Below, piece after piece: positions 1-64,000 of a DNA stretch of 64,000 nucleotides (within the stretch, counting starts at the first letter, position 1; each line of letters starts with the position of its first letter). The notes under the pieces are model-generated. The model ran no database searches, was not told the DNA's origin, and saw only the letters and a program-made list of their open reading frames with translations. The DNA is taken from NCBI GenBank assembly GCA_950097015.1, contig CATNEN010000034.1:2108001-2172000 (forward strand). The letters are read 5' to 3'. A program made the translations under genes and the position numbers. The DNA is from Macrostomum hystrix. Its lineage: Eukaryota; Animalia; Platyhelminthes.

Positions 1-1163
1 AATGGCTAGTCTACAGATGCTAAAGGGGGTAAATGGCTAGTCTAAAGATACTAAAGGGGGTAAATGGCTAGTCCACATTTACTGAAGGGGGTAAATGGCT
101 AGTCCACATTTACTGAAAGGGGTAAATGGCTAGTCTACAGATACTAAAGGGGATTAATGGCTAGTCTACAGATACTAAAGGGGATTATGGCTAGTCTACA
201 GATACTAAAGGGGATTAATGGCTAGTCTACAGATAGTAAATGGGATTAATGGCTAGTCTACAGATACTAAAGGGGGTAAATGCGAGTCTACAGATACTAA
301 AGGGGATTAATGGCTAGTCTACAGATGCTAAAGGGGGTAAATGGCTAGTCTACAGATGCTAAAGGGGGTAAATGGCTAGTCTACAGATGCTAAAGGGGGT
401 AAATGGCTAGTCTACAGATGCTAAAGGGGGTAAATGGCTAGTCTACAGATGCTAAAGGGGGTAAATGGCTAGTCTACAGATGCTAAAGGGGGTAAATGGC
501 TAGTCTAAAGATACTAAAGGGGGTAAATGGCTAGTCTACAGATGCTAAAGGGGGTAAATGGCTAGTCTAAAGATACTAAAGGGGGTAAATGGCTAGTCTA
601 AAGATACTAAAGGGGGTAAATGGCTAGTCTAAAGATACTAAAGGGGGTAAATGGCTAGTCTACAGATACTAAAGGGGGTAAATGGCTAGTCCACATTTAC
701 TGAAGGGGGTAAATGGCTAGTCCACATTTACTGAAAGGGGTAAATGGCTAGTCTACAGATACTAAAGGGGATTAATGGCTAGTCTACAGATACTAAAGGG
801 GATTATGGCTAGTCTACAGATACTAAAGGGGATTAATGGCTAGTCTACAGATAGTAAATGGGATTAATGGCTAGTCTACAGATACTAAAGGGGGTAAATG
901 CGAGTCTACAGATACTAAAGGGGATTAATGGCTAGTCTACAGATACTAAAGGGGATTAATGGCTAGTCTACAGATACTAAAGGGGATTAATGGCTAGTCT
1001 ACAGATGCTAAAGGGGATTAATGGCTAGTCTACAGATACTAAAGGGGATTAATGGCTAGTCTAAAGATACTAAAGGGGATTAATGGCTAGTCTACAGATA
1101 CTAAAGGGGGTAAATGCGAGTCTACAGATACTAAAGGGGGTAAATGCGAGTCTACAGATACTA
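1..1163. repeat. 31-bp minisatellite (AATGGCTAGTCTACAGATGCTAAAGGGGGTA) in an intron of the ABCC gene
   Basis: Unit recurs with period 31 from base 1. It lies 3' of the GT donor at 1190 on the minus strand. Confidence 0.95.
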
Positions 1164-1190
1164 AATTAACGCTAATAGCGCTTTCATCAC

Positions 1191-2238
1191 CTGTAAGGAT
1201 TCGTAGCGAATCTTGGATCGCAGGATAATTATGGAGCAAAGCAGCTCGAGCAGCCAGAAGAGGAACAGGACACCGGACGAGTGCACCCCCTTGCGGTACT
1301 CGTAGTGCGTGATGAAGAGGCAGAGCAGCTGGAATGCGGAGCTATTGATGTGCTCAGCTGAATTTTAAGTGACGCAAAATTATTTCAAGTAGCGCACTCA
1401 CCAAAACCAGCAGCATCACAATGGGATAGACGTACATCACAGCCGGTGTGACCAGACCCTCGCCTGCGTCGCTAACAGCGCGAAAGAAGTCCATAATCAT
1501 TAGAATTAGCATGGGCAGAATGAGCACCTGAAGTTTGAAGAGGTATTGAGCTTGTTCTCTGGTCCGCCGCACAAAAAGTTCATGTTACAATAATAATATT
1601 TGCAGAGGATTCATTTCATTGGAGACAGCTTTTCATACACCATTCCGCTGAGCAAACACGCACATGGATACTGTACGCAGGCAGAAATTTGCACAGGTGT
1701 GTACGAGCGTACATCTGCCCCGTCTTTCTCTTCGTCAGGCAGAATACACTCTCACTGCGCCTTGGGGGTTGGGGCTTCTAAGGGCCAAAAAGTTGCACGA
1801 CAGCCTCCCAAGCCTTCTCTCCGCAGCTGCGCCCTAAAAGAATGTGGCCTCGCCGCGGATTCGAGCTCAGGAACAGCCACTGGAACTCACGCATTTGGCC
1901 ATGTTGAATAGGGAGACTTTGGCGCCGGCTTTGCTTGGCTGACGTCGCAGCTCTCGCAAACGAAAGGCCGAAACGCAGAGCAGAAACGCAGCAGGAATCC
2001 AGTGTAGCATTGTGTACTGGAAGCACAGCGTCAGGTCCGGATCATTGGTGTCTATGGTCAGCTCGTCCGCCTGAAATTGAGTTGTAAAAGCGTATACAAG
2101 CTCAGGGTGATCCCCATCTCAAGCTCCCCCAAGTCTCACCCAGAAGGCCCATTCCGGACTGGAGCTGCCGCACAGCGAGTCCCAATAGATTGCCGACGAA
2201 GTCAGCCGTTGGTCGGCTTCTGTCGTCGTTGACGACAT
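1191..2238 (-). CDS. ABCC1: ABCC/MRP1-like ABC transporter, N-terminal TMD0 exons (gene continues beyond window start)
   Basis: GT-AG exons, all phase 0: 2238-2140 (MSST...SLCGSSSPEWAFW), 2070-1891 (..NDPDLTLCFQYTMLHWIPAAFLL..SLFNMAKC), 1527-1402 (VLILPMLIL..VYPIVMLLVL), 1328-1191 (LLCLFITHYEYRKGVHSSGVLFLFWLLELLCSIIILRSKI). These match MRP1 motifs NPDFTKCFQNTVLVWVP and ERRKGVQSSGIMLTFW..ILRSKI. The exact paralogue (ABCC1/2/3) cannot be resolved. Confidence 0.88.
1669..1870. repeat. Dispersed repeat copy in ABCC intron 2, related to 61651-61790
   Basis: Shared blocks GATACTGTACGCAGGCA, TTGCACGAC, AAGCCTTCTCTCCGC.GCTGCGCC and GAATGTGGCCTCGCCGCGGA.TCGAGCTCAG occur at both sites. Confidence 0.7.
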
Positions 2239-2734
2239 CGCTGTACGAATGGAGTAGAACGACTTTTTGAAGGCTGTTGGCCAAGACTTCTAACAGACAA
2301 GTTCTAGCAAAGCAATTAGATATTGAGCAACACAGGCTAGCTATATTGTGACAAAAACGTTGGTCATTCTCAGTGCTGCTTATCAGTTCAGGGCAAGAGA
2401 CTCAATGCGCGATCAGCGCCTACTGAAGGCTTTCTTATCGGCAATTTAAGGTTGGCGCGGGCAACAGTCAATCGAGTGAAGAATACTCGGCGCGTTCTCT
2501 CGACAAAATCTATGCTTACGCAATGGACTTTGTGCGACTCAGTGCGATCGCTCGCAAGTTTGACCTTCTTTGAAACCCCATCTAATGCAATGGGGTATCA
2601 AGTCAATGATATTTATTCTCCTAATTGAACTTCAATTTCAATCATTAAGTACACCCAAAAACTTTCTAATAGTCCAGAAGAGAACGCTTTTTAAGATTTC
2701 TGTAACTTTTCATTTAGCTTCAACAGGAAAATAC

Positions 2735-5700
2735 CATGTTAATCCTTCAGTCTATGGCTCATAGCACATACTCTTCTGATCCGTCAGTCTATCATACTCT
2801 CCTGATCCTAAAGTCCATGGCCCATACTCTCCTGATCCTTCAGTCTATGGCCCATACTCTCCAGATCCTACAGTCCATGGCCCATACTCTCCTGATCCTT
2901 CAGTCTATGGCCCATACTCTCCAGATCCTACAGTTTATAGCCCACTCTCCTGATCCTTCAGTCTGTGGCCCACTCTCCTGATCCTTCAGTCTGTGGCCCA
3001 CTCTCCTGATCCTTCAGTCTATGGCCCATACTCTCCTGATCCTACAGTTCATAGCTCACTCTCCTGATCCTTCAGTCTGTGGCCCACTCTCCTGATCCTT
3101 CAGTCTGTGGCCCACTCTCCTGATCCTTCAGTCTGTGGCCCACTCTCCTGATCCTTCAGTCTGTGGCCCACTCTCCTGATCCTTCAGTCTATGGCCCATA
3201 CTCTCCTGATCCTACAGTTTATAGCCCACTCTCCTGATCCTACAGTTTATAGCCCACTCTCCTGATCCTTCAGTCTATGGCCCATACTCTCCTGATCCTT
3301 CAGTCTGTGGCCCATACTCTCCTGATCCTTCAGTCTGTGGCCCATGCTCTCCTGATCCTTCAGTCTGTGGCCCATGCTCTCCTGATCCTTCAGTCTATGG
3401 CCCATACTCTCCAGATCCTACAGTTTATAGCCCACTCTCCTGATCCTTCAGTCTGTGGCCCATGCTCTCCTGATCCTTCAGTCTATGGCCCATACTCTCC
3501 TGATCCTACAGTTTATAGCCCACTCTCCTGGTCCTTCAGTCTATGGCCCATACTCTCCTGATCCTTCAGTCTGTGGCCCATACTCTCCTGATCCTTCAGT
3601 CTGTGGCCCATGCTCTCCTGATCCTTCAGTCTGTGGCCCATACTGTCCTGATCCTTCAGTCTGTGGCCCACTCTCCTGATCCTTCAGTCTATGGCCCATA
3701 CTCTCCTGATCCCTTAGTCTATGGCCCATACTCTCCTGATCCTTCAGTCTATGGCCCATGCTCTCTTGATCCTTCAGTCTGTGGCCCATACTCGCCTGAT
3801 CATTCAGTCTATGGCCCATGCTCTCCTGATCCTTCAGTCTGTGGCCCATACTCTCCTGATCCTTCAGTCTGTGGCCCATGCTCTCCTGATCCTTCAGTCT
3901 ATGGCCCATACTCTCCAGATCCTACAGTTTATAGCCCACTCTCCTGATCCTTCAGTCTGTGGCCCATGCTCTCCTGATCCTTCAGTCTATGGCCCATACT
4001 CTCCTGATCCTACAGTTTATAGCCCACTCTCCTGGTCCTTCAGTCTATGGCCCATACTCTCCTGATCCTTCAGTCTGTGGCCCATACTCTCCTGATCCTT
4101 CAGTCTGTGGCCCATGCTCTCCTGATCCTTCAGTCTGTGGCCCATGCTCTCCTGATCCTACAGTTTATAGCCCACTCTCCTGATCCTTCAGTCTGTGGCC
4201 CACTCTCCTGATCCTTCAGTCTGTGGCCCATGCTCTCCTGATCCTTCAGTCTATGGCCCATACTCTCCAGATCCTACAGTTTATAGCCCACTCTCCTGAT
4301 CCTTCAGTCTGTGGCCCATGCTCTCCTGATCCTTCAGTCTATGGCCCATACTCTCCAGATCCTACAGTTTATAGCCCACTCTCCTGATCCTTCAGTCTGT
4401 GGCCCACTCTCCTGATCCTTCAGTCTGTGGCCCACTCTCCTGATCCTTCAGTCTATGGCCCATACTCTCCTGATCCTACAGTTTATAGCCCACTCTCCTG
4501 ATCCTTCAGTCTGTGGCCCATACTCTCCTGATCCTTCAGTCTGTGGCCCATGCTCTCCTGATCCTTCAGTCTGTGGCCCATGCTCTCCTGATCCTTCAGT
4601 CTATGGCCCATACTCTCCAGATCCTACAGTTTATAGCCCACTCTCCTGATCCTTCAGTCTGTGGCCCATGCTCTCCTGATCCTTCAGTCTATGGCCCATA
4701 CTCTCCTGATCCTACAGTTTATAGCCCACTCTCCTGGTCCTTCAGTCTATGGCCCATACTCTCCTGATCCTTCAGTCTGTGGCCCATACTCTCCTGATCC
4801 TTCAGTCTGTGGCCCATGCTCTCCTGATCCTTCAGTCTGTGGCCCATACTCTCCTGATCCTTCAGTCTGTGGCCCACTCTCCTGATCCTTCAGTCTATGG
4901 CCCATACTCTCCTGATCCCTTAGTCTATGGCCCATACTCTCCTGATCCTTCAGTCTATGGCCCATGCTCTCTTGATCCTTCAGTCTGTGGCCCATACTCG
5001 CCTGATCATTCAGTCTATGGCCCATGCTCTCCTGATCCTTCAGTCTGTGGCCCATACTCTCCTGATCCTTCAGTCTGTGGCCCGTGCTCTCCTGATCCTT
5101 CAGTCTATGGCCCATACTCTCCAGATCCTACAGTTTATAGCCCACTCTCCTGATCCTTCAGTCTGTGGCCCATGCTCTCCTGATCCTTCAGTCTATGGCC
5201 CATACTCTCCTGATCCTACAGTTTATAGCCCACTCTCCTGGTCCTTCAGTCTATGGCCCATACTCTCCTGATCCTTCAGTCTGTGGCCCATACTCTCCTG
5301 ATCCTTCAGTCTGTGGCCCATGCTCTCCTGATCCTTCAGTCTGTGGCCCATGCTCTCCTGATCCTTCAGTCTATGGCCCATACTCTCCAGATCCTACAGT
5401 TTATAGCCCACTCTCCTGATCCTTCAGTCTGTGGCCCATGCTCTCCTGATCCTTCAGTCTATGGCCCATACTCTCCTGATCCTACAGTTTATAGCCCACT
5501 CTCCTGGTCCTTCAGTCTATGGCCCATACTCTCCTGATCCTTCAGTCTGTGGCCCATACTCTCCTGATCCTTCAGTCTGTGGCCCATGCTCTCCTGATCC
5601 TTCAGTCTGTGGCCCATACTCTCCTGATCCTTCAGTCTGTGGCCCACTCTCCTGATCCTTCAGTCTATGGCCCATACTCTCCTGATCCCTTAGTCTATGG

Positions 5701-8700
5701 CCCATACTCTCCTGATCCTTCAGTCTATGGCCCATGCTCTCTTGATCCTTCAGTCTGTGGCCCATACTCGCCTGATCATTCAGTCTATGGCCCATGCTCT
5801 CCTGATCCTTCAGTCTGTGGCCCATACTCTCCTGATCCTTCAGTCTATGGCCCATACTCTCCTGATCCTTCAGTCTATGGCCCATACTCTCCTGATCCTT
5901 CAGTCTGTGGCCCATGCTCTCCTGATCATTCAGTCTATGGCCCATGCTCTCCTGATCCTTCAGTCTGTGGCCCATGCTCTCCTGATCATTCAGTCTATGG
6001 CCCACTCTTCTGATCCTTCAGTCTATGGCCCATACTCGCCTGATCATTCAGTCTATGGCCCATGCTCTCCTGATCCTTCAGTCTGTGGCCCATGCTCTCC
6101 TGATCCTTCAGTCTGTGGCCCATGCTCTCCTGATCATTCAGTCTATGGCCCATGCTCTCCTGATCCTTCAGTCTGTGGCCCATGCTCTCCTGATCATTCA
6201 GTCTATGGCCCATGCTCTCCTGATCCTTCAGTCTGTGGCCCATACTCTCCTGATCCTTCAGTCTGTGGCCCATGCTCTCCTGATCCTTCAGTCTATGGCC
6301 CATACTCTCCTGATCCTTCAGTCTATGGCCCATACTCTCCTGATCCTTCAGTCTGTGGCCCACTCTCCTGATCCTTCAGTCTGTGGCCCACTCTCCTGAT
6401 CCTTCAGTCTGTGGCCCATACTCTCCTGATCCTACAGTTTATAGCCCACTCTCCTGATCCTTCAGTCTATGGCCCATACTCTCCTGATCCTTCAGTCTGT
6501 GGCCCACTCTCCTGATCCTTCAGTCAATGGCCCATACTCTCCCGATCCTACAGTTTATAGCCCACTCTCCTGATCCTTCAGTCTATGGCCCATGCTCTCC
6601 TGATCCTTCAGTCTGTGGCCCATGCTCTCCTGATCATTCAGTCTATGGCCCATGCTCTCCTGATCCTTCAGTCTGTGGCCCATACTCTCCTGATCCTTCA
6701 GTCTGTGGCCCATACTCTCCTGATCCTTCAGTCTGTGGCCCATACTCTCCTGATCCTTCAGTCTGTGGCCCATACTCTCCTGATCCTTCAGTCTGTGGCC
6801 CATACTCTCCTGATCCTTCAGTCTGTGGCCCATGCTCTCCTGATCCTTCAGTCTGTGGCCCATACTCTCCTGATCCTTCAGTCTGTGGCCCATGCTCTCC
6901 TGATCCTTCAGTCTATGGCCCATACTCTCCAGATCCTACAGTTTATAGCCCACTCTCCTGATCCTTCAGTCTGTGGCCCATGCTCTCCTGATCCTTCAGT
7001 CTATGGCCCATACTCTCCTGATCCTACAGTTTATAGCCCACTCTCCTGGTCCTTCAGTCTATGGCCCATACTCTCCTGATCCTTCAGTCTGTGGCCCATA
7101 CTCTCCTGATCCTTCAGTCTGTGGCCCATGCTCTCCTGATCCTTCAGTCTGTGGCCCATGCTCTCCTGATCCTACAGTTTATAGCCCACTCTCCTGATCC
7201 TTCAGTCTGTGGCCCACTCTCCTGATCCTTCAGTCTGTGGCCCATGCTCTCCTGATCCTTCAGTCTATGGCCCATACTCTCCAGATCCTACAGTTTATAG
7301 CCCACTCTCCTGATCCTTCAGTCTGTGGCCCATGCTCTCCTGATCCTTCAGTCTATGGCCCATACTCTCCAGATCCTACAGTTTATAGCCCACTCTCCTG
7401 ATCCTTCAGTCTGTGGCCCACTCTCCTGATCCTTCAGTCTGTGGCCCACTCTCCTGATCCTTCAGTCTATGGCCCATACTCTCCTGATCCTACAGTTTAT
7501 AGCCCACTCTCCTGATCCTTCAGTCTGTGGCCCATACTCTCCTGATCCTTCAGTCTGTGGCCCATGCTCTCCTGATCCTTCAGTCTGTGGCCCATGCTCT
7601 CCTGATCCTTCAGTCTATGGCCCATACTCTCCAGATCCTACAGTTTATAGCCCACTCTCCTGATCCTTCAGTCTGTGGCCCATGCTCTCCTGATCCTTCA
7701 GTCTATGGCCCATACTCTCCTGATCCTACAGTTTATAGCCCACTCTCCTGGTCCTTCAGTCTATGGCCCATACTCTCCTGATCCTTCAGTCTGTGGCCCA
7801 TACTCTCCTGATCCTTCAGTCTGTGGCCCATGCTCTCCTGATCCTTCAGTCTGTGGCCCATACTCTCCTGATCCTTCAGTCTGTGGCCCACTCTCCTGAT
7901 CCTTCAGTCTATGGCCCATACTCTCCTGATCCCTTAGTCTATGGCCCATACTCTCCTGATCCTTCAGTCTATGGCCCATGCTCTCTTGATCCTTCAGTCT
8001 GTGGCCCATACTCGCCTGATCATTCAGTCTATGGCCCATGCTCTCCTGATCCTTCAGTCTGTGGCCCATACTCTCCTGATCCTTCAGTCTGTGGCCCGTG
8101 CTCTCCTGATCCTTCAGTCTATGGCCCATACTCTCCAGATCCTACAGTTTATAGCCCACTCTCCTGATCCTTCAGTCTGTGGCCCATGCTCTCCTGATCC
8201 TTCAGTCTATGGCCCATACTCTCCTGATCCTACAGTTTATAGCCCACTCTCCTGGTCCTTCAGTCTATGGCCCATACTCTCCTGATCCTTCAGTCTGTGG
8301 CCCATACTCTCCTGATCCTTCAGTCTGTGGCCCATGCTCTCCTGATCCTTCAGTCTGTGGCCCATGCTCTCCTGATCCTTCAGTCTATGGCCCATACTCT
8401 CCAGATCCTACAGTTTATAGCCCACTCTCCTGATCCTTCAGTCTGTGGCCCATGCTCTCCTGATCCTTCAGTCTATGGCCCATACTCTCCTGATCCTACA
8501 GTTTATAGCCCACTCTCCTGGTCCTTCAGTCTATGGCCCATACTCTCCTGATCCTTCAGTCTGTGGCCCATACTCTCCTGATCCTTCAGTCTGTGGCCCA
8601 TGCTCTCCTGATCCTTCAGTCTGTGGCCCATACTCTCCTGATCCTTCAGTCTGTGGCCCACTCTCCTGATCCTTCAGTCTATGGCCCATACTCTCCTGAT

Positions 8701-10100
8701 CCCTTAGTCTATGGCCCATACTCTCCTGATCCTTCAGTCTATGGCCCATGCTCTCTTGATCCTTCAGTCTGTGGCCCATACTCGCCTGATCATTCAGTCT
8801 ATGGCCCATGCTCTCCTGATCCTTCAGTCTGTGGCCCATACTCTCCTGATCCTTCAGTCTATGGCCCATACTCTCCTGATCCTTCAGTCTATGGCCCATA
8901 CTCTCCTGATCCTTCAGTCTGTGGCCCATGCTCTCCTGATCATTCAGTCTATGGCCCATGCTCTCCTGATCCTTCAGTCTGTGGCCCATGCTCTCCTGAT
9001 CATTCAGTCTATGGCCCACTCTTCTGATCCTTCAGTCTATGGCCCATACTCGCCTGATCATTCAGTCTATGGCCCATGCTCTCCTGATCCTTCAGTCTGT
9101 GGCCCATGCTCTCCTGATCCTTCAGTCTGTGGCCCATGCTCTCCTGATCATTCAGTCTATGGCCCATGCTCTCCTGATCCTTCAGTCTGTGGCCCATGCT
9201 CTCCTGATCATTCAGTCTATGGCCCATGCTCTCCTGATCCTTCAGTCTGTGGCCCATACTCTCCTGATCCTTCAGTCTGTGGCCCATGCTCTCCTGATCC
9301 TTCAGTCTATGGCCCATACTCTCCTGATCCTTCAGTCTATGGCCCATACTCTCCTGATCCTTCAGTCTGTGGCCCACTCTCCTGATCCTTCAGTCTGTGG
9401 CCCACTCTCCTGATCCTTCAGTCTGTGGCCCATACTCTCCTGATCCTACAGTTTATAGCCCACTCTCCTGATCCTTCAGTCTATGGCCCATACTCTCCTG
9501 ATCCTTCAGTCTGTGGCCCACTCTCCTGATCCTTCAGTCAATGGCCCATACTCTCCCGATCCTACAGTTTATAGCCCACTCTCCTGATCCTTCAGTCTAT
9601 GGCCCATGCTCTCCTGATCCTTCAGTCTGTGGCCCATGCTCTCCTGATCATTCAGTCTATGGCCCATGCTCTCCTGATCCTTCAGTCTGTGGCCCATACT
9701 CTCCTGATCCTTCAGTCTGTGGCCCATACTCTCCTGATCCTTCAGTCTGTGGCCCATACTCTCCTGATCCTTCAGTCTGTGGCCCATACTCTCCTGATCC
9801 TTCAGTCTGTGGCCCATACTCTCCTGATCCTTCAGTCTGTGGCCCATACTCTCCTGATCCTTCAGTCTGTGGCCCATGCTCTCCTGATCCTTCAGTCTAT
9901 GGCCCATACTCTCCTGATCCTTCAGTCTGTGGCCCATACTCTCCTGATCCTTCAGTCTGTGGCCCATACTCTCCTGATCCTTCAGTCTGTGGCCCATACT
10001 CTCCTGATCCTTCAGTCTGTGGCCCACTCTCCTGATCCTTCAGTCTGTGGCCCAAACTCTTTTGATCCTGCTCTTTAAGGCCCACTGTGCTGATCCTTCA
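2735..10100. repeat. ~7.3-kb 30/28-bp minisatellite (CTCTCCTGATCCTTCAGTCTGTGGCCCATA) with higher-order duplication
   Basis: Direct tandem periodicity. Rare variants recur 3014 bp apart (gtcaatgg at 6523/9537; cactcttctg variant unit at 6001/9015). Confidence 0.97.
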
Positions 10101-10494
10101 GTACTTTTACCAAATACGAGTATGTTGAAGAGATTTTTTAACTCGACAAAACACAGCCAAATATCCACAGCTGCTGTCAAAATATCTGACAGAAAAAAGT
10201 TTTGAAGCAAAAAACTGCAGTTTAAACGCATTACTTTAGGTTACATTCCTTTTGCAAGTTGTCGCAGTTTAAGCTATCAGCTTGAACAGAAGCATCGCTC
10301 TACATATCTTTTTCTCACAGAAAGGCACGGGGTTAGAGAGAATTGACCAAACTGTTTCAGCTGTCGCTATTTAACGTTGTGCAATTCTACTTCTTAAACC
10401 TTCAAGAGCATATTTTCATTTATCCATCCAGAATAGATAAGCGATTCGGTCTATTCCATCAAACAAGGCGTTTAGATTAGCAATGAATTCTATA

Positions 10495-11845
10495 TCGTCA
10501 TATCCGTAGGGGATAGATTGACAATCCATTCTATTCCTTCATATCCGTAGGGGATAGATTAGCAATCCATTCTATTCCTTCATATCCGTAGGGGATAGAT
10601 TAGCAATCCATTCTATACCTTCATATCCGTAGGGGATAGATTAGGAATCCATTCTATACCTTCATATCCGTAGGGGATAGATTAGCAATCCATTCTATTC
10701 CTTCATATCCTTAGGGGATAGATTGGCAATCCATTCTATTCCTTCATATCCGTAGGGGATAGATTGGCAATCCATTCTATTCCTTCATATCCGTAGGGGA
10801 TAGATTAGCAATCCATTCTATACCTTCATATCCGTAGGGGATAGATTGGCAATCCATTCTATTCCTTCATATCCTTAGGGGATAGATTGGCAATCCATTC
10901 TATTCCTTCATATCCGTAGGGGATAGATTGGCAATCCATTCTATTCCTTCATATCCGTAGGGGATAGATTGGCAATCCATTCTATTCCTTCATATCCGTA
11001 GGGGATAGATTGGCAATCCATTCTATACCTTCATATTCTTAGGGGATAGATTGGCAATCCATTCTATTCCTTCATATCCGTAGGGGATAGATTAGCAATC
11101 CATTCTATACCTTCATATCGTTAGGGGATAGATTGGCAATCCATTCTATACCTTCATATCCGTAGGGGATAGATTAGCAATCCATTCTATTCCTTCATAT
11201 CCGTAGGGGATAGATTAGCAATCCATTCTATACCTTCATATCCTTAGGGGATAGATTGCCAATCCATTCTATACCTTCATATCCGTAGGGGTTAGATTAG
11301 CAATCCATTCTATTTCTTCATATCCGTAGGGGATAGATTAGCAATCCATTCTATACCTTCATATCCGTAGGGGATAGATTAGCAATCCATTCTATACCTT
11401 CATATCCGTAGGGGATAGATTAGCAATCCATTCTATACCTTCATATCCGTAGGGGATAGATTAGCAATCCATTCTATTCCTTCATATCCGTAGGGGATAG
11501 ATTAGCAATCCATTCTATTCCTTCATATCCGTAGGGGATAGATTAGCAATCCATTCTATTCCTTCATATCCTTAGGGGATAGATTAGCAATCCATTCTAT
11601 ACCTTCATATCCGTAGGGGATAGATTAGCAATCCATTCTATACCTTCATATCCGTAGGGGATAGATTAGCAATCCATTCTATACCTTCATATCCGTAGGG
11701 GATAGATTAGCGATCCATTCTATACCTTCATATCCGTAGGGGATAGATTAGCAATCCATTCTATACCTTCATATCGGTAGGGGATAGATTAGCAATCCAT
11801 TCTTTACCTTCATATCGGTAGGGGATAGATTGGCAATCCATCATA
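10495..11845. repeat. 41-bp minisatellite (CCTTCATATCCGTAGGGGATAGATTAGCAATCCATTCTATA)
   Basis: GCAATCC recurs at 11341 and 11382; about 33 units. Confidence 0.95.
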
Positions 11846-11929
11846 TTCCATCAAAAGTTCCTTCAATTCCTTCAATTCGAACCATCCAAAGGATAATAAT
11901 TAGTGTCGAATTCTAGAATACTCGAGAAA

Positions 11930-12080
11930 TCAAAACAGGGTCAAATCTGAGAATCACGAGGATTCGTACCCTGGTCAAATCCAAGAATCATGAGAATTCT
12001 AGCCCTGGTCGAATCCGAGAATTATGAGGATTCGAACCAGTGTCAAATCCGAGAATCTTGAGGATTCGAACCAATGTCAA
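11930..12080. repeat. Degenerate copies of the 35-bp B-box-containing repeat
   Basis: GAGGATTCGAACCAGTGTCAAATCCGAGAA units resemble the array at 16405-16850. Confidence 0.75.
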
Positions 12081-12499
12081 CTTTTGGACTGTCAATTATT
12101 CGAGTCAGTGACATCTGACTTGTGCCTTTTCAGTCCTTTATTCAGATGAAAAATCATCAAATAGCATTTCCCAATCATTGGCACGAATCAAATCGATCAC
12201 TCAAAAAACCAGAAGCCACTTGCCTAGATTATGCTCCCATCGCGTTTATCGCCATATCAAAACTAAGCAGTTTCTCTCAATTGTCTCTATTAAAAATACT
12301 ATTTTTCAGCATAAAACGAACCGGCGCGTGACAGCTCACAATGGCTGATATCTGCCGAGATTAACTCGTGTATCATTCTCGTATTTATTAATCTAGATTT
12401 GATTCTAATCTAGTCATTCACTGATTAGGTTAACTGGTTCACTTTATTTGATTAAATGAAAAAGTGAGGAGACACAGAAGAAAAAGAGGGAAGAGAAAG

Positions 12500-14607
12500 A
12501 GGGGAGAGAGAGGAGAAAGATAAGAAGTGAGAGGTGAGAGTTGTAATAGAGGAGAGAGGTGAGAGAGGAGAGAGGTGAGAGAGGAGAGAGGTAATAGAGG
12601 AGAGAGGTGAGAGAGGAGAGAGGTAATAGAGGAGAGAGGTGACAGAGGAGAGAGGTGAGAGAGGAGAGAGGTGAGAGGTGAGAGAGGAGAGAGGTAATAG
12701 AGGAGAGAGGTGAGAGAGGAGAGAGGTGAGAGAGGAGAGAGGTAATAGAGGAGAGAGGTGAGAGAGGAGAGAGGTAATAGAGGAGAGAGGTGAGAGAGGA
12801 GAGAGGTAATAAAGGAGAGAGGTGAGAGAGGAGAGAGGTAATAAAGGAGAGAGGTGAGAGAGGAGAGAGGTAATAGAGGAGAGAGGTGAGAGAGGAGAGA
12901 GGTAATAGAGGAGAGAGGTGAGAGAGGAGAGAGGTGAGAGAGGAGAGAGGTAATAAAGGAGAGAGGTGAGAGAGGAGAGAGGTAATAGAGGAGAGAGGTG
13001 AGAGAGGAGAGAGGTAATAGAGGAGAGAGGTGAGAGGTGAGAGAGGAGAGAGGTAATAGAGGAGAGAGGTGAGAGAGGAGAGAGGTGAGAGAGGAGAGAG
13101 GTAATAGAGGAGAGAGGTGAGAGAGGAGAGAGGTAATAGAGGAGAGAGGTGAGAGAGGAGAGAGGTGAGAGAGGAGAGAGGTAATAAAGGAGAGAGGTGA
13201 GAGAGGAGAGAGGTAATAGAGGAGAGAGGTGAGAGAGGAGAGAGGTAATAGAGGAGAGAGGTGAGAGGTGAGAGAGGAGAGAGGTAATAGAGGAGAGAGG
13301 TGAGAGAGGAGAGAGGTGAGAGAGGAGAGAGGTAATAGAGGAGAGAGGTGAGAGAGGAGAGAGGTAATAGAGGAGAGAGGTGAGAGAGGAGAGAGGTAAT
13401 AAAGGAGAGAGGTGAGAGAGGAGAGAGGTAATAGAGGAGAGAGGTGAGAGAGGAGAGAGGTAATAGAGGAGAGGGGAGAGGTAATAGAGGAGAGAGGTGA
13501 GAGAGGAGAGAGGTAGTAGAGGAGAGAGGTGAGAGAGGAGAGAGGTAATAGAGGAGAGAGGTGAGAGAGGAGAGAGGTAATAGAGGAGAGAGGTGAGAGA
13601 GGAGAGAGGTAATAGAGGAGAGAGGTGAGAGAGGAGAGAGGTAATAGAGGAGAGAGGTGAGAGAGGAGAGAGGTAATAGAGGAGAGAGGTGAGAGAGGAG
13701 AGAGGTAATAGAGGAGAGAGGTGAGAGAGGAGAGAGGTAATAGAGGAGAGAGGTGAGATAGGAGAGAGGTAATAGAGGAGAGAGGTGAGAGAGGAGAGAG
13801 GTAATAGAGGAGAGGGGTAATAGAGGAGAGAGGTAATAGAGGAGAGAGGTAATAGAGGAGAGAGGTGAGAGAGGAGAGAGGAGAGAGGTAATAGAGGAGA
13901 GAGGTGAGAGAGGAGAGAGGTGAGAGAAGAGAGAGGTAATAGAGGAGAGAGGTAATAGAGGAGAGAGGTGAGAGAGGAGAGAGGTAATAGAGGAGAGAGG
14001 TGAGAGAGGAGAGAGGTAATAGAGGAGAGAGGTGAGAGAGGAGAGAGGTAATAGAGGAGAGAGGTGAGAGAGGAGAGAGGTAATAGAGGAGAGAGGTGAG
14101 AGAGGAGAGAGGTAATAGAGGAGAGGGGTAATAGAGGAGAGAGGTAATAGAGGAGAGAGGTAATAGTGGAGAGAGGTAATAGAGGAGAGAGGTGAGAGAG
14201 GAGAGAGGTAATAGAGGAGAGAGGTGAGAGAGGAGAGAGGTAATAGAGGAGAGAGGTGAGAGGTGAGAGAGGAGAGAGGTAATAGAGGAGAGAGGTGAGA
14301 GAGGAGAGAGGTGAGAGAGGAGAGAGGTAATAGAGGAGAGAGGTAATAGAGGAGAGAGGTGAGAGAGGAGAGAGGTAATAGAGGAGAGAGGTGAGAGAGT
14401 AGAGAGGTAATAGAGGAGAGGGGTAATGGAGGAGAGAGGTAATAGAGGAGAGAGGTAATAGAGAAGAGAGGTGAGAGAGGAGAGAGGTGAGAGAGGAGAG
14501 AGGTAATAGAGGAGGAGAGGGGTAATAGAGGAGAGGGGTAATAGAGGAGAGGGGTAATAGAGGAGAGAGGTGACAGAGGAGAGAGGTGAGAGAGGAGAGA
14601 GGTGAGA
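12500..14607. repeat. Polypurine (GA-rich) compound satellite, ~16-bp units GAGGAGAGAGGTAATA / GAGGAGAGAGGTGAGA
   Basis: About 2.1 kb that is almost entirely G/A on the plus strand. Confidence 0.95.
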
Positions 14608-15404
14608 AGTTTGATCACTGACCACCTGTCTCGTCTTTCACAACATTATCTTATAATCTACGAGTATATTCATAGCATAACCGATTGCAACTTGCTTCTC
14701 CATAAGGATAACTATTGTATCATATAATATTTCTCGCTTTTTTCTCCAAGGCTGCGGGCTTGCAGAAGGCGCGAAGCGGCTCTGTGAATCCAATTAATTA
14801 CAGCAATTTACCCTGCTAACGGTAGCTGCAGCAGCCGATTTGCAATCTCTTAAAGCTTTGCTCACCCTCGGGTACTGGCGACCATCTAGCTGTGCTCAAC
14901 TCACTGTGCTCAACTAACTTAGCTGAGCGGCAGGGCAAATCAAGGAGCATTAGCATACTTCTTATCTTGAGCTGCCTTGCCTTGGGGGTTAGGGAGAGAA
15001 GATTCGGGAGATTGGCTGAGCACAGCTGCCGCAGTAGAGCTCAGGTGATGAGGGTAAATAAAACACCGGCCATCAAGCGTCGGCAGTGCATTGCTTTGCC
15101 CTGATGTGCACACAGTCTACTCAGCTGCAAATCAGTACCGACATTTCGTCGGATAATAATAATTCCGGCTGGCCTGGAATAAAGCAGTTCTGCGCGGCAA
15201 TTCAGTGGGGTTCGGATGCTGCCGATATGTTCGGAAAAAAATAAATTCCATTACTGAGACGCGGCTGTCATATATATTTATTTATATTTGTAATTTGTAT
15301 TATAATATAATAATTTTGCCTAATAATAATTTTAATCATTTAATTGTTGTTCTTCTCAATTTTCTACAAAAGCAGCTAATATAAAAATTCAACTAGGGAA
15401 CATT

Positions 15405-15785
15405 GTCAACTGGGGATCCTCATCAATGGGGGGTCATCATCAAATGAGGGATCATGGTCAACTGGGGAATAATTGTCAACTGAGTGATCATCATCAACTG
15501 GGGGATCATTGTCAACTGGGGGATCATTGTCAACTGGGGGATCATTGTCAACTGGGGGATCATTGTCAACTGGGGGATCATTGTCAACTGGGGGATCATT
15601 GTCAACTGGGGGATCATTGTCAACTGGGTGATCATCATTAACTGGGGGATCATTGTCAACTGGGGGATCATTGTCAACTGGGTGATCATCATCAACTGGG
15701 GGATCATGGTCAACTGGGGAATAATTGTCAACTGAGGGATTCATTGTCAACTGGGTGATCATCATCAACTGGGGGATCATTGTTG
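15405..15785. repeat. 18-bp minisatellite (TCAACTGGGGGATCATTG)
   Basis: Direct tandem units, seen as 6-aa periodic ORFs in the track. Confidence 0.93.
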
Positions 15786-15861
15786 ATCCATGTTGCTCCA
15801 TATGGTAGACTTTCACAAAAATCGGTCATTCGATTTCGGATTTATTGTGAATTATTGCGGC

Positions 15862-15925
15862 AGTGGGTATTTGAAACAGCCCCGAGGTCTTCCCCAGGGG
15901 GATATAGCGTGGTCCTACTACTGTT
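15862..15925 (+). mobile_element. Possible degenerate non-LTR reverse-transcriptase fragment
   Basis: Translates SGYLKQPRGLPQG, followed after a frameshift by a GP-LL-like stretch, resembling the LINE RT motif GVPQGSVLGPLLF. Very short, so it may be chance. Confidence 0.25.
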
Positions 15926-16404
15926 AAGGAAGTCGCTATGCTAGAGCGGAGGACACAAACAGGATGCGATGCCGGCCTCCATAAATCTGAAATATATCTG
16001 CCTAGTGCTGATACTCGGATAAAATACGACCCTAAGAAGCGTTGTGAAGTGAATTAGCGTACTTCAATTTGATTGCCGACTGAGACTTGAATGAAAGTAG
16101 CAAGACTCTACGAGTAGACAATAAACAACTCGCAAATCAACAGTTTAACATCTATATATTTATTGAAGTGAGTCTTTTATGCTAATTGCCAAATTTTTAC
16201 TTCTAAATATAAGTATCTATAAGCATCAGAATAGTTATATTGTTGCACAGTTGAATGACATCTCAAACAAGTTAGTTGACGGTGTTACAGTTTGGAATGA
16301 AGCAGATTTCACTAATAGAGAAGACCTTGTCGAAACTAAACAATTACCCAATATATTAGTTGGTTATTCCAATAAAATGGCGTTGCAACAACAAAATATT
16401 TAAA

Positions 16405-16850
16405 CCTGAGAATTCGAACCAGTGTCGGATCCTAGAACACCCGTGGATTCGAGCCAGGGTCAAATCTTAGAACACCCGAGGATTCGAACCAGGGTCAAAT
16501 CTTAGAACACCCGAGGATTCGAACCAGGGTCAAATCCTAGAACACCCGTGGATTCGAACCAGGGTCAAATCCTAGAACACCCGTGGATTCGAACCAGGGT
16601 CAAATCTTAGAACACCCGAGGATTCGAACCAGGGTCAAATCTTAGAACACCCGAGGATTCGAACCAGGGTCAAATCCTAGAATACCCGTGGATTAGAACC
16701 AGGGTCAAATCCTAGAATACCCGAGGATTCGAGCCTCGGGATTCGATACCCGAGGTCAAATCCTAGAATACCCGAGGATTCGAACCATGGTCAAATCCTA
16801 GAACACCCGTGGATTAGAACCAGGGTCAAATCCTAGAATCCCAGGGATTA
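16405..16850. repeat. 35-bp tandem repeat containing a Pol III B-box (GGTTCGAATCC on minus strand)
   Basis: GGATTC recurs at 16445, 16480, 16515 and onward; about 12 units. Confidence 0.9.
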
Positions 16851-17034
16851 GTATAGTAATCAAAAGAGGAGGATATTTTAGAAACTCATTAATAATCCAC
16901 TGGATTATGTGGGTTGAGAATCAGAAAACATAAGCTTGCATAGCTTGGAAACGGATGGCGAGGAAGGCAATGTCACACAAAGAATTCAGATTAACAATGG
17001 TCGATGCAATCACTTGGTCAGGGATATACAAGTG

Positions 17035-17490
17035 TCAGTGCCTGCTTGCCAGCTTGAGTGGGTGCTCCCCAGCTGTTGCCACCGGCCTGTAAGCGATCTG
17101 AGGCGAACCGCCGCCCACGCCGCCCACGACGCCAATGCCGCCGCTGACGCCGACGCCGCTGCTGGCGGCTTCGCCAAGACCGTCGCCGCCGCGGAAGCAC
17201 TGGACAATCCGCCTTCGGCGATGGAAGCAGAATAGCAGCAGTAGGAGAGCCACTGACAGTGGCACAATGACAAAATAGTAGCTGTGGATCGGCTTCGGGT
17301 CCGCGCGATGCACTTCGCCGCCCGAGTGTGGCGGCTGAGGCTGCGGCGGCTGCGGCCGTTGTTCTGGCACAGCGGAGCTGATGTTGACTGTGGCCGCAGC
17401 TGCTGCTTGAGTCGCAGTCACTCCGGCTGCAGCCAAGGACCACAGGCGGTGCCAGCCACCCAAAGTCATCAGGACCAGACGCTCTCGCAA
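17035..17490 (-). CDS. Putative small single-pass membrane protein (orphan)
   Basis: The exon starts after a TTTAG acceptor at 17490, with an in-frame ATG at 17469. It encodes an Ala-rich N-terminus, an NIS sequon, a Pro/Gln stalk, hydrophobic YYFVIVPLSVALLLLLFCF followed by HRRRR, and a Gly-rich tail. No family recognised. Confidence 0.45.
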   Translation of the reverse strand: MRERLVLMTLGGWHRLWSLAAAGVTATQAAAAATVNISSAVPEQRPQPPQPQPPHSGGEVHRADPKPIHSYYFVIVPLSVALLLLLFCFHRRRRIVQCFRGGDGLGEAASSGVGVSGGIGVVGGVGGGSPQIAYRPVATAGEHPLKLASRH

Positions 17491-18589
17491 CTAAACTTAA
17501 TTAACGAGGTTAGAATTGGCCTCTTCAAACCCTACGGCTCAGATTGACGGATTCAGGTGGCGGTCTCTGAGCCTTTAGTTGACAATCAACAATGGGACAA
17601 TAGCAATGGGCGCAGAGCTCCGATTGGCCTTCCGACCGACCGGCTGAGGACAATGCCCTGGAGACACACGGGAGGAAATAAAAAATATGCGGACCTAAGC
17701 GAAGATCGACAGCGAGAGAGCTGGGGAAAATGGGACATGAAACTCAAGGGGAGCTGTATTTGGGGTAGGGGCCGCCCCTGAATATCCGCAGCTTTGGGAA
17801 GGAGGAAGGCAGTCAAAGCTTATTGCTGCTGCTCAGCAGTGTTCGCCACCTCCCTCCTCCTTTCTGTCTTCCCTACTTGTGTGTGCCCCGCAAACACTAC
17901 TTGGAATCCTTAATCCCTCTTCCTTCTCTCTTCCCCTATCCCGCAGCCATCCAGCTTCTCCCAAGCAATCTCTACGCTTGCTGACTGCCCCCCCCCCCGG
18001 CTACGGGGATCTACGGGAGTAGGCCGGTAGTCCAATCGAATCCTACGGAGGCTGAGAAAGACGAAAGACTAAGTCGTGAAAACGAGAGGAAATGAAAAAA
18101 GGCGATATAGGGGATCGCCGTCGGCTTCTCTGTCACGGCAGCGCGTGGGCACGCGGCGAGGTGGAGAAAAAGCCAGAAGGTCGGGGACTTGGTTCCGCCT
18201 GTTACACACGCACAGATCGAGAGTCTAAATATTGATGCGCGGCTTGGAGGTGGGGGCGAGGCCGCCCCAGCAGCAGCAGCCGCAATGTCAATGAGGATTT
18301 TTCCTTTAGAAACAGGGCCACAATGGGCGAGGCAAGCGCTGACAGCTAGGAGTGCACAGATAGGCCAAGCAGTAGCTGCGCCAATTATAACCCGGTAGGA
18401 CTCGATTTTCGAACAAGCTCAACAGATGCTGCAGTGAAATACATCAACGAGCAGTGATCTCGAATCCGTTACTCCTGGTTGCCATTATCTTGAAGCCTCT
18501 TGTCCGTAATTCTATGACTGTGCTCGTGATTCATCAGCCTCAAACAATTTACCCATTAGAATGAGTCACTCTACAGTCACCCCTAAGAA

Positions 18590-19635
18590 TGAATATACTT
18601 TCACTCCTAAGAATGAGCCGCTCTATTGTCTCCCCTTAAGAATGAGCCGCTCTATTGTCTCCCCTTAAGAATGAGCCACTCTATTGTCTCCCCTTAAGAA
18701 TGAGCCGCTCTATTGTCTCCCCTTAAGAATGAGCCACTCTATTGTCTCCCCTTAAGAATGAGCCACTCTATTGTCTCCCCTTAAGAATGAGCCGCTCTAT
18801 TGTCTCCCCTTAAGAATGAGCCACTCTATTGTCTCCCCTTAAGAATGAGCCACTCTATCGTCTCCCCTTAAGAATGAGCCACTCTATCGTCTCCCCTTAA
18901 GAATGAGCCGCTCTATTGTCTCCCCTTAAGAATGAGCCACTCTATCGTCTCCCCTTAAGAATGAGCCACTCTATTGTCTCCCCTTAAGAATGAGCCGCTC
19001 TATTGTCTCCCCTTAAGAATGAGCCACTCTATTGTCTCCCCTTAAGAATGAGCCACTCTATTGTCTCCCCTTAAGAATGAGCCACTCCACTGTCACCTTT
19101 AAGAATGAGTCACTCCACTGTCACCCTAAGAATGAGTCACTTTACTGTCACCCCTATGAATGAGTCACTATACAGTCAGCCCTAAATAATGAGTCACTCC
19201 ACTGCCACCCTAGGAAATGAGTCATTCCACTATCACCCTTTAAGAATGAGCCACTCCACTGTCACCTTTAAGAATGAGTCACTCCACTGTCACCCTAAGA
19301 ATGGGTCACTCCACTGTCACCCTTTAAGAATGAGTCACTCCACTGTCACCCTTTAAAAATGAGTCACTCTACTGTCACCCCTATGAATGAGTCACTATAC
19401 AGTCAGCCCTAAATAATGAGTCACTCCACTGTCACTCCAAAAGAATGAGTCACTCCACTGTCCCCCTAAGAATGGGTCACTCCACTGTCACCCTTTAAGA
19501 ATGAGCCACTCTATTGTCTCCCCTTAAGAATGAGTCACTCCACTGCCACATTAAGAGTCACTCCACTGTCACCCTAAGAAATGAGTCATTCCACTATCAC
19601 CCTTTAAGAATGAGTCACTTCACTGTCACCTTAAA
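18590..19635. repeat. 29-bp minisatellite (CCCCTTAAGAATGAGCCACTCTATTGTCT) degenerating 3'-ward
   Basis: Homogeneous units 18610-19075, diverged units to about 19635. Confidence 0.92.
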
Positions 19636-20250
19636 AGTGAGTTATCTGTGAGCATAGTCGTCAAAGTACGGCTCGTAAATTGGGAATGAGATCACAGTTA
19701 TTAGCGGTGCACCGAAATTGAGCTGTGCTTGGCCAATTAACTGAATAAACTTGGTCAACTGAGCTCAGAGAGTCGGCAGTATCAAATCAATGACCGTCAG
19801 CTGAGGAAATTCGCTTGCTGCTCACTCACTAGCTCACTCGAGAGTAAGATTGACTCGAGCTGCCGGCACGCTCCTGTTGCCAGCCGAGTTAAATTATACG
19901 AGTATAGGAAGTTTTCTCTTGTGCCCGCCAAGCAAGAACGCGTCAGTCAAGGAGTGAGCAAGAGAGAAAGCGAAATCTATTTATTTGGTATTTTTCCCAC
20001 AGGGCACGACTGGGATATTGGCTAGCTGGAGCTGTGAGGCGTCTGAGAATCCCTGTTTCCCTCTCTGCTTCTGCCGCTGGCTGCACAAGAGATCGATGCT
20101 CTCGCGACTGTTCTGACTGACTGAGCACTCGCAAAGCAACAATCAGACTGGACCCGACTAGGAAGAATAAAATAATTGGGGAAGCTCGCAGGACTTGAAG
20201 GAATCTAGTGACAACCCGGACTGTCGGATCTGACAGTTGTGACTTAGCTA

Positions 20251-22112
<1,862 letters not shown>

Positions 22113-22901
22113 TCAACTTGAAATTTTATGTGTTTCATTCCGAGCTGAGCTTGAGTTAGTTTCTTTCAATCAAACTGAGTAAGAGTTAAACTTGCTTTAT
22201 TGACTTTTTAAAAAAAGGCATTTTAAAATGAAAATATGACTGACAGCATAAACTCAAACAGATACAGCAGAAGTTTTTGTGGAAATGCTCACATTGCAAC
22301 AGTTAAGCTAAACAGTTATATGTTATTTATATATATTGGATATATATATTTTAGTGTCCTTAACTAATCCTTAATTATTATCCCAGCATACTTAAAATAA
22401 GAATCGGCAACTGAAGCGCGTTAACGCGCAACACACACATAGAAGTGCACCATATAAAACCACGCGCAATTGTGAAACTGTACCTTTTAACATAGCAGCA
22501 CAGAACTGTTAAAAATGGTGGCTTAAAATAAAAAACACCGACAGCTTAAAGTACAGTACCGGTTTAGCGAGCTGCAGAACTGTTCGAAGTAATTAGCAGT
22601 GCATAAAATTAGAGTGCGGGAGATACTGTGAGTAGAGTGGGGTGAGTCGGGAGGGTGGGTAGATAGAGTGGGGTAATTCGGTAGGGTGGGTAGATATAGA
22701 ACAAATTAGAAATATTTTCAACGAGGACAAATGCTTTATAATTTTTACGCAGACTTGAGATACACGGAGTACATGAAAACAATTAGACACATGACAACAA
22801 TGCTTTTTGGGATAAATAAATGTTAGCAAGAACCAGAAGTTCTTTTTTAAACGAACGCGACCCATTGGACACAGATACAGATAAAAACAATCAGGCGTAC
22901 T

Positions 22902-25900
22902 TCAGTCCAAGAGGACAATGTCCGGCTCCTGGGCTGAACCGGCCGCGGCCTTCGCCTCACCATCGGCAGAGTTTTCTGGGGCCACAATTTCCACAAGTTC
23001 GTCATCATCTTCGTCGGCATTGTCAACAAGTCGAGCCCGTTTTGCGTCTCCGGCGCTGACCAGCTCGGATCGGCGCTTCCGCCCAGCGGCGGCTGGCTCA
23101 TCGGCTGCGGCCGTCGCCTGCACCGACTGCAGATCGCCGACAATTTGAAAATCGACACCGGCCGGCAGACGATGCCGGAGATTCTCGCCGTCGCCGTTAT
23201 CTTTCTCATCGCCGTCGCTATCAACGGCGGCGATGATCAGGAGCAGATTGTAGCGCTGGAGGAAGTCGTCGCAGCGTAGGCGAGCGTGATTGCCGATTCC
23301 GAAACGCGCCAGCGGCTGCGGGTCGTTGGCGTCGGTCTCGCCGGCCTCGGAGCTGACCAGAATGACGCCACGTCCTTCGATCTCAACGTCCGGAGCCACC
23401 ATGGCCAGTTCGGCCTTGAGAACTCGATCTCGCAGGGCGCCAACAGTCAGCGAGCTGGGGTCGCAACGGAGAGTCACCTGTCACAGGTGGTCACAGTGGA
23501 GGGGCTTGTGTGTGAGTGGATCTAGGATCTTTTTGAGGAATTGGGACTTTGGGATTTGAAGACTTTAATAGTTGATAGGTGATCTAAAGCTACTCAAACT
23601 GAGGATTTGAGAAGGCAATCTAAGCTACCCAAAGTGAGGATTTGGGAAGGTAATCTAAAGCTACTCAAAGTGAGGATTTGGGAAGGTAATCTAAAGCTAC
23701 TCAAAGTGAGGATTTGGGATGGTAATCTAAAGCTACTTAAAGTGAGGATTTGGGATGGTAATCTAAAGCTACTCAAAGTGAGGATTTGGAATGGTAATCT
23801 AAAGCTACTCAAAGTGAGGATTTGGGAAGGAATCTAAGCTACTCAAAGTGAGGATTTGGGAAGGTAATCTAAAGCTACTCAAAGTGAGGATTTGGGATGG
23901 TAATCTAAAGCTACTCAAAGTGAGGATTTGGGATGGTAATCTAAAGCTACTCAAAGTGAGGATTTGGGATGGTAATCTAAAGCTACTCAAGGTGAGGATT
24001 TGGGATGGTAATCTAAAGCTACTCAAAGTGAGGATTTGGGAAGGAATCTAAGCTACTCAAAGTGAGGATTTGGGAAGGTGATCTAAAGCTACTCAAGGTG
24101 AGGATTTGGGAAGGGAAAACAAGGCTTGTGAGGACTTGGGTAGGTAATGTAAAGCGAATTAAACGGAGGGTTTGAGAAGGCTAGTCAGCCAGGGCACCAT
24201 GAGCACACAAATAAGCAAAGGTAAGCACACCTGTGGCTGCGGGGCGCACACGTAGCACTTGGGATTAGGCAGCGGCAGAGCGCACGGTATAATAATCCTG
24301 CCGCGCGGGTGAAGCTCTTTCTCAAGGAAGACGGACCGGCACTGCTCCGGGCGTCCATCGAGCACCTTCAAAGCCTCCAGAACAATTAGGCCGGCAATGA
24401 TGGCATTGGTGGTGGCAATAGCCGGTATGATATTGCCGGCCATAGCTTTGACAGAAAAGCGGCTGCCGGGTGCGATGCCGAACGCGTAGGCCCTGAGATT
24501 GGCAGCCGAAGCTACAAAGTCCATGGCAGCCTGGTCGTCCTTGTCGAACACCAGATAGTCGTCATCGGTTCGTCGTTCAGCGTAGCGACGCCGCAGATTT
24601 TCAACAGCCGAGCGAAACACGTGGCAGCACTGGGCAGTGGACCAGACTGTCTGGTCGCGTTGGCAGCCTTCAGTTGACGGCGCGGCGTCGCCTGAGCCGT
24701 CCAGTTGAGCCTCGGTCAGCGGCGTCGGCGCCCGACGACCAGGCCGCTGCCAGAGCACCGACATGCTCAGCAGGTAGCGAATGTCATCGGCAAACAGCTT
24801 CTTCAACAGTCGGCCAGAATCATAGCCGGTGGCTTCTGCCCAACTGCGCGTCGTCTGTTTCTCCTTCTGTCCATTATTATTATCGTTGGCTTCAGCGGCT
24901 TCCGCTGTCGCCGACTCCTCCTTGCCGTTGGAGGCGCTAGACGAAGCCAGCTCCGGGTCTTCTGTATCGGGCGCCACGTCCTGGTCTGGATCGGCCTCTC
25001 CAAATAGCTGGCTAAACAGATACTTGGCCCACACAACGCAGTGAATTGGCTCTGATGGAGTATTGCGAATAGTGCAAGCTGGATAGGACTTCTGCTTCTG
25101 CTGCTCCTTGCACTCGTAGCAGGCCGTCACGCCTTTGCGGATGACCGTCACCTGCGGCAGGAGGGAGTGCGCAATACTGATTGGTAGCTTAGGGAGACAC
25201 TGGGATTAAGATTTCTGAGGGACAGGCAGACACAAAGGGAGTGAAGGACAGGTGAGAACAACACACACAGGGAGTGACGGACAGGTGAGAAAAACACACA
25301 GGGAGTGACGGACAGGTGAGAACAACACACAGGGAGTGACGGACAGGTGAGAACAACACACAGGGAGTAACGGACAGGTGAGAAACACACACAGGGAGGG
25401 ACGGACAGGTGAGAAACACACACAGGGAGTGACGGACAGGTGAGAAACAGACACAGGGAGTGACGGACAGGTGAGAAACACACATGGAGTAACGGACAGG
25501 TGAGAAACAGACACAGGGAGTGACGGACAGGTGAGAACACACAGGGTGTAACGGATAGGTGAGAAACACACACAGGGAGTAACGGACAGGTGAGAAACAC
25601 ACACAGGGAGTAACGGACAGGTGAGAAACACACACAGTGAGTGACGGACAGGTGAGAACACACAGGGTGTAACGGACAGGTGAGAAACACACACAGGGAG
25701 TGACGGACAGGTGAGAACACACAGGGAGTAACGGACAGGTGAGAAACAGACACAGGGAGTGACGGACAGGTGAGAACACACAGGGTGTAACGGACAGGTG
25801 AGAAACACACACAGGGAGTGACGGACAGGTGAGAACACACAGGGAGTAACGGACAGGTGAGAAACACACAGGGAGGGACGGACAGGTGAGAAACACACAC

Positions 25901-26369
25901 AGGCAAAGATGAGCACCCGGAAACACAAGATTGAGTCGGAGTTCACCTGTCCAAGGTATCCAGCTGATCCGCTCTCAACCAGCGGCACATTGGCAGCCAG
26001 ACAGAGCCTATTGACATGATTCCTGGCAGCTCTGTTATCTAGAGCGATCAGGACGATATCAAAGCCGGAGAAGAAGTCCACGCCGTACTTTTCGTCCATA
26101 ATAGAGTCGTGATAGGCGGTAATGTCGACATCCCGGCCATACTTTAGCACGCTCTGCTTAGCAACTAAGGCTTTGGATTGGCCAACGTGCTCCTTGCGGA
26201 ATAGGAACTGTCTGTTTAGATTCGAAACATCAATTGTGTCCAGGTCGATGATGCTGATTTTACGAAAACCTGACACAACCAGGTTTTTCAAAAGTTCACA
26301 GCCGATACCGCCGGCACCGACAACCAGAACTTGAGAATCAGATGCCACTTCCTTTGGTGAACGACGCAT
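22902..26369 (-). CDS. UBA2: SUMO-activating enzyme subunit 2 (E1 large subunit), complete, 639 aa
   Basis: Exons 26369-25947, 25151-24231 and 23477-22902 (GT-AG, phase 0; total 1920 nt). Motifs: [37 protein letters not shown] and CYVC zinc pairs, catalytic [29 protein letters not shown] domain, basic NLS (GRKRR, KRARL) and C-terminal SIM-like DIVLLD. An upstream non-coding or short exon is not excluded. Confidence 0.97.
23580..24112. repeat. 36-bp minisatellite in UBA2 intron 2
   Basis: GTGAGGATTTGGGAAGGTAATCTAAAGCTACTCAAA tandem units between exons 24231 and 23477. Confidence 0.93.
25230..25900. repeat. ~31-33-bp minisatellite in UBA2 intron 1
   Basis: CAGGGAGTGACGGACAGGTGAGAAACACACA units with a variable CA tract. 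Confidence 0.93.
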
Positions 26370-26449
26370 ATTGGTCTGCAATTTGTCTGCAAGGTGTCTA
26401 GTGCCTATTAGATCCAGTCAAATATGGTGTCCAATTCTACGAAATCATA

Positions 26450-29400
26450 TCAGAAAGGTGTGTCTAATGTCAACAGATACAGGCAGAAAGGGTGTCTAAT
26501 GTAATTAGATTTAGTCAGAAAGGGTGTCTAATGTAATTAGATTCAGTCAGAAAGGGTGTCTAATGTCATTAGATTCAGTCAGAAAGGTGTGTCTAATGTC
26601 ATTAGATTCAGTCAGAAAGGGTGTCTAATGTCATTAGATTCAGTCAGAAAGGGTGTCTAATGTCATTAGATTCAGTCAGAAAGGGTGTCTAATGTCATTA
26701 GATTCAGTCAGAAAGGGTGTCTAATGTCATTAGATTCAGTCAGAAAGGTGTGTCTAATGTAATTAGATTCAGTCAGAAAGGGTGTCTAATGTCATTAGAT
26801 TCAGTCAGAAAGGGTGTCTAATGTCATTAGATTCAGTCAGAAAGGGTGTCTAATGTCATTAGATTCAGTCAGAAAGGTGTGTCTAATGTAATTAGATTCA
26901 GTCAGAAAGGGTGTCTAATGTCATTAGATTCAGTCAGAAAGGGTGTCTAATGTCATTAGATTCAGTCAGAAAGGGTGTCTAATGTCATTAGATTCAGTCA
27001 GAAAGGTGTGTCTAATGTAATTAGATTCAGTCAGAAAGGGTGTCTAATGTCATTAGATTCAGTCAGAAAGGGTGTCTAATGTAATTAGATTCAGTCAGAA
27101 AGGGTGTCTAATGTAATTAGATTCAGTCAGAAAGGTGTGTCTAATGTAATTAGATTCAGTCAGAAAGGGTGTCTAATGTCATTAGATTCAGTCAGAAAGG
27201 GTGTCTAATGTCATTAGATTCAGTCAGAAAGGTGTGTCTAATGTAATTAGATTCAGTCAGAAAGGGTGTCTAATGTCATTAGATTCAGTCAGAAAGGGTG
27301 TCTAATGTAATTAGATTCAGTCAGAAAGGGTGTCTAATGTAATTAGATTCAGTCAGAAAGGTGTGTCTAATGTAATTAGATTCAGTCAGAAAGGGTGTCT
27401 AATGTCATTAGATTCAGTCAGAAAGGGTGTCTAATGTCATTAGATTCAGTCAGAAAGGGTGTCTAATGTTATTAGATTCAGTCAGAAAGGTGTGTCTAAT
27501 GTAATTAGATTCAGTCAGAAAGGGTGTCTAATGTCATTAGATTCAGTCAGAAAGGGTGTCTAATGTCATTAGATTCAGTCAGAAAGGGTGTCTAATGTCA
27601 TTAGATTCAGTCAGAAAGGGTGTCTAATGTCATTAGATTCAGTCAGAAAGGGTGTCTAATGTCATTAGATTCAGTCAGAAAGGGTGTCTAATGTAATTAG
27701 ATTCAGTCAGAAAGGGTGTCTAATGTTATTAGATTCAGTCAGAAAGGGTGTCTAATGTTATTAGATTCAGTCAGAAAGGGTGTCTAATGTAATTAGATTC
27801 AGTCAGAAAGGGTGTCTAATGTAATTAGATTCAGTCAGAAAGGGTGTCTAATGTAATTAGATTCAGTCAGAAAGGGTGTCTAATGTTATTAGATTCAGTC
27901 AGAAAGGGTGTCTAATGTAATTAGATTCAGTCAGAAAGGGTGTCTAATGTTATTAGATTCAGTCAGAAAGGGTGTCTAATGTAATTAGATTCAGTCAGAA
28001 AGGGTGTCTAATGTAATTAGATTCAGTCAGAAAGGGTGTCTAATGTTATTAGATTCAGTCAGAAAGGGTGTCTAATGTAATTAGATTCAGTCAGAAAGGG
28101 TGTCTAATGTTATTAGATTCAGTCAGAAAGGGTGTCTAATGTAATTAGATTTAGTCAGAAAGGGTGTCTAATGTTATTAGATTCAGTCAGAAAGGGTGTC
28201 TAATGTAATTAGATTCAGTCAGAAAGGGTGTCTAATGTAATTAGATTCAGTCAGAAAGGGTGTCTAATGTTATTAGATTCAGTCAGAAAGGGTGTCTAAT
28301 GTAATTAGATTCAGTCAGAAAGGGTGTCTAATGTCATTAGATTCAGTCAGAAAGGGTGTCTAATGTAATTAGATTCAGTCAGAAAGGGTGTCTAATGTAA
28401 TTAGATTCAGTCAGAAAGGGTGTCTAATGTAATTAGATTCAGTCAGAAAGGTGTGTCTAATGTAATTAGATTCAGTCAGAAAGGGTGTCTAATGTAATTA
28501 GATTCAGTCAGAAAGGTGTGTCTAATGTAATTAGATTCAGTCAGAAAGGGTGTCTAATGTAATTAGATTCAGTCAGAAAGGGTGTCTAATGTAATTAGAT
28601 TCAGTCAGAAAGGGTGTCTAATGTAATTAGATTCAGTCAGAAAGGGTGTCTAATGTAATTAGATTCAGTCAGAAAGGGTGTCTAATGTAATTAGATTCAG
28701 TCAGAAAGGGTGTCTAATGTTATTAGATTCAGTCAGAAAGGGTGTCTAATGTAATTAGATTCAGTCAGAAAGGGTGTCTAATGTCATTAGATTCAGTCAG
28801 AAAGGGTGTCTAATGTCATTAGATTCAGTCAGAAAGGTGTGTCTAATGTAATTAGATTCAGTCAGAAAGGGTGTCTAATGTCATTAGATTCAGTCAGAAG
28901 GGGTGTCTAATGTAATTATATTCAGTCAGAAAGGGTGTCTAATGTCATTAGATTCAGTCAGAAGGGGTGTCTAATGTCATTAGATTCAGTCAGAAAGGAT
29001 GTCTAATGTAATTAGATTCAGTTAGAAAGGGTGTCTAATGTCATTAGATTCAGTCAGAAAGGGTGTCTAATGTCATTAGATTCAGTCAGAAAGGGTGTCT
29101 AATGTCATTAGATTCAGTCAGAAGGGGTGTCTAATGTAATTATATTCAGTCAGAAAGGGTGTCTAATGTAATTAGATTCAGTCAGAAAGGGTGTCTAATG
29201 TCATTAGATTCAGTCAGAAAGGGTGTCTAATGTCATTAGATTCAGTCAGAAAGGGTGTCTAATGTAATTAGATTCAGTCAGAAAGGTGTGTCTAATGTAA
29301 TTAGATTCAGTCAGAAAGGGTGTCTAATGTAATTTGATTTAGTCAGAAAGGGTGTCTAATGTCATTAGATTCAGTCAGAAAGGGTGTCTAATGTAATTAG

Positions 29401-29450
29401 ATTCAGTCAGAAAGGGTGTCTAATGTAATTAGATTCAGTCAGAAAGGGTG
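26450..29450. repeat. 32/33-bp satellite with internal palindrome TCTAATG-T-CATTAGA
   Basis: AGGGTG recurs at 26521 and 26553; about 90 units between the UBA2 5' end and the DENND6 3' end. Confidence 0.97.
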
Positions 29451-30049
29451 TAAAATCCAAATTTTTAAGTTTGTGGTAAAAAGAAAAGCGAGTAAGCGAT
29501 ACAGTACTATCGCTAAGCACAAAGGGCGTAGCATCAATCGATAATTTATTCATTATGCAGTACCTCACACAAGTCACAATACAATTGCAATAAGTAGGTC
29601 TGTAAGTAAGTAGAATTAGGTAATTGAATGTTAAGCAATAAATCAAAAGACCCTGACTCCATTTGATTGCGATATTATGTAAAGTTATTTCATTTTTTCG
29701 ACGACTATATACAGCAATTAAAATAATAGTTTGTTATTTTAAGTAGCATTGTCAAGAAAAATTATTATTAACTTATACAAAATATTAAGTTGTAAAGTTA
29801 TACATTCCACTAAAAACCAAGTGATACGTAACTATTAGTTCATTAGTAATTTAACCCAGTCAAATATTTACCTGTCAAGGCTGTGACAGTCAAGTTAATT
29901 TAAAAAGTTTTTATGTTTCTAAACATTAATGACTCTACATAAATAACAACACTAAAAGTGGCATGTGACACACATAAAATATTGGTACTGCCAAGCTGAG
30001 TGGAATGACAGACTAAATAGCACGTGAATTCACATTAAAGTGATCTAAC

Positions 30050-30400
30050 AGGACAGATAAGGAGTGACTTAACAGGGAAGATAAGAAGTGACTTAACAGG
30101 GCAGATAAGGAGTGACTAACCAGGGCAGATAAGGAGTGGCTTAACAGGGCAGATAAGGAGTGACTTAACAGGGCAGATAAGGAGTGACTTAACAGGGCAG
30201 ATAAGAAGTGACTTAACAGGGCAGATAAGGAGTGACAGGCTAGGGCAGATAAGGAGTGACAGGCTAGGGCAGATAAGGAGTGACAGGCTAGGGCAGATAA
30301 GGAGTGACAGGCTAGGGCAGATAAGGAGTGACAGGCTAGGGCAGATAAGGAGTGACAGGCTAGGGCAGATAAGGAGTGACAGGCCAGTCTTGATAAGGAG
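30050..30400. repeat. 24-bp minisatellite (CAGGGCAGATAAGGAGTGACTTAA / TAGGGCAGATAAGGAGTGACAGGC)
   Basis: Two successive variant blocks of the same 24-bp unit. Confidence 0.9.
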
Positions 30401-30715
30401 TGTCAGACTGGGTAGAGGTAAGTTGTCAGACAGCGGATCTAGGCGAGTACAGTATCACAGAATCACATTGAAAAGCAACCAAATATGTTCCATTTTACAT
30501 CTGTGGACGATTCCCAAAAAAAACGTAAGCAATTAATAATAAATAGCTCAAAGAAGAGATGAAAAATTTGTCAAATAACTTCATACAGGTATCCATGCCA
30601 TAAAATGTGTCTCTCATGACGCAATGAAAGCAGCAAAAACGTTCAGAAACTTGTAATTTGAAAGACAATTATATAATCTAGCTCTTCTTCTAAGTGATCA
30701 ACTGACAACTGGAGC

Positions 30716-33700
30716 CTACTTGTGCCCTTGATGCTGCTGCTGCTGCTGCGGTGCGCTAAGCATAACCGCTCTGAGATCGTCAGGCATTCCGGAAATGACA
30801 GCGTCCAATTGAAATTGTAGCTGGGAAAGTTTGTCGCCAGACAGCGGAATCTGGCCTCGTTGGCCGCGTCTAAGACGCTCGCGCAGTTTCAGCACGAGGT
30901 CGACAGTCTCGACTTCGGCCCGTCCCTGGCACCAGCGGAGCAGGTCAACGCCGCACAGAGCCTCGGCGTGCAGCGCTTCGAGCTGAGCGTGCGCCTCTGA
31001 CTGACGCTGCGCCAGCCATTGGGCAAAGTTGGGCGAAGCTAGAAACCGCTGATAGAGGCCCGACCAGTCGCCACGAATCACCGTGGTTAGCTGGGGCCCG
31101 GCAGAGACCAGAGAGCGAAGAAACTCGTCCGAATTGAAGGCGCGCATTAGTGGCACAGTTTTGAATGGCGAGATGCTCTTCTGCAGCGGCATCAGGCTGG
31201 CGACGTATCGCTCCTGCGGATGGGGCGATGCGTGAGGTTTAGGAAATCTGGGATTTAAGAGGTTTATGAAATCTGGGATTTAAGAGGTTTATGAAACCTG
31301 GGATTTAAGAGGTTTATGAAACCTGGGATTTAAGAGGTTTATGAAACCTTAGATTTGGGTTTATGGAATCTGGGATTTGGGTTTATGGAATCTGGGATTT
31401 GGGTTTATGGAATCTGGGATTTGGGTTTATGAAATCTTAGATTTGGGTTTATGGAATCTGGGATTAGGGTTTCTGAAATCTTAGATTTGGGTTTATGGAA
31501 TCTGGGATTTGGGTTTATAAAATCTGGGATTTGGGGTATGAGATCAGGGATTTGAGATTATGAAATCTGGAATTGAGGTTTATGAAATCTGGGATTTGGG
31601 TTTATAAAATCTGGGATTTGGGTTTATAAAATCTGGGATTTGGGTTTATAAAATCTGGGATTTGGGGTATGAGATCAGGGATTTGAGATTATGAAATCTG
31701 GAATTGAGATTTATGAAATCTGGGATTTGGGTTTATGAAATCTGGTACGTGTACTTAGGATGCCGAGATGCTAATGGAATCTAGGATTTATGAGAATTTT
31801 GTAATGTAGAGAATGGGGATTTTTACTTTAGGATACTGGGGTATTCTAAATCTTGGATTCGAGACTTTAGGAGGTCAAGTGGCATCTGAAATCTAGGATT
31901 TAGAGATGTGACATCAGAGATTTTTTAATTTTCTGATCCGTTTGACAAAAGCTTAATATCTTTTGACGAATCTTTTGATTAATTATTTTACATAAGCACA
32001 CAGGCTCACTCACCAGCGGTATCATAAACGACTGAGTCAGCTCATAGAATTGTCGCCTAATAATGACCGACTGGGCCTCAATCTGGCGACCGCGTTGAAC
32101 GCCCTAAACAAGTAAGCAAATTAAAAGGTTTTGACACTACTCACAGTAGTGAAATCGCATTTTATAATATATATTCATTGAATACTTACCTTGCTAATTC
32201 TTTTAATAATAGTTTTGTCTGGGACAAGATAAGGCGTGTACTTGGAATAGATACCCGGCTTGAAGTCGAGACTCTTCAGACTGGAAGATTTTCGTTTCAC
32301 TTTCAATTCCTTGTCAGCAACTGCAACAGATTTGAGGAGGAAACTTAGGGATTTTCACATCGTTTTTAGGATTATTATTTATTTGACTAATTTAGTTTCA
32401 AGGCGAGCTGGGGAAAGGTTGAGGGCAGTTGGGGGATTTGGTGGAAGGGATTTGAAGGGCTTTGGTGGAAGGGATTTGAAGGGCTTTGGTGGAAGGGATT
32501 TAAAGGGCTTTGGTGGAAGGGATTTAAAGAGCTTTGGTGGAAGGGACTTGGTGGAAGGGATTTGAAGGGCTTTGGTGGAAGGGATTTAAAGGGCTTTGGT
32601 GGAAGGGATTTGGTGGAAGGGATTTGAAGGGCTTTGGTGGAAGGGATTTGAAGGGCTTTGGTGGAAGGGATTTAAAGGGCTTTGGTGGAAGGGATTTAAA
32701 GAGCTTTGGTGGAAGGGACTTGGTGGAAGGGACTTGGTGGAAGGGATTTGAAGGGCTTTGGTGGAAGGGATTTAAAGGGCTTTGGTGGAAGGGATTTGGT
32801 GGAAGGGATTTGGTGGAAGGGATTTGAAGGGCTTTGGTGGAAGGGATTTGAAGGGATTTGAAGGGCTTTGGTGGAAGGGATATGAAGGGAGTTGGTGGAA
32901 GGGTTGTGAAGGGAGTTGGGGTACTGGAAATGAAGGGAGTTGGTGGAAGGGTTGTGAAGGGAGTTGGTGGAAGGGTTGTGAAGGGAGTTGGGGTACTGGA
33001 AATGAAGGGAGTTGGTGGAAGGGTTGTGAAGGGAGTTGGTGGAAGGGTTGTGAAGGGAGGTGGGGTACTGGAAATGAAGGGAGTTGGTGGAAGGGTTGTG
33101 AAGGGAGTTGGGGTAATGGAAATGAAGGGAGTTGGTGGAAGGTTATGAATACAGCTGGCGTAATGGAAATGTGAGTTTTGGGAACAGTGATTGAGCAAAA
33201 ACTGTAAAGGTTTATTCGGGCTCACGCATATTGGCGCCAATTTTCACAATATGGGGCCAGTGTTGCAGCGCCTTAGCAAAGAATGGATTAGTCACGCCCA
33301 GCATAACTGACGGCCTGGAAACAAAAATATTAAACATTTTAGCCTCTTTCCAGCAATTATTCTATTAAAAGTAGCGACTAATGATTATAAAAAGTGTTTT
33401 ATTGAATAGCAGATCAGTAGTGACAACTATTGTGGGCAATGCATAGCAATGCATAGGCACATGGATACCACGACAAATATAATGTCCAATTTCACAGCAG
33501 GTAGGGGTAAACCCAAAAAAGCAGCACCGAAATTTCACCAATGACAGCTGTCAATCAACTATTCACCAAAAGATATATGGATACAAAAAAATTATTTACT
33601 TTTCCTTACAATTCTCGCATTGAACCTTTTCGCGAACTAAAACAAGCAATGCATGAGATGCATTGTTTGTTATGATGCAAATCCGACATCAATGAATGGA

Positions 33701-36700
33701 TTGACTACTGATGAGTAATGAGTAATGGTGAATGAGTAATGGTGAATGAGTAATGGTGAATGAGTAATGGTGAATGAGTAATGGTGAATGAGTAAGGGAG
33801 AATGAGTAATGGTGAATGAGTAAGGGAGAATGAGTAATGGTGAATGAGTAAGGGAGAATGAGTAATGGTGAATGAGTTAGGGAGAATGAGTAATGGTGAA
33901 TGAGTAAGGGAGAATGAGTAATGGTGAATGAGTAAGGGAGAATGAGTAATGGTGAATGAGTAAGGCCGAATGAGTAATGGTGAATGAGTAAGGGAGAATG
34001 AGTAATGGTGAATGAGTAAGGGAGAATGAGTAATGGTGAATGAGTAAGGCCGAATGAGTAATGGTGAATGAGTAAGGGAGAATGAGTAATGGTGAATGAG
34101 TAAGGCCGAATGAGTAATGGTGAATGAGTAAGGGAGAATGAGTAATGGTGAATGAGTAAGGGAGAATGAGTAATGGTGAATGAGTAAGGGAGAATGAGTA
34201 ATGGTGAATGAGTAAGGGAGAATGAGTAATGGTGAATGAGTAAGGGAGAATGAGTAAGGCCGAATGAGTAATGGTGAATGAGTAAGGGAGAATGAGTAAT
34301 GGTGAATGAGTAAGGGAGAATGAGTAATGGTGAATGAGTAAGGGAGAATGAGTAAGGCCGAATGAGTAATGGTGAATGAGTAAGGCCGAATGAGTAATGG
34401 TGAATGAGTAAGGGAGAATGAGTAATGGTGAATGAGTAAGGGAGAATGAGTAATGGTGAATGAGTAATGGTGAATGAGTAATGGTGAATGAGTAATGGTG
34501 AATGAGTAATGGTGAATGAGTAAGGGAGAATGAGTAATGGTGAATGAGTAAGGGAGAATGAGTAATGGTGAATGAGTAAGGGAGAATGAGTAATGGTGAA
34601 TGAGTTAGGGAGAATGAGTAATGGTGAATGAGTAAGGGAGAATGAGTAATGGTGAATGAGTAAGGGAGAATGAGTAATGGTGAATGAGTAAGGCCGAATG
34701 AGTAATGGTGAATGAGTAAGGGAGAATGAGTAATGGTGAATGAGTAAGGGAGAATGAGTAATGGTGAATGAGTAAGGCCGAATGAGTAATGGTGAATGAG
34801 TAAGGGAGAATGAGTAATGGTGAATGAGTAAGGCCGAATGAGTAATGGTGAATGAGTAAGGGAGAATGAGTAATGGTGAATGAGTAAGGGAGAATGAGTA
34901 ATGGTGAATGAGTAAGGGAGAATGAGTAATGGTGAATGAGTAAGGGAGAATGAGTAATGGTGAATGAGTAAGGGAGAATGAGTAAGGCCGAATGAGTAAT
35001 GGTGAATGAGTAAGGGAGAATGAGTAATGGTGAATGAGTAAGGGAGAATGAGTAATGGTGAATGAGTAAGGGAGAATGAGTAAGGCCGAATGAGTAATGG
35101 TGAATGAGTAAGGCCGAATGAGTAATGGTGAATGAGTAAGGGAGAATGAGTAATGGTGAATGAGTAAGGGAGAATGAGTAATGGTGAATGAGTAATGGTG
35201 AATGAGTAATGGTGAATGAGTAATGGTGAATGAGTAATGGTGAATGAGTAAGGGAGAATGAGTAATGGTGAATGAGTAAGGGAGAATGAGTAATGGTGAA
35301 TGAGTAAGGGAGAATGAGTAATGGTGAATGAGTTAGGGAGAATGAGTAATGGTGAATGAGTAAGGGAGAATGAGTAATGGTGAATGAGTAAGGGAGAATG
35401 AGTAATGGTGAATGAGTAAGGCCGAATGAGTAATGGTGAATGAGTAAGGGAGAATGAGTAATGGTGAATGAGTAAGGGAGAATGAGTAATGGTGAATGAG
35501 TAAGGCCGAATGAGTAATGGTGAATGAGTAAGGGAGAATGAGTAATGGTGAATGAGTAAGGCCGAATGAGTAATGGTGAATGAGTAAGGGAGAATGAGTA
35601 ATGGTGAATGAGTAAGGCCGAATGAGTAATGGTGAATGAGTAAGGGAGAATGAGTAATGGTGAATGAGTAAGGGAGAATGAGTAATGGCGAATGAGTAAG
35701 GGAGAATGAGTAATGGTGAATGAGTAAGGGAGAATGAGTAATGGTGAATGAGTAAGGGAGAATGAGTAATGGTGAATGAGTTAGGGAGAATGAGTAATGG
35801 TGAATGAGTAAGGGAGAATGAGTAATGGTGAATGAGTAAGGGAGAATGAGTAATGGTGAATGAGTAAGGCCGAATGAGTAATGGTGAATGAGTAAGGGAG
35901 AATGAGTAATGGTGAATGAGTAAGGGAGAATGAGTAATGGTGAATGAGTAAGGCCGAATGAGTAATGGTGAATGAGTAAGGGAGAATGAGTAATGGTGAA
36001 TGAGTAAGGCCGAATGAGTAATGGTGAATGAGTAAGGGAGAATGAGTAATGGTGAATGAGTAAGGCCGAATGAGTAATGGTGAATGAGTAAGGGAGAATG
36101 AGTAATGGTGAATGAGTAAGGGAGAATGAGTAATGGCGAATGAGTAAGGGAGAATGAGTAATGGTGAATGAGTAAGGCCGAATGAGTAATGGTGAATGAG
36201 TAAGGGAGAATGAGTAATGGCGAATGAGTAAGGGAGAATGAGTAATGGTGAATGAGTAAGGGAGAATGAGTAATGGTGAATGAGTAAGGGAGAATGAGTA
36301 ATGGTGAATGAGTAAGGGAGAATGAGTAATGGTGAATGAGTAAGGGAGAATGAGTAATGGTGAATGAGTAAGGGAGGATGAGTAATGGCGAATGAGTAAG
36401 GGAGAATGAGTAATGGTGAATGAGTAAGGGAGAATGAGTAATGGCGAATGAGTAAGGGAGAATGAGTAATGGCGAATGAGTAAGGGAGAATGAGTAATGG
36501 TGAATGAGTAAGGGAGAATGAGTAATGGTGAATGAGTAAGGGAGAATGAGTAATGGTGAATGAGTAAGGGAGAATGAGTAATGGTGAATGAGTAAGGGAG
36601 AATGAGTAATGGTGAATGAGTAAGGGAGAATGAGTAAGGCCGAATGAGTAATGGTGAATGAGTAAGGGAGAATGAGTAATGGTGAATGAGTAAGGGAGAA

Positions 36701-39700
36701 TGAGTAATGGTGAATGAGTAAGGGAGAATGAGTAATGGTGAATGAGTAAGGCCGAATGAGTAATGGTGAATGAGTAAGGGAGAATGAGTAATGGTGAATG
36801 AGTAAGGGAGAATGAGTAATGGTGAATGAGTAAGGCCGAATGAGTAATGGTGAATGAGTAAGGGAGAATGAGTAATGGCGAATGAGTAAGGGAGAATGAG
36901 TAATGGTGAATGAGTAAGGGAGAATGAGTAATGGTGAATGAGTAAGGGAGAATGAGTAATGGTGAATGAGTAAGGGAGAATGAGTAATGGTGAATGAGTA
37001 AGGGAGAATGAGTAATGGTGAATGAGTAAGGGAGGATGAGTAATGGCGAATGAGTAAGGGAGAATGAGTAATGGTGAATGAGTAAGGGAGAATGAGTAAT
37101 GGTGAATGAGTAAGGGAGAATGAGTAATGGCGAATGAGTAAGGGAGAATGAGTAATGGTGAATGAGTAAGGGAGAATGAGTAATGGTGAATGAGTAAGGG
37201 AGAATGAGTAATGGTGAATGAGTAAGGGAGAATGAGTAATGGTGAATGAGTAAGGGAGAATGAGTAATGGTGAATGAGTAAGGGAGAATGAGTAAGGCCG
37301 AATGAGTAAGGCCGAATGAGTAATGGTGAATGAGTAAGGGAGAATGAGTAATGGTGAATGAGTAAGGGAGAATGAGTAATGGTGAATGAGTAAGGGAGAA
37401 TGAGTAAGGCCGAATGAGTAATGGTGAATGAGTAAGGCCGAATGAGTAATGGTGAATGAGTAAGGGAGAATGAGTAATGGTGAATGAGTAAGGGAGAATG
37501 AGTAATGGTGAATGAGTAAGGGAGGATGAGTAATGGCGAATGAGTAAGGGAGAATGAGTAATGGTGAATGAGTAAGGGAGAATGAGTAATGGTGAATGAG
37601 TAAGGGAGAATGAGTAAGGCCGAATGAGTAATGGTGAATGAGTAAGGCCGAATGAGTAATGGTGAATGAGTAAGGGAGAATGAGTATTGGTGAATGAGTA
37701 AGGGAGAATGAGTAATGGTGAATGAGTAAGGCCGAATGAGTAATGGTGAATGAGTAAGGGAGTATGAGTAATGGTGAATGAGTAAGGGAGGATGAGTAAT
37801 GGCGAATGAGTAAGGCCAAATGAGTAATGGTGAATGAGTAAGGGAGAATGAGTAATGGTGAATGAGTAAGGGAGAATGAGTAATGGTGAATGAGTAAGGG
37901 AGGATGAGTAATGGCGAATGAGTAAGGCCAAATGAGTAATGGCGAATGAGTAAGGCCAAATGAGTAATGGTGAATGAGTAAGGGAGAATGAGTAATGGTG
38001 AATGAGTAAGGGAGGATGAGTAATGGCGAATGAGTAAGGCCAAATGAGTAATGGCGAATGAGTAAGGCCAAATGAGTAATGGTGAATGAGTAAGGGTGAA
38101 TGAGTAATGGTGAATGAGTAAGGGAGAATGAGAACGATAGACAGTTAAGTAGCAAGCTAAGTAATAAAATGAACATATTTCATGACAAACAGCGCAATCA
38201 GACGCGAGAACTCTACTCTGAGTAGCCAAGTAAGCGAATTTAAGTCCGTAATAAGCAAAAACTCACGGCGCTTGAGATTTAGCAGTGAACTCCTTGAACT
38301 CGCAGTCGTGTATTGTGAAATACGGTCGATAATCCGTTGCGTATTTCAACGGGAAAATGCAGTTAACCAGAGCCTGGATCAAATTCGAACAGGTGTCAGG
38401 ATCGGGGCCCATGACAATTAGGGGAGCGTTCAACAACACGAGTTCCCATAGCAACTGAGCGTGAGGCAGAACAGGACTCAGTGCGTTGAACATGTTGACC
38501 TCGTGCACAGTGGGCAGAACGCGATCGGGCGCCGGCGCGGGCAGCAGACGGACGTCGTCGGCAGCTGATGAGCCAGATGTTGCTAACGCAGGATTGGGTT
38601 GCCGGTCATTTGCTGCCGGGATGCGGATCTGAGCGGATGGAGAGGGCCGAACTCCTGAAGCTAATTTCTCACAAATCTCATCTCCTAGAGCTAATTTCTC
38701 ACAAATCTCATCTCCTAGAGCTAATTTCTCACAAATCTAATCTCCTGGAGCTAATTTCTCACAAATCTCATCTCCTAGAGCTAATTTCTCACAAATCTAA
38801 TCTCCTAGAGCTAATTTCTCACAAATCTAATCTCCTGGAGCTAATTTCTCACAAATCTCATCTCCTAGAGCTAATTTCTCACATATCTCATCTCCTAGAG
38901 CTAATTTCTCACAAATCTAATCTCCTGGAGCTATTGTCTCACAAATCTCATCTCCTAGAGCTAATTTCTCACATATCTCATCTCCTAGAGCTAATTTCTC
39001 ACAAATCTAATCTCCTGGAGCTATTGTCTCACAAATCTCATCTCCTGGAGCTAATTTCTCACAAATCTCATCTCCTAGAGCAAATTTCTCACAACTATAA
39101 ACTCCTAGAGCAAATTTCTCACATATATCATCTTCTGGAGCTAATGTCTCACAAATCTCATCTCCTGGAGCTAATTTCTCACAAATCTCATCTCCTAGAG
39201 CTAATTTCTCACAACTATAAACTCCTAGAGCAAATTTCTCACATATATCATCTTCTGGAGCTAATGTCTCACAAATCTCATGTCCTGGAGCTAATTTCTC
39301 ACAAATCTCATCTCCTAGAGCTAATTTCTCACAAATATAAACTCCAAGAGCTAATTTCTCACAAATGTCATCTCCTGGAGCTAATTTCTCACAAATATCA
39401 TCTCCTGGAGCTAATTTCTCACAAATCTCATCTCCTTATATTCAATCTCATCTCAAGACATCTATAGTTCGTATTTACTTTTCAGTGAAGCAGAATTCAA
39501 ATCTCACCTGCAGCACGGAGCCCAGAATGGGCAGGTGAAGCAATTGGCCTGGCACAGGCGCTGGCCATTGGTCAATGTCGTGACAGACAGCTTCTAAGAA
39601 GGCCGGTCCGTTAACAAAGAACTCCGGCGACACCAACTGCAGCAGATGCCGATAGAGGGCCACGTATGGTAGGCGGCTCATTAAGACAACGGACTTTTGA

Positions 39701-40398
39701 AAATAACCACGACGAATGCTAGCGTCCTTGACCTGAGATCAATTAGAATGGGGAATTGTGAAACATATATGCATTACAAGAGCCGACAACGATATCGAAA
39801 ACTAGATACATTAATTATCGTTTGATCGAGAGGTCGGGAGTTCGAATCTCAGCCAGTGGGAAGATAAGAAAAGTGCATAAGAAAAACAGAGCAACGCGGA
39901 GTACAATTAGCCCGAAAATTTCAGAGCTCCTATTATCGATATCGTTAAACAACAGAAAATCAATCGAACCTGACGAAAGTAGACAAAGCCAAACAGATAG
40001 CCACTACAGCTGTGCAGATAGCTAGGCGCTAATTGTTCCATTGTGGCGTGCCTGCCCGCACCTTGGGCTCGTTGCCGATAGGAGCGCCGGGGCCCAGCGC
40101 CACTAGCGCTAATTAAGCACTGCTCCCGAATTCGAAAATGATACTGCGTGTCGCCCATACAGCCGCTATTAGAGTCGGGAAATGCCAAATAGCAGACTGA
40201 AGTCTTCTCGGCATCCGACAGCGTGATGTGAGCCGGGTACATGAGCTCCATGGCCTGGCCAAGCTCCAGGTCGAAGGTCACAGTGCAGATGCAGTGCACC
40301 CAGTTGTGAAAACGATCCCATGGCAGAGTTGTGGGCGTAGGTGGCTGCTGTGGCGACTCACCAACAACAATAGACTTTGTCCCATGGATAGCCGACAT
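30716..40398 (-). CDS. DENND6: DENN domain-containing protein 6 (FAM116, Rab GEF), complete, 607 aa
   Basis: Exons 40398-39970, 39732-39508, 38628-38267, 33314-33226, 32320-32190, 32103-32014 and 31213-30716; all GT-AG with consistent phases (total 1824 nt). Motifs: [54 protein letters not shown]-like ([14 protein letters not shown]), [28 protein letters not shown]. Confidence 0.96.
31245..31745. repeat. 22/25-bp minisatellite in DENND6 last intron
   Basis: TTATGGAATCTGGGATTTGGGT-type tandem units. Confidence 0.88.
32425..33145. repeat. 24-bp G-rich minisatellite in DENND6 intron 4
   Basis: GGTGGAAGGGATTTGAAGGGCTTT grading into GGTGGAAGGGTTGTGAAGGGAGTT. Confidence 0.92.
33707..38131. repeat. 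4.4-kb 14-bp satellite (GAATGAGTAA+TGGT/GGGA/GGCC) in DENND6 intron 3
   Basis: 14-bp core with three main 4-bp variants; a rare GTTAG variant lies at 33876, 34604 and 35332 (728-bp spacing). Confidence 0.97.
38655..39435. repeat. 30-bp minisatellite in DENND6 intron 2
   Basis: CTAATTTCTCACAAATCTCATCTCCTAGAG tandem units. Confidence 0.93.
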
Positions 40399-42363
40399 GC
40401 CCAGCTGAAAATTATATCAACACAGGATAACAAAAATATGCAATAATATTCAATATTAACAAAAAATATTGATATGCTCACATTTTTTAAGCTGTTAAGG
40501 TATTAAAATTACATAAATTAATTATAGATAGTTGTGTTTTTCTTTATGAAAAGCAAATAAAAAACTATTTTATGTATGCACTCAGTCTCAAAGTCTGTTT
40601 ATCAAGTTTCTAAGGTAATAACTAAGGATCTTCTGCTAACAGTGTAGATAAAAAAAGAAATTAAGCATTAGCTCAGGGTTTAACTTTCATCTATCTATAG
40701 ATTCAGATATTCAGTATAATAATGATTATTCAAAAATAATGTCCTAATTCCAGACACATTGGATTACATATTAAGCCATTGCTAAGCCAATCTCATAATA
40801 TATTAGAATGTATTGCTTAAACCCCTAATGCATATTTACAATGTTATTAAGTTATTACAATAGCAATGCCTATTATATTAAATATTATAGTCCATACTAC
40901 TATATATGTGCATGATTATAATTACGATATGTTTTCTGATATAATTTTAACAACTAGACAACTGTTATAAAATGACTAGACTTCTGGTAGACTACTAGAT
41001 TTTATAGATAGGGCCTATAGGCCAGAGACAGAGGTCCTAATGACTCTAATATAAAAAATGCTAATTATGTTTATTCATGTGACAAAAATTGAAGACATAT
41101 TTCTATATTTCTCTATAAATAATATTGGGTAAAAAAGAATAGTTTGTTCAGACTTAAATAAAAAACATTTATAAAAAATTAATATACACAATTACTATAT
41201 TAGGCCTATGTACTATATAGCTACTGTTTTGCTGATTGATTTACTCTCAAATGTTTTCCCAATGACTAATGTGTTTATGTACATTGTCATTGAGTAGATT
41301 TCCCTTTAATTTTCTAGATTTCCTTGGATAATAATTTTTTTCATGCTTGAAGTACTTGTTGTTATTTGCAAGCATCAGCACTTTTGTTCTTTCCACTATA
41401 TCACTTTGACATTTATGACTGGCCACCAACATGCCCCAGAGTATATATTTTATTTTATAGCTCAAACCAATACCATTGAAGGCACCTGGGCATGCCAAGA
41501 ACCAGAACCACTGATTTAACACACATGGGCATGACATGATGGTACACATCTCATGTGATATGACCTATTATTTGAGAGCCACATTGAGGAGTAGGCCTAG
41601 GCAGTAGACCTACCACTGGCGTCACTTCTACCCAGAGAACAGCTTTAGATTTCCAAAACATGCCAAAACGTTCACCATTTTTTTACTTTGTTACTTCATG
41701 GATTTCTAGAACTTTTTGTTAACAAGTTTTTCTGCATCTTAGACAGGCTAGACTAGGCCTAAGCTAAGTAAGGCAAATGCCCATTGGAAAAAAGTTTACA
41801 ATCTGCATATCGCATCCTGTGGTGCTTTTGTTAGGTTTGCAAAGTGCAATGCATTGTGCACAAATATTCCAACATAATTTTCTAACTTAAAGTGATAAAG
41901 TGCACTAAAATTATGTTCATTTGGATTCTACAGTGCGGGTTCAAAGATTTCGAACATGAAAAAAAAGTAGGCCCATTTCTTTGGAGTGATATTATAAATG
42001 AAAAATTTCTTCCCTATGAATGAATATGACATGATAATGGAAAACTATAAGACTTTCATTGTATAGACCAACAGATACTAGGCACTAGTCGCACTACAAC
42101 CTACAAGTAAAATCAGCTCAGTTGACACACTAGTTAATCGTTCGACCGAAATTAACGGTGTTGTACGTTCAGATTTTCTTCTAATAAACAAACTATTTTA
42201 ACAAAATGTTTCCAAAACGATGACTATCTTGAAAGTTGTATGCTTGCGAGAAACTAAAAAAGTTTTAAAACAATTTAATTACCAAAACAACTACAGAATT
42301 TCCTCTAAGAACCAAGACGCGTGGTTGTGGCCCTTCGCTTATTATAAAACACAGAAGGGGCTC

Positions 42364-42456
42364 CAGTGGCGTAACCAAGGACAGATTGTGACCCCTTAGG
42401 CGCCAACCTTTTAGGGCGTGCCTTTAAACCTAAGATTGAAACTGGCTACGTCACTG
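42364..42456. mobile_element. Possible degenerate MITE (93 bp)
   Basis: Ends CAGTGGCGTAACCA and TGGCTACGTCACTG are 12/14 inverted matches. No clear TSD. Confidence 0.35.
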
Positions 42457-43037
42457 ATTCTCAGAAGCACGGCTTAAAATCAAATAAACAACTGCGTATA
42501 TTCATTCTTCTGGTTCCTTTTTATCAACTTGCTGTATATGTATGCCGTTTTTCTCATTTGCCTATATTGACTTTATCATCCTCTGATTCTGTTTTTAATG
42601 ATCTCACTAAAGCTCTTCACTGATGCTCATCGCATTTGTGTTCGAAAAACGCTACTGTGCTGTCTTTGAAATTATAATTTTAGTTAAACTTTAATTACAA
42701 TTTTAACTTGATTGTAGGCTTCATAAAATAACTGTGTCTTAAATTTTTAACTTCGTTAACCGCATTACTTTTATATTTTACCACCATTATGCTTGTCGCT
42801 GAATGGTGTGTCGCCAATTCGATTAGTCACCGACTTAGATTTCGCCGAAATGACAGGCATCCAAGGTCGTCGAGTCAAACTTTTTTTAGGATGCAAAAAT
42901 GGTGCACAGGTGTATTGAAATAATATAATTAAAAAAACTGAAAGTAAAGCAAATAAAGCACTCATAAAGTTACTAGAAATATTCCAAAAAGGAGTCAGAA
43001 TGATGTCAAAACGATTATTTTCAAATTGCAAATCTCC

Positions 43038-43318
43038 TTAAGTTCTAGAATGAGCATGTGGCGTTTTAAATTTCGGCTGCATTACTTCAACGACTACGCG
43101 CCTCTTGCAGCCGCCTTGACGCCTGCAGTCCAGCCAGTGTCGCAGGCGAAACACAGCGCAGAAGTAGCGGTGCGTCTTGAAAGCAGTCAAGAGTCGCAGC
43201 AGACGAAACGCGACTTCAAAGTCGCTGTTGCATTGCTGAAACGTTTCCGTAACGAACGCGATTAGAAAGTTCAGTAAGTTAAGGCCGACAAAGAAGAAAA
43301 AGAGTGCGTGAATGACGA
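43038..43318 (-). pseudogene. TRPV-like channel, 3' fragment (S6 helix and C-terminus) cut off by transposon insertion
   Basis: Encodes LVIHALFFFFVGLNLLNFLIAFVTETF (TRP S6 LLNxLIA motif). It joins in frame to the 57569+ fragment once the element and one TSD copy are removed. Confidence 0.88.
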
Positions 43319-43326
43319 GGACCATC

Positions 43327-46300
43327 ACTGACGTAAACCTAGCCTCATGCCATCCTCACGATATTTGAAAACAACGTGCGATGGCTGCGATACTGCCTAA
43401 AATTAGCAGATACGATGAAGACAGATATGCAATGCCTGTTTTTGCATCGATATATGCCATGGTCGTGCGTGTGAATGGCTCTAAAATATGAAAGCATGAG
43501 GATGGCGTGAGGATGGCGTGAGGATGGCTTCCCAAAGATGCACATATCAACTAATTCGTGCGATGATTTCTAAATCCTACATAGGCACGTGCCAGTAATA
43601 ACTGTGTGAAATTTCAAATCAAGGCATCAAATTCTTTGCCTTTTAGGCACGTCGGAGAAACTAAATCGGCTGAAGTATGTGGTGTCTTGCTGCGATAAAA
43701 GAACGTATTATAGGGTACATTGCGAAAGCACACATATCGCATAGCTACTCTCCTAAACTACAAAAATTCGAAAACCGCAACTTTGCGATGGCCCTAGTTG
43801 CTGAGATCGACGTCATTATACATGAACATAAAATGTCACAAATTTCTCCCCGGCGTTATCAAAATTATTCCAAGCAAACTAACAAAACATTTGCCGCTGG
43901 AGACAACAATGTCGACAAAAACTAAAGTCTAACTTAGAGTTAAAACCAAAATTAACATTAAAGATATTCGATTATATCCGAGAAGACTGCACTCAGTCTG
44001 TTGTTAGTTATTGCATCAGTTACTTCTCCCACTTTGAATGTAAGCAAGACTTGTGCAAGGACCACTCTTCTTCTAGTGGTCCTTGTACTTATGACCTAGT
44101 GTACTGAATAGTGTACTTGGACACTCATAAAGAACAAAGATTAGGCCTATACAAGCAATGTAAACAAGTCATTGACTCATTGGTTGGCAACACTGTGCAT
44201 TTTTTACCTCATTCTCAGTGCAGTAGTGTCAATTATTGGTGTGTATCAGTGCAAGCTCATTTATTGCTTACCTACATTACAATCCTACATAATTAATTAT
44301 ATTGAGCATCTACTTGCCATTCATTTCAATTGGTTCTTTCCATTGGCATTATTATACATTATAATTGAGTTCCTCATTTTTGTACATTTATATACATGGA
44401 ATCAAACAAATGGTTGACAAGTCCCATGAAATTTATAATGCCATGCAGTCGCAGATAAAGAAGAAAAAAGTATTTTACGTTTCTTGGAACATCAAATAAG
44501 GCTGATAAGATGAGATAGATGATAAGATAATATAGACTAATATTAATAATATTAATTTTCTATCTTGTCTTTAATCAACTCATTAAACTCTAACTAACTT
44601 ACTTAATATGAAATTCTTGACATCGTTCCTTCATGTTCCATACATTCTTATCTTTATTTTTGTGCTGAAAATAGGTCAGTTGTTACTATTTGTCTTTGTC
44701 TAGACTAAACATTTATTTTGCATTAACAACATGAAGTTCTTGTTCTTTTGTGTTCTATATATTCTTGTCTATATATTTGTGTTGAAAGTAGAGCACCAAT
44801 TGTTATCTGTCTAGACTAAACATCCATGGTCCATAAAGAACATGAAATTCTTGTTCCTTCATGTTCCGTCTATTCTTGTCTATATATTTGCGTTGAAAGT
44901 AGAGCACCAATTGTTATCTGTCTAGACTAAACATCCATGGTCCATAAAGAACATGAAATTCTTGTTCCTTCATGTTCCGTCTATTCTTGTCTATATATTT
45001 GCGTTGAAAGTAGAGCACCAATTGTTATCTGTCTAGACTAAAAATCCATGGTCCATAAAGAACATGAAATTCTTGTTCCTTCATGTTCCGTCTATTCTTG
45101 TCTATATATTTGCGTTGAAAGTAGAGCACCAATTGTTATCTGTCTAGACTAAACATCCATGGTCCATAAAGAACATGAAATTCTTGTTCCTTCATGTTCC
45201 GTCTATTCTTGTCTATATATTTGTGTTGAAAGTAGAGCACCAATTGTTATCTGTCTAGACTAAAAATCCATGGTCCATAAAGAACATGAAATTCTTGTTC
45301 CTTCATGTTCCGTCTATTCTTGTCTATATATTTGCGTTGAAAGTAGAGCACCAATTGTTATCTGTCTAGACTAAACATCCATGGTCCATAAAGAACATGA
45401 AATTCTTGTTCCTTCATGTTCCGTCTATTCTTGTCTATATATTTGCGTTGAAAGTAGAGCACCAATTGTTATTTGTCTAGACTAAAAATCCATGGTCCAT
45501 AAAGAACATGAAATTCTTGTTCCTTCATGTTCCGTCTATTCTTGTCTATATATTTGCGTTGAAAGTAGAGCACCAATTGTTATCTGTCTAGACTAAACAT
45601 CCATGGTCCATAAAGAACATGAAATTCTTGTTCCTTCATGTTCCGTCTATTCTTGTCTATATATTTGCGTTGAAAGTAGAGCACCAATTGTTATCTGTCT
45701 AGACTAAAAATCCATGGTCCATAAAGAACATGAAATTCTTGTTCCTTCATGTTCCGTCTATTCTTGTCTATATATTTGCGTTGAAAGTAGAGCACCAATT
45801 GTTATCTGTCTAGACTAAACATCCATGGTCCATAAAGAACATGAAATTCTTGTTCCTTCATGTTCCGTCTATTCTTGTCTATATATTTGTGTTGAAAGTA
45901 GAGCACCAATTGTTATCTGTCTAGACTAAACATCCATGGTCCATAAAGAACATGAAATTCTTGTTCCTTCATGTTCCGTCTATTCTTGTCTATATATTTG
46001 CGTTGAAAGTAGAGCACCAATTGTTATCTGTCTAGACTAAACATCCATGGTCCATAAAGAACATGAAATTCTTGTTCCTTCATGTTCCGTCTATTCTTGT
46101 CTATATATTTGCGTTGAAAGTAGAGCACCAATTGTTATCTGTCTAGACTAAACATCCATGGTCCATAAAGAACATGAAATTCTTGTTCCTTCATGTTCCG
46201 CCTATTCTTGTCTATATATTTGTGTTGAAAGTAGAGCACCAATTGTTATCTGTCTAGACTAAACATCCATGGTCCATAAAGAACATGAAATTCTTGTTCC

Positions 46301-47045
46301 TTCATGTTCCGCCTATTCTTGTCTATATATTTGTGTTGAAAGTAGAGCACCAATTGTTATCTGTCTAGACTAAACATCCATGGTCCATAAAGAACATGAA
46401 ATTCTTGTTCCTTCATGTTCCGTCTATTCTTGTCTATATATTTGCGTTGAAAGTAGAGCACCAATTGTTATCTGTCTAGACTAAACATCCATGGTCCATA
46501 AAGAACATGAAATTCTTGTTCCTTCATGTTCCGTCTATTCTTGTCTATATATTTGCGTTGAAAGTAGAGCACCAATTGTTATCTGTCTAGACTAAACATC
46601 CATGGTCCATAAAGAACATGAAATTCTTGTTCCTTCATGTTCCGTCTATTCTTGTCTATATATTTGCGTTGAAAGTAGAGCACCAATTGTTATCTGTCTA
46701 GACTAAACATCCATGGTCCATAAAGAACATGAAATTCTTGTTCCTTCATGTTCCGTCTATTCTTGTCTATATATTTGCGTTGAAAGTAGAGCACCAATTG
46801 TTATCTGTCTAGACTAAAAATCCATGGTCCATAAAGAACATGAAATTCTTGTTCCTTCATGTTCCGTCTATTCTTGTCTATATATTTGCGTTGAAAGTAG
46901 AGCACCAATTGTTATCTGTCTAGACTAAACATCCATGGTCCATAAAGAACATGAAATTCTTGTTCCTTCATGTTCCGTCTATTCTTGTCTATATATTTGC
47001 GTTGAAAGTAGAGCACCAATTGTTATCTGTCTAGACTAAACATAT
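43327..47045 (+). repeat. Left terminal inverted repeat (~1.4 kb unique plus ~20 x 111-bp array)
   Basis: Starts ACTGACGTAAACCTAGCCTCATGCCATC. The motif CATCCATGG recurs every 111 bp from 44821 to 46930. Confidence 0.95.
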
Positions 47046-47052
47046 ATTTTCT

Positions 47053-48465
47053 ATGAAGAACATGAACTATATGCTAAGTTTTCAATTTTTCCAGGCCTTC
47101 ATCAAGGACCCATATTACAAATTTGAGCCCAACGGGCCATTGCCGGATTTCATCCCTAAAGATATTGTTGTCGGCATTGAACTGTCTGCTGCCTGTGTCC
47201 GTGGTGCTGCTAGTATCCTTGGCATAAAATTTGCTAATAGCAAAATTCGAACTGTGAAAGGTACTTCATTTCAATACCTGACTGAAGATGGTAATGCACT
47301 TGCATACAGTAATGGTATAGCTATCTTTCGCACTCGAAGTATGGAAGCTGATTGCCGTCAGGATTTTTCAAAGCGGTGCAAGGCTGCAGAAGCGGGTAAG
47401 GTGTGGCTCGAAAGCAATGGATGGAAGGTTGTGGACAAGGAAATGTGTCGCCCGTCTGTTGCGGAGCACATATCAGAGGCGTTGAGGCATCTCGAATTGG
47501 CCGCATCGTTTTCGCCAGTGGAATTAATTTCTGTATTGAAAATTTCTATCGCCTGCATTCGGCAGTTGCAAGCCGAAGTTCGTGTAGCTGCAGCAGTTGG
47601 GAGTGTGGACATGCCAGCGACAGCGGGAGAACGAAAGGCGGCGGCAGCGAGGGAGCGAGAGGCGGCGAAAGAGCGAGAGCAGGTGGCGGCGAGGGAGCGA
47701 GAGGCGGCGAAAGAGCGAGAGCAGGCGGCGGCGGCTAGGGAGCGAGAGGCGGCGAAAGAGCGAGAGCAGGCGGCGGCGGCGAGAGAGCGAGAGTCGGCGA
47801 AAGAGCGAGAGCAGGTGGCGGCGAGGGAGCGAGAGGCGGCGAAAGAGCGAGAGCAGGCGGCGGCGGCGAGGGAGCGAGAGGCGGCGAAAGAGCGAGAGCA
47901 GGTGGCGGCGAGGGAGCGAGAGGCGGCGAAAGAGCGAGAGCAGGCGGCGGCGGCTAGGGAGCGAGAGGCGGCGGAAGAGCGAGAGCAGGCGGCGGCGGCG
48001 AGAGAGCGAGAGTCGGCGAAAGAGCGAGAGCAGGTGGCGGCGAGGGAGCGAGAGGCGGCGAAAGAGCGAGAGCAGGCGGCGGCGGCGAGGGAGCGAGAGG
48101 CGGCGAAAGAGCGAGAGCAGGCGGCGGCGGCGAGGGAGCGGCGAGAGGCGGCGGCGGCGAGGGAGCGAGAGGCGGTGGAAGAGCGAGAGCAGGCGGCGGC
48201 GACGAGGGAGCGGCGAGAGGCGGCGGCGGCGAGGGAGCGAGAGGCGGTGGAAGAGCGAGAGCAGGCGGCGGCGACGAGGGAGCGGCGAGAGGCGGCGGCG
48301 GCGAGGGAGCGAGAGGCGGTGGAAGAGCGAGAGCAGGCGGCGGCGGCAAAGGAGAGAGATGGAGATGAAAAGAAGAAGCGACGAAAGAGGAAGGCTGATC
48401 TGAGTGATATTACTGGTGGGACAGGTCGTAAGACTTATTTTACCAGAAGAATGGTCCAGATGTAA
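47053..48465 (+). CDS. Transposon accessory gene: unknown N-terminal domain, long E/R/A-rich helical repeat, basic NLS
   Basis: 470-codon open frame; a probable splice acceptor (TTTTTCCAG) at 47094 means the true start may be upstream. Non-repetitive ~190 aa, then AAAREREAAKEREQ repeats (about 47640-48360), then KKKRRKRK. Convergent with the transposase. Confidence 0.7.
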   Translation: MKNMNYMLSFQFFQAFIKDPYYKFEPNGPLPDFIPKDIVVGIELSAACVRGAASILGIKFANSKIRTVKGTSFQYLTEDGNALAYSNGIAIFRTRSMEADCRQDFSKRCKAAEAGKVWLESNGWKVVDKEMCRPSVAEHISEALRHLELAASFSPVELISVLKISIACIRQLQAEVRVAAAVGSVDMPATAGERKAAAAREREAAKEREQVAAREREAAKEREQAAAAREREAAKEREQAAAARERESAKEREQVAAREREAAKEREQAAAAREREAAKEREQVAAREREAAKEREQAAAAREREAAEEREQAAAARERESAKEREQVAAREREAAKEREQAAAAREREAAKEREQAAAARERREAAAAREREAVEEREQAAATRERREAAAAREREAVEEREQAAATRERREAAAAREREAVEEREQAAAAKERDGDEKKKRRKRKADLSDITGGTGRKTYFTRRMVQM

Positions 48466-48569
48466 ATTAATGCTCTTGGGTGTGCTATTATTTTCTCCTT
48501 TACCGCTTTTTGGTATTCGGCGGAACAGTTTTGAGCAGCAATCGCTATGCGAAGAACTACTTGAGCACG

Positions 48570-48635
48570 TCGCCAATAAGGATGATTATTGCTTTGCAGA
48601 CAAGACTGCTAAGCAATAATCATCCTTATTGGCGA
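48570..48635. other. Perfect 25-bp inverted repeat (66-nt hairpin)
   Basis: TCGCCAATAAGGATGATTATTGCTT (48570-48594) is the exact reverse complement of 48611-48635. An inner GCAG/CTGC pair extends the stem around a 6-nt loop. Confidence 0.9.
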
Positions 48636-50223
48636 ATAAGCGAGCGAGTAAGTTTTACATCTGGTGCCCGAGAGAGTAAATGGAATGTTTTTTGTGTGTG
48701 CTGTCGACAAATTTGCTGGTTGACATTGTCGTTTTCTAATGTTAAGATGTTTGCTGTCTGTAGTAATGTCGAAGGACCACAGCTAATACGAGAATCTATA
48801 ACTGCAATTGACGTCACCTCTTAGTACGCTTGCAATTCTGTCTTCTATGGAAATGCATTTTAATTTTTTCTATCGTAATCTGTTACTTATGCTGCATGGC
48901 AAGAAGAATACAACTTTTTTCATCGCATGGCATAAAAAGTCTGCTGTTATAACGCGTATTCTGCAAGTTGGTCTTGCAACTTTTCAGTTCGGCAAAAGCC
49001 TTTAAAGGGAAATATGAATTTTAATTTTTTTCTTATTTTGAACCAGCTTTAACTGGACAAAATGCAGCTCGTCGCACAAAATAGAAAACTTTAACCCTCC
49101 GAAACTGTACATGTAGCACACAAAAATTAAAACGAAACTCGTTCATGAGTAAACTGAAAGCGAGAATAAGAAGTATATTATTTTGAGTATACTAAAAGGG
49201 CAAAATGAAAACAACGAATTGCGCGACCAAAAAGTACATAAACGCTCAATTCTGCTGTCTGCTGGGCTGGGCGCCATTGCCCACATAAAAGTATAGAAGC
49301 GTAGAAGACATACATTGCCATTTCGACAACGACATAAACACTGCAAATGCGTTAGTATGAGGAGCAGCACAAATGAGCATATCAGGGTGCGAATGTGCTA
49401 CAAATGTAGAAATGCAACGTTAGCTAGAGTCATAAGAATTGGATAGCTGGGTTAACATAAGCAGACCACATCAAAAGAGAACAAGTTGAAGGACTATTTA
49501 CGGTGTTTTTACGGTATAGGACGGTACTATATTAGGAATTGGAGAACGCCGGCTAGGTTAGAAACGAGTACACTAAGATCTTAAAAGCGTCGCATCTGCA
49601 AGAAGGGAGTAGATGCAGGGTAGGGAAGAAGAGGTGATCCGTAATTTCTCCATTGTTAATTTCTACACTATTTGAGAGGGATTGGATATTTACAACAAAT
49701 TTCTTTATCATCCATATCATCCATCATCAATTGGCTCTGTGACGAAAAACAACATGGACAAAATATTCTCATTATCATGTTCAAAAAGCGGGCAACACTT
49801 CCTCAGTGCGTTTTTGCCATGTGACACCCATGCGGAAAAAACACTATCAGCAGTATATATCCTGATGCATGAATCAAACATAAAAACAATGACTTTAAAA
49901 TGCCCAAATACTCGAGTGCAAGGTCAAGAACAAGCCCATAGTATTATTATTGCTATTGGCAACTGACTACAATTGGCAAAAATTTGAAAGAGACCTAAAA
50001 ATCTGCAGATCGTCGAGATCTGAAAATTGGCGACAAACAAAATAATATCTGCAATCATTTGCCAACTCTTCTCGTCGTGCATTTGTGCGCTCTGTCGCTC
50101 TACACATCACCCCACACAAAAATGGTTGGTACTATATACTCGTAACATGAAATATTCTGTTGCCCTAAACTTCTGCAAACTACAAGCAGAAAATTTAACA
50201 CCATGTCCTTGAGGCATAGACCA

Positions 50224-53200
50224 TCAGCAACGGCACGTTCCGACGATGTAGACTAAAAGAGTCGGTCTGCCACGGTTCCGCTGCCGACCCTCCTTATAAA
50301 ATGGCAGTTTGCCTTGAGCACTAGATGCTGCGTCATCGTAGATGTAATGGGTGTTTCCACGAACGATGCGGCCGTAGAAATGACCGGGCACAGCAATTGT
50401 TGTGCAACAGAGATTGTAACTAAAATTAGTGAATAAAATTCCATACATTCGAAGCTTGCACCCAAGATACTAGTCATTAACTAGTTAAACCGTTAACTTT
50501 CTGTTAACGAAGTCAAGTTTTTTATTAACGATGCCCAACACATGCTGAAATTAGCTAGCCTGAATATGTAAGAATCACAAACGGCGCATTGAACCAGTCA
50601 ATCGGTAGCATACATTGTAGTCCCATCATGAAGAAACTACGCGGATGACATCGGAGTCCTTCCACAGCTGCCTGTGAACTTCCCCATCGAAGTCTTTCTA
50701 AAGCCCTCTCAGTCCATGCTTTAATCTCCAAATATTATCAAGCACCGGAAGTTGATATTCAAGAGAAATGTCAAAGGCAGCGTGCACTTACTGAATGGAT
50801 CCGTCCTCCGGGAAAGGATGCATGACTGAGTGAGGTGGGAGAGTCTCCCGACCCGTTGCCGAATCTGGAATGCCCACAACCACAACTGGCGGTGGAAAGT
50901 TGGCAAAGCGGGGATGGTGTAAGTAGCGCGAGTCGAGGTTACAGTCGAGGCATTCCACACAGCGGTCGCCAGAAGTAAATACTTCCCGAAGATAGGCCTC
51001 GGGAGACATTAAGATCCGGCGGCTGTCACCAGAGGGCGCTTGCTCCGGAGTTGGAAGCACAAGTTGGTAGAAGCGCCGTGTCTCCTCTTTGCGGCAGAAG
51101 GGGCAACCCACACGCTGAGTTATAGCATGAAACTCTCCGAGCACCCAGGTAGTAACATCCAGCGCTCCCTGGAATAGGCTTATATCGATTTCCTTGGAAG
51201 TGCTGGACCGGCGCCTCACGACAGCGCCACGCCGGTGCAATTCAGGACAACGCAGGAGCAGCCGAGCCCGAGCGAAATGGATACTCTCATGAGTAAAAGC
51301 CTGGACAGCTGCATGCAGAAAGTCAGTCAGGGGAGCGCAATCATCGGGAAGTCGCTGGACTGCCTGCCGAAACTCGGAATGGTCTCGCATTGCAAACGTC
51401 AAAGCTGTCAGCAAATGGTCAACTGTACAAGCATTCGAGACATGAACTGTTAAAACATCGTTGCCGTAAGGCACGTTACGAGAAGTCGAGTAGTTCCTCA
51501 GCATTGCAAACTGCACTTCTCTGGATGACTGGGCAAAGATAGCGGTTCGCTTCGGCGAAGTGTAGGTGGCTGATGGACGCTTGCGCTTCTTGTTTACGAT
51601 ACCAGCAAAATGTGTTCCTTCCTCTGTCAGATTCTCCTCGAACTCCATCGCTGTGAACGGATTCTCGGCTGAACGTTGGCTTGGACGAACGGAATTTCCA
51701 ACAGGCACAGAGGGTCCAGAGGCAGATGCGGAGCCTGGCACAGAGGGTCCAGAGGCAGATGAGGCAGATGCGGAGCCTGGCACAGAGGCAGATGAGGCAG
51801 ATGCGGAGCCTGGCACAGAGAGTCCAGAGGCAGATGCGGAGCCTGGCACAGAGGGTCCAGAGTCAGATGCGGAGCCTGGCACAGAGGGTCCAGAGGCAGA
51901 TGAGGCAGATGCGGAGCCTAACACAGAGGGTCCAGAGGCAGATGAGGCAGATGCGGAGCCTGGCACAGAGGCAGATGAGGCAGATGCGGAGCCTGGCACA
52001 GAGGGTCCAGAGGCAGATGCGGAGCCTGGCACAGAGGGTCCAGAGGCAGATGCGGAGCCTGGCACAGAGGGTCCAGAGTCAGATGCGGAGCCTGGCACAG
52101 AGGGTCCAGAGGCAGATGCGGAGCCTGGCACAGAGGGTCCAGAAGCAGATGAGGCAGATACGGAGCCGGGCACAGAATTTTCGTTAGTAAGAACAGACGC
52201 CCCTGGGGTAGTACGTGGCATTGTATCATTCTGCATAAAATGAGTTGGATGCTCGTTGGAGGAATTTGCTTCACTATCCGAGCAATCGGAGGTGCCGCTG
52301 CGAACGCCTTCCTGTTGCAAAAAGACTCCCAATGGTCGCAGGAACTGGTGGTACACTCCTGGCAGCTTTCTGTGCATTGTCCTAACAAAAGTCATGGCAC
52401 TTGGCCGCTGGTCATCAAGGAGGCTGCCCTTAATGAGGCGAATGCAGAGTTCAGTACTGCCCTCCTGGAAGCTGTGCAACGACTCAGGGGTTGCAGCATA
52501 CATTTCTTCCCGGGCGTAACGCCAAGGCTCAGACATTATGCTCGTAAAGAGCGGCAGGTACGGCAACATGACGTCAAGGAGCTTGCGTGCCAACGGAGTA
52601 CAGCGGAATGGATTCGGAACAGCGCGGAAATCTTCCTCGTCCAGGTTGGCTGAAAATCGATTCTCCAGTTGTTGGTGAACATTTTGAAAGATCTGCCAAA
52701 ATGGAGATGCCCTCTTGATTGTATTGTCGGGTCTAGCGTAGAGCAGTTCCTCCGCAGGAATAAATTCCTCCACATCATCCAGTTCGTCGGCAATGGCGGC
52801 GTCCAGCAGCTGCTTTGCAGCCACATTCTGGCCACCCAATGTGAGCTCCTCCATTGGAAGTTCTAGAACCTCCAGAGTTGGTGCAAGGAGCAGACCAAAG
52901 AATGCTGTAACTACCATTTTAGCTCTGGCGAGGCACGTTGTGCGTACAAGCGCACCAAAGACGTGCTTCCAATAGCACGAGGCTCTTTGTCCTGCCATGA
53001 GGTCACTATTGTCCAGCTCGTAAACTCGTGCACAATATGGCTCCTGCCAAGTCCCACGAGGCAGAATCCCCGAAGCTCACGCTGTGAGAAGGACCGACGG
53101 AGCACGGCGCAGCAGAGTCGTAAATATGGAAGAATGTCCATTCCATGGTGGGCATAGGTAAGTGCAGCCAGGCTGGGGATGTTGAAGTCAGTGACAGCTT

Positions 53201-54580
53201 GAAGCATTGTTAGGCTAGCAACGGATTTCCGTGCTGCTGTGATGAATGTGTCCAATGCAAACTTTATAGTGGACTTAGTCTGCGAGTTGGACAGAAGCAG
53301 CATAATTGGCACTGGAGCTTCCCCTTCAATTGGATGATGCAGAGCCAGGGCATGCAAGTAAGCACCGTGTCCATCGGCCAGGGGCGCACCAGTTGAGTCC
53401 AGACCGACACGAATCGGTAAATTGCGACAGTGAAGCACTTTTAGAAGCCGAATTGCTTTGTCCATATAGAGCAGGGCAAAGCGCGGGTGGCCAACACCTG
53501 GTCGTACGTTCACATCTCTGATGAACGGGGGATCGAGCATTTCCCCGTTCATTAGGATATCCATGATTTGATCCTGGGAAAACCTTTCTTTCAACCGCTC
53601 CTGAGATGCCGCAGTTCGCAGCACGCTAGAGGTCGGTACTTCCGGTGTAATGCCATCCGTAGCCAGCTCTGCAGACACAGAGTATGCGTTAGAGGAGTTG
53701 ACTCGCTGGGCCAACTCTTCTCGGCGATGACCTCTCAGTGGGCGTGGCTTCACAGTGTGCGGTTTAAGGGGGCCGCTCGCCCTCAGAGTCCACAGCAACC
53801 TACTATCCTGTGATGTTAGCCTGAAGCGAGCGTTGCAGGAGGTGACCCGGCAGTAGACATCTGCCGTCACCTCTGCCGAGGTAGCTGCCACCCTGCTTCG
53901 CTGCACGCATAAGCAACAGGAGAGCATAGTCGAGAAGTGCGGAAAGATGAAGTCCTGCCAGTTCTTTTGCAGACGTCCGCTGCTATCTAGGATGATCGCC
54001 GTGTGCAGTCTCGCATGAAAAATCGGCTGCTCACTGCAAAGAAATGACTCTTATTTGTATACATGCGATGAAGTTAGGGTCATGATGTTTCAAAAGAGCC
54101 CTGACTAAAGACCATTGTAAACAGGATTCATGCATGACACTGCAAAAGTTGATCTAAAAATCCAGCAAAATACTTACTCCTCATTGGCGCTTTCTTTGTC
54201 TAGGACTTCATCGTGGACAGGATCGTCTGATATATCTGTTAAAATCTTTACTGCGTTCCTGCGAAACTGGTCATACAGCCAGCGTCGGTGAATGAATGAG
54301 TCCTCAAAGCCCAACAGAATGCATGCCCTGGACCACACTGTCCCTACAGGTGTGGGTCCTGGCAGAGGCTTGGTAGCAACATCTGAGTAACTCAGACGAC
54401 GAGAGGCAAACAGGTTCTGAATGTCATCGACGGAGACGGTATTCCAATCTGAAATTAACATGGCAAGTCACTTAAATAGTCTGTACCATGAAAAAAAGGA
54501 GTCATATGCAACGTCTGCATGAGTGTTGCACAAAGTCTGAAGCAATCAGAAAAGACAACAGGGCAAAAAAACTTACTCAT
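50224..54580 (-). CDS. NOF/MULE-like DDE transposase fused to a C-terminal USP-like cysteine-protease domain (~1237 aa; one frameshift)
   Basis: Predicted exons 54580-54577 (ATGA|GTAAGT), 54448-54178, 54033-50792 and 50419-50224, with GT-AG junctions. Phases match if one base is added near 52987. Motifs: N-terminal VW...LY..FRRN helix region; CxxxxC..H zinc-finger-like segment; D1 VGLDSTG, D2 AVTDFN, RSH, LPYLPLFTSIM, E in GSTELCIRLIK; then SNAC, CPFC/CLDC, GHF and YDD. Confidence 0.8.
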
Positions 54581-54689
54581 TAGAAAGTCTGCTAATAATT
54601 GCCAGTCAAGCCCACAAAATCTGAAATGAAAGTGACACGTCTCATGTGCATAGCTTGAACATATAGATACATAGATGTACCACTATAAT

Positions 54690-57568
54690 AATGACTGAAC
54701 ATGAAGGAACAAGAATTTCGTGTTCTTTATGGACCATGGATTTTTAGTCTAGACAGATAACAATTGGTGCTCTACTTTCAACGCAAATATATAGACAAGA
54801 ATAGACGGAACATGAAGGAACAAGAATTTCATGTTCTTTATGGACCATGGATGTTTAGTCTAGACAGATAACAATTGGTGCTCTACTTTCAACGCAAATA
54901 TATAGACAAGAATAGACGGAACATGAAGGAACAAGAATTTCATGTTCTTTATGGACCATGGATGTTTAGTCTAGACAGATAACAATTGGTGCTCTACTTT
55001 CAACGCAAATATATAGACAAGAATAGACGGAACATGAAGGAACAAGAATTTCATGTTCTTTATGGACCATGGATGTTTAGTCTAGACAGATAACAATTGG
55101 TGCTCTACTTTCAACGCAAATATATAGACAAGAATAGACGGAACATGAAGGAACAAGAATTTCATGTTCTTTATGGACCATGGATGTTTAGTCTAGACAG
55201 ATAACAATTGGTGCTCTACTTTCAACGCAAATATATAGACAAGAATAGACGGAACATGAAGGAACAAGAATTTCATGTTCTTTATGGACCATGGATGTTT
55301 AGTCTAGACAGATAACAATTGGTGCTCTACTTTCAACGCAAATATATAGACAAGAATAGACGGAACATGAAGGAACAAGAATTTCATGTTCTTTATGGAC
55401 CATGGATGTTTAGTCTAGACAGATAACAATTGGTGCTCTACTTTCAACGCAAATATATAGACAAGAATAGACGGAACATGAAGGAACAAGAATTTCATGT
55501 TCTTTATGGACCATGGATTTTTAGTCTAGACAGATAACAATTGGTGCTCTACTTTCAACACAAATATATAGACAAGAATAGGCGGAACATGAAGGAACAA
55601 GAATTTCATGTTCTTTATGGACCATGGATGTTTAGTCTAGACAGATAACAATTGGTGCTCTACTTTCAACACAAATATATAGACAAGAATAGGCGGAACA
55701 TGAAGGAACAAGAATTTCATGTTCTTTATGGACCATGGATGTTTAGTCTAGACAGATAACAATTGGTGCTCTACTTTCAACGCAAATATATAGACAAGAA
55801 TAGACGGAACATGAAGGAACAAGAATTTCATGTTCTTTATGGACCATGGATTTTTAGTCTAGACAGATAACAATTGGTGCTCTACTTTCAACGCAAATAT
55901 ATAGACAAGAATAGACGGAACATGAAGGAACAAGAATTTCATGTTCTTTATGGACCATGGATGTTTAGTCTAGACAGATAACAATTGGTGCTCTACTTTC
56001 AACGCAAATATATAGACAAGAATAGACGGAACATGAAGGAACAAGAATTTCATGTTCTTTATGGACCATGGATGTTTAGTCTAGACAGATAACAATTGGT
56101 GCTCTACTTTCAACACAAATATATAGACAAGAATATATAGAACACAAAAGAACAAGAACTTCATGTTGTTAATGCAAAATAAATGTTTAGTCTAGACAAA
56201 GACAAATAGTAACAACTGACCTATTTTCAGCACAAAAATAAAGATAAGAATGTATGGAACATGAAGGAACGATGTCAAGAATTTCATATTAAGTAAGTTA
56301 GTTAGAGTTTAATGAGTTGATTAAAGACAAGATAGAAAATTAATATTATTAATATTAGTCTATATTATCTTATCATCTATCTCATCTTATCAGCCTTATT
56401 TGATGTTCCAAGAAACGTAAAATACTTTTTTCTTCTTTATCTGCGACTGCATGGCATTATAAATTTCATGGGACTTGTCAACCATTTGTTTGATTCCATG
56501 TATATAAATGTACAAAAATGAGGAACTCAATTATAATGTATAATAATGCCAATGGAAAGAACCAATTGAAATGAATGGCAAGTAGATGCTCAATATAATT
56601 AATTATGTAGGATTGTAATGTAGGTAAGCAATAAATGAGCTTGCACTGATACACACCAATAATTGACACTACTGCACTGAGAATGAGGTAAAAAATGCAC
56701 AGTGTTGCCAACCAATGAGTCAATGACTTGTTTACATTGCTTGTATAGGCCTAATCTTTGTTCTTTATGAGTGTCCAAGTACACTATTCAGTACACTAGG
56801 TCATAAGTACAAGGACCACTAGAAGAAGAGTGGTCCTTGCACAAGTCTTGCTTACATTCAAAGTGGGAGAAGTAACTGATGCAATAACTAACAACAGACT
56901 GAGTGCAGTCTTCTCGGATATAATCGAATATCTTTAATGTTAATTTTGGTTTTAACTCTAAGTTAGACTTTAGTTTTTGTCGACATTGTTGTCTCCAGCG
57001 GCAAATGTTTTGTTAGTTTGCTTGGAATAATTTTGATAACGCCGGGGAGAAATTTGTGACATTTTATGTTCATGTATAATGACGTCGATCTCAGCAACTA
57101 GGGCCATCGCAAAGTTGCGGTTTTCGAATTTTTGTAGTTTAGGAGAGTAGCTATGCGATATGTGTGCTTTCGCAATGTACCCTATAATACGTTCTTTTAT
57201 CGCAGCAAGACACCACATACTTCAGCCGATTTAGTTTCTCCGACGTGCCTAAAAGGCAAAGAATTTGATGCCTTGATTTGAAATTTCACACAGTTATTAC
57301 TGGCACGTGCCTATGTAGGATTTAGAAATCATCGCACGAATTAGTTGATATGTGCATCTTTGGGAAGCCATCCTCACGCCATCCTCACGCCATCCTCATG
57401 CTTTCATATTTTAGAGCCATTCACACGCACGACCATGGCATATATCGATGCAAAAACAGGCATTGCATATCTGTCTTCATCGTATCTGCTAATTTTAGGC
57501 AGTATCGCAGCCATCGCACGTTGTTTTCAAATATCGTGAGGATGGCATGAGGCTAGGTTTACGTCAGT
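54690..57568 (-). repeat. Right terminal inverted repeat (~13 x 111-bp array plus ~1.4 kb unique)
   Basis: CATGAAGGAACAAGAATTTC recurs every 111 bp from 54700 to 56032. Ends ...GGCTAGGTTTACGTCAGT. Confidence 0.95.
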
Positions 57569-59136
57569 GGACCATCGGGCTGTCAAGGCTGTATGTGATC
57601 ATGTTCATTATCGTTTTTATGCATGAGTAGAGAGACAGAATTCCTATCTCAAAGTCTGGCGAATCGACCAGGATATAGAAGTCCAGACTAAAAAGTACAA
57701 TCCAATAAAACAACAGGGGTAGTGCTGCCATGAAACTGGACAGCATCGAGTGAAAGATAAAGAACAGCTTGCCAGTTGGCCTGGACACAATCTCCAAGTA
57801 CTGCGCAAAGTGAAGCAAAGTGAAAGAAATAAACAATGTGTTTGATCCGATGAACATTTCCTGGGTTGTTACGCCAACATTATCGTTTCGGAGTGGGGGC
57901 AGAAGGGTGTAAAAGTCAGGTTTTTGTAGAAAACTTGACGATGTACAGAAAATGGCTCCGCTCAGGAGGGCAACGCACAGGTAGGTGTCGAAAACTGAGC
58001 GACGCACGAAGCAGCTGTGGCGACGTGGATTCGGGAGCATCAACCGTCTCTGACCTCGCTCGTAGATGTAGAAAAACAACTTTATCGTGACGACGAAGGA
58101 TTGGAGTATCAAAATCGTCGCTATCATCGAAATGCTGCCATTTACCGATAAGAAAATCTCAGTGCATGACTTTCGCTTCACAACCTGCAGCTCGAAGAAT
58201 TGATAGTACAGGCTTGTGTTGTAAAGGGACGTCTTGTTGTAGCCTTCACGCGCAGCGGCGGCAATTGTGGCACGATTGCAATGAAGCAAATTGCCGATGG
58301 ACGAGACGAACATCATGACGGACTCAAGGACGCCAGTCAGCAGAAACATCACCGTAGGCACACTTAAAATCAGCACACGCAGAACTGTTAGCATTCGAGT
58401 TTGTTGGATGTACAGGCGAAACCATTGTTGAATTTAAAGGATCTTCGAGTAGTTTAGACTTCTTCAGAGCCTCCACCTGGCTAGACCCCACGTAGGTGAG
58501 CAGATGCAGAGGACTCATTTGGCATCGGCTGCCATGACACAGGTCATAGTCTGTCAGATCATAGAGCCTCACCGTCCAACCGCCAGATCGACTAACCGAG
58601 CTCAGTAGATAGCTGGGAAGGTGCAGCAGCTTGCGAGCCAGTCTGAACGCGCCAAACTTAACACAAGCCTCAAGTGGTCTGAGTCCGGTCGAGTCCTCTT
58701 GCAAAATTAGACTGCTCAAAATGTGAGGCGTTCTGGCTAGTGTCGCCAGGATTGCCGCCTCGAACGCTTTGGCTCGTTTATACCTCGGCGCAAACATCTG
58801 GCAGCGCGCCAGACTGTGCAGTACGGTGCTGCCGTCGGGTTCCAGTTGGGCCAGGTGGTCAGCACAGTCGGCCAGCAGCAGATCAAATACCCGCACAGAC
58901 TGGAGCAGAATTGCCAGGTGAATGGGGTAGGCGAATTGCAGACTCAGCAATCCATACTTTGTGGACTTCTGTCGACGGCATCGACCCGGGCACCGCATCG
59001 CTGCGGGTAAGCCGTCCACAGTGTCGCACAGCGGCTGAGCTAGTTTTCCTGCCAGGTCCGGCCCCATTGCCTGCACGAAGGCCACCGGGTCATCATCAGC
59101 GAGTGCCTGCAGGGCCTCTTCCGATGAATAATGCAT
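57569..59136 (-). pseudogene. Intronless TRPV-like cation channel, 5' part (ankyrin repeats, S1-S5, pore); disrupted
   Basis: ATG at 59136. Ankyrin-like YPIHLA, GSTVLHSLA and GLRPLEAC; TRPV linker LYDLTDYD (compare TRPV5/6 LYDLTEID); multiple hydrophobic helices. A 1-bp frameshift near 58434 links the two ORFs (PL|IQQWFRLY). Truncated by the transposon just before S6. Confidence 0.85.
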
Positions 59137-61650
59137 TGCCTATAGTCCAGGTGAGTGGCTGAAGCAAATCTCAGGGCAGGCGAGGTCCGAAGGAAGTTTT
59201 TTTCTGGTCACCGCTTTTTTATACACGGCCGCATCAACTATTCCCACTTATTTTAGAGCACACAAGCACGCTTGCTCCAAGCAGTCCACAGCCTGAGTTC
59301 TTTTTGCAATATTTGCCAAAGCAGAAGTCTCTTTTATGTAATCAGTACGCGCCCTTCTTGCAACACAAACGTTATATGGATTCCACCTTTTTCAGATTGT
59401 CTGCGTGTCTGGTATACACAAATAGGCTGTGCAATTGATTGGTCAGTAGATATTTCAGATTAGCCCCAGACTAAAAGTATGCAATGCTAATATTTAATAA
59501 GGGCGCTAATGTTTGCCAAATAAATTTTTTCGCCAAATCCAGCCTTTATTTGCCTAATCCCGAGCGGCTACAGTCTCCATTGCTCACTGAGGAGTAGGTA
59601 TTTTTCAAGCGATTTTGAGCAATAATAAAAATGCTAAATCGACTGACTCTTACTTGAGTGCCGCCATTGATTGGAGAATAGCCAGGCACGTGACACTTAA
59701 CTCAGGTGGTTCAGAGCTGTGCGGATGTGGGATTTTAGTGAAGTACCCCACGCAGATCCAGGAGGTCATGGGTTCGAATCTGTAAAATCTCGTAGAATGA
59801 TTACAGCCTGCGTGAATCTTGCTCAGGGGCCAGCGGAAAGAGCCTCTTCATTCTCCCTAAGTCGACGTCGCCTTACAGTACTCACAGACTACCTGCTAAC
59901 TAATTAGAGCAGTAAAACAAGCCGTTTGCATTTTTTGAGACTTGTAAACAAGTTTGTCTGAGTTTGAAAGTACAATGCTCAAATATGTTATTATTGTATC
60001 TATGTTAGCTCTGATGTGTTTCAAGGAAATTGCTTATTCCAAACCTCGGGAGGATGTTGAATTTCCTTCTAGGGGAACTAAATTTTCGCTACCTTAAAGG
60101 GATATTGCATTTCCGGAGCCCCTGGCTTCGGCTACAGTCGGAACAATGCCTAATTAGACACCTTGTGAGCACATCGTTTTTTAACACGGTCAAAGCCCCG
60201 ATCTGTCTTGAAGTCTTTTGGCTCTCGAATGTCTCCAATAGTACATGCACAGATAAGCACAACACTTTTGTCTGCTATTGGTGATAAATGATTTCAAAAT
60301 AAACACGATTTCGTTGATAAGTCGATGTTCAAATCAGCCTCCGATTAATTGGCGGCGGAGTACGGCGGAGCGCTTCTGACTAGTTCAAGATCGGTCCTGA
60401 GCTGGAATCCGCAGCAAGGCCTCATTAATTAGAGGCTTAATCTAGAAGAAATGGCTTGGGGTTCACTCCAGATGCCATTCCAGGTACCTTCGCAATTATC
60501 CGTGTATATGTACTTTATCGTTAAATTTGCTCTTGCTTTGTAGGCTTCCAATATTTGGACTCAGCATTAGCAGTAGAAAGACCATGTTATTTCCCGTATT
60601 TGAAATTCCCACAGCCCACTTCACGACAGCTCCCAAACCGAATGACCGATTTTCGTGAAGTCCACCATGTGCAGTGTATTGCACTGTATAAACCTCTTAG
60701 GCTAATCCACATTGGTTCAATAAAAAAAATTAATATATGATCAATACAAGGCTTTTCACTTGTAGTGACTTTCTTCGCACAGAATATTTAATGTGTCGTT
60801 ATATTGTTTAGCGGTTTTAACGTGTATTGCGAATAAACAACCGGTGTAGCATCGAGGACCAGTACATAGGACAAGCTTCGCACTAGACATACATGCGTGG
60901 TGTTCGACAACAAGTCATAAACGTTATACAGTTCGGTGATTTTTTAAATTCAAACAAAAAATGGTAAAGTTATTGTAAAAAATTCAAAATGTTAACTTTT
61001 GTTGAATTAAGATAAACAGTAAGTCGACAAACCGAGGACTGACACAAAAATAGAACCGTTCAGAGCTACACGGACTTCTAGACTTAGAACCTGGATTGAG
61101 AGTTCTATGACTCCGAGTCTATTATTCCTAATTGAGTGCTTCTTGTCGTGTTTCTTGGTTCCAGGCTAAATATTTAGAAGACTAATGAAGGTCTGAACTC
61201 ATTATAGCCGGATATACATTGGTAGATAAAAATATAACTGATAGATAAATATGTTCAGTTTCAGGGTAACTAACAGCCAACTGCATGTGTTCTGATAGCT
61301 ATGAAACTTTGAACAATCTGGAGCGGGTACTTAAAGAAGACAGATTGGTATAAAAAGACAGTGTATACTGCGTCAGGAATGAAATATCGCATAACTCATT
61401 AGAACTCGTGATATCTTAAGCACGTGCAGGTAATAAGCGTTAACAGTACATTGAAGCGGTGTACTTCTCTCTGATCGTCGGGCACTCGATGGATTTCTGA
61501 CACTTTAACGAATTTCTACCATTGACAACCAACAAATAATAATTTGCAGAAAGGCTGCAGGCAATGGCACATCATTTGGTCTCACTAGACCGGCAGCCAG
61601 CGAGGAGGCAATTCTGCCTATTTCACTCTCTTCTGAGCACACACGCAGAC

Positions 61651-61790
61651 AGATACTGTACGCAGGCACACACTCAAACAGGTTGTATATGTTGTCACTC
61701 ACAGGTGCGAATTGCACGACAAGCCCACAAGCCTTCTCTCCGCTGCTGCGCCATAAATGAATGTGGCCTCGCCGCGGAATCGAGCTCAGT
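61651..61790. repeat. Dispersed repeat copy related to 1669-1870
   Basis: Shares the same ordered sequence blocks as the ABCC-intron copy. Confidence 0.7.
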
Positions 61791-62065
61791 GCGTTAGACC
61801 ACGCTAGCCCCTCCTGCACCAATTGATGCGATATATTAATGCTGAATTTCAATTTCTAATTCTGTCTGAAATCCCGAGAACAATTGAAAGAATAAATACA
61901 CGATTTAACAACAGCAATTTAACAGTCGTCAGGCAGTTGAAATGAGACTTCACGCTTCTTCAGCAACGCATCCTTTGTGGAGCTCAGATTGGCGATTCGA
62001 ATCTACAATAAGAAGTTTTTTAAATTAGAAGAACCATATAATAAAGGGCTAATTTTAGCTGGGGC

Positions 62066-64000
62066 TCAAGAGAAAGGTAAACACCGAAGTACTACGCGCT
62101 CTCCAATACTAATTCCACATTTCAGATCTGGGATATGAGCCCATAGGAAGGTCACCAATCCCACCTGATTAAACACCCTATAGAATTCCCGCTGGGTATT
62201 GCGGGATTTGCGCCCTACTTCGTGCACTCTGTCCTTCTCGTCCATTTCGCGCCTCCGTCGCCAGGCCTGCAGATGAGAGTGCGTTGCCAAGGATAAATAA
62301 CAGAATCGCCATGGCAACCACTCGCCAGTGGTTGTGTAGAAAGACAAAGGTTAGCTTTCCACACTCACCCCGCATAGAATGGCTATCACAAGAGCTAGGA
62401 TTCCGATAAAGTACAGCACAGCGAATCCAATGATGGCGTACTTCTCGTTGCCATACAAATCGTGGGGGCTAGTTATGGAGTGCCAAATACTCAGCAGTAC
62501 CAAGAAGATCAGGTTGAAAAGTACTGCCTTGTCCTGAAAGTTAGTCGGATTATACCAGATAAACAGACAGTGACACAACTGCAGCTATCGTGCTGCCCAT
62601 CTAAGAGATGCGTACAGCTGCTCAGTCCATGGACTGGGTCGGGCGCCATACCCGCATACCTTAATTTCTACTCCATGTAATTTCTACTACACCTTAATTT
62701 CTAGACGATATTACAATAGCAAACATATAACATCAAATTCATAACACAAGCAGAAAAGATCAATCAGAAACGCGCACACATGGCCTTATATATATTGAGC
62801 CCTGACAACTGCTTTTGCTTCAATTGTAATCAGAGAACACGAAGAATTTAAGCGAATTGTGCATAAAGGTAGCAGGTATGTAAGCTTTTTACTCGTATGT
62901 TAACGCTATAATTTTCAGACGATAAAGTAATGCGAGAAGGCAGCTAAGACCAATGGCCCCTAGAAGAAGAAAGACGGGACGCTTCGTTTCTTGGAAAATT
63001 TATTAAAGGCAGATTTTTCACGGAAATGCACTAGCACCATAGGAATTTTTTTCACGTTTTCACATTAAAATGTTAATAGTTTAATATACGAATATCTTGC
63101 AAAACATGTTGCTAAAACGAATTTTGGAAAACTTTATTCATGGATAATTTATTTTTATTTTATTTTTGTTTATTTCTGATGAAGCACACAAGTCAGTCAA
63201 TAGCTATCAAGTGACTAACTCAATTTTATAGTCACTTTCTAATCAAGTATAAGTTTAGTACGAGAATTATGCAGTATGTTTTCATCAAGAAATGAGTAGG
63301 CCAGGCTATTCGCAAAGTATTTGTCTACTTGGTTGCTATTGTGCTGCATGATAAATAAAGAAAATAAAATGAAGATCAATTTTTAATGAATGAAGATTTC
63401 TAAAAGTCGCTGAAGCAACATGTTTTCCGAGTTTTTTTAAGAACAGTAATTGGATCCGCTCCTAATAAAAAGTTATCTACATTTTTTGTGAAAGAAAACT
63501 TGAAAAAGTTACTATCTCGCTTGTGCATTTTCCGTGAAAATCAGCCTTTAATAAATTTTCCAGGAAACTAAGTGTCCAGTCCTTCTTCTAGGGGTCCTTG
63601 GCAAAAACTCACCAGAATTGTTAGATAGGAGATGCGCGGAATGCTGTTCGTGACCACAAACTTGAATGTGATTGTGGTGAGCAGTAGGATGAAGGACAAC
63701 TGCAGCCGGCCCTGCAGATTCAACCGGTCGATGGCGAACACGCACATGGCCAAGGCGCACAGGATGAAGGACACGAACCAGATGTTCACCATATAGAACA
63801 TGGACCTGCGCGTTGCCCTGGTCGTGAAGTTCAGAGCTGGCCTCTGCCGCGGTCCGATGTGGCTATCAGAAATGATCGACGTGTTAGTAGTTTCAACGTG
63901 CGTGTGCAGTCGCCACTCTTGAACGTCCATGAAGGTGCTGGTGAGGACGCGACAAGGCCGGTCTGGCATCACCTGCAGGTCGATGGCCCAATTAGGCAGG
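62066..64000 (-). CDS. Pentameric ligand-gated ion channel subunit, 3' part (end of ECD, M1-M4, tail); starts beyond window
   Basis: Exons >64000-63613 (FMDVQEWRL; M1 RRSMFYMVNIWFVSFILC; M2 RLQLSFILLLTTITFKFVV; PRISYLTIL), 62533-62369 (DKAVLFNLIFLVLLSIWHSI = M3; short loop; M4) and from 62266 (AWRRRREMDEKD..). The 3' end of the last exon is uncertain. Confidence 0.85.

Follow-up and report, generated by a model that had tools for sequence, protein, structure and literature searches.

The window, i.e., the whole 64,000-nucleotide stretch of Macrostomum hystrix DNA that was analysed, holds a putative, strongly diverged TRPV-like channel gene on the reverse strand, split by a 14,242-bp DNA transposon whose long arms are foldback-like (43327-57568, no strand assigned). 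The gene lies in three pieces, which were searched separately, by reference. The N-terminal piece (58438-59136), a putative ankyrin-repeat and linker domain running to ...KSKLLEDP, begins with the start ATG at 59134-59136 and is 70% identical to residues 43-270 of the paralogue L014, which is intact as a single ORF of 652 aa (L014:1198-3153, reverse strand). The listed first ORF (58324-59136) leaves this frame and stops at 58324 after 270 codons. The middle piece (57570-58433), an open frame of 289 aa that is 56% identical to L014 residues 269-551, comprises the pre-S1 region, S1-S5 and the pore helix and loop, and ends in ...YSLDSPMV. The C-terminal piece (43038-43325), 70% identical to L014 residues 546-637, encodes S6 (LLNFLIAF), the TRP-helix region and a C-terminal strand; its ORF (43038-43328) starts with MVLVIHALFFFF... 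and its stop codon is at 43038-43040. The three pieces thus tile L014 end to end, and the fragments do not come from different channel genes, an outcome that the original prediction had named as its refutation.

The element is flanked by two copies of an 8-bp target-site duplication, GGACCATC, on the left at 43319-43326 and on the right at 57569-57576 (neither with an assigned strand); an 8/8 match at these fixed positions has a chance probability of about 1.5e-5. Both copies encode Met-Val (ATG GTC) in the same codon phase, so a single copy of GGACCATC reads through in frame, as had been proposed, and the two MV dipeptides occupy one and the same pair of columns in the L014 alignment. With the element in place, the ORF at 57564-58394 ends in ...SPMVH at a premature TGA on the reverse strand (57564-57566), which consists of element bases 3-5; the CAC (H) codon before it joins the final base of the duplication to two element bases. 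The expected CAC TGA in the first bases of the arm was therefore found. The element entered at the first turn of S6, with the pore helix and filter loop left upstream, consistent with its earlier placement between pore loop and S6.

In L014, the two flanks of the element meet on a single stretch of 8 nt, AATGGTCC, encoding ...LDSAMVLIIH.... At the level of sequence, L014 can serve as a paralogous, not allelic, empty site with a single target copy. An intact paralogue or allele had been suggested as a search target: the paralogue was recovered, and no second haplotype or allelic empty site was found in the assembly. The original term null allele would imply polymorphism and so goes further than the assembly does.

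The gene as assembled carries another change: in the interval from the ankyrin/linker domain to S1, one extra base in cctTTAAAtt (58431-58440, reverse strand) produces a +1 frameshift. This is either an error of assembly or a further lesion. The single extra base was identified relative to two paralogues by DNA alignment and three-frame translations. An intron was considered as the cause of the frame change and rejected, because the protein alignment runs unbroken up to the one extra base and onward from it. The original prediction held that excising the element rebuilds the pre-insertion ORF exactly; since the frameshift remains relative to both paralogues, the assembled ORF would stay broken after excision. 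The prediction also allowed only a precise excision to restore the frame, which asks too much: a footprint of any net length 3n would leave the frame intact. Beyond the two lesions, the gene showed no additional stop or indel and keeps the family-conserved residues, and the three pieces gave pN/pS values against the paralogues of 0.19/0.57, 0.29/0.75 and 0.18/0.74. The clean frames and conserved residues suggest that the gene was probably under purifying selection until recently.

The inserted element

The element was delimited by its complementary arms, tandem arrays and other copies in the genome. Its ends read ACTGACG...CGTCAGT, and its inverted arms are 2873 nt (2.87 kb) long and 100% complementary; the computed call includes one additional flank base per side, by chance. 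The left arm (43327-47066) contains 21.4 copies of a 111-bp unit and the right arm (54693-57568) contains 13.6 copies. Dating the insertion from the identity of the arms was rejected, because the arms are not reset or made identical at transposition. Next to the locus lie minisatellite arrays totalling about 40 kb.

The element family is low-copy in this genome, and the other copies are 97-99% identical. Three further copies, on C38, C2 and, as a miniature, C39, have termini identical to those of the element in the window and are flanked by their own 8-bp duplications (ATTGAATT, AGCTGATT and AGTTGACA, respectively). Terminal inverted repeats with a target duplication of fixed length, 8 bp, are thus present at four independent copies. 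Together with the single-copy site in L014, these copies bear out the element ends and the duplication as first placed.

A transposase-like gene (50788-53927, reverse strand) is split in the window copy into frames of 338 and 736 aa by the deletion of 1 bp from an A-run near 52988, and the copy on C2 encodes an intact transposase in a single ORF of 1024 aa. Both this deletion and the extra base in the host gene lie in short A/T runs and could be assembly errors. A second element ORF of 470 aa (47053-48465, forward strand) contains a long charged repeat. The transposase-like protein had no Pfam match, its profile matched nothing in the PDB, and the MULE-type DDE domain PF10551 matched none of the element proteins. 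A six-frame scan of the genome with PF10551 (E up to 10) gave no match at this locus and matched 57 other genome loci. Language-model features of the transposase resemble MULE (score 0.95). The AlphaFold model of the intact 1024-aa protein was too poor for a fold search (pLDDT 39). For the superfamily, MULE is only a lead.

Mutator of maize and Foldback/FB-NOF of Drosophila are long-armed DNA transposons that make insertional null alleles, and a 9-bp target duplication is usual for these families. The present element resembles them in its long inverted arms with partly tandem subrepeats, its duplication of fixed length, and an exon insertion that leads to a premature stop. However, the duplication here is 8 bp and not 9 bp, and the transposase-like protein gave no match to the Pfam MULE model, language-model features alone pointing to MULE.

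Resemblance of the gene family to TRPV channels

The gene belongs to an intronless family with at least 12 loci in the genome, and about 10 uninterrupted paralogue ORFs of 460-700 aa are present in the same assembly. No match above threshold was obtained when the three pieces and eight intact paralogues were scanned against Pfam and NCBIfam. The direct Pfam matches were weak: Ion_trans on the C-terminal (S6) piece at E 0.017, reaching the end of the profile, and Ank_2 on the N-terminal piece at E 0.0049, below the cut-off. A direct PDB sequence search of the family and a word-indexed protein search with a paralogue gave no match, and the best PDB match of a profile built from the family itself was the S6 of TRPM4 at a sub-significant E of 0.7.

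The assignment therefore comes indirectly, through intermediate relatives, a widened profile and predicted fold. The own-genome profile found 353 relatives at E up to 0.001, those named being from Macrostomum lignano and Lineus longissimus. Relatives with family-profile E values of 1e-28 to 1e-30 pass the Ion_trans cut-off and match TRPV5/6 (E about 1e-12), and relatives match TIGR00870 'trp' (down to E 1e-25). The widened profile matched TRPV6 in the PDB at E 1.9e-38, and its best 60 matches were all TRPV except for designed ankyrin proteins; apart from these proteins, the sequence matches in this search and from the relatives were only to TRPV-type chains.

A Foldseek search with the AlphaFold model of a paralogue returned TRPV-type channels throughout among the matches listed. 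In VIA-align, the model matched TRPV6 with Z 15.8 over 449 residues, with TRPA1 within 1 Z of TRPV. The fold match spans model residues 39-633, and the model's helical repeats line up with the ankyrin domain of TRPV, with residues 1-40 and 65-96 of low confidence. Confidence in the model is middling (pLDDT 63; 45-52 in the pore region). The nearest language-model neighbours are TRP channels (score 0.97). A six-transmembrane channel domain with an S5-S6 pore loop is thus recognised through the relatives and the fold, the direct match being weak. Predicted strands at residues 212-218, 221-227 and 626-631 of the paralogue model would form the linker beta-hairpin and the C-terminal strand, and the widened-profile match pairs the hairpin motif with TRPV6. 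The gene family is intronless and TRPV-like, as originally proposed, "TRPV" meaning a resemblance traced through intermediates and a predicted fold.

Like vertebrate TRPV1-6 and insect Nanchung and Inactive, the family appears to combine a putative ankyrin domain, a beta-hairpin linker (YDLTDYDL here, YDLTEIDS in TRPV6), six transmembrane helices, a pore helix, the S6 signature N-x-L-I-A, a post-S6 helix and a C-terminal strand, and TRPV is its best PDB match by both widened profile and fold (Z 15-16). The S6 fingerprint occurs as LLNFLIAF in the C-terminal piece and the paralogues. The family differs from TRPV in having no direct sequence match, with 12-16% identity in structural alignments, in a short loop between pore helix and S6, and in an intronless coding region with lineage-specific expansion to those 12 or more loci. 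It also lacks the TRP-box Trp, which the fingerprint table of PMC9242649 places at +17 after the S6 Ala, alongside S6 fingerprints of the form N-x-L-I-A; this position is Phe here and in L014 and L015, and His or another residue in distant paralogues. TRPVL is presented in PMC9242649, citing Himmel and Cox 2020, as a TRPV-like subfamily from cnidarians and annelids and a non-vertebrate sister group of TRPV. According to the same table, through which the two were compared, TRPVL also lacks the TRP-box Trp, and its S6 is given as N-x-F-I-A, as against N-F-L-I-A here.

Origin of the disrupted copy

Very probably, a cut-and-paste transposon inserted into an intronless, lineage-specific TRPV-like gene that carries a frameshift as well, leaving a young, non-functional copy. 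The 14.2-kb element, with its long foldback-like arms and 8-bp duplication, would have landed in channel coding sequence at the first turn of S6, and translation from upstream would end at the TGA, five bases into the arm. Because of this stop, any product would lack S6, the TRP helix and the C-terminal strand, and could form no pore. With the +1 frameshift as assembled, the predicted product would be a 270-residue N-terminal fragment only. The element interrupts the gene just before the last pore-lining helix, and the event is a knock-out of an ordinary and well-documented kind; if the family does function as channels, a recent loss of function in the animal would be expected.

It is quite possible, if somewhat doubtful, that the transposon is the only lesion, the frameshift at 58431-58440 being a homopolymer assembly error and the locus a very young insertional null allele. 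The extra base lies within a TTTAAA run, the sole other nearby 1-bp difference, in the element transposase, likewise alters the length of an A-run, no other defect occurs across about 640 codons, and the 100% identical arms leave little time for later mutation. However, the approximately 10 paralogue ORFs (460-700 aa) and the transposase ORFs (689-1024 aa) are uninterrupted in the same assembly, indicating that three-base runs are not generally miscalled.

If the frameshift is real, it may have come first, with the transposon later entering a pseudogene in a repeat-rich region. We consider this order rather unlikely. In its favour, the assembly does contain the frameshift, the reading frame of a third paralogue, on C32, is broken as well, which indicates that gene death occurs in the family, and the minisatellite arrays of about 40 kb adjoin the locus. 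Nevertheless, the gene has no additional stops or indels, its conserved residues are kept, and pN is well below pS; with frames this clean, any earlier gene death would have to be recent.

Long, perfectly identical arms and tandem arrays are hard to assemble, but a repeat misassembly that joined the element into the gene is very improbable given the exact 8-bp duplication around exact family termini, the same architecture at three other sites, and two flanks that abut precisely on the paralogue. That the flanks come from different genes, or that there is no channel gene at all, has next to no likelihood: Pfam gave no direct match above threshold, but single intact paralogues of 633-652 aa contain both flanks in collinear order, with a TRPV-type fold and transitive homology.

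Implications for flatworm channel genes

Members of expanded gene families are often hit by transposons, so little is learned from the event as such. The insertion does establish where a low-copy giant transposon ends and that its target duplication is 8 bp long, and it suggests recent activity of the element. For a model group of flatworms, it also points to a natural copy of a sensory-type channel gene that has probably lost its function.

A bolder reading, conceivable but improbable, is that the family is an unrecognised, flatworm-expanded, intronless TRPV/TRPVL-related subfamily, lacking the TRP-box Trp and invisible to Pfam, and that the element disrupting it belongs to a currently mobile, uncharacterised lineage of DNA transposons. 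The features named for such a lineage are the 8-bp duplication, the foldback arms of about 3 kb, and the 1024-aa transposase of the C2 copy, which has no known domain. If true, the locus would offer a natural presence/absence knock-out for Macrostomum channel genetics. Independently of this, the genome holds a sizeable intronless family, TRPV-like by relatives and predicted fold, that standard domain scans miss, which is relevant to annotators of flatworm genomes.

Insertion site and reading frame of the interrupted gene

The element was identified as a DNA transposon of 14,242 bp (43327-57568; window G000:C34:2108001-2172000 of the 220-Mb assembly), with the terminal sequences ACTGACG...CGTCAGT. 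The target-site duplication GGACCATC (43319-43326 and 57569-57576) directly abuts both ends. The interrupted gene lies on the minus strand. Its upstream ORF (57564-58394) ends with ...YSLDSPMV, a His codon made of the last duplicated base and two element bases, and a TGA formed by element bases 3-5. The downstream ORF (43038-43328, minus strand) starts with the duplicated ATG GTC and reads MVLVIHALFFFF... Taking the two pieces separately, we found that this ATG GTC has the same codon phase in each; one copy alone thus reads in frame, in agreement with the original prediction.

A paralogous empty site was found in L014, an intact paralogue (652 aa, contig C32), where the 8 nt closing the upstream flank and the 8 nt opening the downstream one fall on the same 8 nt, AATGGTCC, within ...LDSAMVLIIH.... 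With GGACCATC at both ends and concordant data from other copies, this site places the element ends and the 8-bp duplication exactly where they had been predicted. The three gene pieces, covering the N-terminal, middle and C-terminal parts, map to paralogue residues 43-270, 269-551 and 546-637. In a multiple alignment they tile the paralogue end to end, and both MV dipeptides share the same two columns. An origin of the fragments from different channel genes, the case named beforehand as refuting a single split gene, is excluded by this collinear tiling on one paralogue and by the paralogous empty site.

The MV dipeptide corresponds to paralogue residues 550-551. In the paralogue model, helices span residues 527-543 and 549-603, the second of them long, with a short loop (544-548) between them; confidence in the pore region is low (45-52). 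In the profile alignment, the downstream LH..F....NFLIA falls on S6 of TRPV6, and LNM, which lies upstream of the dipeptide, on its filter segment. The insertion is thus placed at the first turn of S6, directly past the pore helix and filter loop, in agreement with the proposed position between pore loop and S6. The adjoining part of the window (1-39436) is a mosaic of at least 12 unrelated minisatellite arrays with periods of 16-41 bp and lengths of up to 7.3 kb, many of them strongly strand-skewed.

The transposon and its other copies

The element arms are 2873 nt long and complementary at 100%, although as called by the tool they take in one chance flanking base per side. They are unequal: the left arm (43327-47066) holds 21.4 copies of a 111-bp tandem unit and the right arm (54693-57568) holds 13.6, yet the common 2873 nt are identical. 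The terminal 400 bp recur at 100% identity in two more large copies, on contigs C38 (8.9 kb) and C2 (13.3 kb), and are also found in partial or miniature copies. The copies on C38 and C2 and a miniature one on C39 each carry their own 8-bp duplication (ATTGAATT, AGCTGATT and AGTTGACA). A MITE-like miniature derivative of about 220 bp (L008, G000:C39:15388505-15388728) consists of the termini only and has its own 8-9-bp duplication. A TTAA-type precise exciser was ruled out by the 8-bp duplication.

The element contains a plus-strand ORF of 470 aa, which includes a charged repeat, and a minus-strand transposase-like gene; neither had a Pfam match. A six-frame genome scan with the MULE model matched 57 other loci and not the element locus. 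Language-model features resemble MULE transposases (score 0.95), an affinity that we regard only as a lead. In this copy, loss of 1 bp from an A-run (AAA vs AAAA) breaks the transposase-like ORF at about 52988, whereas the C2 copy (L039:5419-8493) has a single intact ORF of 1024 aa. Mobility of the present copy, if any, would therefore depend on another copy. More distant relatives also occur in the genome, their open frames spanning 700-950 aa.

Identity of the channel family

Pfam matches for the gene pieces stayed below threshold, with Ank_2 at E 0.0049 and Ion_trans, at its S6 end, at E 0.017; eight intact paralogues had none. Neither a PDB sequence search nor a word-indexed protein search matched the family. 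A profile built on nine paralogues from this genome (A1) retrieved 353 proteins from a representative library at E <= 0.001 (132 at E <= 1e-10); those with names come from a flatworm, Macrostomum lignano, and a nemertean, Lineus longissimus. Several of these relatives exceeded the Ion_trans cut-off and matched TIGR00870 'trp' with E values between 1e-14 and 1e-25. Searched singly against the PDB, A1 relatives found only TRPV-type chains (TRPV5/6 at E ~1e-12), and the alignment covered residues 116-594 of one relative, P0004. A widened profile of 39 sequences (A2) reached TRPV6 at E 1.9e-38 and, after it, TRPV5, V3, V2, V4 and V1.

For the closest intact paralogue, the AlphaFold model (pLDDT 63) predicts a linker beta-hairpin and a C-terminal strand. 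The Foldseek matches listed were TRPV-type channels throughout. VIA-align ranked TRPV6 best (Z 15.8, 449 residues aligned across model residues 39-633), followed by TRPV1, TRPV2 and Nanchung-Inactive at Z ~15, with TRPA1 within 1 Z and TRPC, TRPN and TRPM at 10-12. Language-model neighbours were TRP channels (score 0.97). The TRP-box tryptophan is listed as a TRPV fingerprint and as absent in TRPVL (PMC9242649). Unlike TRPV channels, the paralogues lack it: the position, 17 residues past the S6 alanine, is Phe in the subfamily and variable in distant paralogues. The S6 N-F-L-I-A is kept, and a TETF stretch resembles the TRPV GETV. On sequence and predicted structure, "TRPV-like" is a fair description, one that falls short of TRPV membership given the absence of this tryptophan.

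The intact C32 paralogues, of 652 and 633 aa, are each encoded by one uninterrupted ORF. In alignments A1 and A3, the loop that joins the pore helix to S6 is unusually short in the paralogues. Among adjacent paralogues, an N-terminal stretch is identical although the membrane domains differ; it spans about 230 aa for the head-to-head pair on C32 (L014:1198-3153 and L015:775-2673) and about 120 aa for the cluster on C29 (L026, L027, L031 and L035). This pattern looks like gene conversion. The reading frame of a third paralogue in the C32 cluster (L020:1400-1600, ~2595215-2595229) is also broken. This paralogue differs by 16 nt in length within a loop and matches L014 exactly further downstream, as would a pseudogene or a mosaic produced by gene conversion.

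A second break in the assembled gene and the age of inactivation

The N-terminal ORF (58324-59136) is out of frame with the membrane ORF (57564-58394). In three-frame translation, frame A reads ...KSKLLEDPL and frame B goes on with IQQWFRL..., matching EDPLTRQWLRL of the paralogue. DNA alignment with two paralogues located exactly one extra base in cctTTAAAtt (58431-58440). An intron was ruled out because the protein alignment is unbroken across this site. The assembled gene therefore encodes only a 270-codon N-terminal fragment. The extra base lies in a short A/T run and may be a real mutation or an assembly error. The only other 1-bp difference found nearby, that in the transposase, likewise makes an A-run longer or shorter. 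A generally error-prone assembly is unlikely, since some ten paralogue ORFs and several long transposase ORFs run through without interruption.

Contrary to the proposal, excision would not rebuild the pre-insertion ORF exactly, since the assembled frameshift would remain after element removal. The claim that only precise excision restores the frame is also overstated: logically, any footprint of net length 3n keeps the frame, and leaving both duplication copies (+8) would not.

Besides the insertion and the frameshift, no stops or indels were found over about 640 codons, and residues conserved family-wide are retained. Non-synonymous differences from the paralogues are far below synonymous ones; across the three pieces, pN/pS is 0.19/0.57, 0.29/0.75 and 0.18/0.74, and pS approaches saturation. 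These patterns suggest a long-diverged paralogue under constraint that was inactivated recently. Transposon arms are not reset at transposition, so their perfect identity gives no insertion date; the intact duplication and clean ORF pieces are better evidence for recency. The observation originally made is confirmed and well supported. Its interpretation is supported in part: the locus holds a non-functional copy of an intronless TRPV-like gene, split by the transposon. The assembly shows a second break, and the need for precise excision is overstated. The insertion of a transposon into a gene is an ordinary kind of event.

Follow-up and report, generated by a model that had tools for sequence, protein, structure and literature searches.

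Foldback (FB) elements of Drosophila have long, modular arms built of tandem repeats and carry NOF, a gene for a Mutator-related transposase. NOF is present in few FB copies, and the scarcity of autonomous Foldback copies has long made such elements difficult to investigate. FB insertions duplicate 9 bp of target, the usual length for both Foldback and Rehavkus, and in beetles Foldback/Rehavkus elements whose arms are filled with repeats have already been described. In maize, MuDR carries two convergent genes, mudrA and mudrB, driven from terminal inverted repeats of about 0.2 kb without kilobase arrays. In Rehavkus, the inverted termini are long and contain subterminal tandem repeats that vary (bioRxiv 2024.12.02.626372); a PHD finger is present, and target duplications measure 9 bp (PMC6446971). 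Muta1, an active type-2 foldback MULE of Aedes aegypti, makes duplications of 8 or 9 bp (PMC5225508), and its subterminal repeats strengthen transposase binding (PMC5225508, PMC5499845).

Within the window, a 64-kb stretch of Macrostomum hystrix DNA, a 14,242-bp element occupies bases 43327-57568. It is very probably a cut-and-paste transposon, complete in structure and young, that belongs to the Mutator (MULE) superfamily, within its NOF/Foldback branch, and is lodged in a host coding exon. The first-pass annotation had described a 14.2-kb unit with arms of about 3.7 and 2.9 kb, of which the outer 1.4 kb mirrored each other without indels, flanked by an 8-bp direct repeat. The measured arms agree (Table 1), perfect pairing in fact extends further (43326-46198 against 54697-57569; 2,873 nt, 100% complementarity, zero indels), and GGACCATC is exact on both sides. 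The arms are indeed of the Foldback kind in being made of tandem repeats: both contain arrays of 111-bp units that are 98% identical, and the two arms differ in length because the copy number of this unit alone differs. At 8 bp, the duplication departs from the usual Foldback/Rehavkus length, which counts against placement in that branch.

Table 1. Features of the element, by window position.
Feature	Position	Strand	Remarks
Target-site duplication, left copy	43319..43326		GGACCATC, 8 bp
Left arm	43327..47066	+	3.74 kb
Left arm, outer unique part	43327-44696		1.37 kb; starts with ACTGACGTAAACCTAGCC
GTGAGGATGGC motifs, left arm	43349..43528		one inverted copy 23 nt from tip; three in tandem at 43496-43528
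Left arm, 111-bp tandem array	44697-47066		21.4 copies
Accessory ORF	47053-48465	+	in-frame genomic ATG at 47053
Accessory gene, conserved portion	47095..48465	+	conservation begins exactly at the ttccag|GCC acceptor (47094/47095)
Accessory coding repeat	47636-48359	+	from tandem-repeat search
Poly(A) addition site, transposase mRNA	48864	-	T-run loose end in contig X1, end of a 1,510-nt contig
Transposase exon 4	50224..50419	-	64 codons plus stop; His box GHF, ...YDD...LLVYI motif
Transposase intron 3	50420..50791	-	372 nt, GT..AG
Transposase exon 3	50792..54033	-	zinc-finger-like N-terminal region, DDE core, Ser/Ala/Gly/Pro linker, Cys box (C961)
33-bp tandem repeat	51704..52176	-	codes SASGPSVPG linker; public contigs break here
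Transposase intron 2	54034..54177	-	144 nt
Transposase exon 2	54178..54448	-	
Transposase intron 1	54449..54576	-	128 nt; splits codon right after ATG (54580-54578)
Transposase exon 1	54577..54620	-	downstream of spliced-leader acceptor tttcag (54626-54621)
Right arm	54693..57568	-	2.88 kb; array, then unique outer part
Right arm, 111-bp array	54693-56198		13.6 copies
GTGAGGATGGC motifs, right arm	57367-57546		mirror of left-arm set
Target-site duplication, right copy	57569..57576		GGACCATC, 8 bp

Removing the element and one GGACCATC copy in silico restores an unbroken 381-aa minus-strand host ORF; the element is therefore a true insertion and no palindromic assembly artefact. The insertion site is very probably a coding exon of a channel-like Macrostomum gene. 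As the arms and the duplication are perfect and the host ORF shows no decay, the insertion is very recent, as had been proposed. The contrary reading, in which the locus is a defunct relic or a product of assembly, its arms made perfect by polishing or collapse and its frame break the mark of a dead copy, is highly improbable. The exact duplication and the regained 381-codon ORF speak against it, as do a 7.6-kb unique centre not expected of a palindromic chimera, an interior found in four independent public sequencing runs, processed mRNA, and microhomology deletion derivatives typical of active cut-and-paste families. It draws some weight from the window's differences from all reads at 52985 and 50172, from arm repeat numbers that rest on the assembly, beyond the reach of short contigs, and from the M. 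lignano paralogue described below, whose arms are exactly 100% identical despite a nested retrotransposon and could thus reflect polishing or inter-arm conversion.

A young, structurally complete insertion being the preferred reading, we turn to its genes. The minus-strand transposase gene was recovered in spliced form: three GT..AG splice joints are present in RNA-derived contigs of runs X3, X4 and X1, and X3 and X4 do not cover the transposase introns. A loose end at 54621, read in reverse complement, gives the M. lignano spliced leader (sequence taken from PMC8629364). The transposase mRNA is thus transcribed, cis-spliced, trans-spliced to the spliced leader (SL) and polyadenylated. Read from RNA-derived contigs, the protein is about 1,237 aa long and contains the DDE motifs, in line with the spliced DDE transposase reported at first pass.

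The window itself has a frame break at 52985..52986 (minus strand), where an A-run is one base shorter than in contigs of all four public runs, while homology to the relative P0001 continues uninterrupted across this point. The break is either a real one-base break or an assembly error; if real, transposase for the window copy would come from intact copies. The idea that the frame switch near 52990 reflects a short intron was dropped because the extra base is present in all four runs. An internally deleted derivative lacking 50353..53761 (3,409 bp), with 4-nt GTTT microhomology at its junction, is present in the DNA run as well as in RNA runs; internally deleted derivatives exist as DNA.

To place the transposase, an exhaustive phmmer search was used and returned 51 relatives, the best being P0001 (E 7e-79); the contig-bridged (X) window protein aligns unbroken with P0001 residues 5-661 (E 8e-115). 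In the 1,237-aa reading, the catalytic core has the form D-D-(C/G)xxH-E, with D304, D374, H424 (GRSH) and E620. GRSH424 corresponds to CxxH in other family members, and the motifs LxxDATG, DFSW, (C/G)xxH and TNxxVENWFxxxK are kept across the family. Fold comparison was performed with a model of the P0001 core (44% identical to the window protein; pLDDT 89.7). Its top Swiss-Prot match in Foldseek, by a wide margin, is the Drosophila NOF-FB protein (P16320; E 2.5e-25, TM 0.60 by query), spanning NOF residues 100-682 at only 16% identity in the structural alignment, followed by FAR1/FRS, ZSWIM9 and IS256-family proteins. The domain after the core gives a weak match to NOF residues 716-878 (E 0.087, probability 0.95). 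The earlier assignment to the NOF type thus holds on a relative's model, which points to homology with the Drosophila NOF protein.

The core has what is expected of a Mutator/MULE transposase, namely an RNase-H-fold DDE centre with (C/D)xxH between the second D and the E and a relationship to IS256. The ends also match the superfamily, in which duplications of 8-10 bp accompany long inverted repeats: 8 bp here, 9 bp in the paralogue, and arms of 2.9-3.7 kb. Tandem-repeat arms with unequal copy number are those of Foldback/NOF. A Pfam search of the raw window ORFs found no domain and no MULE (PF10551), and the MULE model stays below threshold in relatives P0008 and P0019 (18-19 bits, cut-off 27.6; E 0.002-0.0035); the family is too diverged for this model. 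Searching PDB sequences with the family's profile gave a chance match only. The lack of a Pfam MULE match in the window protein, the 16% identity to NOF and the window frame break count against the NOF/Foldback assignment.

Two other placements bear on these results. Rehavkus, a MULE sister group with minisatellite-filled long ends, is an unlikely home for the element in place of NOF/Foldback, even though, as here, its inverted ends are long and carry variable tandem repeats in subterminal position (bioRxiv 2024.12.02.626372). Minisatellites are present, and the duplication is 9 bp in the M. lignano paralogue but 8 bp at the window element, where Rehavkus has 9 bp. The PHD finger of that group (PMC6446971) occurs in the distant relatives P0018, P0027 and P0046, whereas Pfam finds none in the window protein or its nearest relatives, and a tree of the transposase family, built from family members without Rehavkus reference sequences, puts the window protein and P0001 in a PHD-less clade split 100/98 from the PHD-bearing clade. 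NOF and Rehavkus may be one lineage, since the top ESM Atlas cluster for the P0001 model carries the name NOF-FB and has PHD in 34% of its members.

An origin in another superfamily with 8-bp duplications is far less probable still, to the point of being barely tenable. The hAT and P groups were considered because the duplication is 8 bp, and the P0001 model does match Hermes and P transposase, as well as RAG1, Transib and ISCth4; both groups were rejected, as P (~9e-4) and Hermes (~3.5e-3) score some 20 orders of magnitude below NOF (E 2.5e-25). Zisupton/KDZ was considered because an 8-bp duplication is here combined with a protease, KDZ also carrying a cysteine protease and the transposase having a protease-like C-terminal domain. 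It fails on the lack of a KDZ domain, on a fold of the NOF/MULE kind, and on a C-terminal domain that is USP-like, not Ulp1 (C48)-like. Pfam matches to KDZ, hAT-dimerisation, BED or THAP are lacking in all 52 family members, the E motif TNxxVENWFxxxK is of IS256/MULE type, and the paralogue's duplication is 9 bp, MULEs such as Muta1 giving both 8 and 9 bp (PMC5225508).

The C-terminal domain of this NOF-type transposase looks like a USP deubiquitinase (peptidase C19), judging by motifs and a partial model. USP-type motifs in the window protein comprise NAC961TVD, CPFC...CVECLDC, GH1186F, YD1201D and LLVYI, and the Cys-box and His-box motifs recur across the family. The relative P0046 has a Pfam UCH match (9e-20) at the equivalent position. 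Counting against the assignment, hhalign with that domain gives P 0.0035, and neither Pfam UCH in the window protein nor phmmer with the P0046 UCH domain against the window C-terminus returned a match. An AF2 model of the C-terminal piece, lacking exon 4, is confident only for residues 52-185 of 293, its confidence limited by the missing exon and a shallow alignment. In VIA-align, the best 18 rows are all USP-type enzymes, at middling scores (Z 2.9-6.6) and with only about 100 thumb residues covered.

The second, accessory gene on the plus strand encodes a conserved head of about 150 aa, followed by a lengthy charged repeat (EREAAKEREQ) and a basic tail (KKKRRKRK). The one, indirect sign of its transcription is a single RNA contig entering from 48874. 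Two convergent genes, each beginning beside an inner arm edge, had been described, and this layout both stands here and recurs in the M. lignano paralogue. The accompanying comparison with MuDR applies to layout only, because the second protein has no detectable relative beyond these elements: both genes point inward from inverted ends, with unspliced transposase contigs extending to 54726, within the right arm, whereas Pfam and ESM Atlas yield no mudrB homology. The accessory protein has no Pfam match and no look-alike in the ESM Atlas (best score 0.44); a word-index protein search with the head was blank, as were those with the start of transposase piece B and with a 338-aa ORF, in the last of which a length filter hid full-length relatives, so that no such blank is evidence of absence.

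A paralogous 13.6-kb element lies in Macrostomum lignano (Mlig_3_7, NIVC01000212.1; L001, 4760-18403). Its arms are perfect over 1,895 nt and contain an array of 89-bp units; the duplication measures 9 bp, and the termini are ACTGAC, the terminus ACTGACATGTCCGTAGCC resembling that of the window element. Its second gene is convergent and homologous to the one described here, the accessory proteins being 45% identical over 157 aa (E 1e-38). A CACTA reading of the window element's CACTG tip was discarded, as the paralogue begins GACTGAC and the duplications are 8-9 bp, not 3 bp; from that GACTGAC it follows that the first base of the tip belongs to the flank.

Two motifs in the arms are candidates for protein binding. 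GTGAGGATGGC has 8 matches against 1.1 expected, in the arms only, and may mark terminal protein-binding sites. An inverted pair of GAACATGAA lies inside every 111-bp unit (44697..47066), with 71 matches against 3.5 expected; its RAACATGAW core is also found in the paralogue's 89-bp arm repeats (41 matches against 1.1 expected). These pairs are candidate subterminal transposase-binding sites.

In a working model, transposase would bind the repeated GAACATGAA pairs and the terminal GTGAGGATGGC motifs and then pair the ends. By analogy with Muta1, cutting by the D304/D374/E620 centre might proceed via a hairpin on flanking DNA (PMC5499845, PMC5225508), and integration would follow at cuts staggered by 8-9 bp. 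As in MuDR, both genes could be transcribed inward from promoters within or beside the inner repeats. With its head, charged helix and nuclear localisation signal (NLS), the accessory protein would serve as a nuclear cofactor or regulator, and the USP-like domain might strip ubiquitin-like modifiers from transposase, chromatin or repair factors.

The kind of element is itself known; new relative to known Foldback/NOF elements are the USP-like module and an orphan second gene that is conserved. A bolder reading, tentative and on balance doubtful, is that Macrostomum harbors a distinct, currently active NOF-type Mutator lineage that differs jointly in three ways from all described Foldback elements. 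It may require a lineage-specific conserved nuclear protein (head, charged single helix and NLS) encoded by the convergent gene, its transposase may be fused to a working USP-type deubiquitinase, and it may rely on the host spliced leader, which is trans-spliced to the transposase mRNA and whose terminal ATG may supply the start codon of the second gene. On this reading, the protease-like module may also have been domesticated in vertebrates as DRIP1/C14orf28. Save for one frame break, the window copy is apparently complete and expressed, in a laboratory flatworm genus used for regeneration and germline work. It brings together a defined transposase and its partner gene, candidate motifs common to two diverged families, deletion derivatives that arose naturally and a recent insertion that disrupts a gene. 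With these, three questions become open to direct test: what function the long arms with their repeats have, whether the second protein aids or restrains an animal Mutator-type transposase, and why many NOF-like transposases bear a ubiquitin-like protease. An active endogenous element would also bear on the genome stability of Macrostomum lines and might provide a genetic tool.

Set beside known systems, the window element shares with its M. lignano paralogue ACTGAC termini, perfect kilobase arms, arrays with RAACATGAW and a convergent accessory gene, at 36-44% transposase identity. The paralogue differs in its 89-bp unit, 9-bp duplication and nested non-LTR retrotransposon, and the charged repeat of its accessory protein differs in sequence. 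FB-NOF of D. melanogaster, with its 120.7-kDa NOF protein (P16320), likewise has tandem-repeat arms of unequal copy number and, as modeled, the same transposase-core fold over about 580 residues (E 2.5e-25). In contrast, the window element shows about 16% identity to it, resides in a flatworm, duplicates 8 bp rather than 9 bp, has arms of 111-bp units in which the outer 1.37 kb is unique, and adds a conserved convergent second gene and an SL trans-spliced mRNA. Rehavkus (Repbase; Tribolium, annelids) is similarly MULE-related, with long termini and subterminal repeats able to seed satellites, yet bears a PHD finger, duplicates 9 bp and has a single ORF, where the window element has no PHD finger, 8 bp and two genes. 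MuDR, of the same superfamily, likewise has its two genes convergent and beside inverted ends, but here the second protein found no relative in searches, and the arms are of kilobase length with arrays. Muta1 shares 8- and 9-bp duplications, subterminal tandem repeats, a DDE plus (C/D)xxH centre and deletion derivatives, whereas it is 3.2 kb long with 145-bp ends and 12-bp repeats and encodes a single 504-aa protein, without a protease-like domain or second gene (PMC5225508, PMC5499845).

The 14,242-bp element (43327-57568) was initially described as having arms that mirror each other without indels for 1.4 kb. This mirroring extends further: the dominant inverted pair returned by the repeat finder (43326-46198 versus 54697-57569) covers 2,873 nt that are 100% complementary and ungapped, and the rest reflect a 111-bp tandem repeat in shifted register. 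Both arms are built alike, with 1.37 kb of unique outer sequence followed by the 111-bp array, and their lengths of 3.74 and 2.88 kb differ solely because the left array extends ~8 units further inward. The element begins at 43327 with ACTGACGTAAACC and is closed at 57568 by the mirror sequence, and the 8-bp direct repeat noted in the first-pass annotation is found on both sides. When the element and one octamer are deleted in silico, two minus-strand ORFs fuse into an unbroken frame of 381 codons, which encodes a multi-pass membrane protein. As a palindromic assembly chimera would not restore this host ORF, the insertion is real, and the undecayed state of the host gene bears out the earlier view that it is recent. 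The host allele is a fresh knockout whose ORF is otherwise intact.

Features of the element, its insertion site and the M. lignano paralogue (L001, NIVC01000212.1); positions are those of the window unless marked L001
Feature	Position	Strand	Description
Host ORF interrupted by the element	43038-43326 + 57577-58394	minus	
Flanking duplication	43319-43326 + 57569-57576		8 bp, GGACCATC
111-bp array, left	44697-47066		21.4 copies, 98% identity
111-bp array, right	54693-56198		13.6 copies, 98% identity
Accessory gene, charged-helix coding repeat	47636-48359		45-bp units
Transposase intron 3	50791-50420	minus	GT..AG joint in X1, X3, X4
Protease-like domain	50794-51672	minus	residues ~930-1065
Ser/Ala/Gly/Pro linker between core and C-terminal domain	51704-52176	minus	33-bp repeat
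Transposase intron 2	54177-54034	minus	GT..AG joint in X1, X3, X4
Transposase intron 1	54576-54449	minus	GT..AG joint in X1, X3, X4
Nested non-LTR retrotransposon	L001 7215-9785		ORF of 856 aa, reverse transcriptase and RNase H-like
Linker repeat	L001 12085-12407		63-bp units
Accessory gene, charged-helix coding repeat	L001 15197-15736		18-bp units

Pfam finds nothing in the window transposase, and word-index protein searches likewise gave no match. When residues 93-441 were searched exhaustively with phmmer, 51 relatives were recovered, headed by P0001 from M. lignano (44% identity, E 7e-79). The family alignment has a zinc-finger-like N-terminal region (W..C..C..C..H), a first Asp motif, LxxDATG (VGLD304STG in the window), a second, DFSW (VTD374FN), a His block, (C/G)xxH (GRSH424), and, ~200 residues beyond the latter, TNxxVENWFxxxK (EGSTE620LCIRLIK), which by sequence is the predicted catalytic glutamate in the style of IS256 and MULEs. 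The assignment to the NOF type made in the first-pass annotation is supported by a predicted core structure, that of the 44%-identical P0001 rather than of the window protein itself (AlphaFold2, residues 95-680, 36 aligned relatives; pLDDT 89.7, pTM 0.77). Its top match among Swiss-Prot models is the 120.7-kDa NOF-FB protein of Drosophila (P16320; E 2.5e-25, TM 0.60 by query, query residues 3-586 versus NOF 100-682), which leads the next matches by fourteen orders of magnitude. Each of these is either derived from Mutator or a member of the IS256 family (FAR1/FRS, K. lactis ALPHA3, ZSWIM9/3, ISRm3, IS406, IS1081, and IS256), and RAG1 comes after them; the solved structures matched at ~1e-3 are the hairpin-forming DDE enzymes RAG1, P element, Hermes, Transib, and ISCth4. 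By shape, the top match in the ESM Atlas is likewise a NOF-FB-named cluster, with Peptidase_C48 in 45% and PHD in 34% of its members. In a tree of 25 cores, the window transposase and P0001 group together (100/100) within a PHD-less clade, which is split at 100/98 from a clade with PHD-bearing members. The latter may represent Rehavkus/NOF-like elements, whose defining traits are a PHD finger, a 9-bp duplication, and minisatellites (PMC6446971); such foldback elements with satellite-filled ends are known from Tribolium (bioRxiv 2024.12.02.626372).

Contigs from four public sequencing runs (X1 to X4) were placed on the element interior (48760-54750), which is present in all four. X3 and X4 have zero intron coverage and three minus-strand GT..AG joints, indicating an origin from RNA. 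X1 shares these joints and also has a T-run at 48864 that marks a poly(A) tail, and X2, with the unspliced form only, behaves like DNA. A loose end in X4 at 54621 is the reverse complement of TGCGAAGACTCAATTTATTGCAT, part of the 35-nt M. lignano spliced leader (PMC8629364), which indicates that the transposase mRNA is SL trans-spliced at a tttcag acceptor (54626-54621). The transposon mRNA is thus handled by host SL trans-splicing, with the leader joined 5' to the transposase start codon, and the leader match also points to M. lignano or a close relative as the host. Intron 1 comes one base after the ATG at 54580, and the frame continues through exon 2, a 3.2-kb exon 3, and exon 4 to a stop at 50224. 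The window copy has a frame shift at 52985/6, where the A-run is one base longer in all four runs. When the break is bridged with an X, the transposase has 1,237 aa and matches P0001 residues 5-661 unbroken (E 8e-115), which argues that the longer A-run is the conserved reading; the missing base of the window copy is either a private loss or a homopolymer assembly error. The second difference between the window and the runs, T>A at 50172, is also seen in all four.

The window and L001 transposases have in-frame tandem repeats at the same location, separating the core from the protease-like domain, with unrelated sequences. The number of linker repeats probably varies among copies, as the public contigs break there. 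Beyond the linker lie a Cys-box region (...HVSNAC961TVDHLL...) with two CxxC pairs and an exon 4 motif, PGH1186FYGRIVRGNTHYIYD1201D...LLVYIV; a variant Cys box (NTCTxDN) and a His box (SGHY...W..YDG) are found C-terminally in many members of the family. At the same position, Pfam detects UCH in the distant member P0046 (9e-20; PHD finger upstream), and another relative, P0051, has a Ulp1/C48 domain in its place. Alignment to the P0046 UCH with hhalign is weak (P 0.0035), pairing the PPVVVV strand, GH(F/Y), DD, and a closing LFY-like strand. The model of the window's own C-terminal piece, without exon 4, has high confidence only over residues 52-185, for which the best 18 VIA-align rows are all USP-type deubiquitinases (Z 2.9-6.6), including USP9X, USP25, USPL1, USP14, USP18, USP1, USP7, and USP-like TssM, with overlap in the thumb that bears the catalytic cysteine. 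Foldseek matches the piece to vertebrate DRIP1/C14orf28 (E 3e-3, probability 1.0) and to NOF residues 716-878 (E 0.087, probability 0.95), and ESM features rank DRIP1/C14orf28 top (0.97) with UCH families next. We read the C-terminal domain as a predicted, diverged USP-like module, probably common to the window transposase and NOF. The protease-like domain is closest to DRIP1/C14orf28, the NOF match being weaker, and DRIP1 may be a domesticated fragment of a NOF-like transposase.

P0001 is encoded in the M. lignano assembly GCA_002269645.1 within a 13.6-kb element (L001 4760-18403) with perfect arms of 1,895 nt, an 89-bp array (7.2 and 5.2 copies), termini ACTGACATGTCCGTAGCC, and a 9-bp duplication, CCTAGTCAG. 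It contains a nested non-LTR retrotransposon and, downstream of the transposase gene, a convergent second gene. The retrotransposon separates the left 89-bp array from its last unit (9899-9956), and the arms are 100% identical nonetheless. The accessory proteins of the window and L001 share 45% identity across a 157-aa head (E 1e-38), which in both is followed by a long charged repeat of differing sequence and a basic tail; searches of Pfam, the ESM Atlas, and a protein word index found nothing else resembling the head. As the transposases share only 36-44% identity, the second gene has persisted while the elements diverged substantially, implying that it belongs to the element's design rather than being captured junk. 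The charged-helix coding repeats are GC-rich (local GC 0.66 at the repeat in the window gene, with strong GC and AT skew), and they have turned over in sequence, whereas the head is conserved. In keeping with the gene starts just inside an arm given in the first-pass annotation, both genes start at most ~120 nt from the inner edge of an arm.

Similarity between the accessory proteins starts at FQAFI, whose FQ codons are ttccag, a putative splice acceptor, so that the exon would begin with GCC at 47095. The L001 gene has stops five codons upstream with no intervening ATG, and public annotation begins the gene at the GCC. The M. lignano spliced leader has ATG as its 3' terminus (PMC8629364), which would be in frame, making a leader-donated start codon a reasonable inference from sequence. 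In the window gene, a genomic ATG also lies in frame at 47053.

All four runs contain a joint from 50352 to 53762 that skips 3,409 bp at a 4-nt GTTT microhomology, at a depth of ~97 in the DNA run versus ~159 for the full-length interior. This is good evidence for an internally deleted derivative, if not airtight, since the shorter side of the joint spans just 26+4 letters, which equals a unitig's k-1 overlap. Internally deleted derivatives are a product of interrupted gap repair in active cut-and-paste families. Variant contigs at about one-third depth in X2, several of them in intron 3 (50398-50747), indicate at least ~3 sequence versions and several non-identical copies.

Within the arms, GTGAGGATGGC occurs as one inverted copy near each tip and three tandem copies ~170 nt inside it, with all 8 matches inside the arms (1.1 expected). 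The 111-bp unit has GAACATGAA as an inverted pair (71 matches versus 3.5 expected), and the otherwise different 89-bp unit of L001 has three RAACATGAW copies (41 versus 1.1). Because this motif is retained although the remainder of the repeat diverges, it is the best candidate for a subterminal transposase-binding site. In the MULE Muta1, extra subterminal repeats strengthen transposase binding (PMC5499845), and its transposase cleaves via a hairpin on flanking DNA, giving duplications of 8 or 9 bp (PMC5499845, PMC5225508). By analogy, the transposase described here may cut through a flanking-DNA hairpin; both duplication lengths are found, 8 bp in the window element and 9 bp in that of L001. 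Both genes may also be transcribed inward from predicted promoters in the arms, as in MuDR, which fits the gene starts near the arms and the transposase contigs that reach into the right arm.

Full-text literature searches returned no paper on Macrostomum Mutator/Foldback elements, nor any on the fusion of a USP domain with a MULE transposase. While the Foldback/NOF type itself is already known, the novelty relative to the FB/NOF, Rehavkus, and Muta elements described so far lies in the conserved orphan second gene, the predicted USP-like module, and the evidence of expression, including SL trans-splicing.

Follow-up and report, generated by a model that had tools for sequence, protein, structure and literature searches.

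Does a DNA transposon of the flatworm Macrostomum hystrix encode its own USP-type protease, fused to the C-terminus of its transposase? The locus that raises this question lies in a window of 64,000 nt (GCA_950097015.1, contig CATNEN010000034.1, 2,108,001-2,172,000, forward strand); all positions below are those of the window. A first-pass annotation of the sequence had proposed that a transposase here ends in a USP-like, papain-fold domain with an apparently intact Cys-His-Asp triad. Taken as one reading, it is on balance probable that the host element is a foldback-type, MULE-like DNA transposon and that the last ~300 residues of its ~1237-aa transposase make up a cysteine isopeptidase domain of USP fold, strongly diverged in sequence, whose activity is putative. 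This reading is built on what was observed directly, namely the exon structure, the colinear homology in M. lignano, a fold signal of USP type, and triad residues and zinc ligands that are conserved.

The host element and its spliced transposase gene

The element is bounded by two TIRs of 2873 nt (left, 43326..46198; right, 54697..57569), which are 100% identical, with arms 100% complementary, and contain tandem repeats. The element is flanked by the direct repeat GACCAT (6 bp, 7 at the most); target-site duplications of Mutator-like elements measure 9 bp (8-11 bp). The transposase gene begins at the inner edge of the right TIR. The element is recently active and is transcribed. By atlas language-model features, the transposase core of the M. 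lignano paralogue P0006 (P0006:100-640) is nearest to PF10551 clusters (0.89-0.94). The Pfam models of MULE transposases (PF10551/PF00872) gave no match to the core ORF of the window (E up to 1) or to P0006:100-560 (E up to 10), and no PHD finger was matched by Pfam in the ORF pieces of the window or the pieces of P0006. As a separate observation on copies of the element, the near-identical ones have too few differing sites for dN/dS and the divergent ones are saturated.

The transposase gene runs on the minus strand from 54580 to 50224 in four exons, and its splicing was followed in intron-free RNA-derived contigs of the public runs X2, X3 and X4. The end of the 5' exon (54577..54580) comprises the ATG start (54580-54578) and one further base; upstream, this exon extends in the direction of the right TIR's inner edge. 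Behind 54448, the spliced contigs have a loose end that corresponds to 54577-54606, and GTAAGT comes next at 54576. Intron 1 (54449..54576, 128 nt, GT..AG) is absent from the spliced contigs. Exon 2 (54178..54448) encodes the N-terminal region of the protein, and contigs from all three runs join 54178-54448 to 53762-54033, skipping intron 2 (54034..54177, 144 nt, GT..AG) at the joint 54033->54178. Exon 3 (50792..54033), defined by open frames, encodes the MULE-like core, the linker, the NLS, and the Cys box and fingers of the USP-like domain.

Intron 3 (50420..50791, 372 nt) cuts the USP-like domain before its His box. Its GTAAGT donor starts at 50791 and its TTTTAG acceptor ends at 50420 on the minus strand, as the first-pass annotation had placed them, and its borders on the plus strand read CT..AC, i.e. 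GT..AG on the minus strand. The proposed junction is present in RNA: contigs from X2 and X3 join 50419 to 50792, with 372 nt skipped, and a contig from X4 is concordant, with a loose end at 50792 that bears 17 nt from the start of the last exon. The two exons join in frame, as had been claimed, through a split His codon (CA|T) followed by YNLCC..PGHFYG..YIYDD..LLVY. The last exon (50224..50419) carries Y-x-L, PGHFYG, YIYDD, LLVY and the stop codon, and the proposal that the His/Asp half of the domain sits in a separate spliced exon agrees with the removal of intron 3 in transcripts.

Upstream of the domain, the reading frame of the window breaks by 1 nt at 52985/52986, within exon 3. Because every RNA-derived contig bears one extra base after 52985, the window copy has a frameshift, or else its assembly is wrong in an A-run. 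With the three introns removed and one X placed at the break, the gene yields a single 1237-aa protein, in which the MULE-like core is followed by a Ser/Pro/Gly/Ala low-complexity repeat linker of 158 aa (51703..52176), a basic KKRKR patch (51577..51591) that is a putative nuclear localisation signal with NKKRR as its P0006 counterpart, and the C-terminal domain of ~300 aa. Within this domain, the Cys box SNACTVD (51418..51438), which contains the putative catalytic Cys961 (codon 51429-51427), precedes a fingers-like zinc ribbon (50941..51105) that extends from CPFC (51105-51094) to CVECLDC (50961-50941), and a strand, PPPVVVV (50895-50875), comes after the ribbon. His1186 (codon 50382-50380, in PGHFYG) and Asp1201 (codon 50337-50335, in YIYDD) lie 15 residues apart in the last exon. 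All of these features are on the minus strand, and the linker, KKRKR, SNACTVD, CPFC, CVECLDC and YNLCC..GHFYG..YDD..LLVY motifs listed in the first-pass annotation were each located where it had claimed.

Conservation of the C-terminal domain

Three lineages that are 24-31% identical were compared: the window, P0006 of M. lignano and L002. The window protein and P0006 are colinear over their full length, with 42% identity in the core (E 2e-89), 31% in the USP-like domain (E 2e-28) and 33% in the last exon (E 0.006). The position and phase of intron 3 are common to the window, P0006 and L002. The Cys box, N-x-C-T-x-D, is unchanged across all three, the Cys at the catalytic position is invariant in four aligned sequences, and the Asn two residues before Cys961 is invariant in the three lineages, as are Y, L, H and YD of the last exon. 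P0006 and L002 keep the zinc Cys pairs, at spacings that vary. By sequence, the claim of an intact triad has gained ground, since the predicted catalytic residues Cys961, His1186 and Asp1201 are each invariant over the three divergent lineages. Five residues before the Cys, where canonical USPs have their oxyanion-hole Asn, the three lineages have H, M or Q, with no conservation. A long disordered linker separates core and tail in every lineage, and the linker sequences are unrelated.

The conservation bears on whether the tail does anything at all. MULEs are known to capture fragments of host genes (PMC8277862), and a Pack-MULE-like captured fragment carried without use, or an unrelated fold whose motifs look USP-like by coincidence, would fit a domain that no curated family model recognises. 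Such a passenger tail or coincidence is, however, extremely unlikely and already disfavoured: element families that are down to 31% and 24% identity keep the domain colinear and open, with intron position, intron phase and invariant residues all in common; transcripts contain it in spliced form, and one fold dominates the fold searches. The USP-like motif pattern is more than chance, on the basis of its conservation at 24-31% identity together with USP-specific profile, language-model and structure matches.

Profile, language-model and fold searches

No Pfam model recognises the tail domain. UCH (PF00443) and UCH_1 (PF13423) gave no match at E up to 10 with the window pieces, L001, L002 or the full P0006 domain, and no match to UCH, UCH_1 or Peptidase_C98 reached significance; the weak matches to Peptidase_C98 fall on the His-box exon of one relative (E 0.035) and, in P0006:820-1106, on the same His-box stretch (E 0.21). 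Pfam returned nothing relevant on all ORF pieces of the window, and Peptidase_C48 and OTU domains were not matched in the window or P0006 pieces. Among 1.84 billion representatives, phmmer retrieved neither a canonical USP nor C14orf28; protein homologue searches gave no match with the C-terminal piece and only itself with P0001. When a family profile was compared with the PDB, the best match of 177,635 sequences was the USP9X fingers (5wch_A, E 0.025), with CPFC and CVEC aligned to the CxxC pairs of those fingers. RnlB and BamD (single-sequence phmmer against the PDB) and PBP1A (a profile of the last exon only against the PDB) were rejected as chance matches.

By atlas language-model features, a C14orf28 cluster was the nearest of 7.7 million, at 0.97 for the window piece and 0.96 for the paralogue, with UCH PF00443 clusters at 0.90-0.94. 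Ranked by shape, C14orf28 was again first in the atlas, with TM 0.47 across 172 residues at 4.0 A. The closest kin of the domain thus appear, on the indirect grounds of atlas features and shape, to belong to a C14orf28/DRIP1-like branch of the USP-like group and not to the canonical C19 enzymes.

For structural comparison, the full domain was modelled on the annotated, spliced paralogue from M. lignano (P0006:812-1106, 31% identical) and not on the window protein, for which the model is a partial C-terminal piece taken unspliced from the window sequence. An alignment with the short last-exon rows, which MAFFT misaligned, did not enter the folding. Mean AlphaFold pLDDT was 52.7 for the truncated window model and 48.8 for the P0006 model, with the palm half below 50 in both. 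An exhaustive VIA search with the low-confidence P0006:812-1106 model placed USP-fold chains, including USP1, USP9X, USPL1, USP16, USP25 and USP7, in all of the first 32 ranks and 34 of the first 35, out of 48,161 rows (Z 6.0-4.0). With the partial window model, nine of the top ten matches were USPs (Z 4.4-3.8), in alignments that start at the Cys box. The Foldseek check proposed in the first-pass annotation, run on the P0006:812-1106 model, gave USP18 and USP21 as the top 5 in the PDB. In the models, the putative catalytic Cys starts a helix (C58, helix 58-73, in the window piece; C33, helix 33-48, in P0006:812-1106), and the starts of the VIA ranges for the window piece fit a superposition on the catalytic cysteines of USPs. 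Matches of the truncated window model (mean pLDDT 52.7) to MarR and RIO2, from Foldseek against the PDB and the atlas by shape, were set aside as meaningless. The predicted thumb-palm-fingers arrangement matches the USP fold at topology level only, because the models are of low confidence. The USP papain-type layout proposed earlier has stood, with fold searches returning almost only USP-fold proteins; the domain is not a C19 member that Pfam recognises.

The fold lists also raise two other readings of the domain. PLpro-type viral proteases appear lower in the VIA lists, and a long disordered linker parts the two modules in all three lineages, as it might if the tail were a cis-acting processing protease, like the PLpro of coronaviruses, that cuts its precursor in or near the linker and frees the transposase core. 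We regard this as very unlikely: the best matches are cellular USPs and not PLpro, the linkers share no sequence between lineages, and a search turned up no conserved LxGG-like site, the LTLGG of the window protein being rejected as a self-cleavage site for want of a counterpart in P0006.

The VIA matches of the P0006 model further include PAN2, which is labelled a pseudoubiquitin-hydrolase, and Sad1, an inactive USP-fold protein. Like PAN2, USP39/Sad1 are non-cleaving members of the fold. Together with the unconserved position of the canonical oxyanion-hole Asn and the strong sequence divergence from all active C19 families, these matches would suit a USP-fold pseudo-enzyme that binds ubiquitin, a Ubl or a partner and tethers the transposase to modified chromatin or a host factor, cutting nothing. 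Pseudo-USPs, however, usually lose at least one triad residue, whereas here Cys, His, Asp and the Asn two before the Cys are invariant in three lineages at 24-31% identity, and we consider a pseudo-enzyme unlikely.

Possible roles and relation to known systems

If the domain is instead a USP-fold isopeptidase, as we favour, its helical thumb would carry Cys961 at the N-terminus of a helix, the CxxC...CxxC zinc ribbon would form the fingers element after the thumb, and the palm, encoded by the separately spliced last exon, would supply His1186 and Asp1201. Such a domain would have protease activity on ubiquitin or a ubiquitin-like modifier, and may enter the nucleus along with the transposase via KKRKR. 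There it might strip ubiquitin or a Ubl from the transposase itself and prevent its degradation, or its substrates might be chromatin or repair proteins of the donor or target site. The first-pass annotation had inferred a deubiquitinase that stabilises the transposase or frees target chromatin of ubiquitin marks, and the comparison with other DNA transposons makes this plausible, since a role of this kind has been proposed for their Ulp1 and OTU domains.

The host element resembles the FB-NOF/Rehavkus foldback Mutator-like elements, in which kilobase, tandem-repeat-filled TIRs likewise surround a transposase gene, and its core is closest to MULE clusters by features. It differs from them in its flanking repeat (6-7 bp here, 9 bp there) and in that Pfam matched neither a MULE model nor a PHD finger in it. 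A USP-like tail on FB-NOF/Rehavkus elements is not mentioned in the literature searched, nor was a USP or deubiquitinase domain found there in MULE, NOF, Rehavkus or Macrostomum elements.

With the canonical USP/UBP enzymes (MEROPS C19; USP9X, USP7, USP1) the window domain shares the order of its elements, from the N-x-C box, helical thumb and zinc ribbon through the lPPvL strand, Y-x-L, GH[FYW] and aromatic-D to a terminal hydrophobic Y strand, and its structural matches are almost exclusively USPs. In contrast to them, it lacks a significant Pfam UCH match and a conserved oxyanion-Asn position, its family has the Cys box N-[AT]-C-T-x-D where canonical USPs have N-T-C-[YF]-x-N-S, and it is a compact module of ~300 aa that forms the C-terminal end of a transposase. 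Domains of this kind escape Pfam-based annotation and single-exon ORF tracks.

The vertebrate protein C14orf28/DRIP1, nearest by features and shape, is of similar size (~310-330 aa), and a published classification places it with the USPs, as a papain-like deubiquitinase domain (PMC10318531). Unlike the window domain, it is a stand-alone host gene and not part of a transposase. We offer as a tentative and rather unlikely possibility that the window domain, C14orf28/DRIP1 and unannotated Basidiomycota proteins of ~280-330 aa form one USP-fold branch that spread with, or was domesticated from, MULE-like foldback transposases. If so, this would provide an evolutionary origin for an uncharacterised human gene and make its function testable, as a Ub/Ubl isopeptidase on chromatin or repair factors. 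The kinship is so far a lead which, if confirmed, would tie an orphan vertebrate gene to transposon-protease biology.

Transposon-borne Ulp1 and OTU domains, and one C19 fusion, are already published. The latter, the only C19-transposase fusion found in the literature searched, is Trichomonas vaginalis XP_001314237.1, an IS5-like transposase that combines transposase_11 with a Peptidase C19 domain recognised by CDD cd02657 (PMC2836005). Compared by its published description, it joins a C19-type domain to a DNA transposase as in the window, but its transposase is IS5-like and not MULE-like, and the window domain is not recognised by a family model. Domains of the Ulp1 and OTU types have been described in MULE, Ginger and Helitron elements; what they contribute to transposition is not known (PMC2836005). 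The Ulp1 (C48) domains of KI-MULEs and Ginger1 and the OTU domains of Helitrons and Ginger1 are, like the window domain would be, transposon-encoded cysteine proteases of ubiquitin or SUMO, often at the C-terminus of the transposase; the window domain differs in fold family, its structural matches being USP-type, with no Ulp1 or SENP protease titles among the matches listed in the structural searches. The window tail would add a third, USP-type kind to the ubiquitin-family proteases carried by DNA transposons. Given the recurrence of such proteases, with Ulp1 in MULEs and Ginger and OTU in Helitrons and Ginger, it would strengthen the idea that cut-and-paste elements generally need to have ubiquitin-like marks removed, an idea for which Macrostomum, a flatworm tractable for transgenesis, offers a test system.

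Gene structure and transcript support

The minus-strand long ORF of the transposase gene (52998-50788) reads as the first-pass annotation had described it, and all of the listed motifs were found in place: a 158-aa Ser/Pro/Gly/Ala repeat (52176-51703), then NKKRKRP with its KKRKR at 51591-51577, SNACTVDHLL (Cys codon 51429-51427), CPFC (51105-51094) and CVECLDC (50961-50941). PPPVVVV lies at 50895-50875. The stop codon of this ORF falls within a GTAAGT starting at 50791, and a TTTTAG acceptor ends at 50420. Joining 50792 to 50419 creates a split His codon (CA/T), after which the last exon reads YNLCCTTIAVPGHFYGRIVRGNTHYIYDD...LLVYIVGTCRC and then a stop.

Public sequencing runs were compared with the window. 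One index search returned four small runs, produced by the same 2020 study on a single organism, in which 74-78% of the words sampled from 50200-54500 were present. Runs X2-X4 were drawn from these four; X1, from a different study, yielded two short pieces only. The X2-X4 contigs are without introns and are therefore RNA-derived. Positions 50419 and 50792 are joined in X2 and X3, with 372 nt skipped (CT..AC on the plus strand), and a loose end at 50792 in X4 corresponds to the start of the last exon. The predicted junction of the last intron, 50792-50419, is thus present in RNA-derived contigs, and the His/Asp half is spliced on from a separate exon, as had been proposed. All three sets of contigs join 54033 to 54178 (144 nt) and continue from 54448 into a 5' exon ending at 54577 (intron of 128 nt), so that the start codon (ATG, 54580-54578) is cut off from the remaining CDS by the first intron. 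This intron begins one base after the start codon (ATGA/GTAAGT..., window 54449-54580). The 5' exon runs in the direction of the right TIR and may enter its inner edge; the promoter of the gene is therefore probably inside the TIR. A further joint in the X2-X4 contigs, 53762 to 50352, leaves out 3409 nt and has non-canonical ends and a 4-nt overlap. It is out of frame, with only 26 nt on one of its sides, and probably reflects either transcription of an internally deleted copy or an artefact of the assembly graph.

Compared to the window, all X2-X4 contigs carry one extra base after 52985. The site is a run of A on the minus strand and marks the out-of-frame overlap of the two long window ORFs, 53927-52911 and 52998-50788. 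Since no other difference was listed between contigs and window over ~4 kb, the frame break stems either from a homopolymer error in the assembly or from a frameshift mutation that arose very recently in the window copy. Once its three introns are taken out and an N fills the 52985/52986 break, the CDS is 3714 nt and encodes 1237 aa with one X and no internal stops.

The transposase and its host element

No piece of the window protein matched Pfam. Exhaustive phmmer of the 270-aa C-terminal piece against 1.84 billion representatives found four proteins. The best match was a partial Macrostomum lignano protein whose 90% cluster includes PAA68264.1 (P0006), a full-length, annotated, spliced protein of 1106 aa. 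The window protein and P0006 are colinear along their whole length, with 42% identity in the core (E 2e-89), 31% in the C-terminal domain (E 2e-28) and 33% in the last exon (E 0.006). A third lineage, on ENA contig L002, has the same domain at 24% identity. By language-model features, the P0006 core (100-640) is closest to MULE transposase clusters (0.89-0.94), and the window gene is flanked by 100% identical inverted repeats of 2873 nt filled with tandem repeats. It is therefore reasonable to read the gene as the transposase of a foldback MULE-like element, on the strength of features and anatomy and not of a curated model match. GACCAT borders the element at 43320-43325 and 57570-57575, a direct repeat of 6 bp, at most 7 bp; Mutator-like and FB-NOF elements are expected to give a repeat of ~9 bp.

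The element has a convergent second gene (47053-48465, plus strand) with a long AAREREAAKEREQ repeat and a basic tail, for which a passing search gave no family match. In M. lignano, the paralogous copy behind P0001, a cluster mate of P0006, is interrupted within the USP-like domain by an in-frame stop that follows ...FLRWR (NIVC01000212.1, 8925-8927); P0006 reads R at this position and is complete. Downstream of this paralogous copy lies a convergent 405-aa gene, the same two-gene arrangement as in the window element.

A probable USP-like fold in the C-terminal domain

When a profile of the first part of the family was compared with 177,635 PDB sequences, the USP9X catalytic domain ranked first (E 0.025), with CxxC...CxxC...lPPvLvv aligned onto the zinc-ribbon fingers and the following strand. 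The Pfam model Peptidase_C98 (USPL1-type) was touched by the last exon of one family member (E 0.035) and, across the model's His-box positions, by residues 820-1106 of P0006 (E 0.21). By language-model features, the C14orf28/DRIP1 cluster was the closest to the window piece (0.97) and UCH clusters scored 0.85-0.87; the complete P0006 domain was close to C14orf28 (0.96), Basidiomycota hypotheticals (0.96 and 0.95) and UCH PF00443 clusters (0.94, 0.92 and 0.90). C14orf28 has been classed as a papain-like deubiquitinase domain alongside USPs and CYLD (PMC10318531).

Two sequences were folded, the window exon-3 piece (mean pLDDT 52.7; thumb 65-87) and the complete P0006 domain (mean pLDDT 48.8, pTM 0.52; thumb 74-87, palm <50). 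In both models the conserved Cys opens the first long helix. In the low-confidence palm of P0006 (pLDDT <50), the strands PPLLVVA, YRLFCSTYFQ, AHWVATIHSD, LNY and LAMYA follow the order of a USP palm. Exhaustive VIA-align of the P0006 model against 48,161 PDB representatives placed USP-fold chains in all of the first 32 rows, namely USP1, USP9X, USPL1, USP16, USP25, USP7, USP18, USP30, USP14, USP35, USP28, USP2, Ubp6, USP36, USP12, USP11, PAN2, USP47, Ubp8, CYLD, USP34, USP54 and USP5. Row 33 was an unnamed protein, followed by Sad1, a splicing factor of yeast that carries a USP-like domain, and the USP-like TssM, then by coronavirus PLpro, OTUB1 and ATG4. For this model, Z ranged from 6.0 down to 4.0 over the rows up to TssM; every VIA-align Z is below the tool's safe level, and the force of the result comes from its recovering one fold almost exclusively. 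The papain-fold claim of the first-pass annotation also agrees with Foldseek, in which the top five matches of the low-confidence P0006 model were USP18 and USP21 (E from 0.06). In an ESM-atlas shape search, C14orf28 came first (TM 0.47; next row <=0.27). For the partial window model, USPs made up 9 of the top 10 VIA-align matches (Z 4.4-3.8, ~85 residues at 3.3-4.0 A). These alignments begin 5-6 residues ahead of the Cys, which, if they are ungapped, would fall on the catalytic Cys of USP14, USP25, USP28, USP1, USP9X, USP30 and Ubp8. Collectively, these tests are independent, individually weak and mutually agreeing, and the tail very probably has a USP fold.

Conservation, possible function and relation to known systems

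The three lineages align at 24-31% pairwise identity, with 39 of 320 columns identical. Invariant are N-x-C-T-x-D, the zinc cysteines, the PP of the lPPvL strand, Y-x-L, the His of GH[FYW] and Y-D. The putative triad (Cys961, His1186, Asp1201), previously described as apparently intact, is thus retained in sequence across all three. His1186 and Asp1201 are 15 residues apart, similar to the spacing of 17 in USP7. At the oxyanion-hole Asn site of canonical USPs, the three lineages have H, M or Q. The tail is somewhat more likely than otherwise to be catalytically active; the rivals are a pseudo-enzyme, which would bind without cleaving, and a cis-processing protease. All three lineages also share an intron at the identical place and phase, splitting a CA/N His codon just before Y-x-L. 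The domain could instead be a useless captured fragment, a reading disfavoured because of this shared intron and the conservation. Most likely, a USP-fold isopeptidase module was already part of the transposase family before the three lineages diverged. Each lineage has a low-complexity tandem-repeat linker ahead of the domain, unrelated in sequence: acidic in L002 (1-500), Ser/Glu-rich in P0006 (640-780) and Ser/Pro/Gly/Ala in the window. The linker seems to be conserved as a disordered stretch or in its length, rather than in sequence.

Such a module would enter the nucleus together with the transposase and may act on ubiquitin or a ubiquitin-like modifier. Ubiquitin and SUMO are candidate substrates; USPL1 has a USP fold with SUMO specificity. 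The target of the module may be the transposase that carries it; chromatin and repair factors are the alternative.

Ulp1 and OTU domains are established in MULE, Ginger and Helitron elements, and the literature mentions a Trichomonas fusion of a Peptidase C19 domain with an IS5-like transposase (PMC2836005), so the general theme is already known. We found no paper reporting that MULE, NOF, Rehavkus or Macrostomum elements carry a USP-type domain, and none of the curated family models detects the USP-like tail. Of the leads, the apparent relationship to the vertebrate orphan gene C14orf28/DRIP1 is the most interesting.
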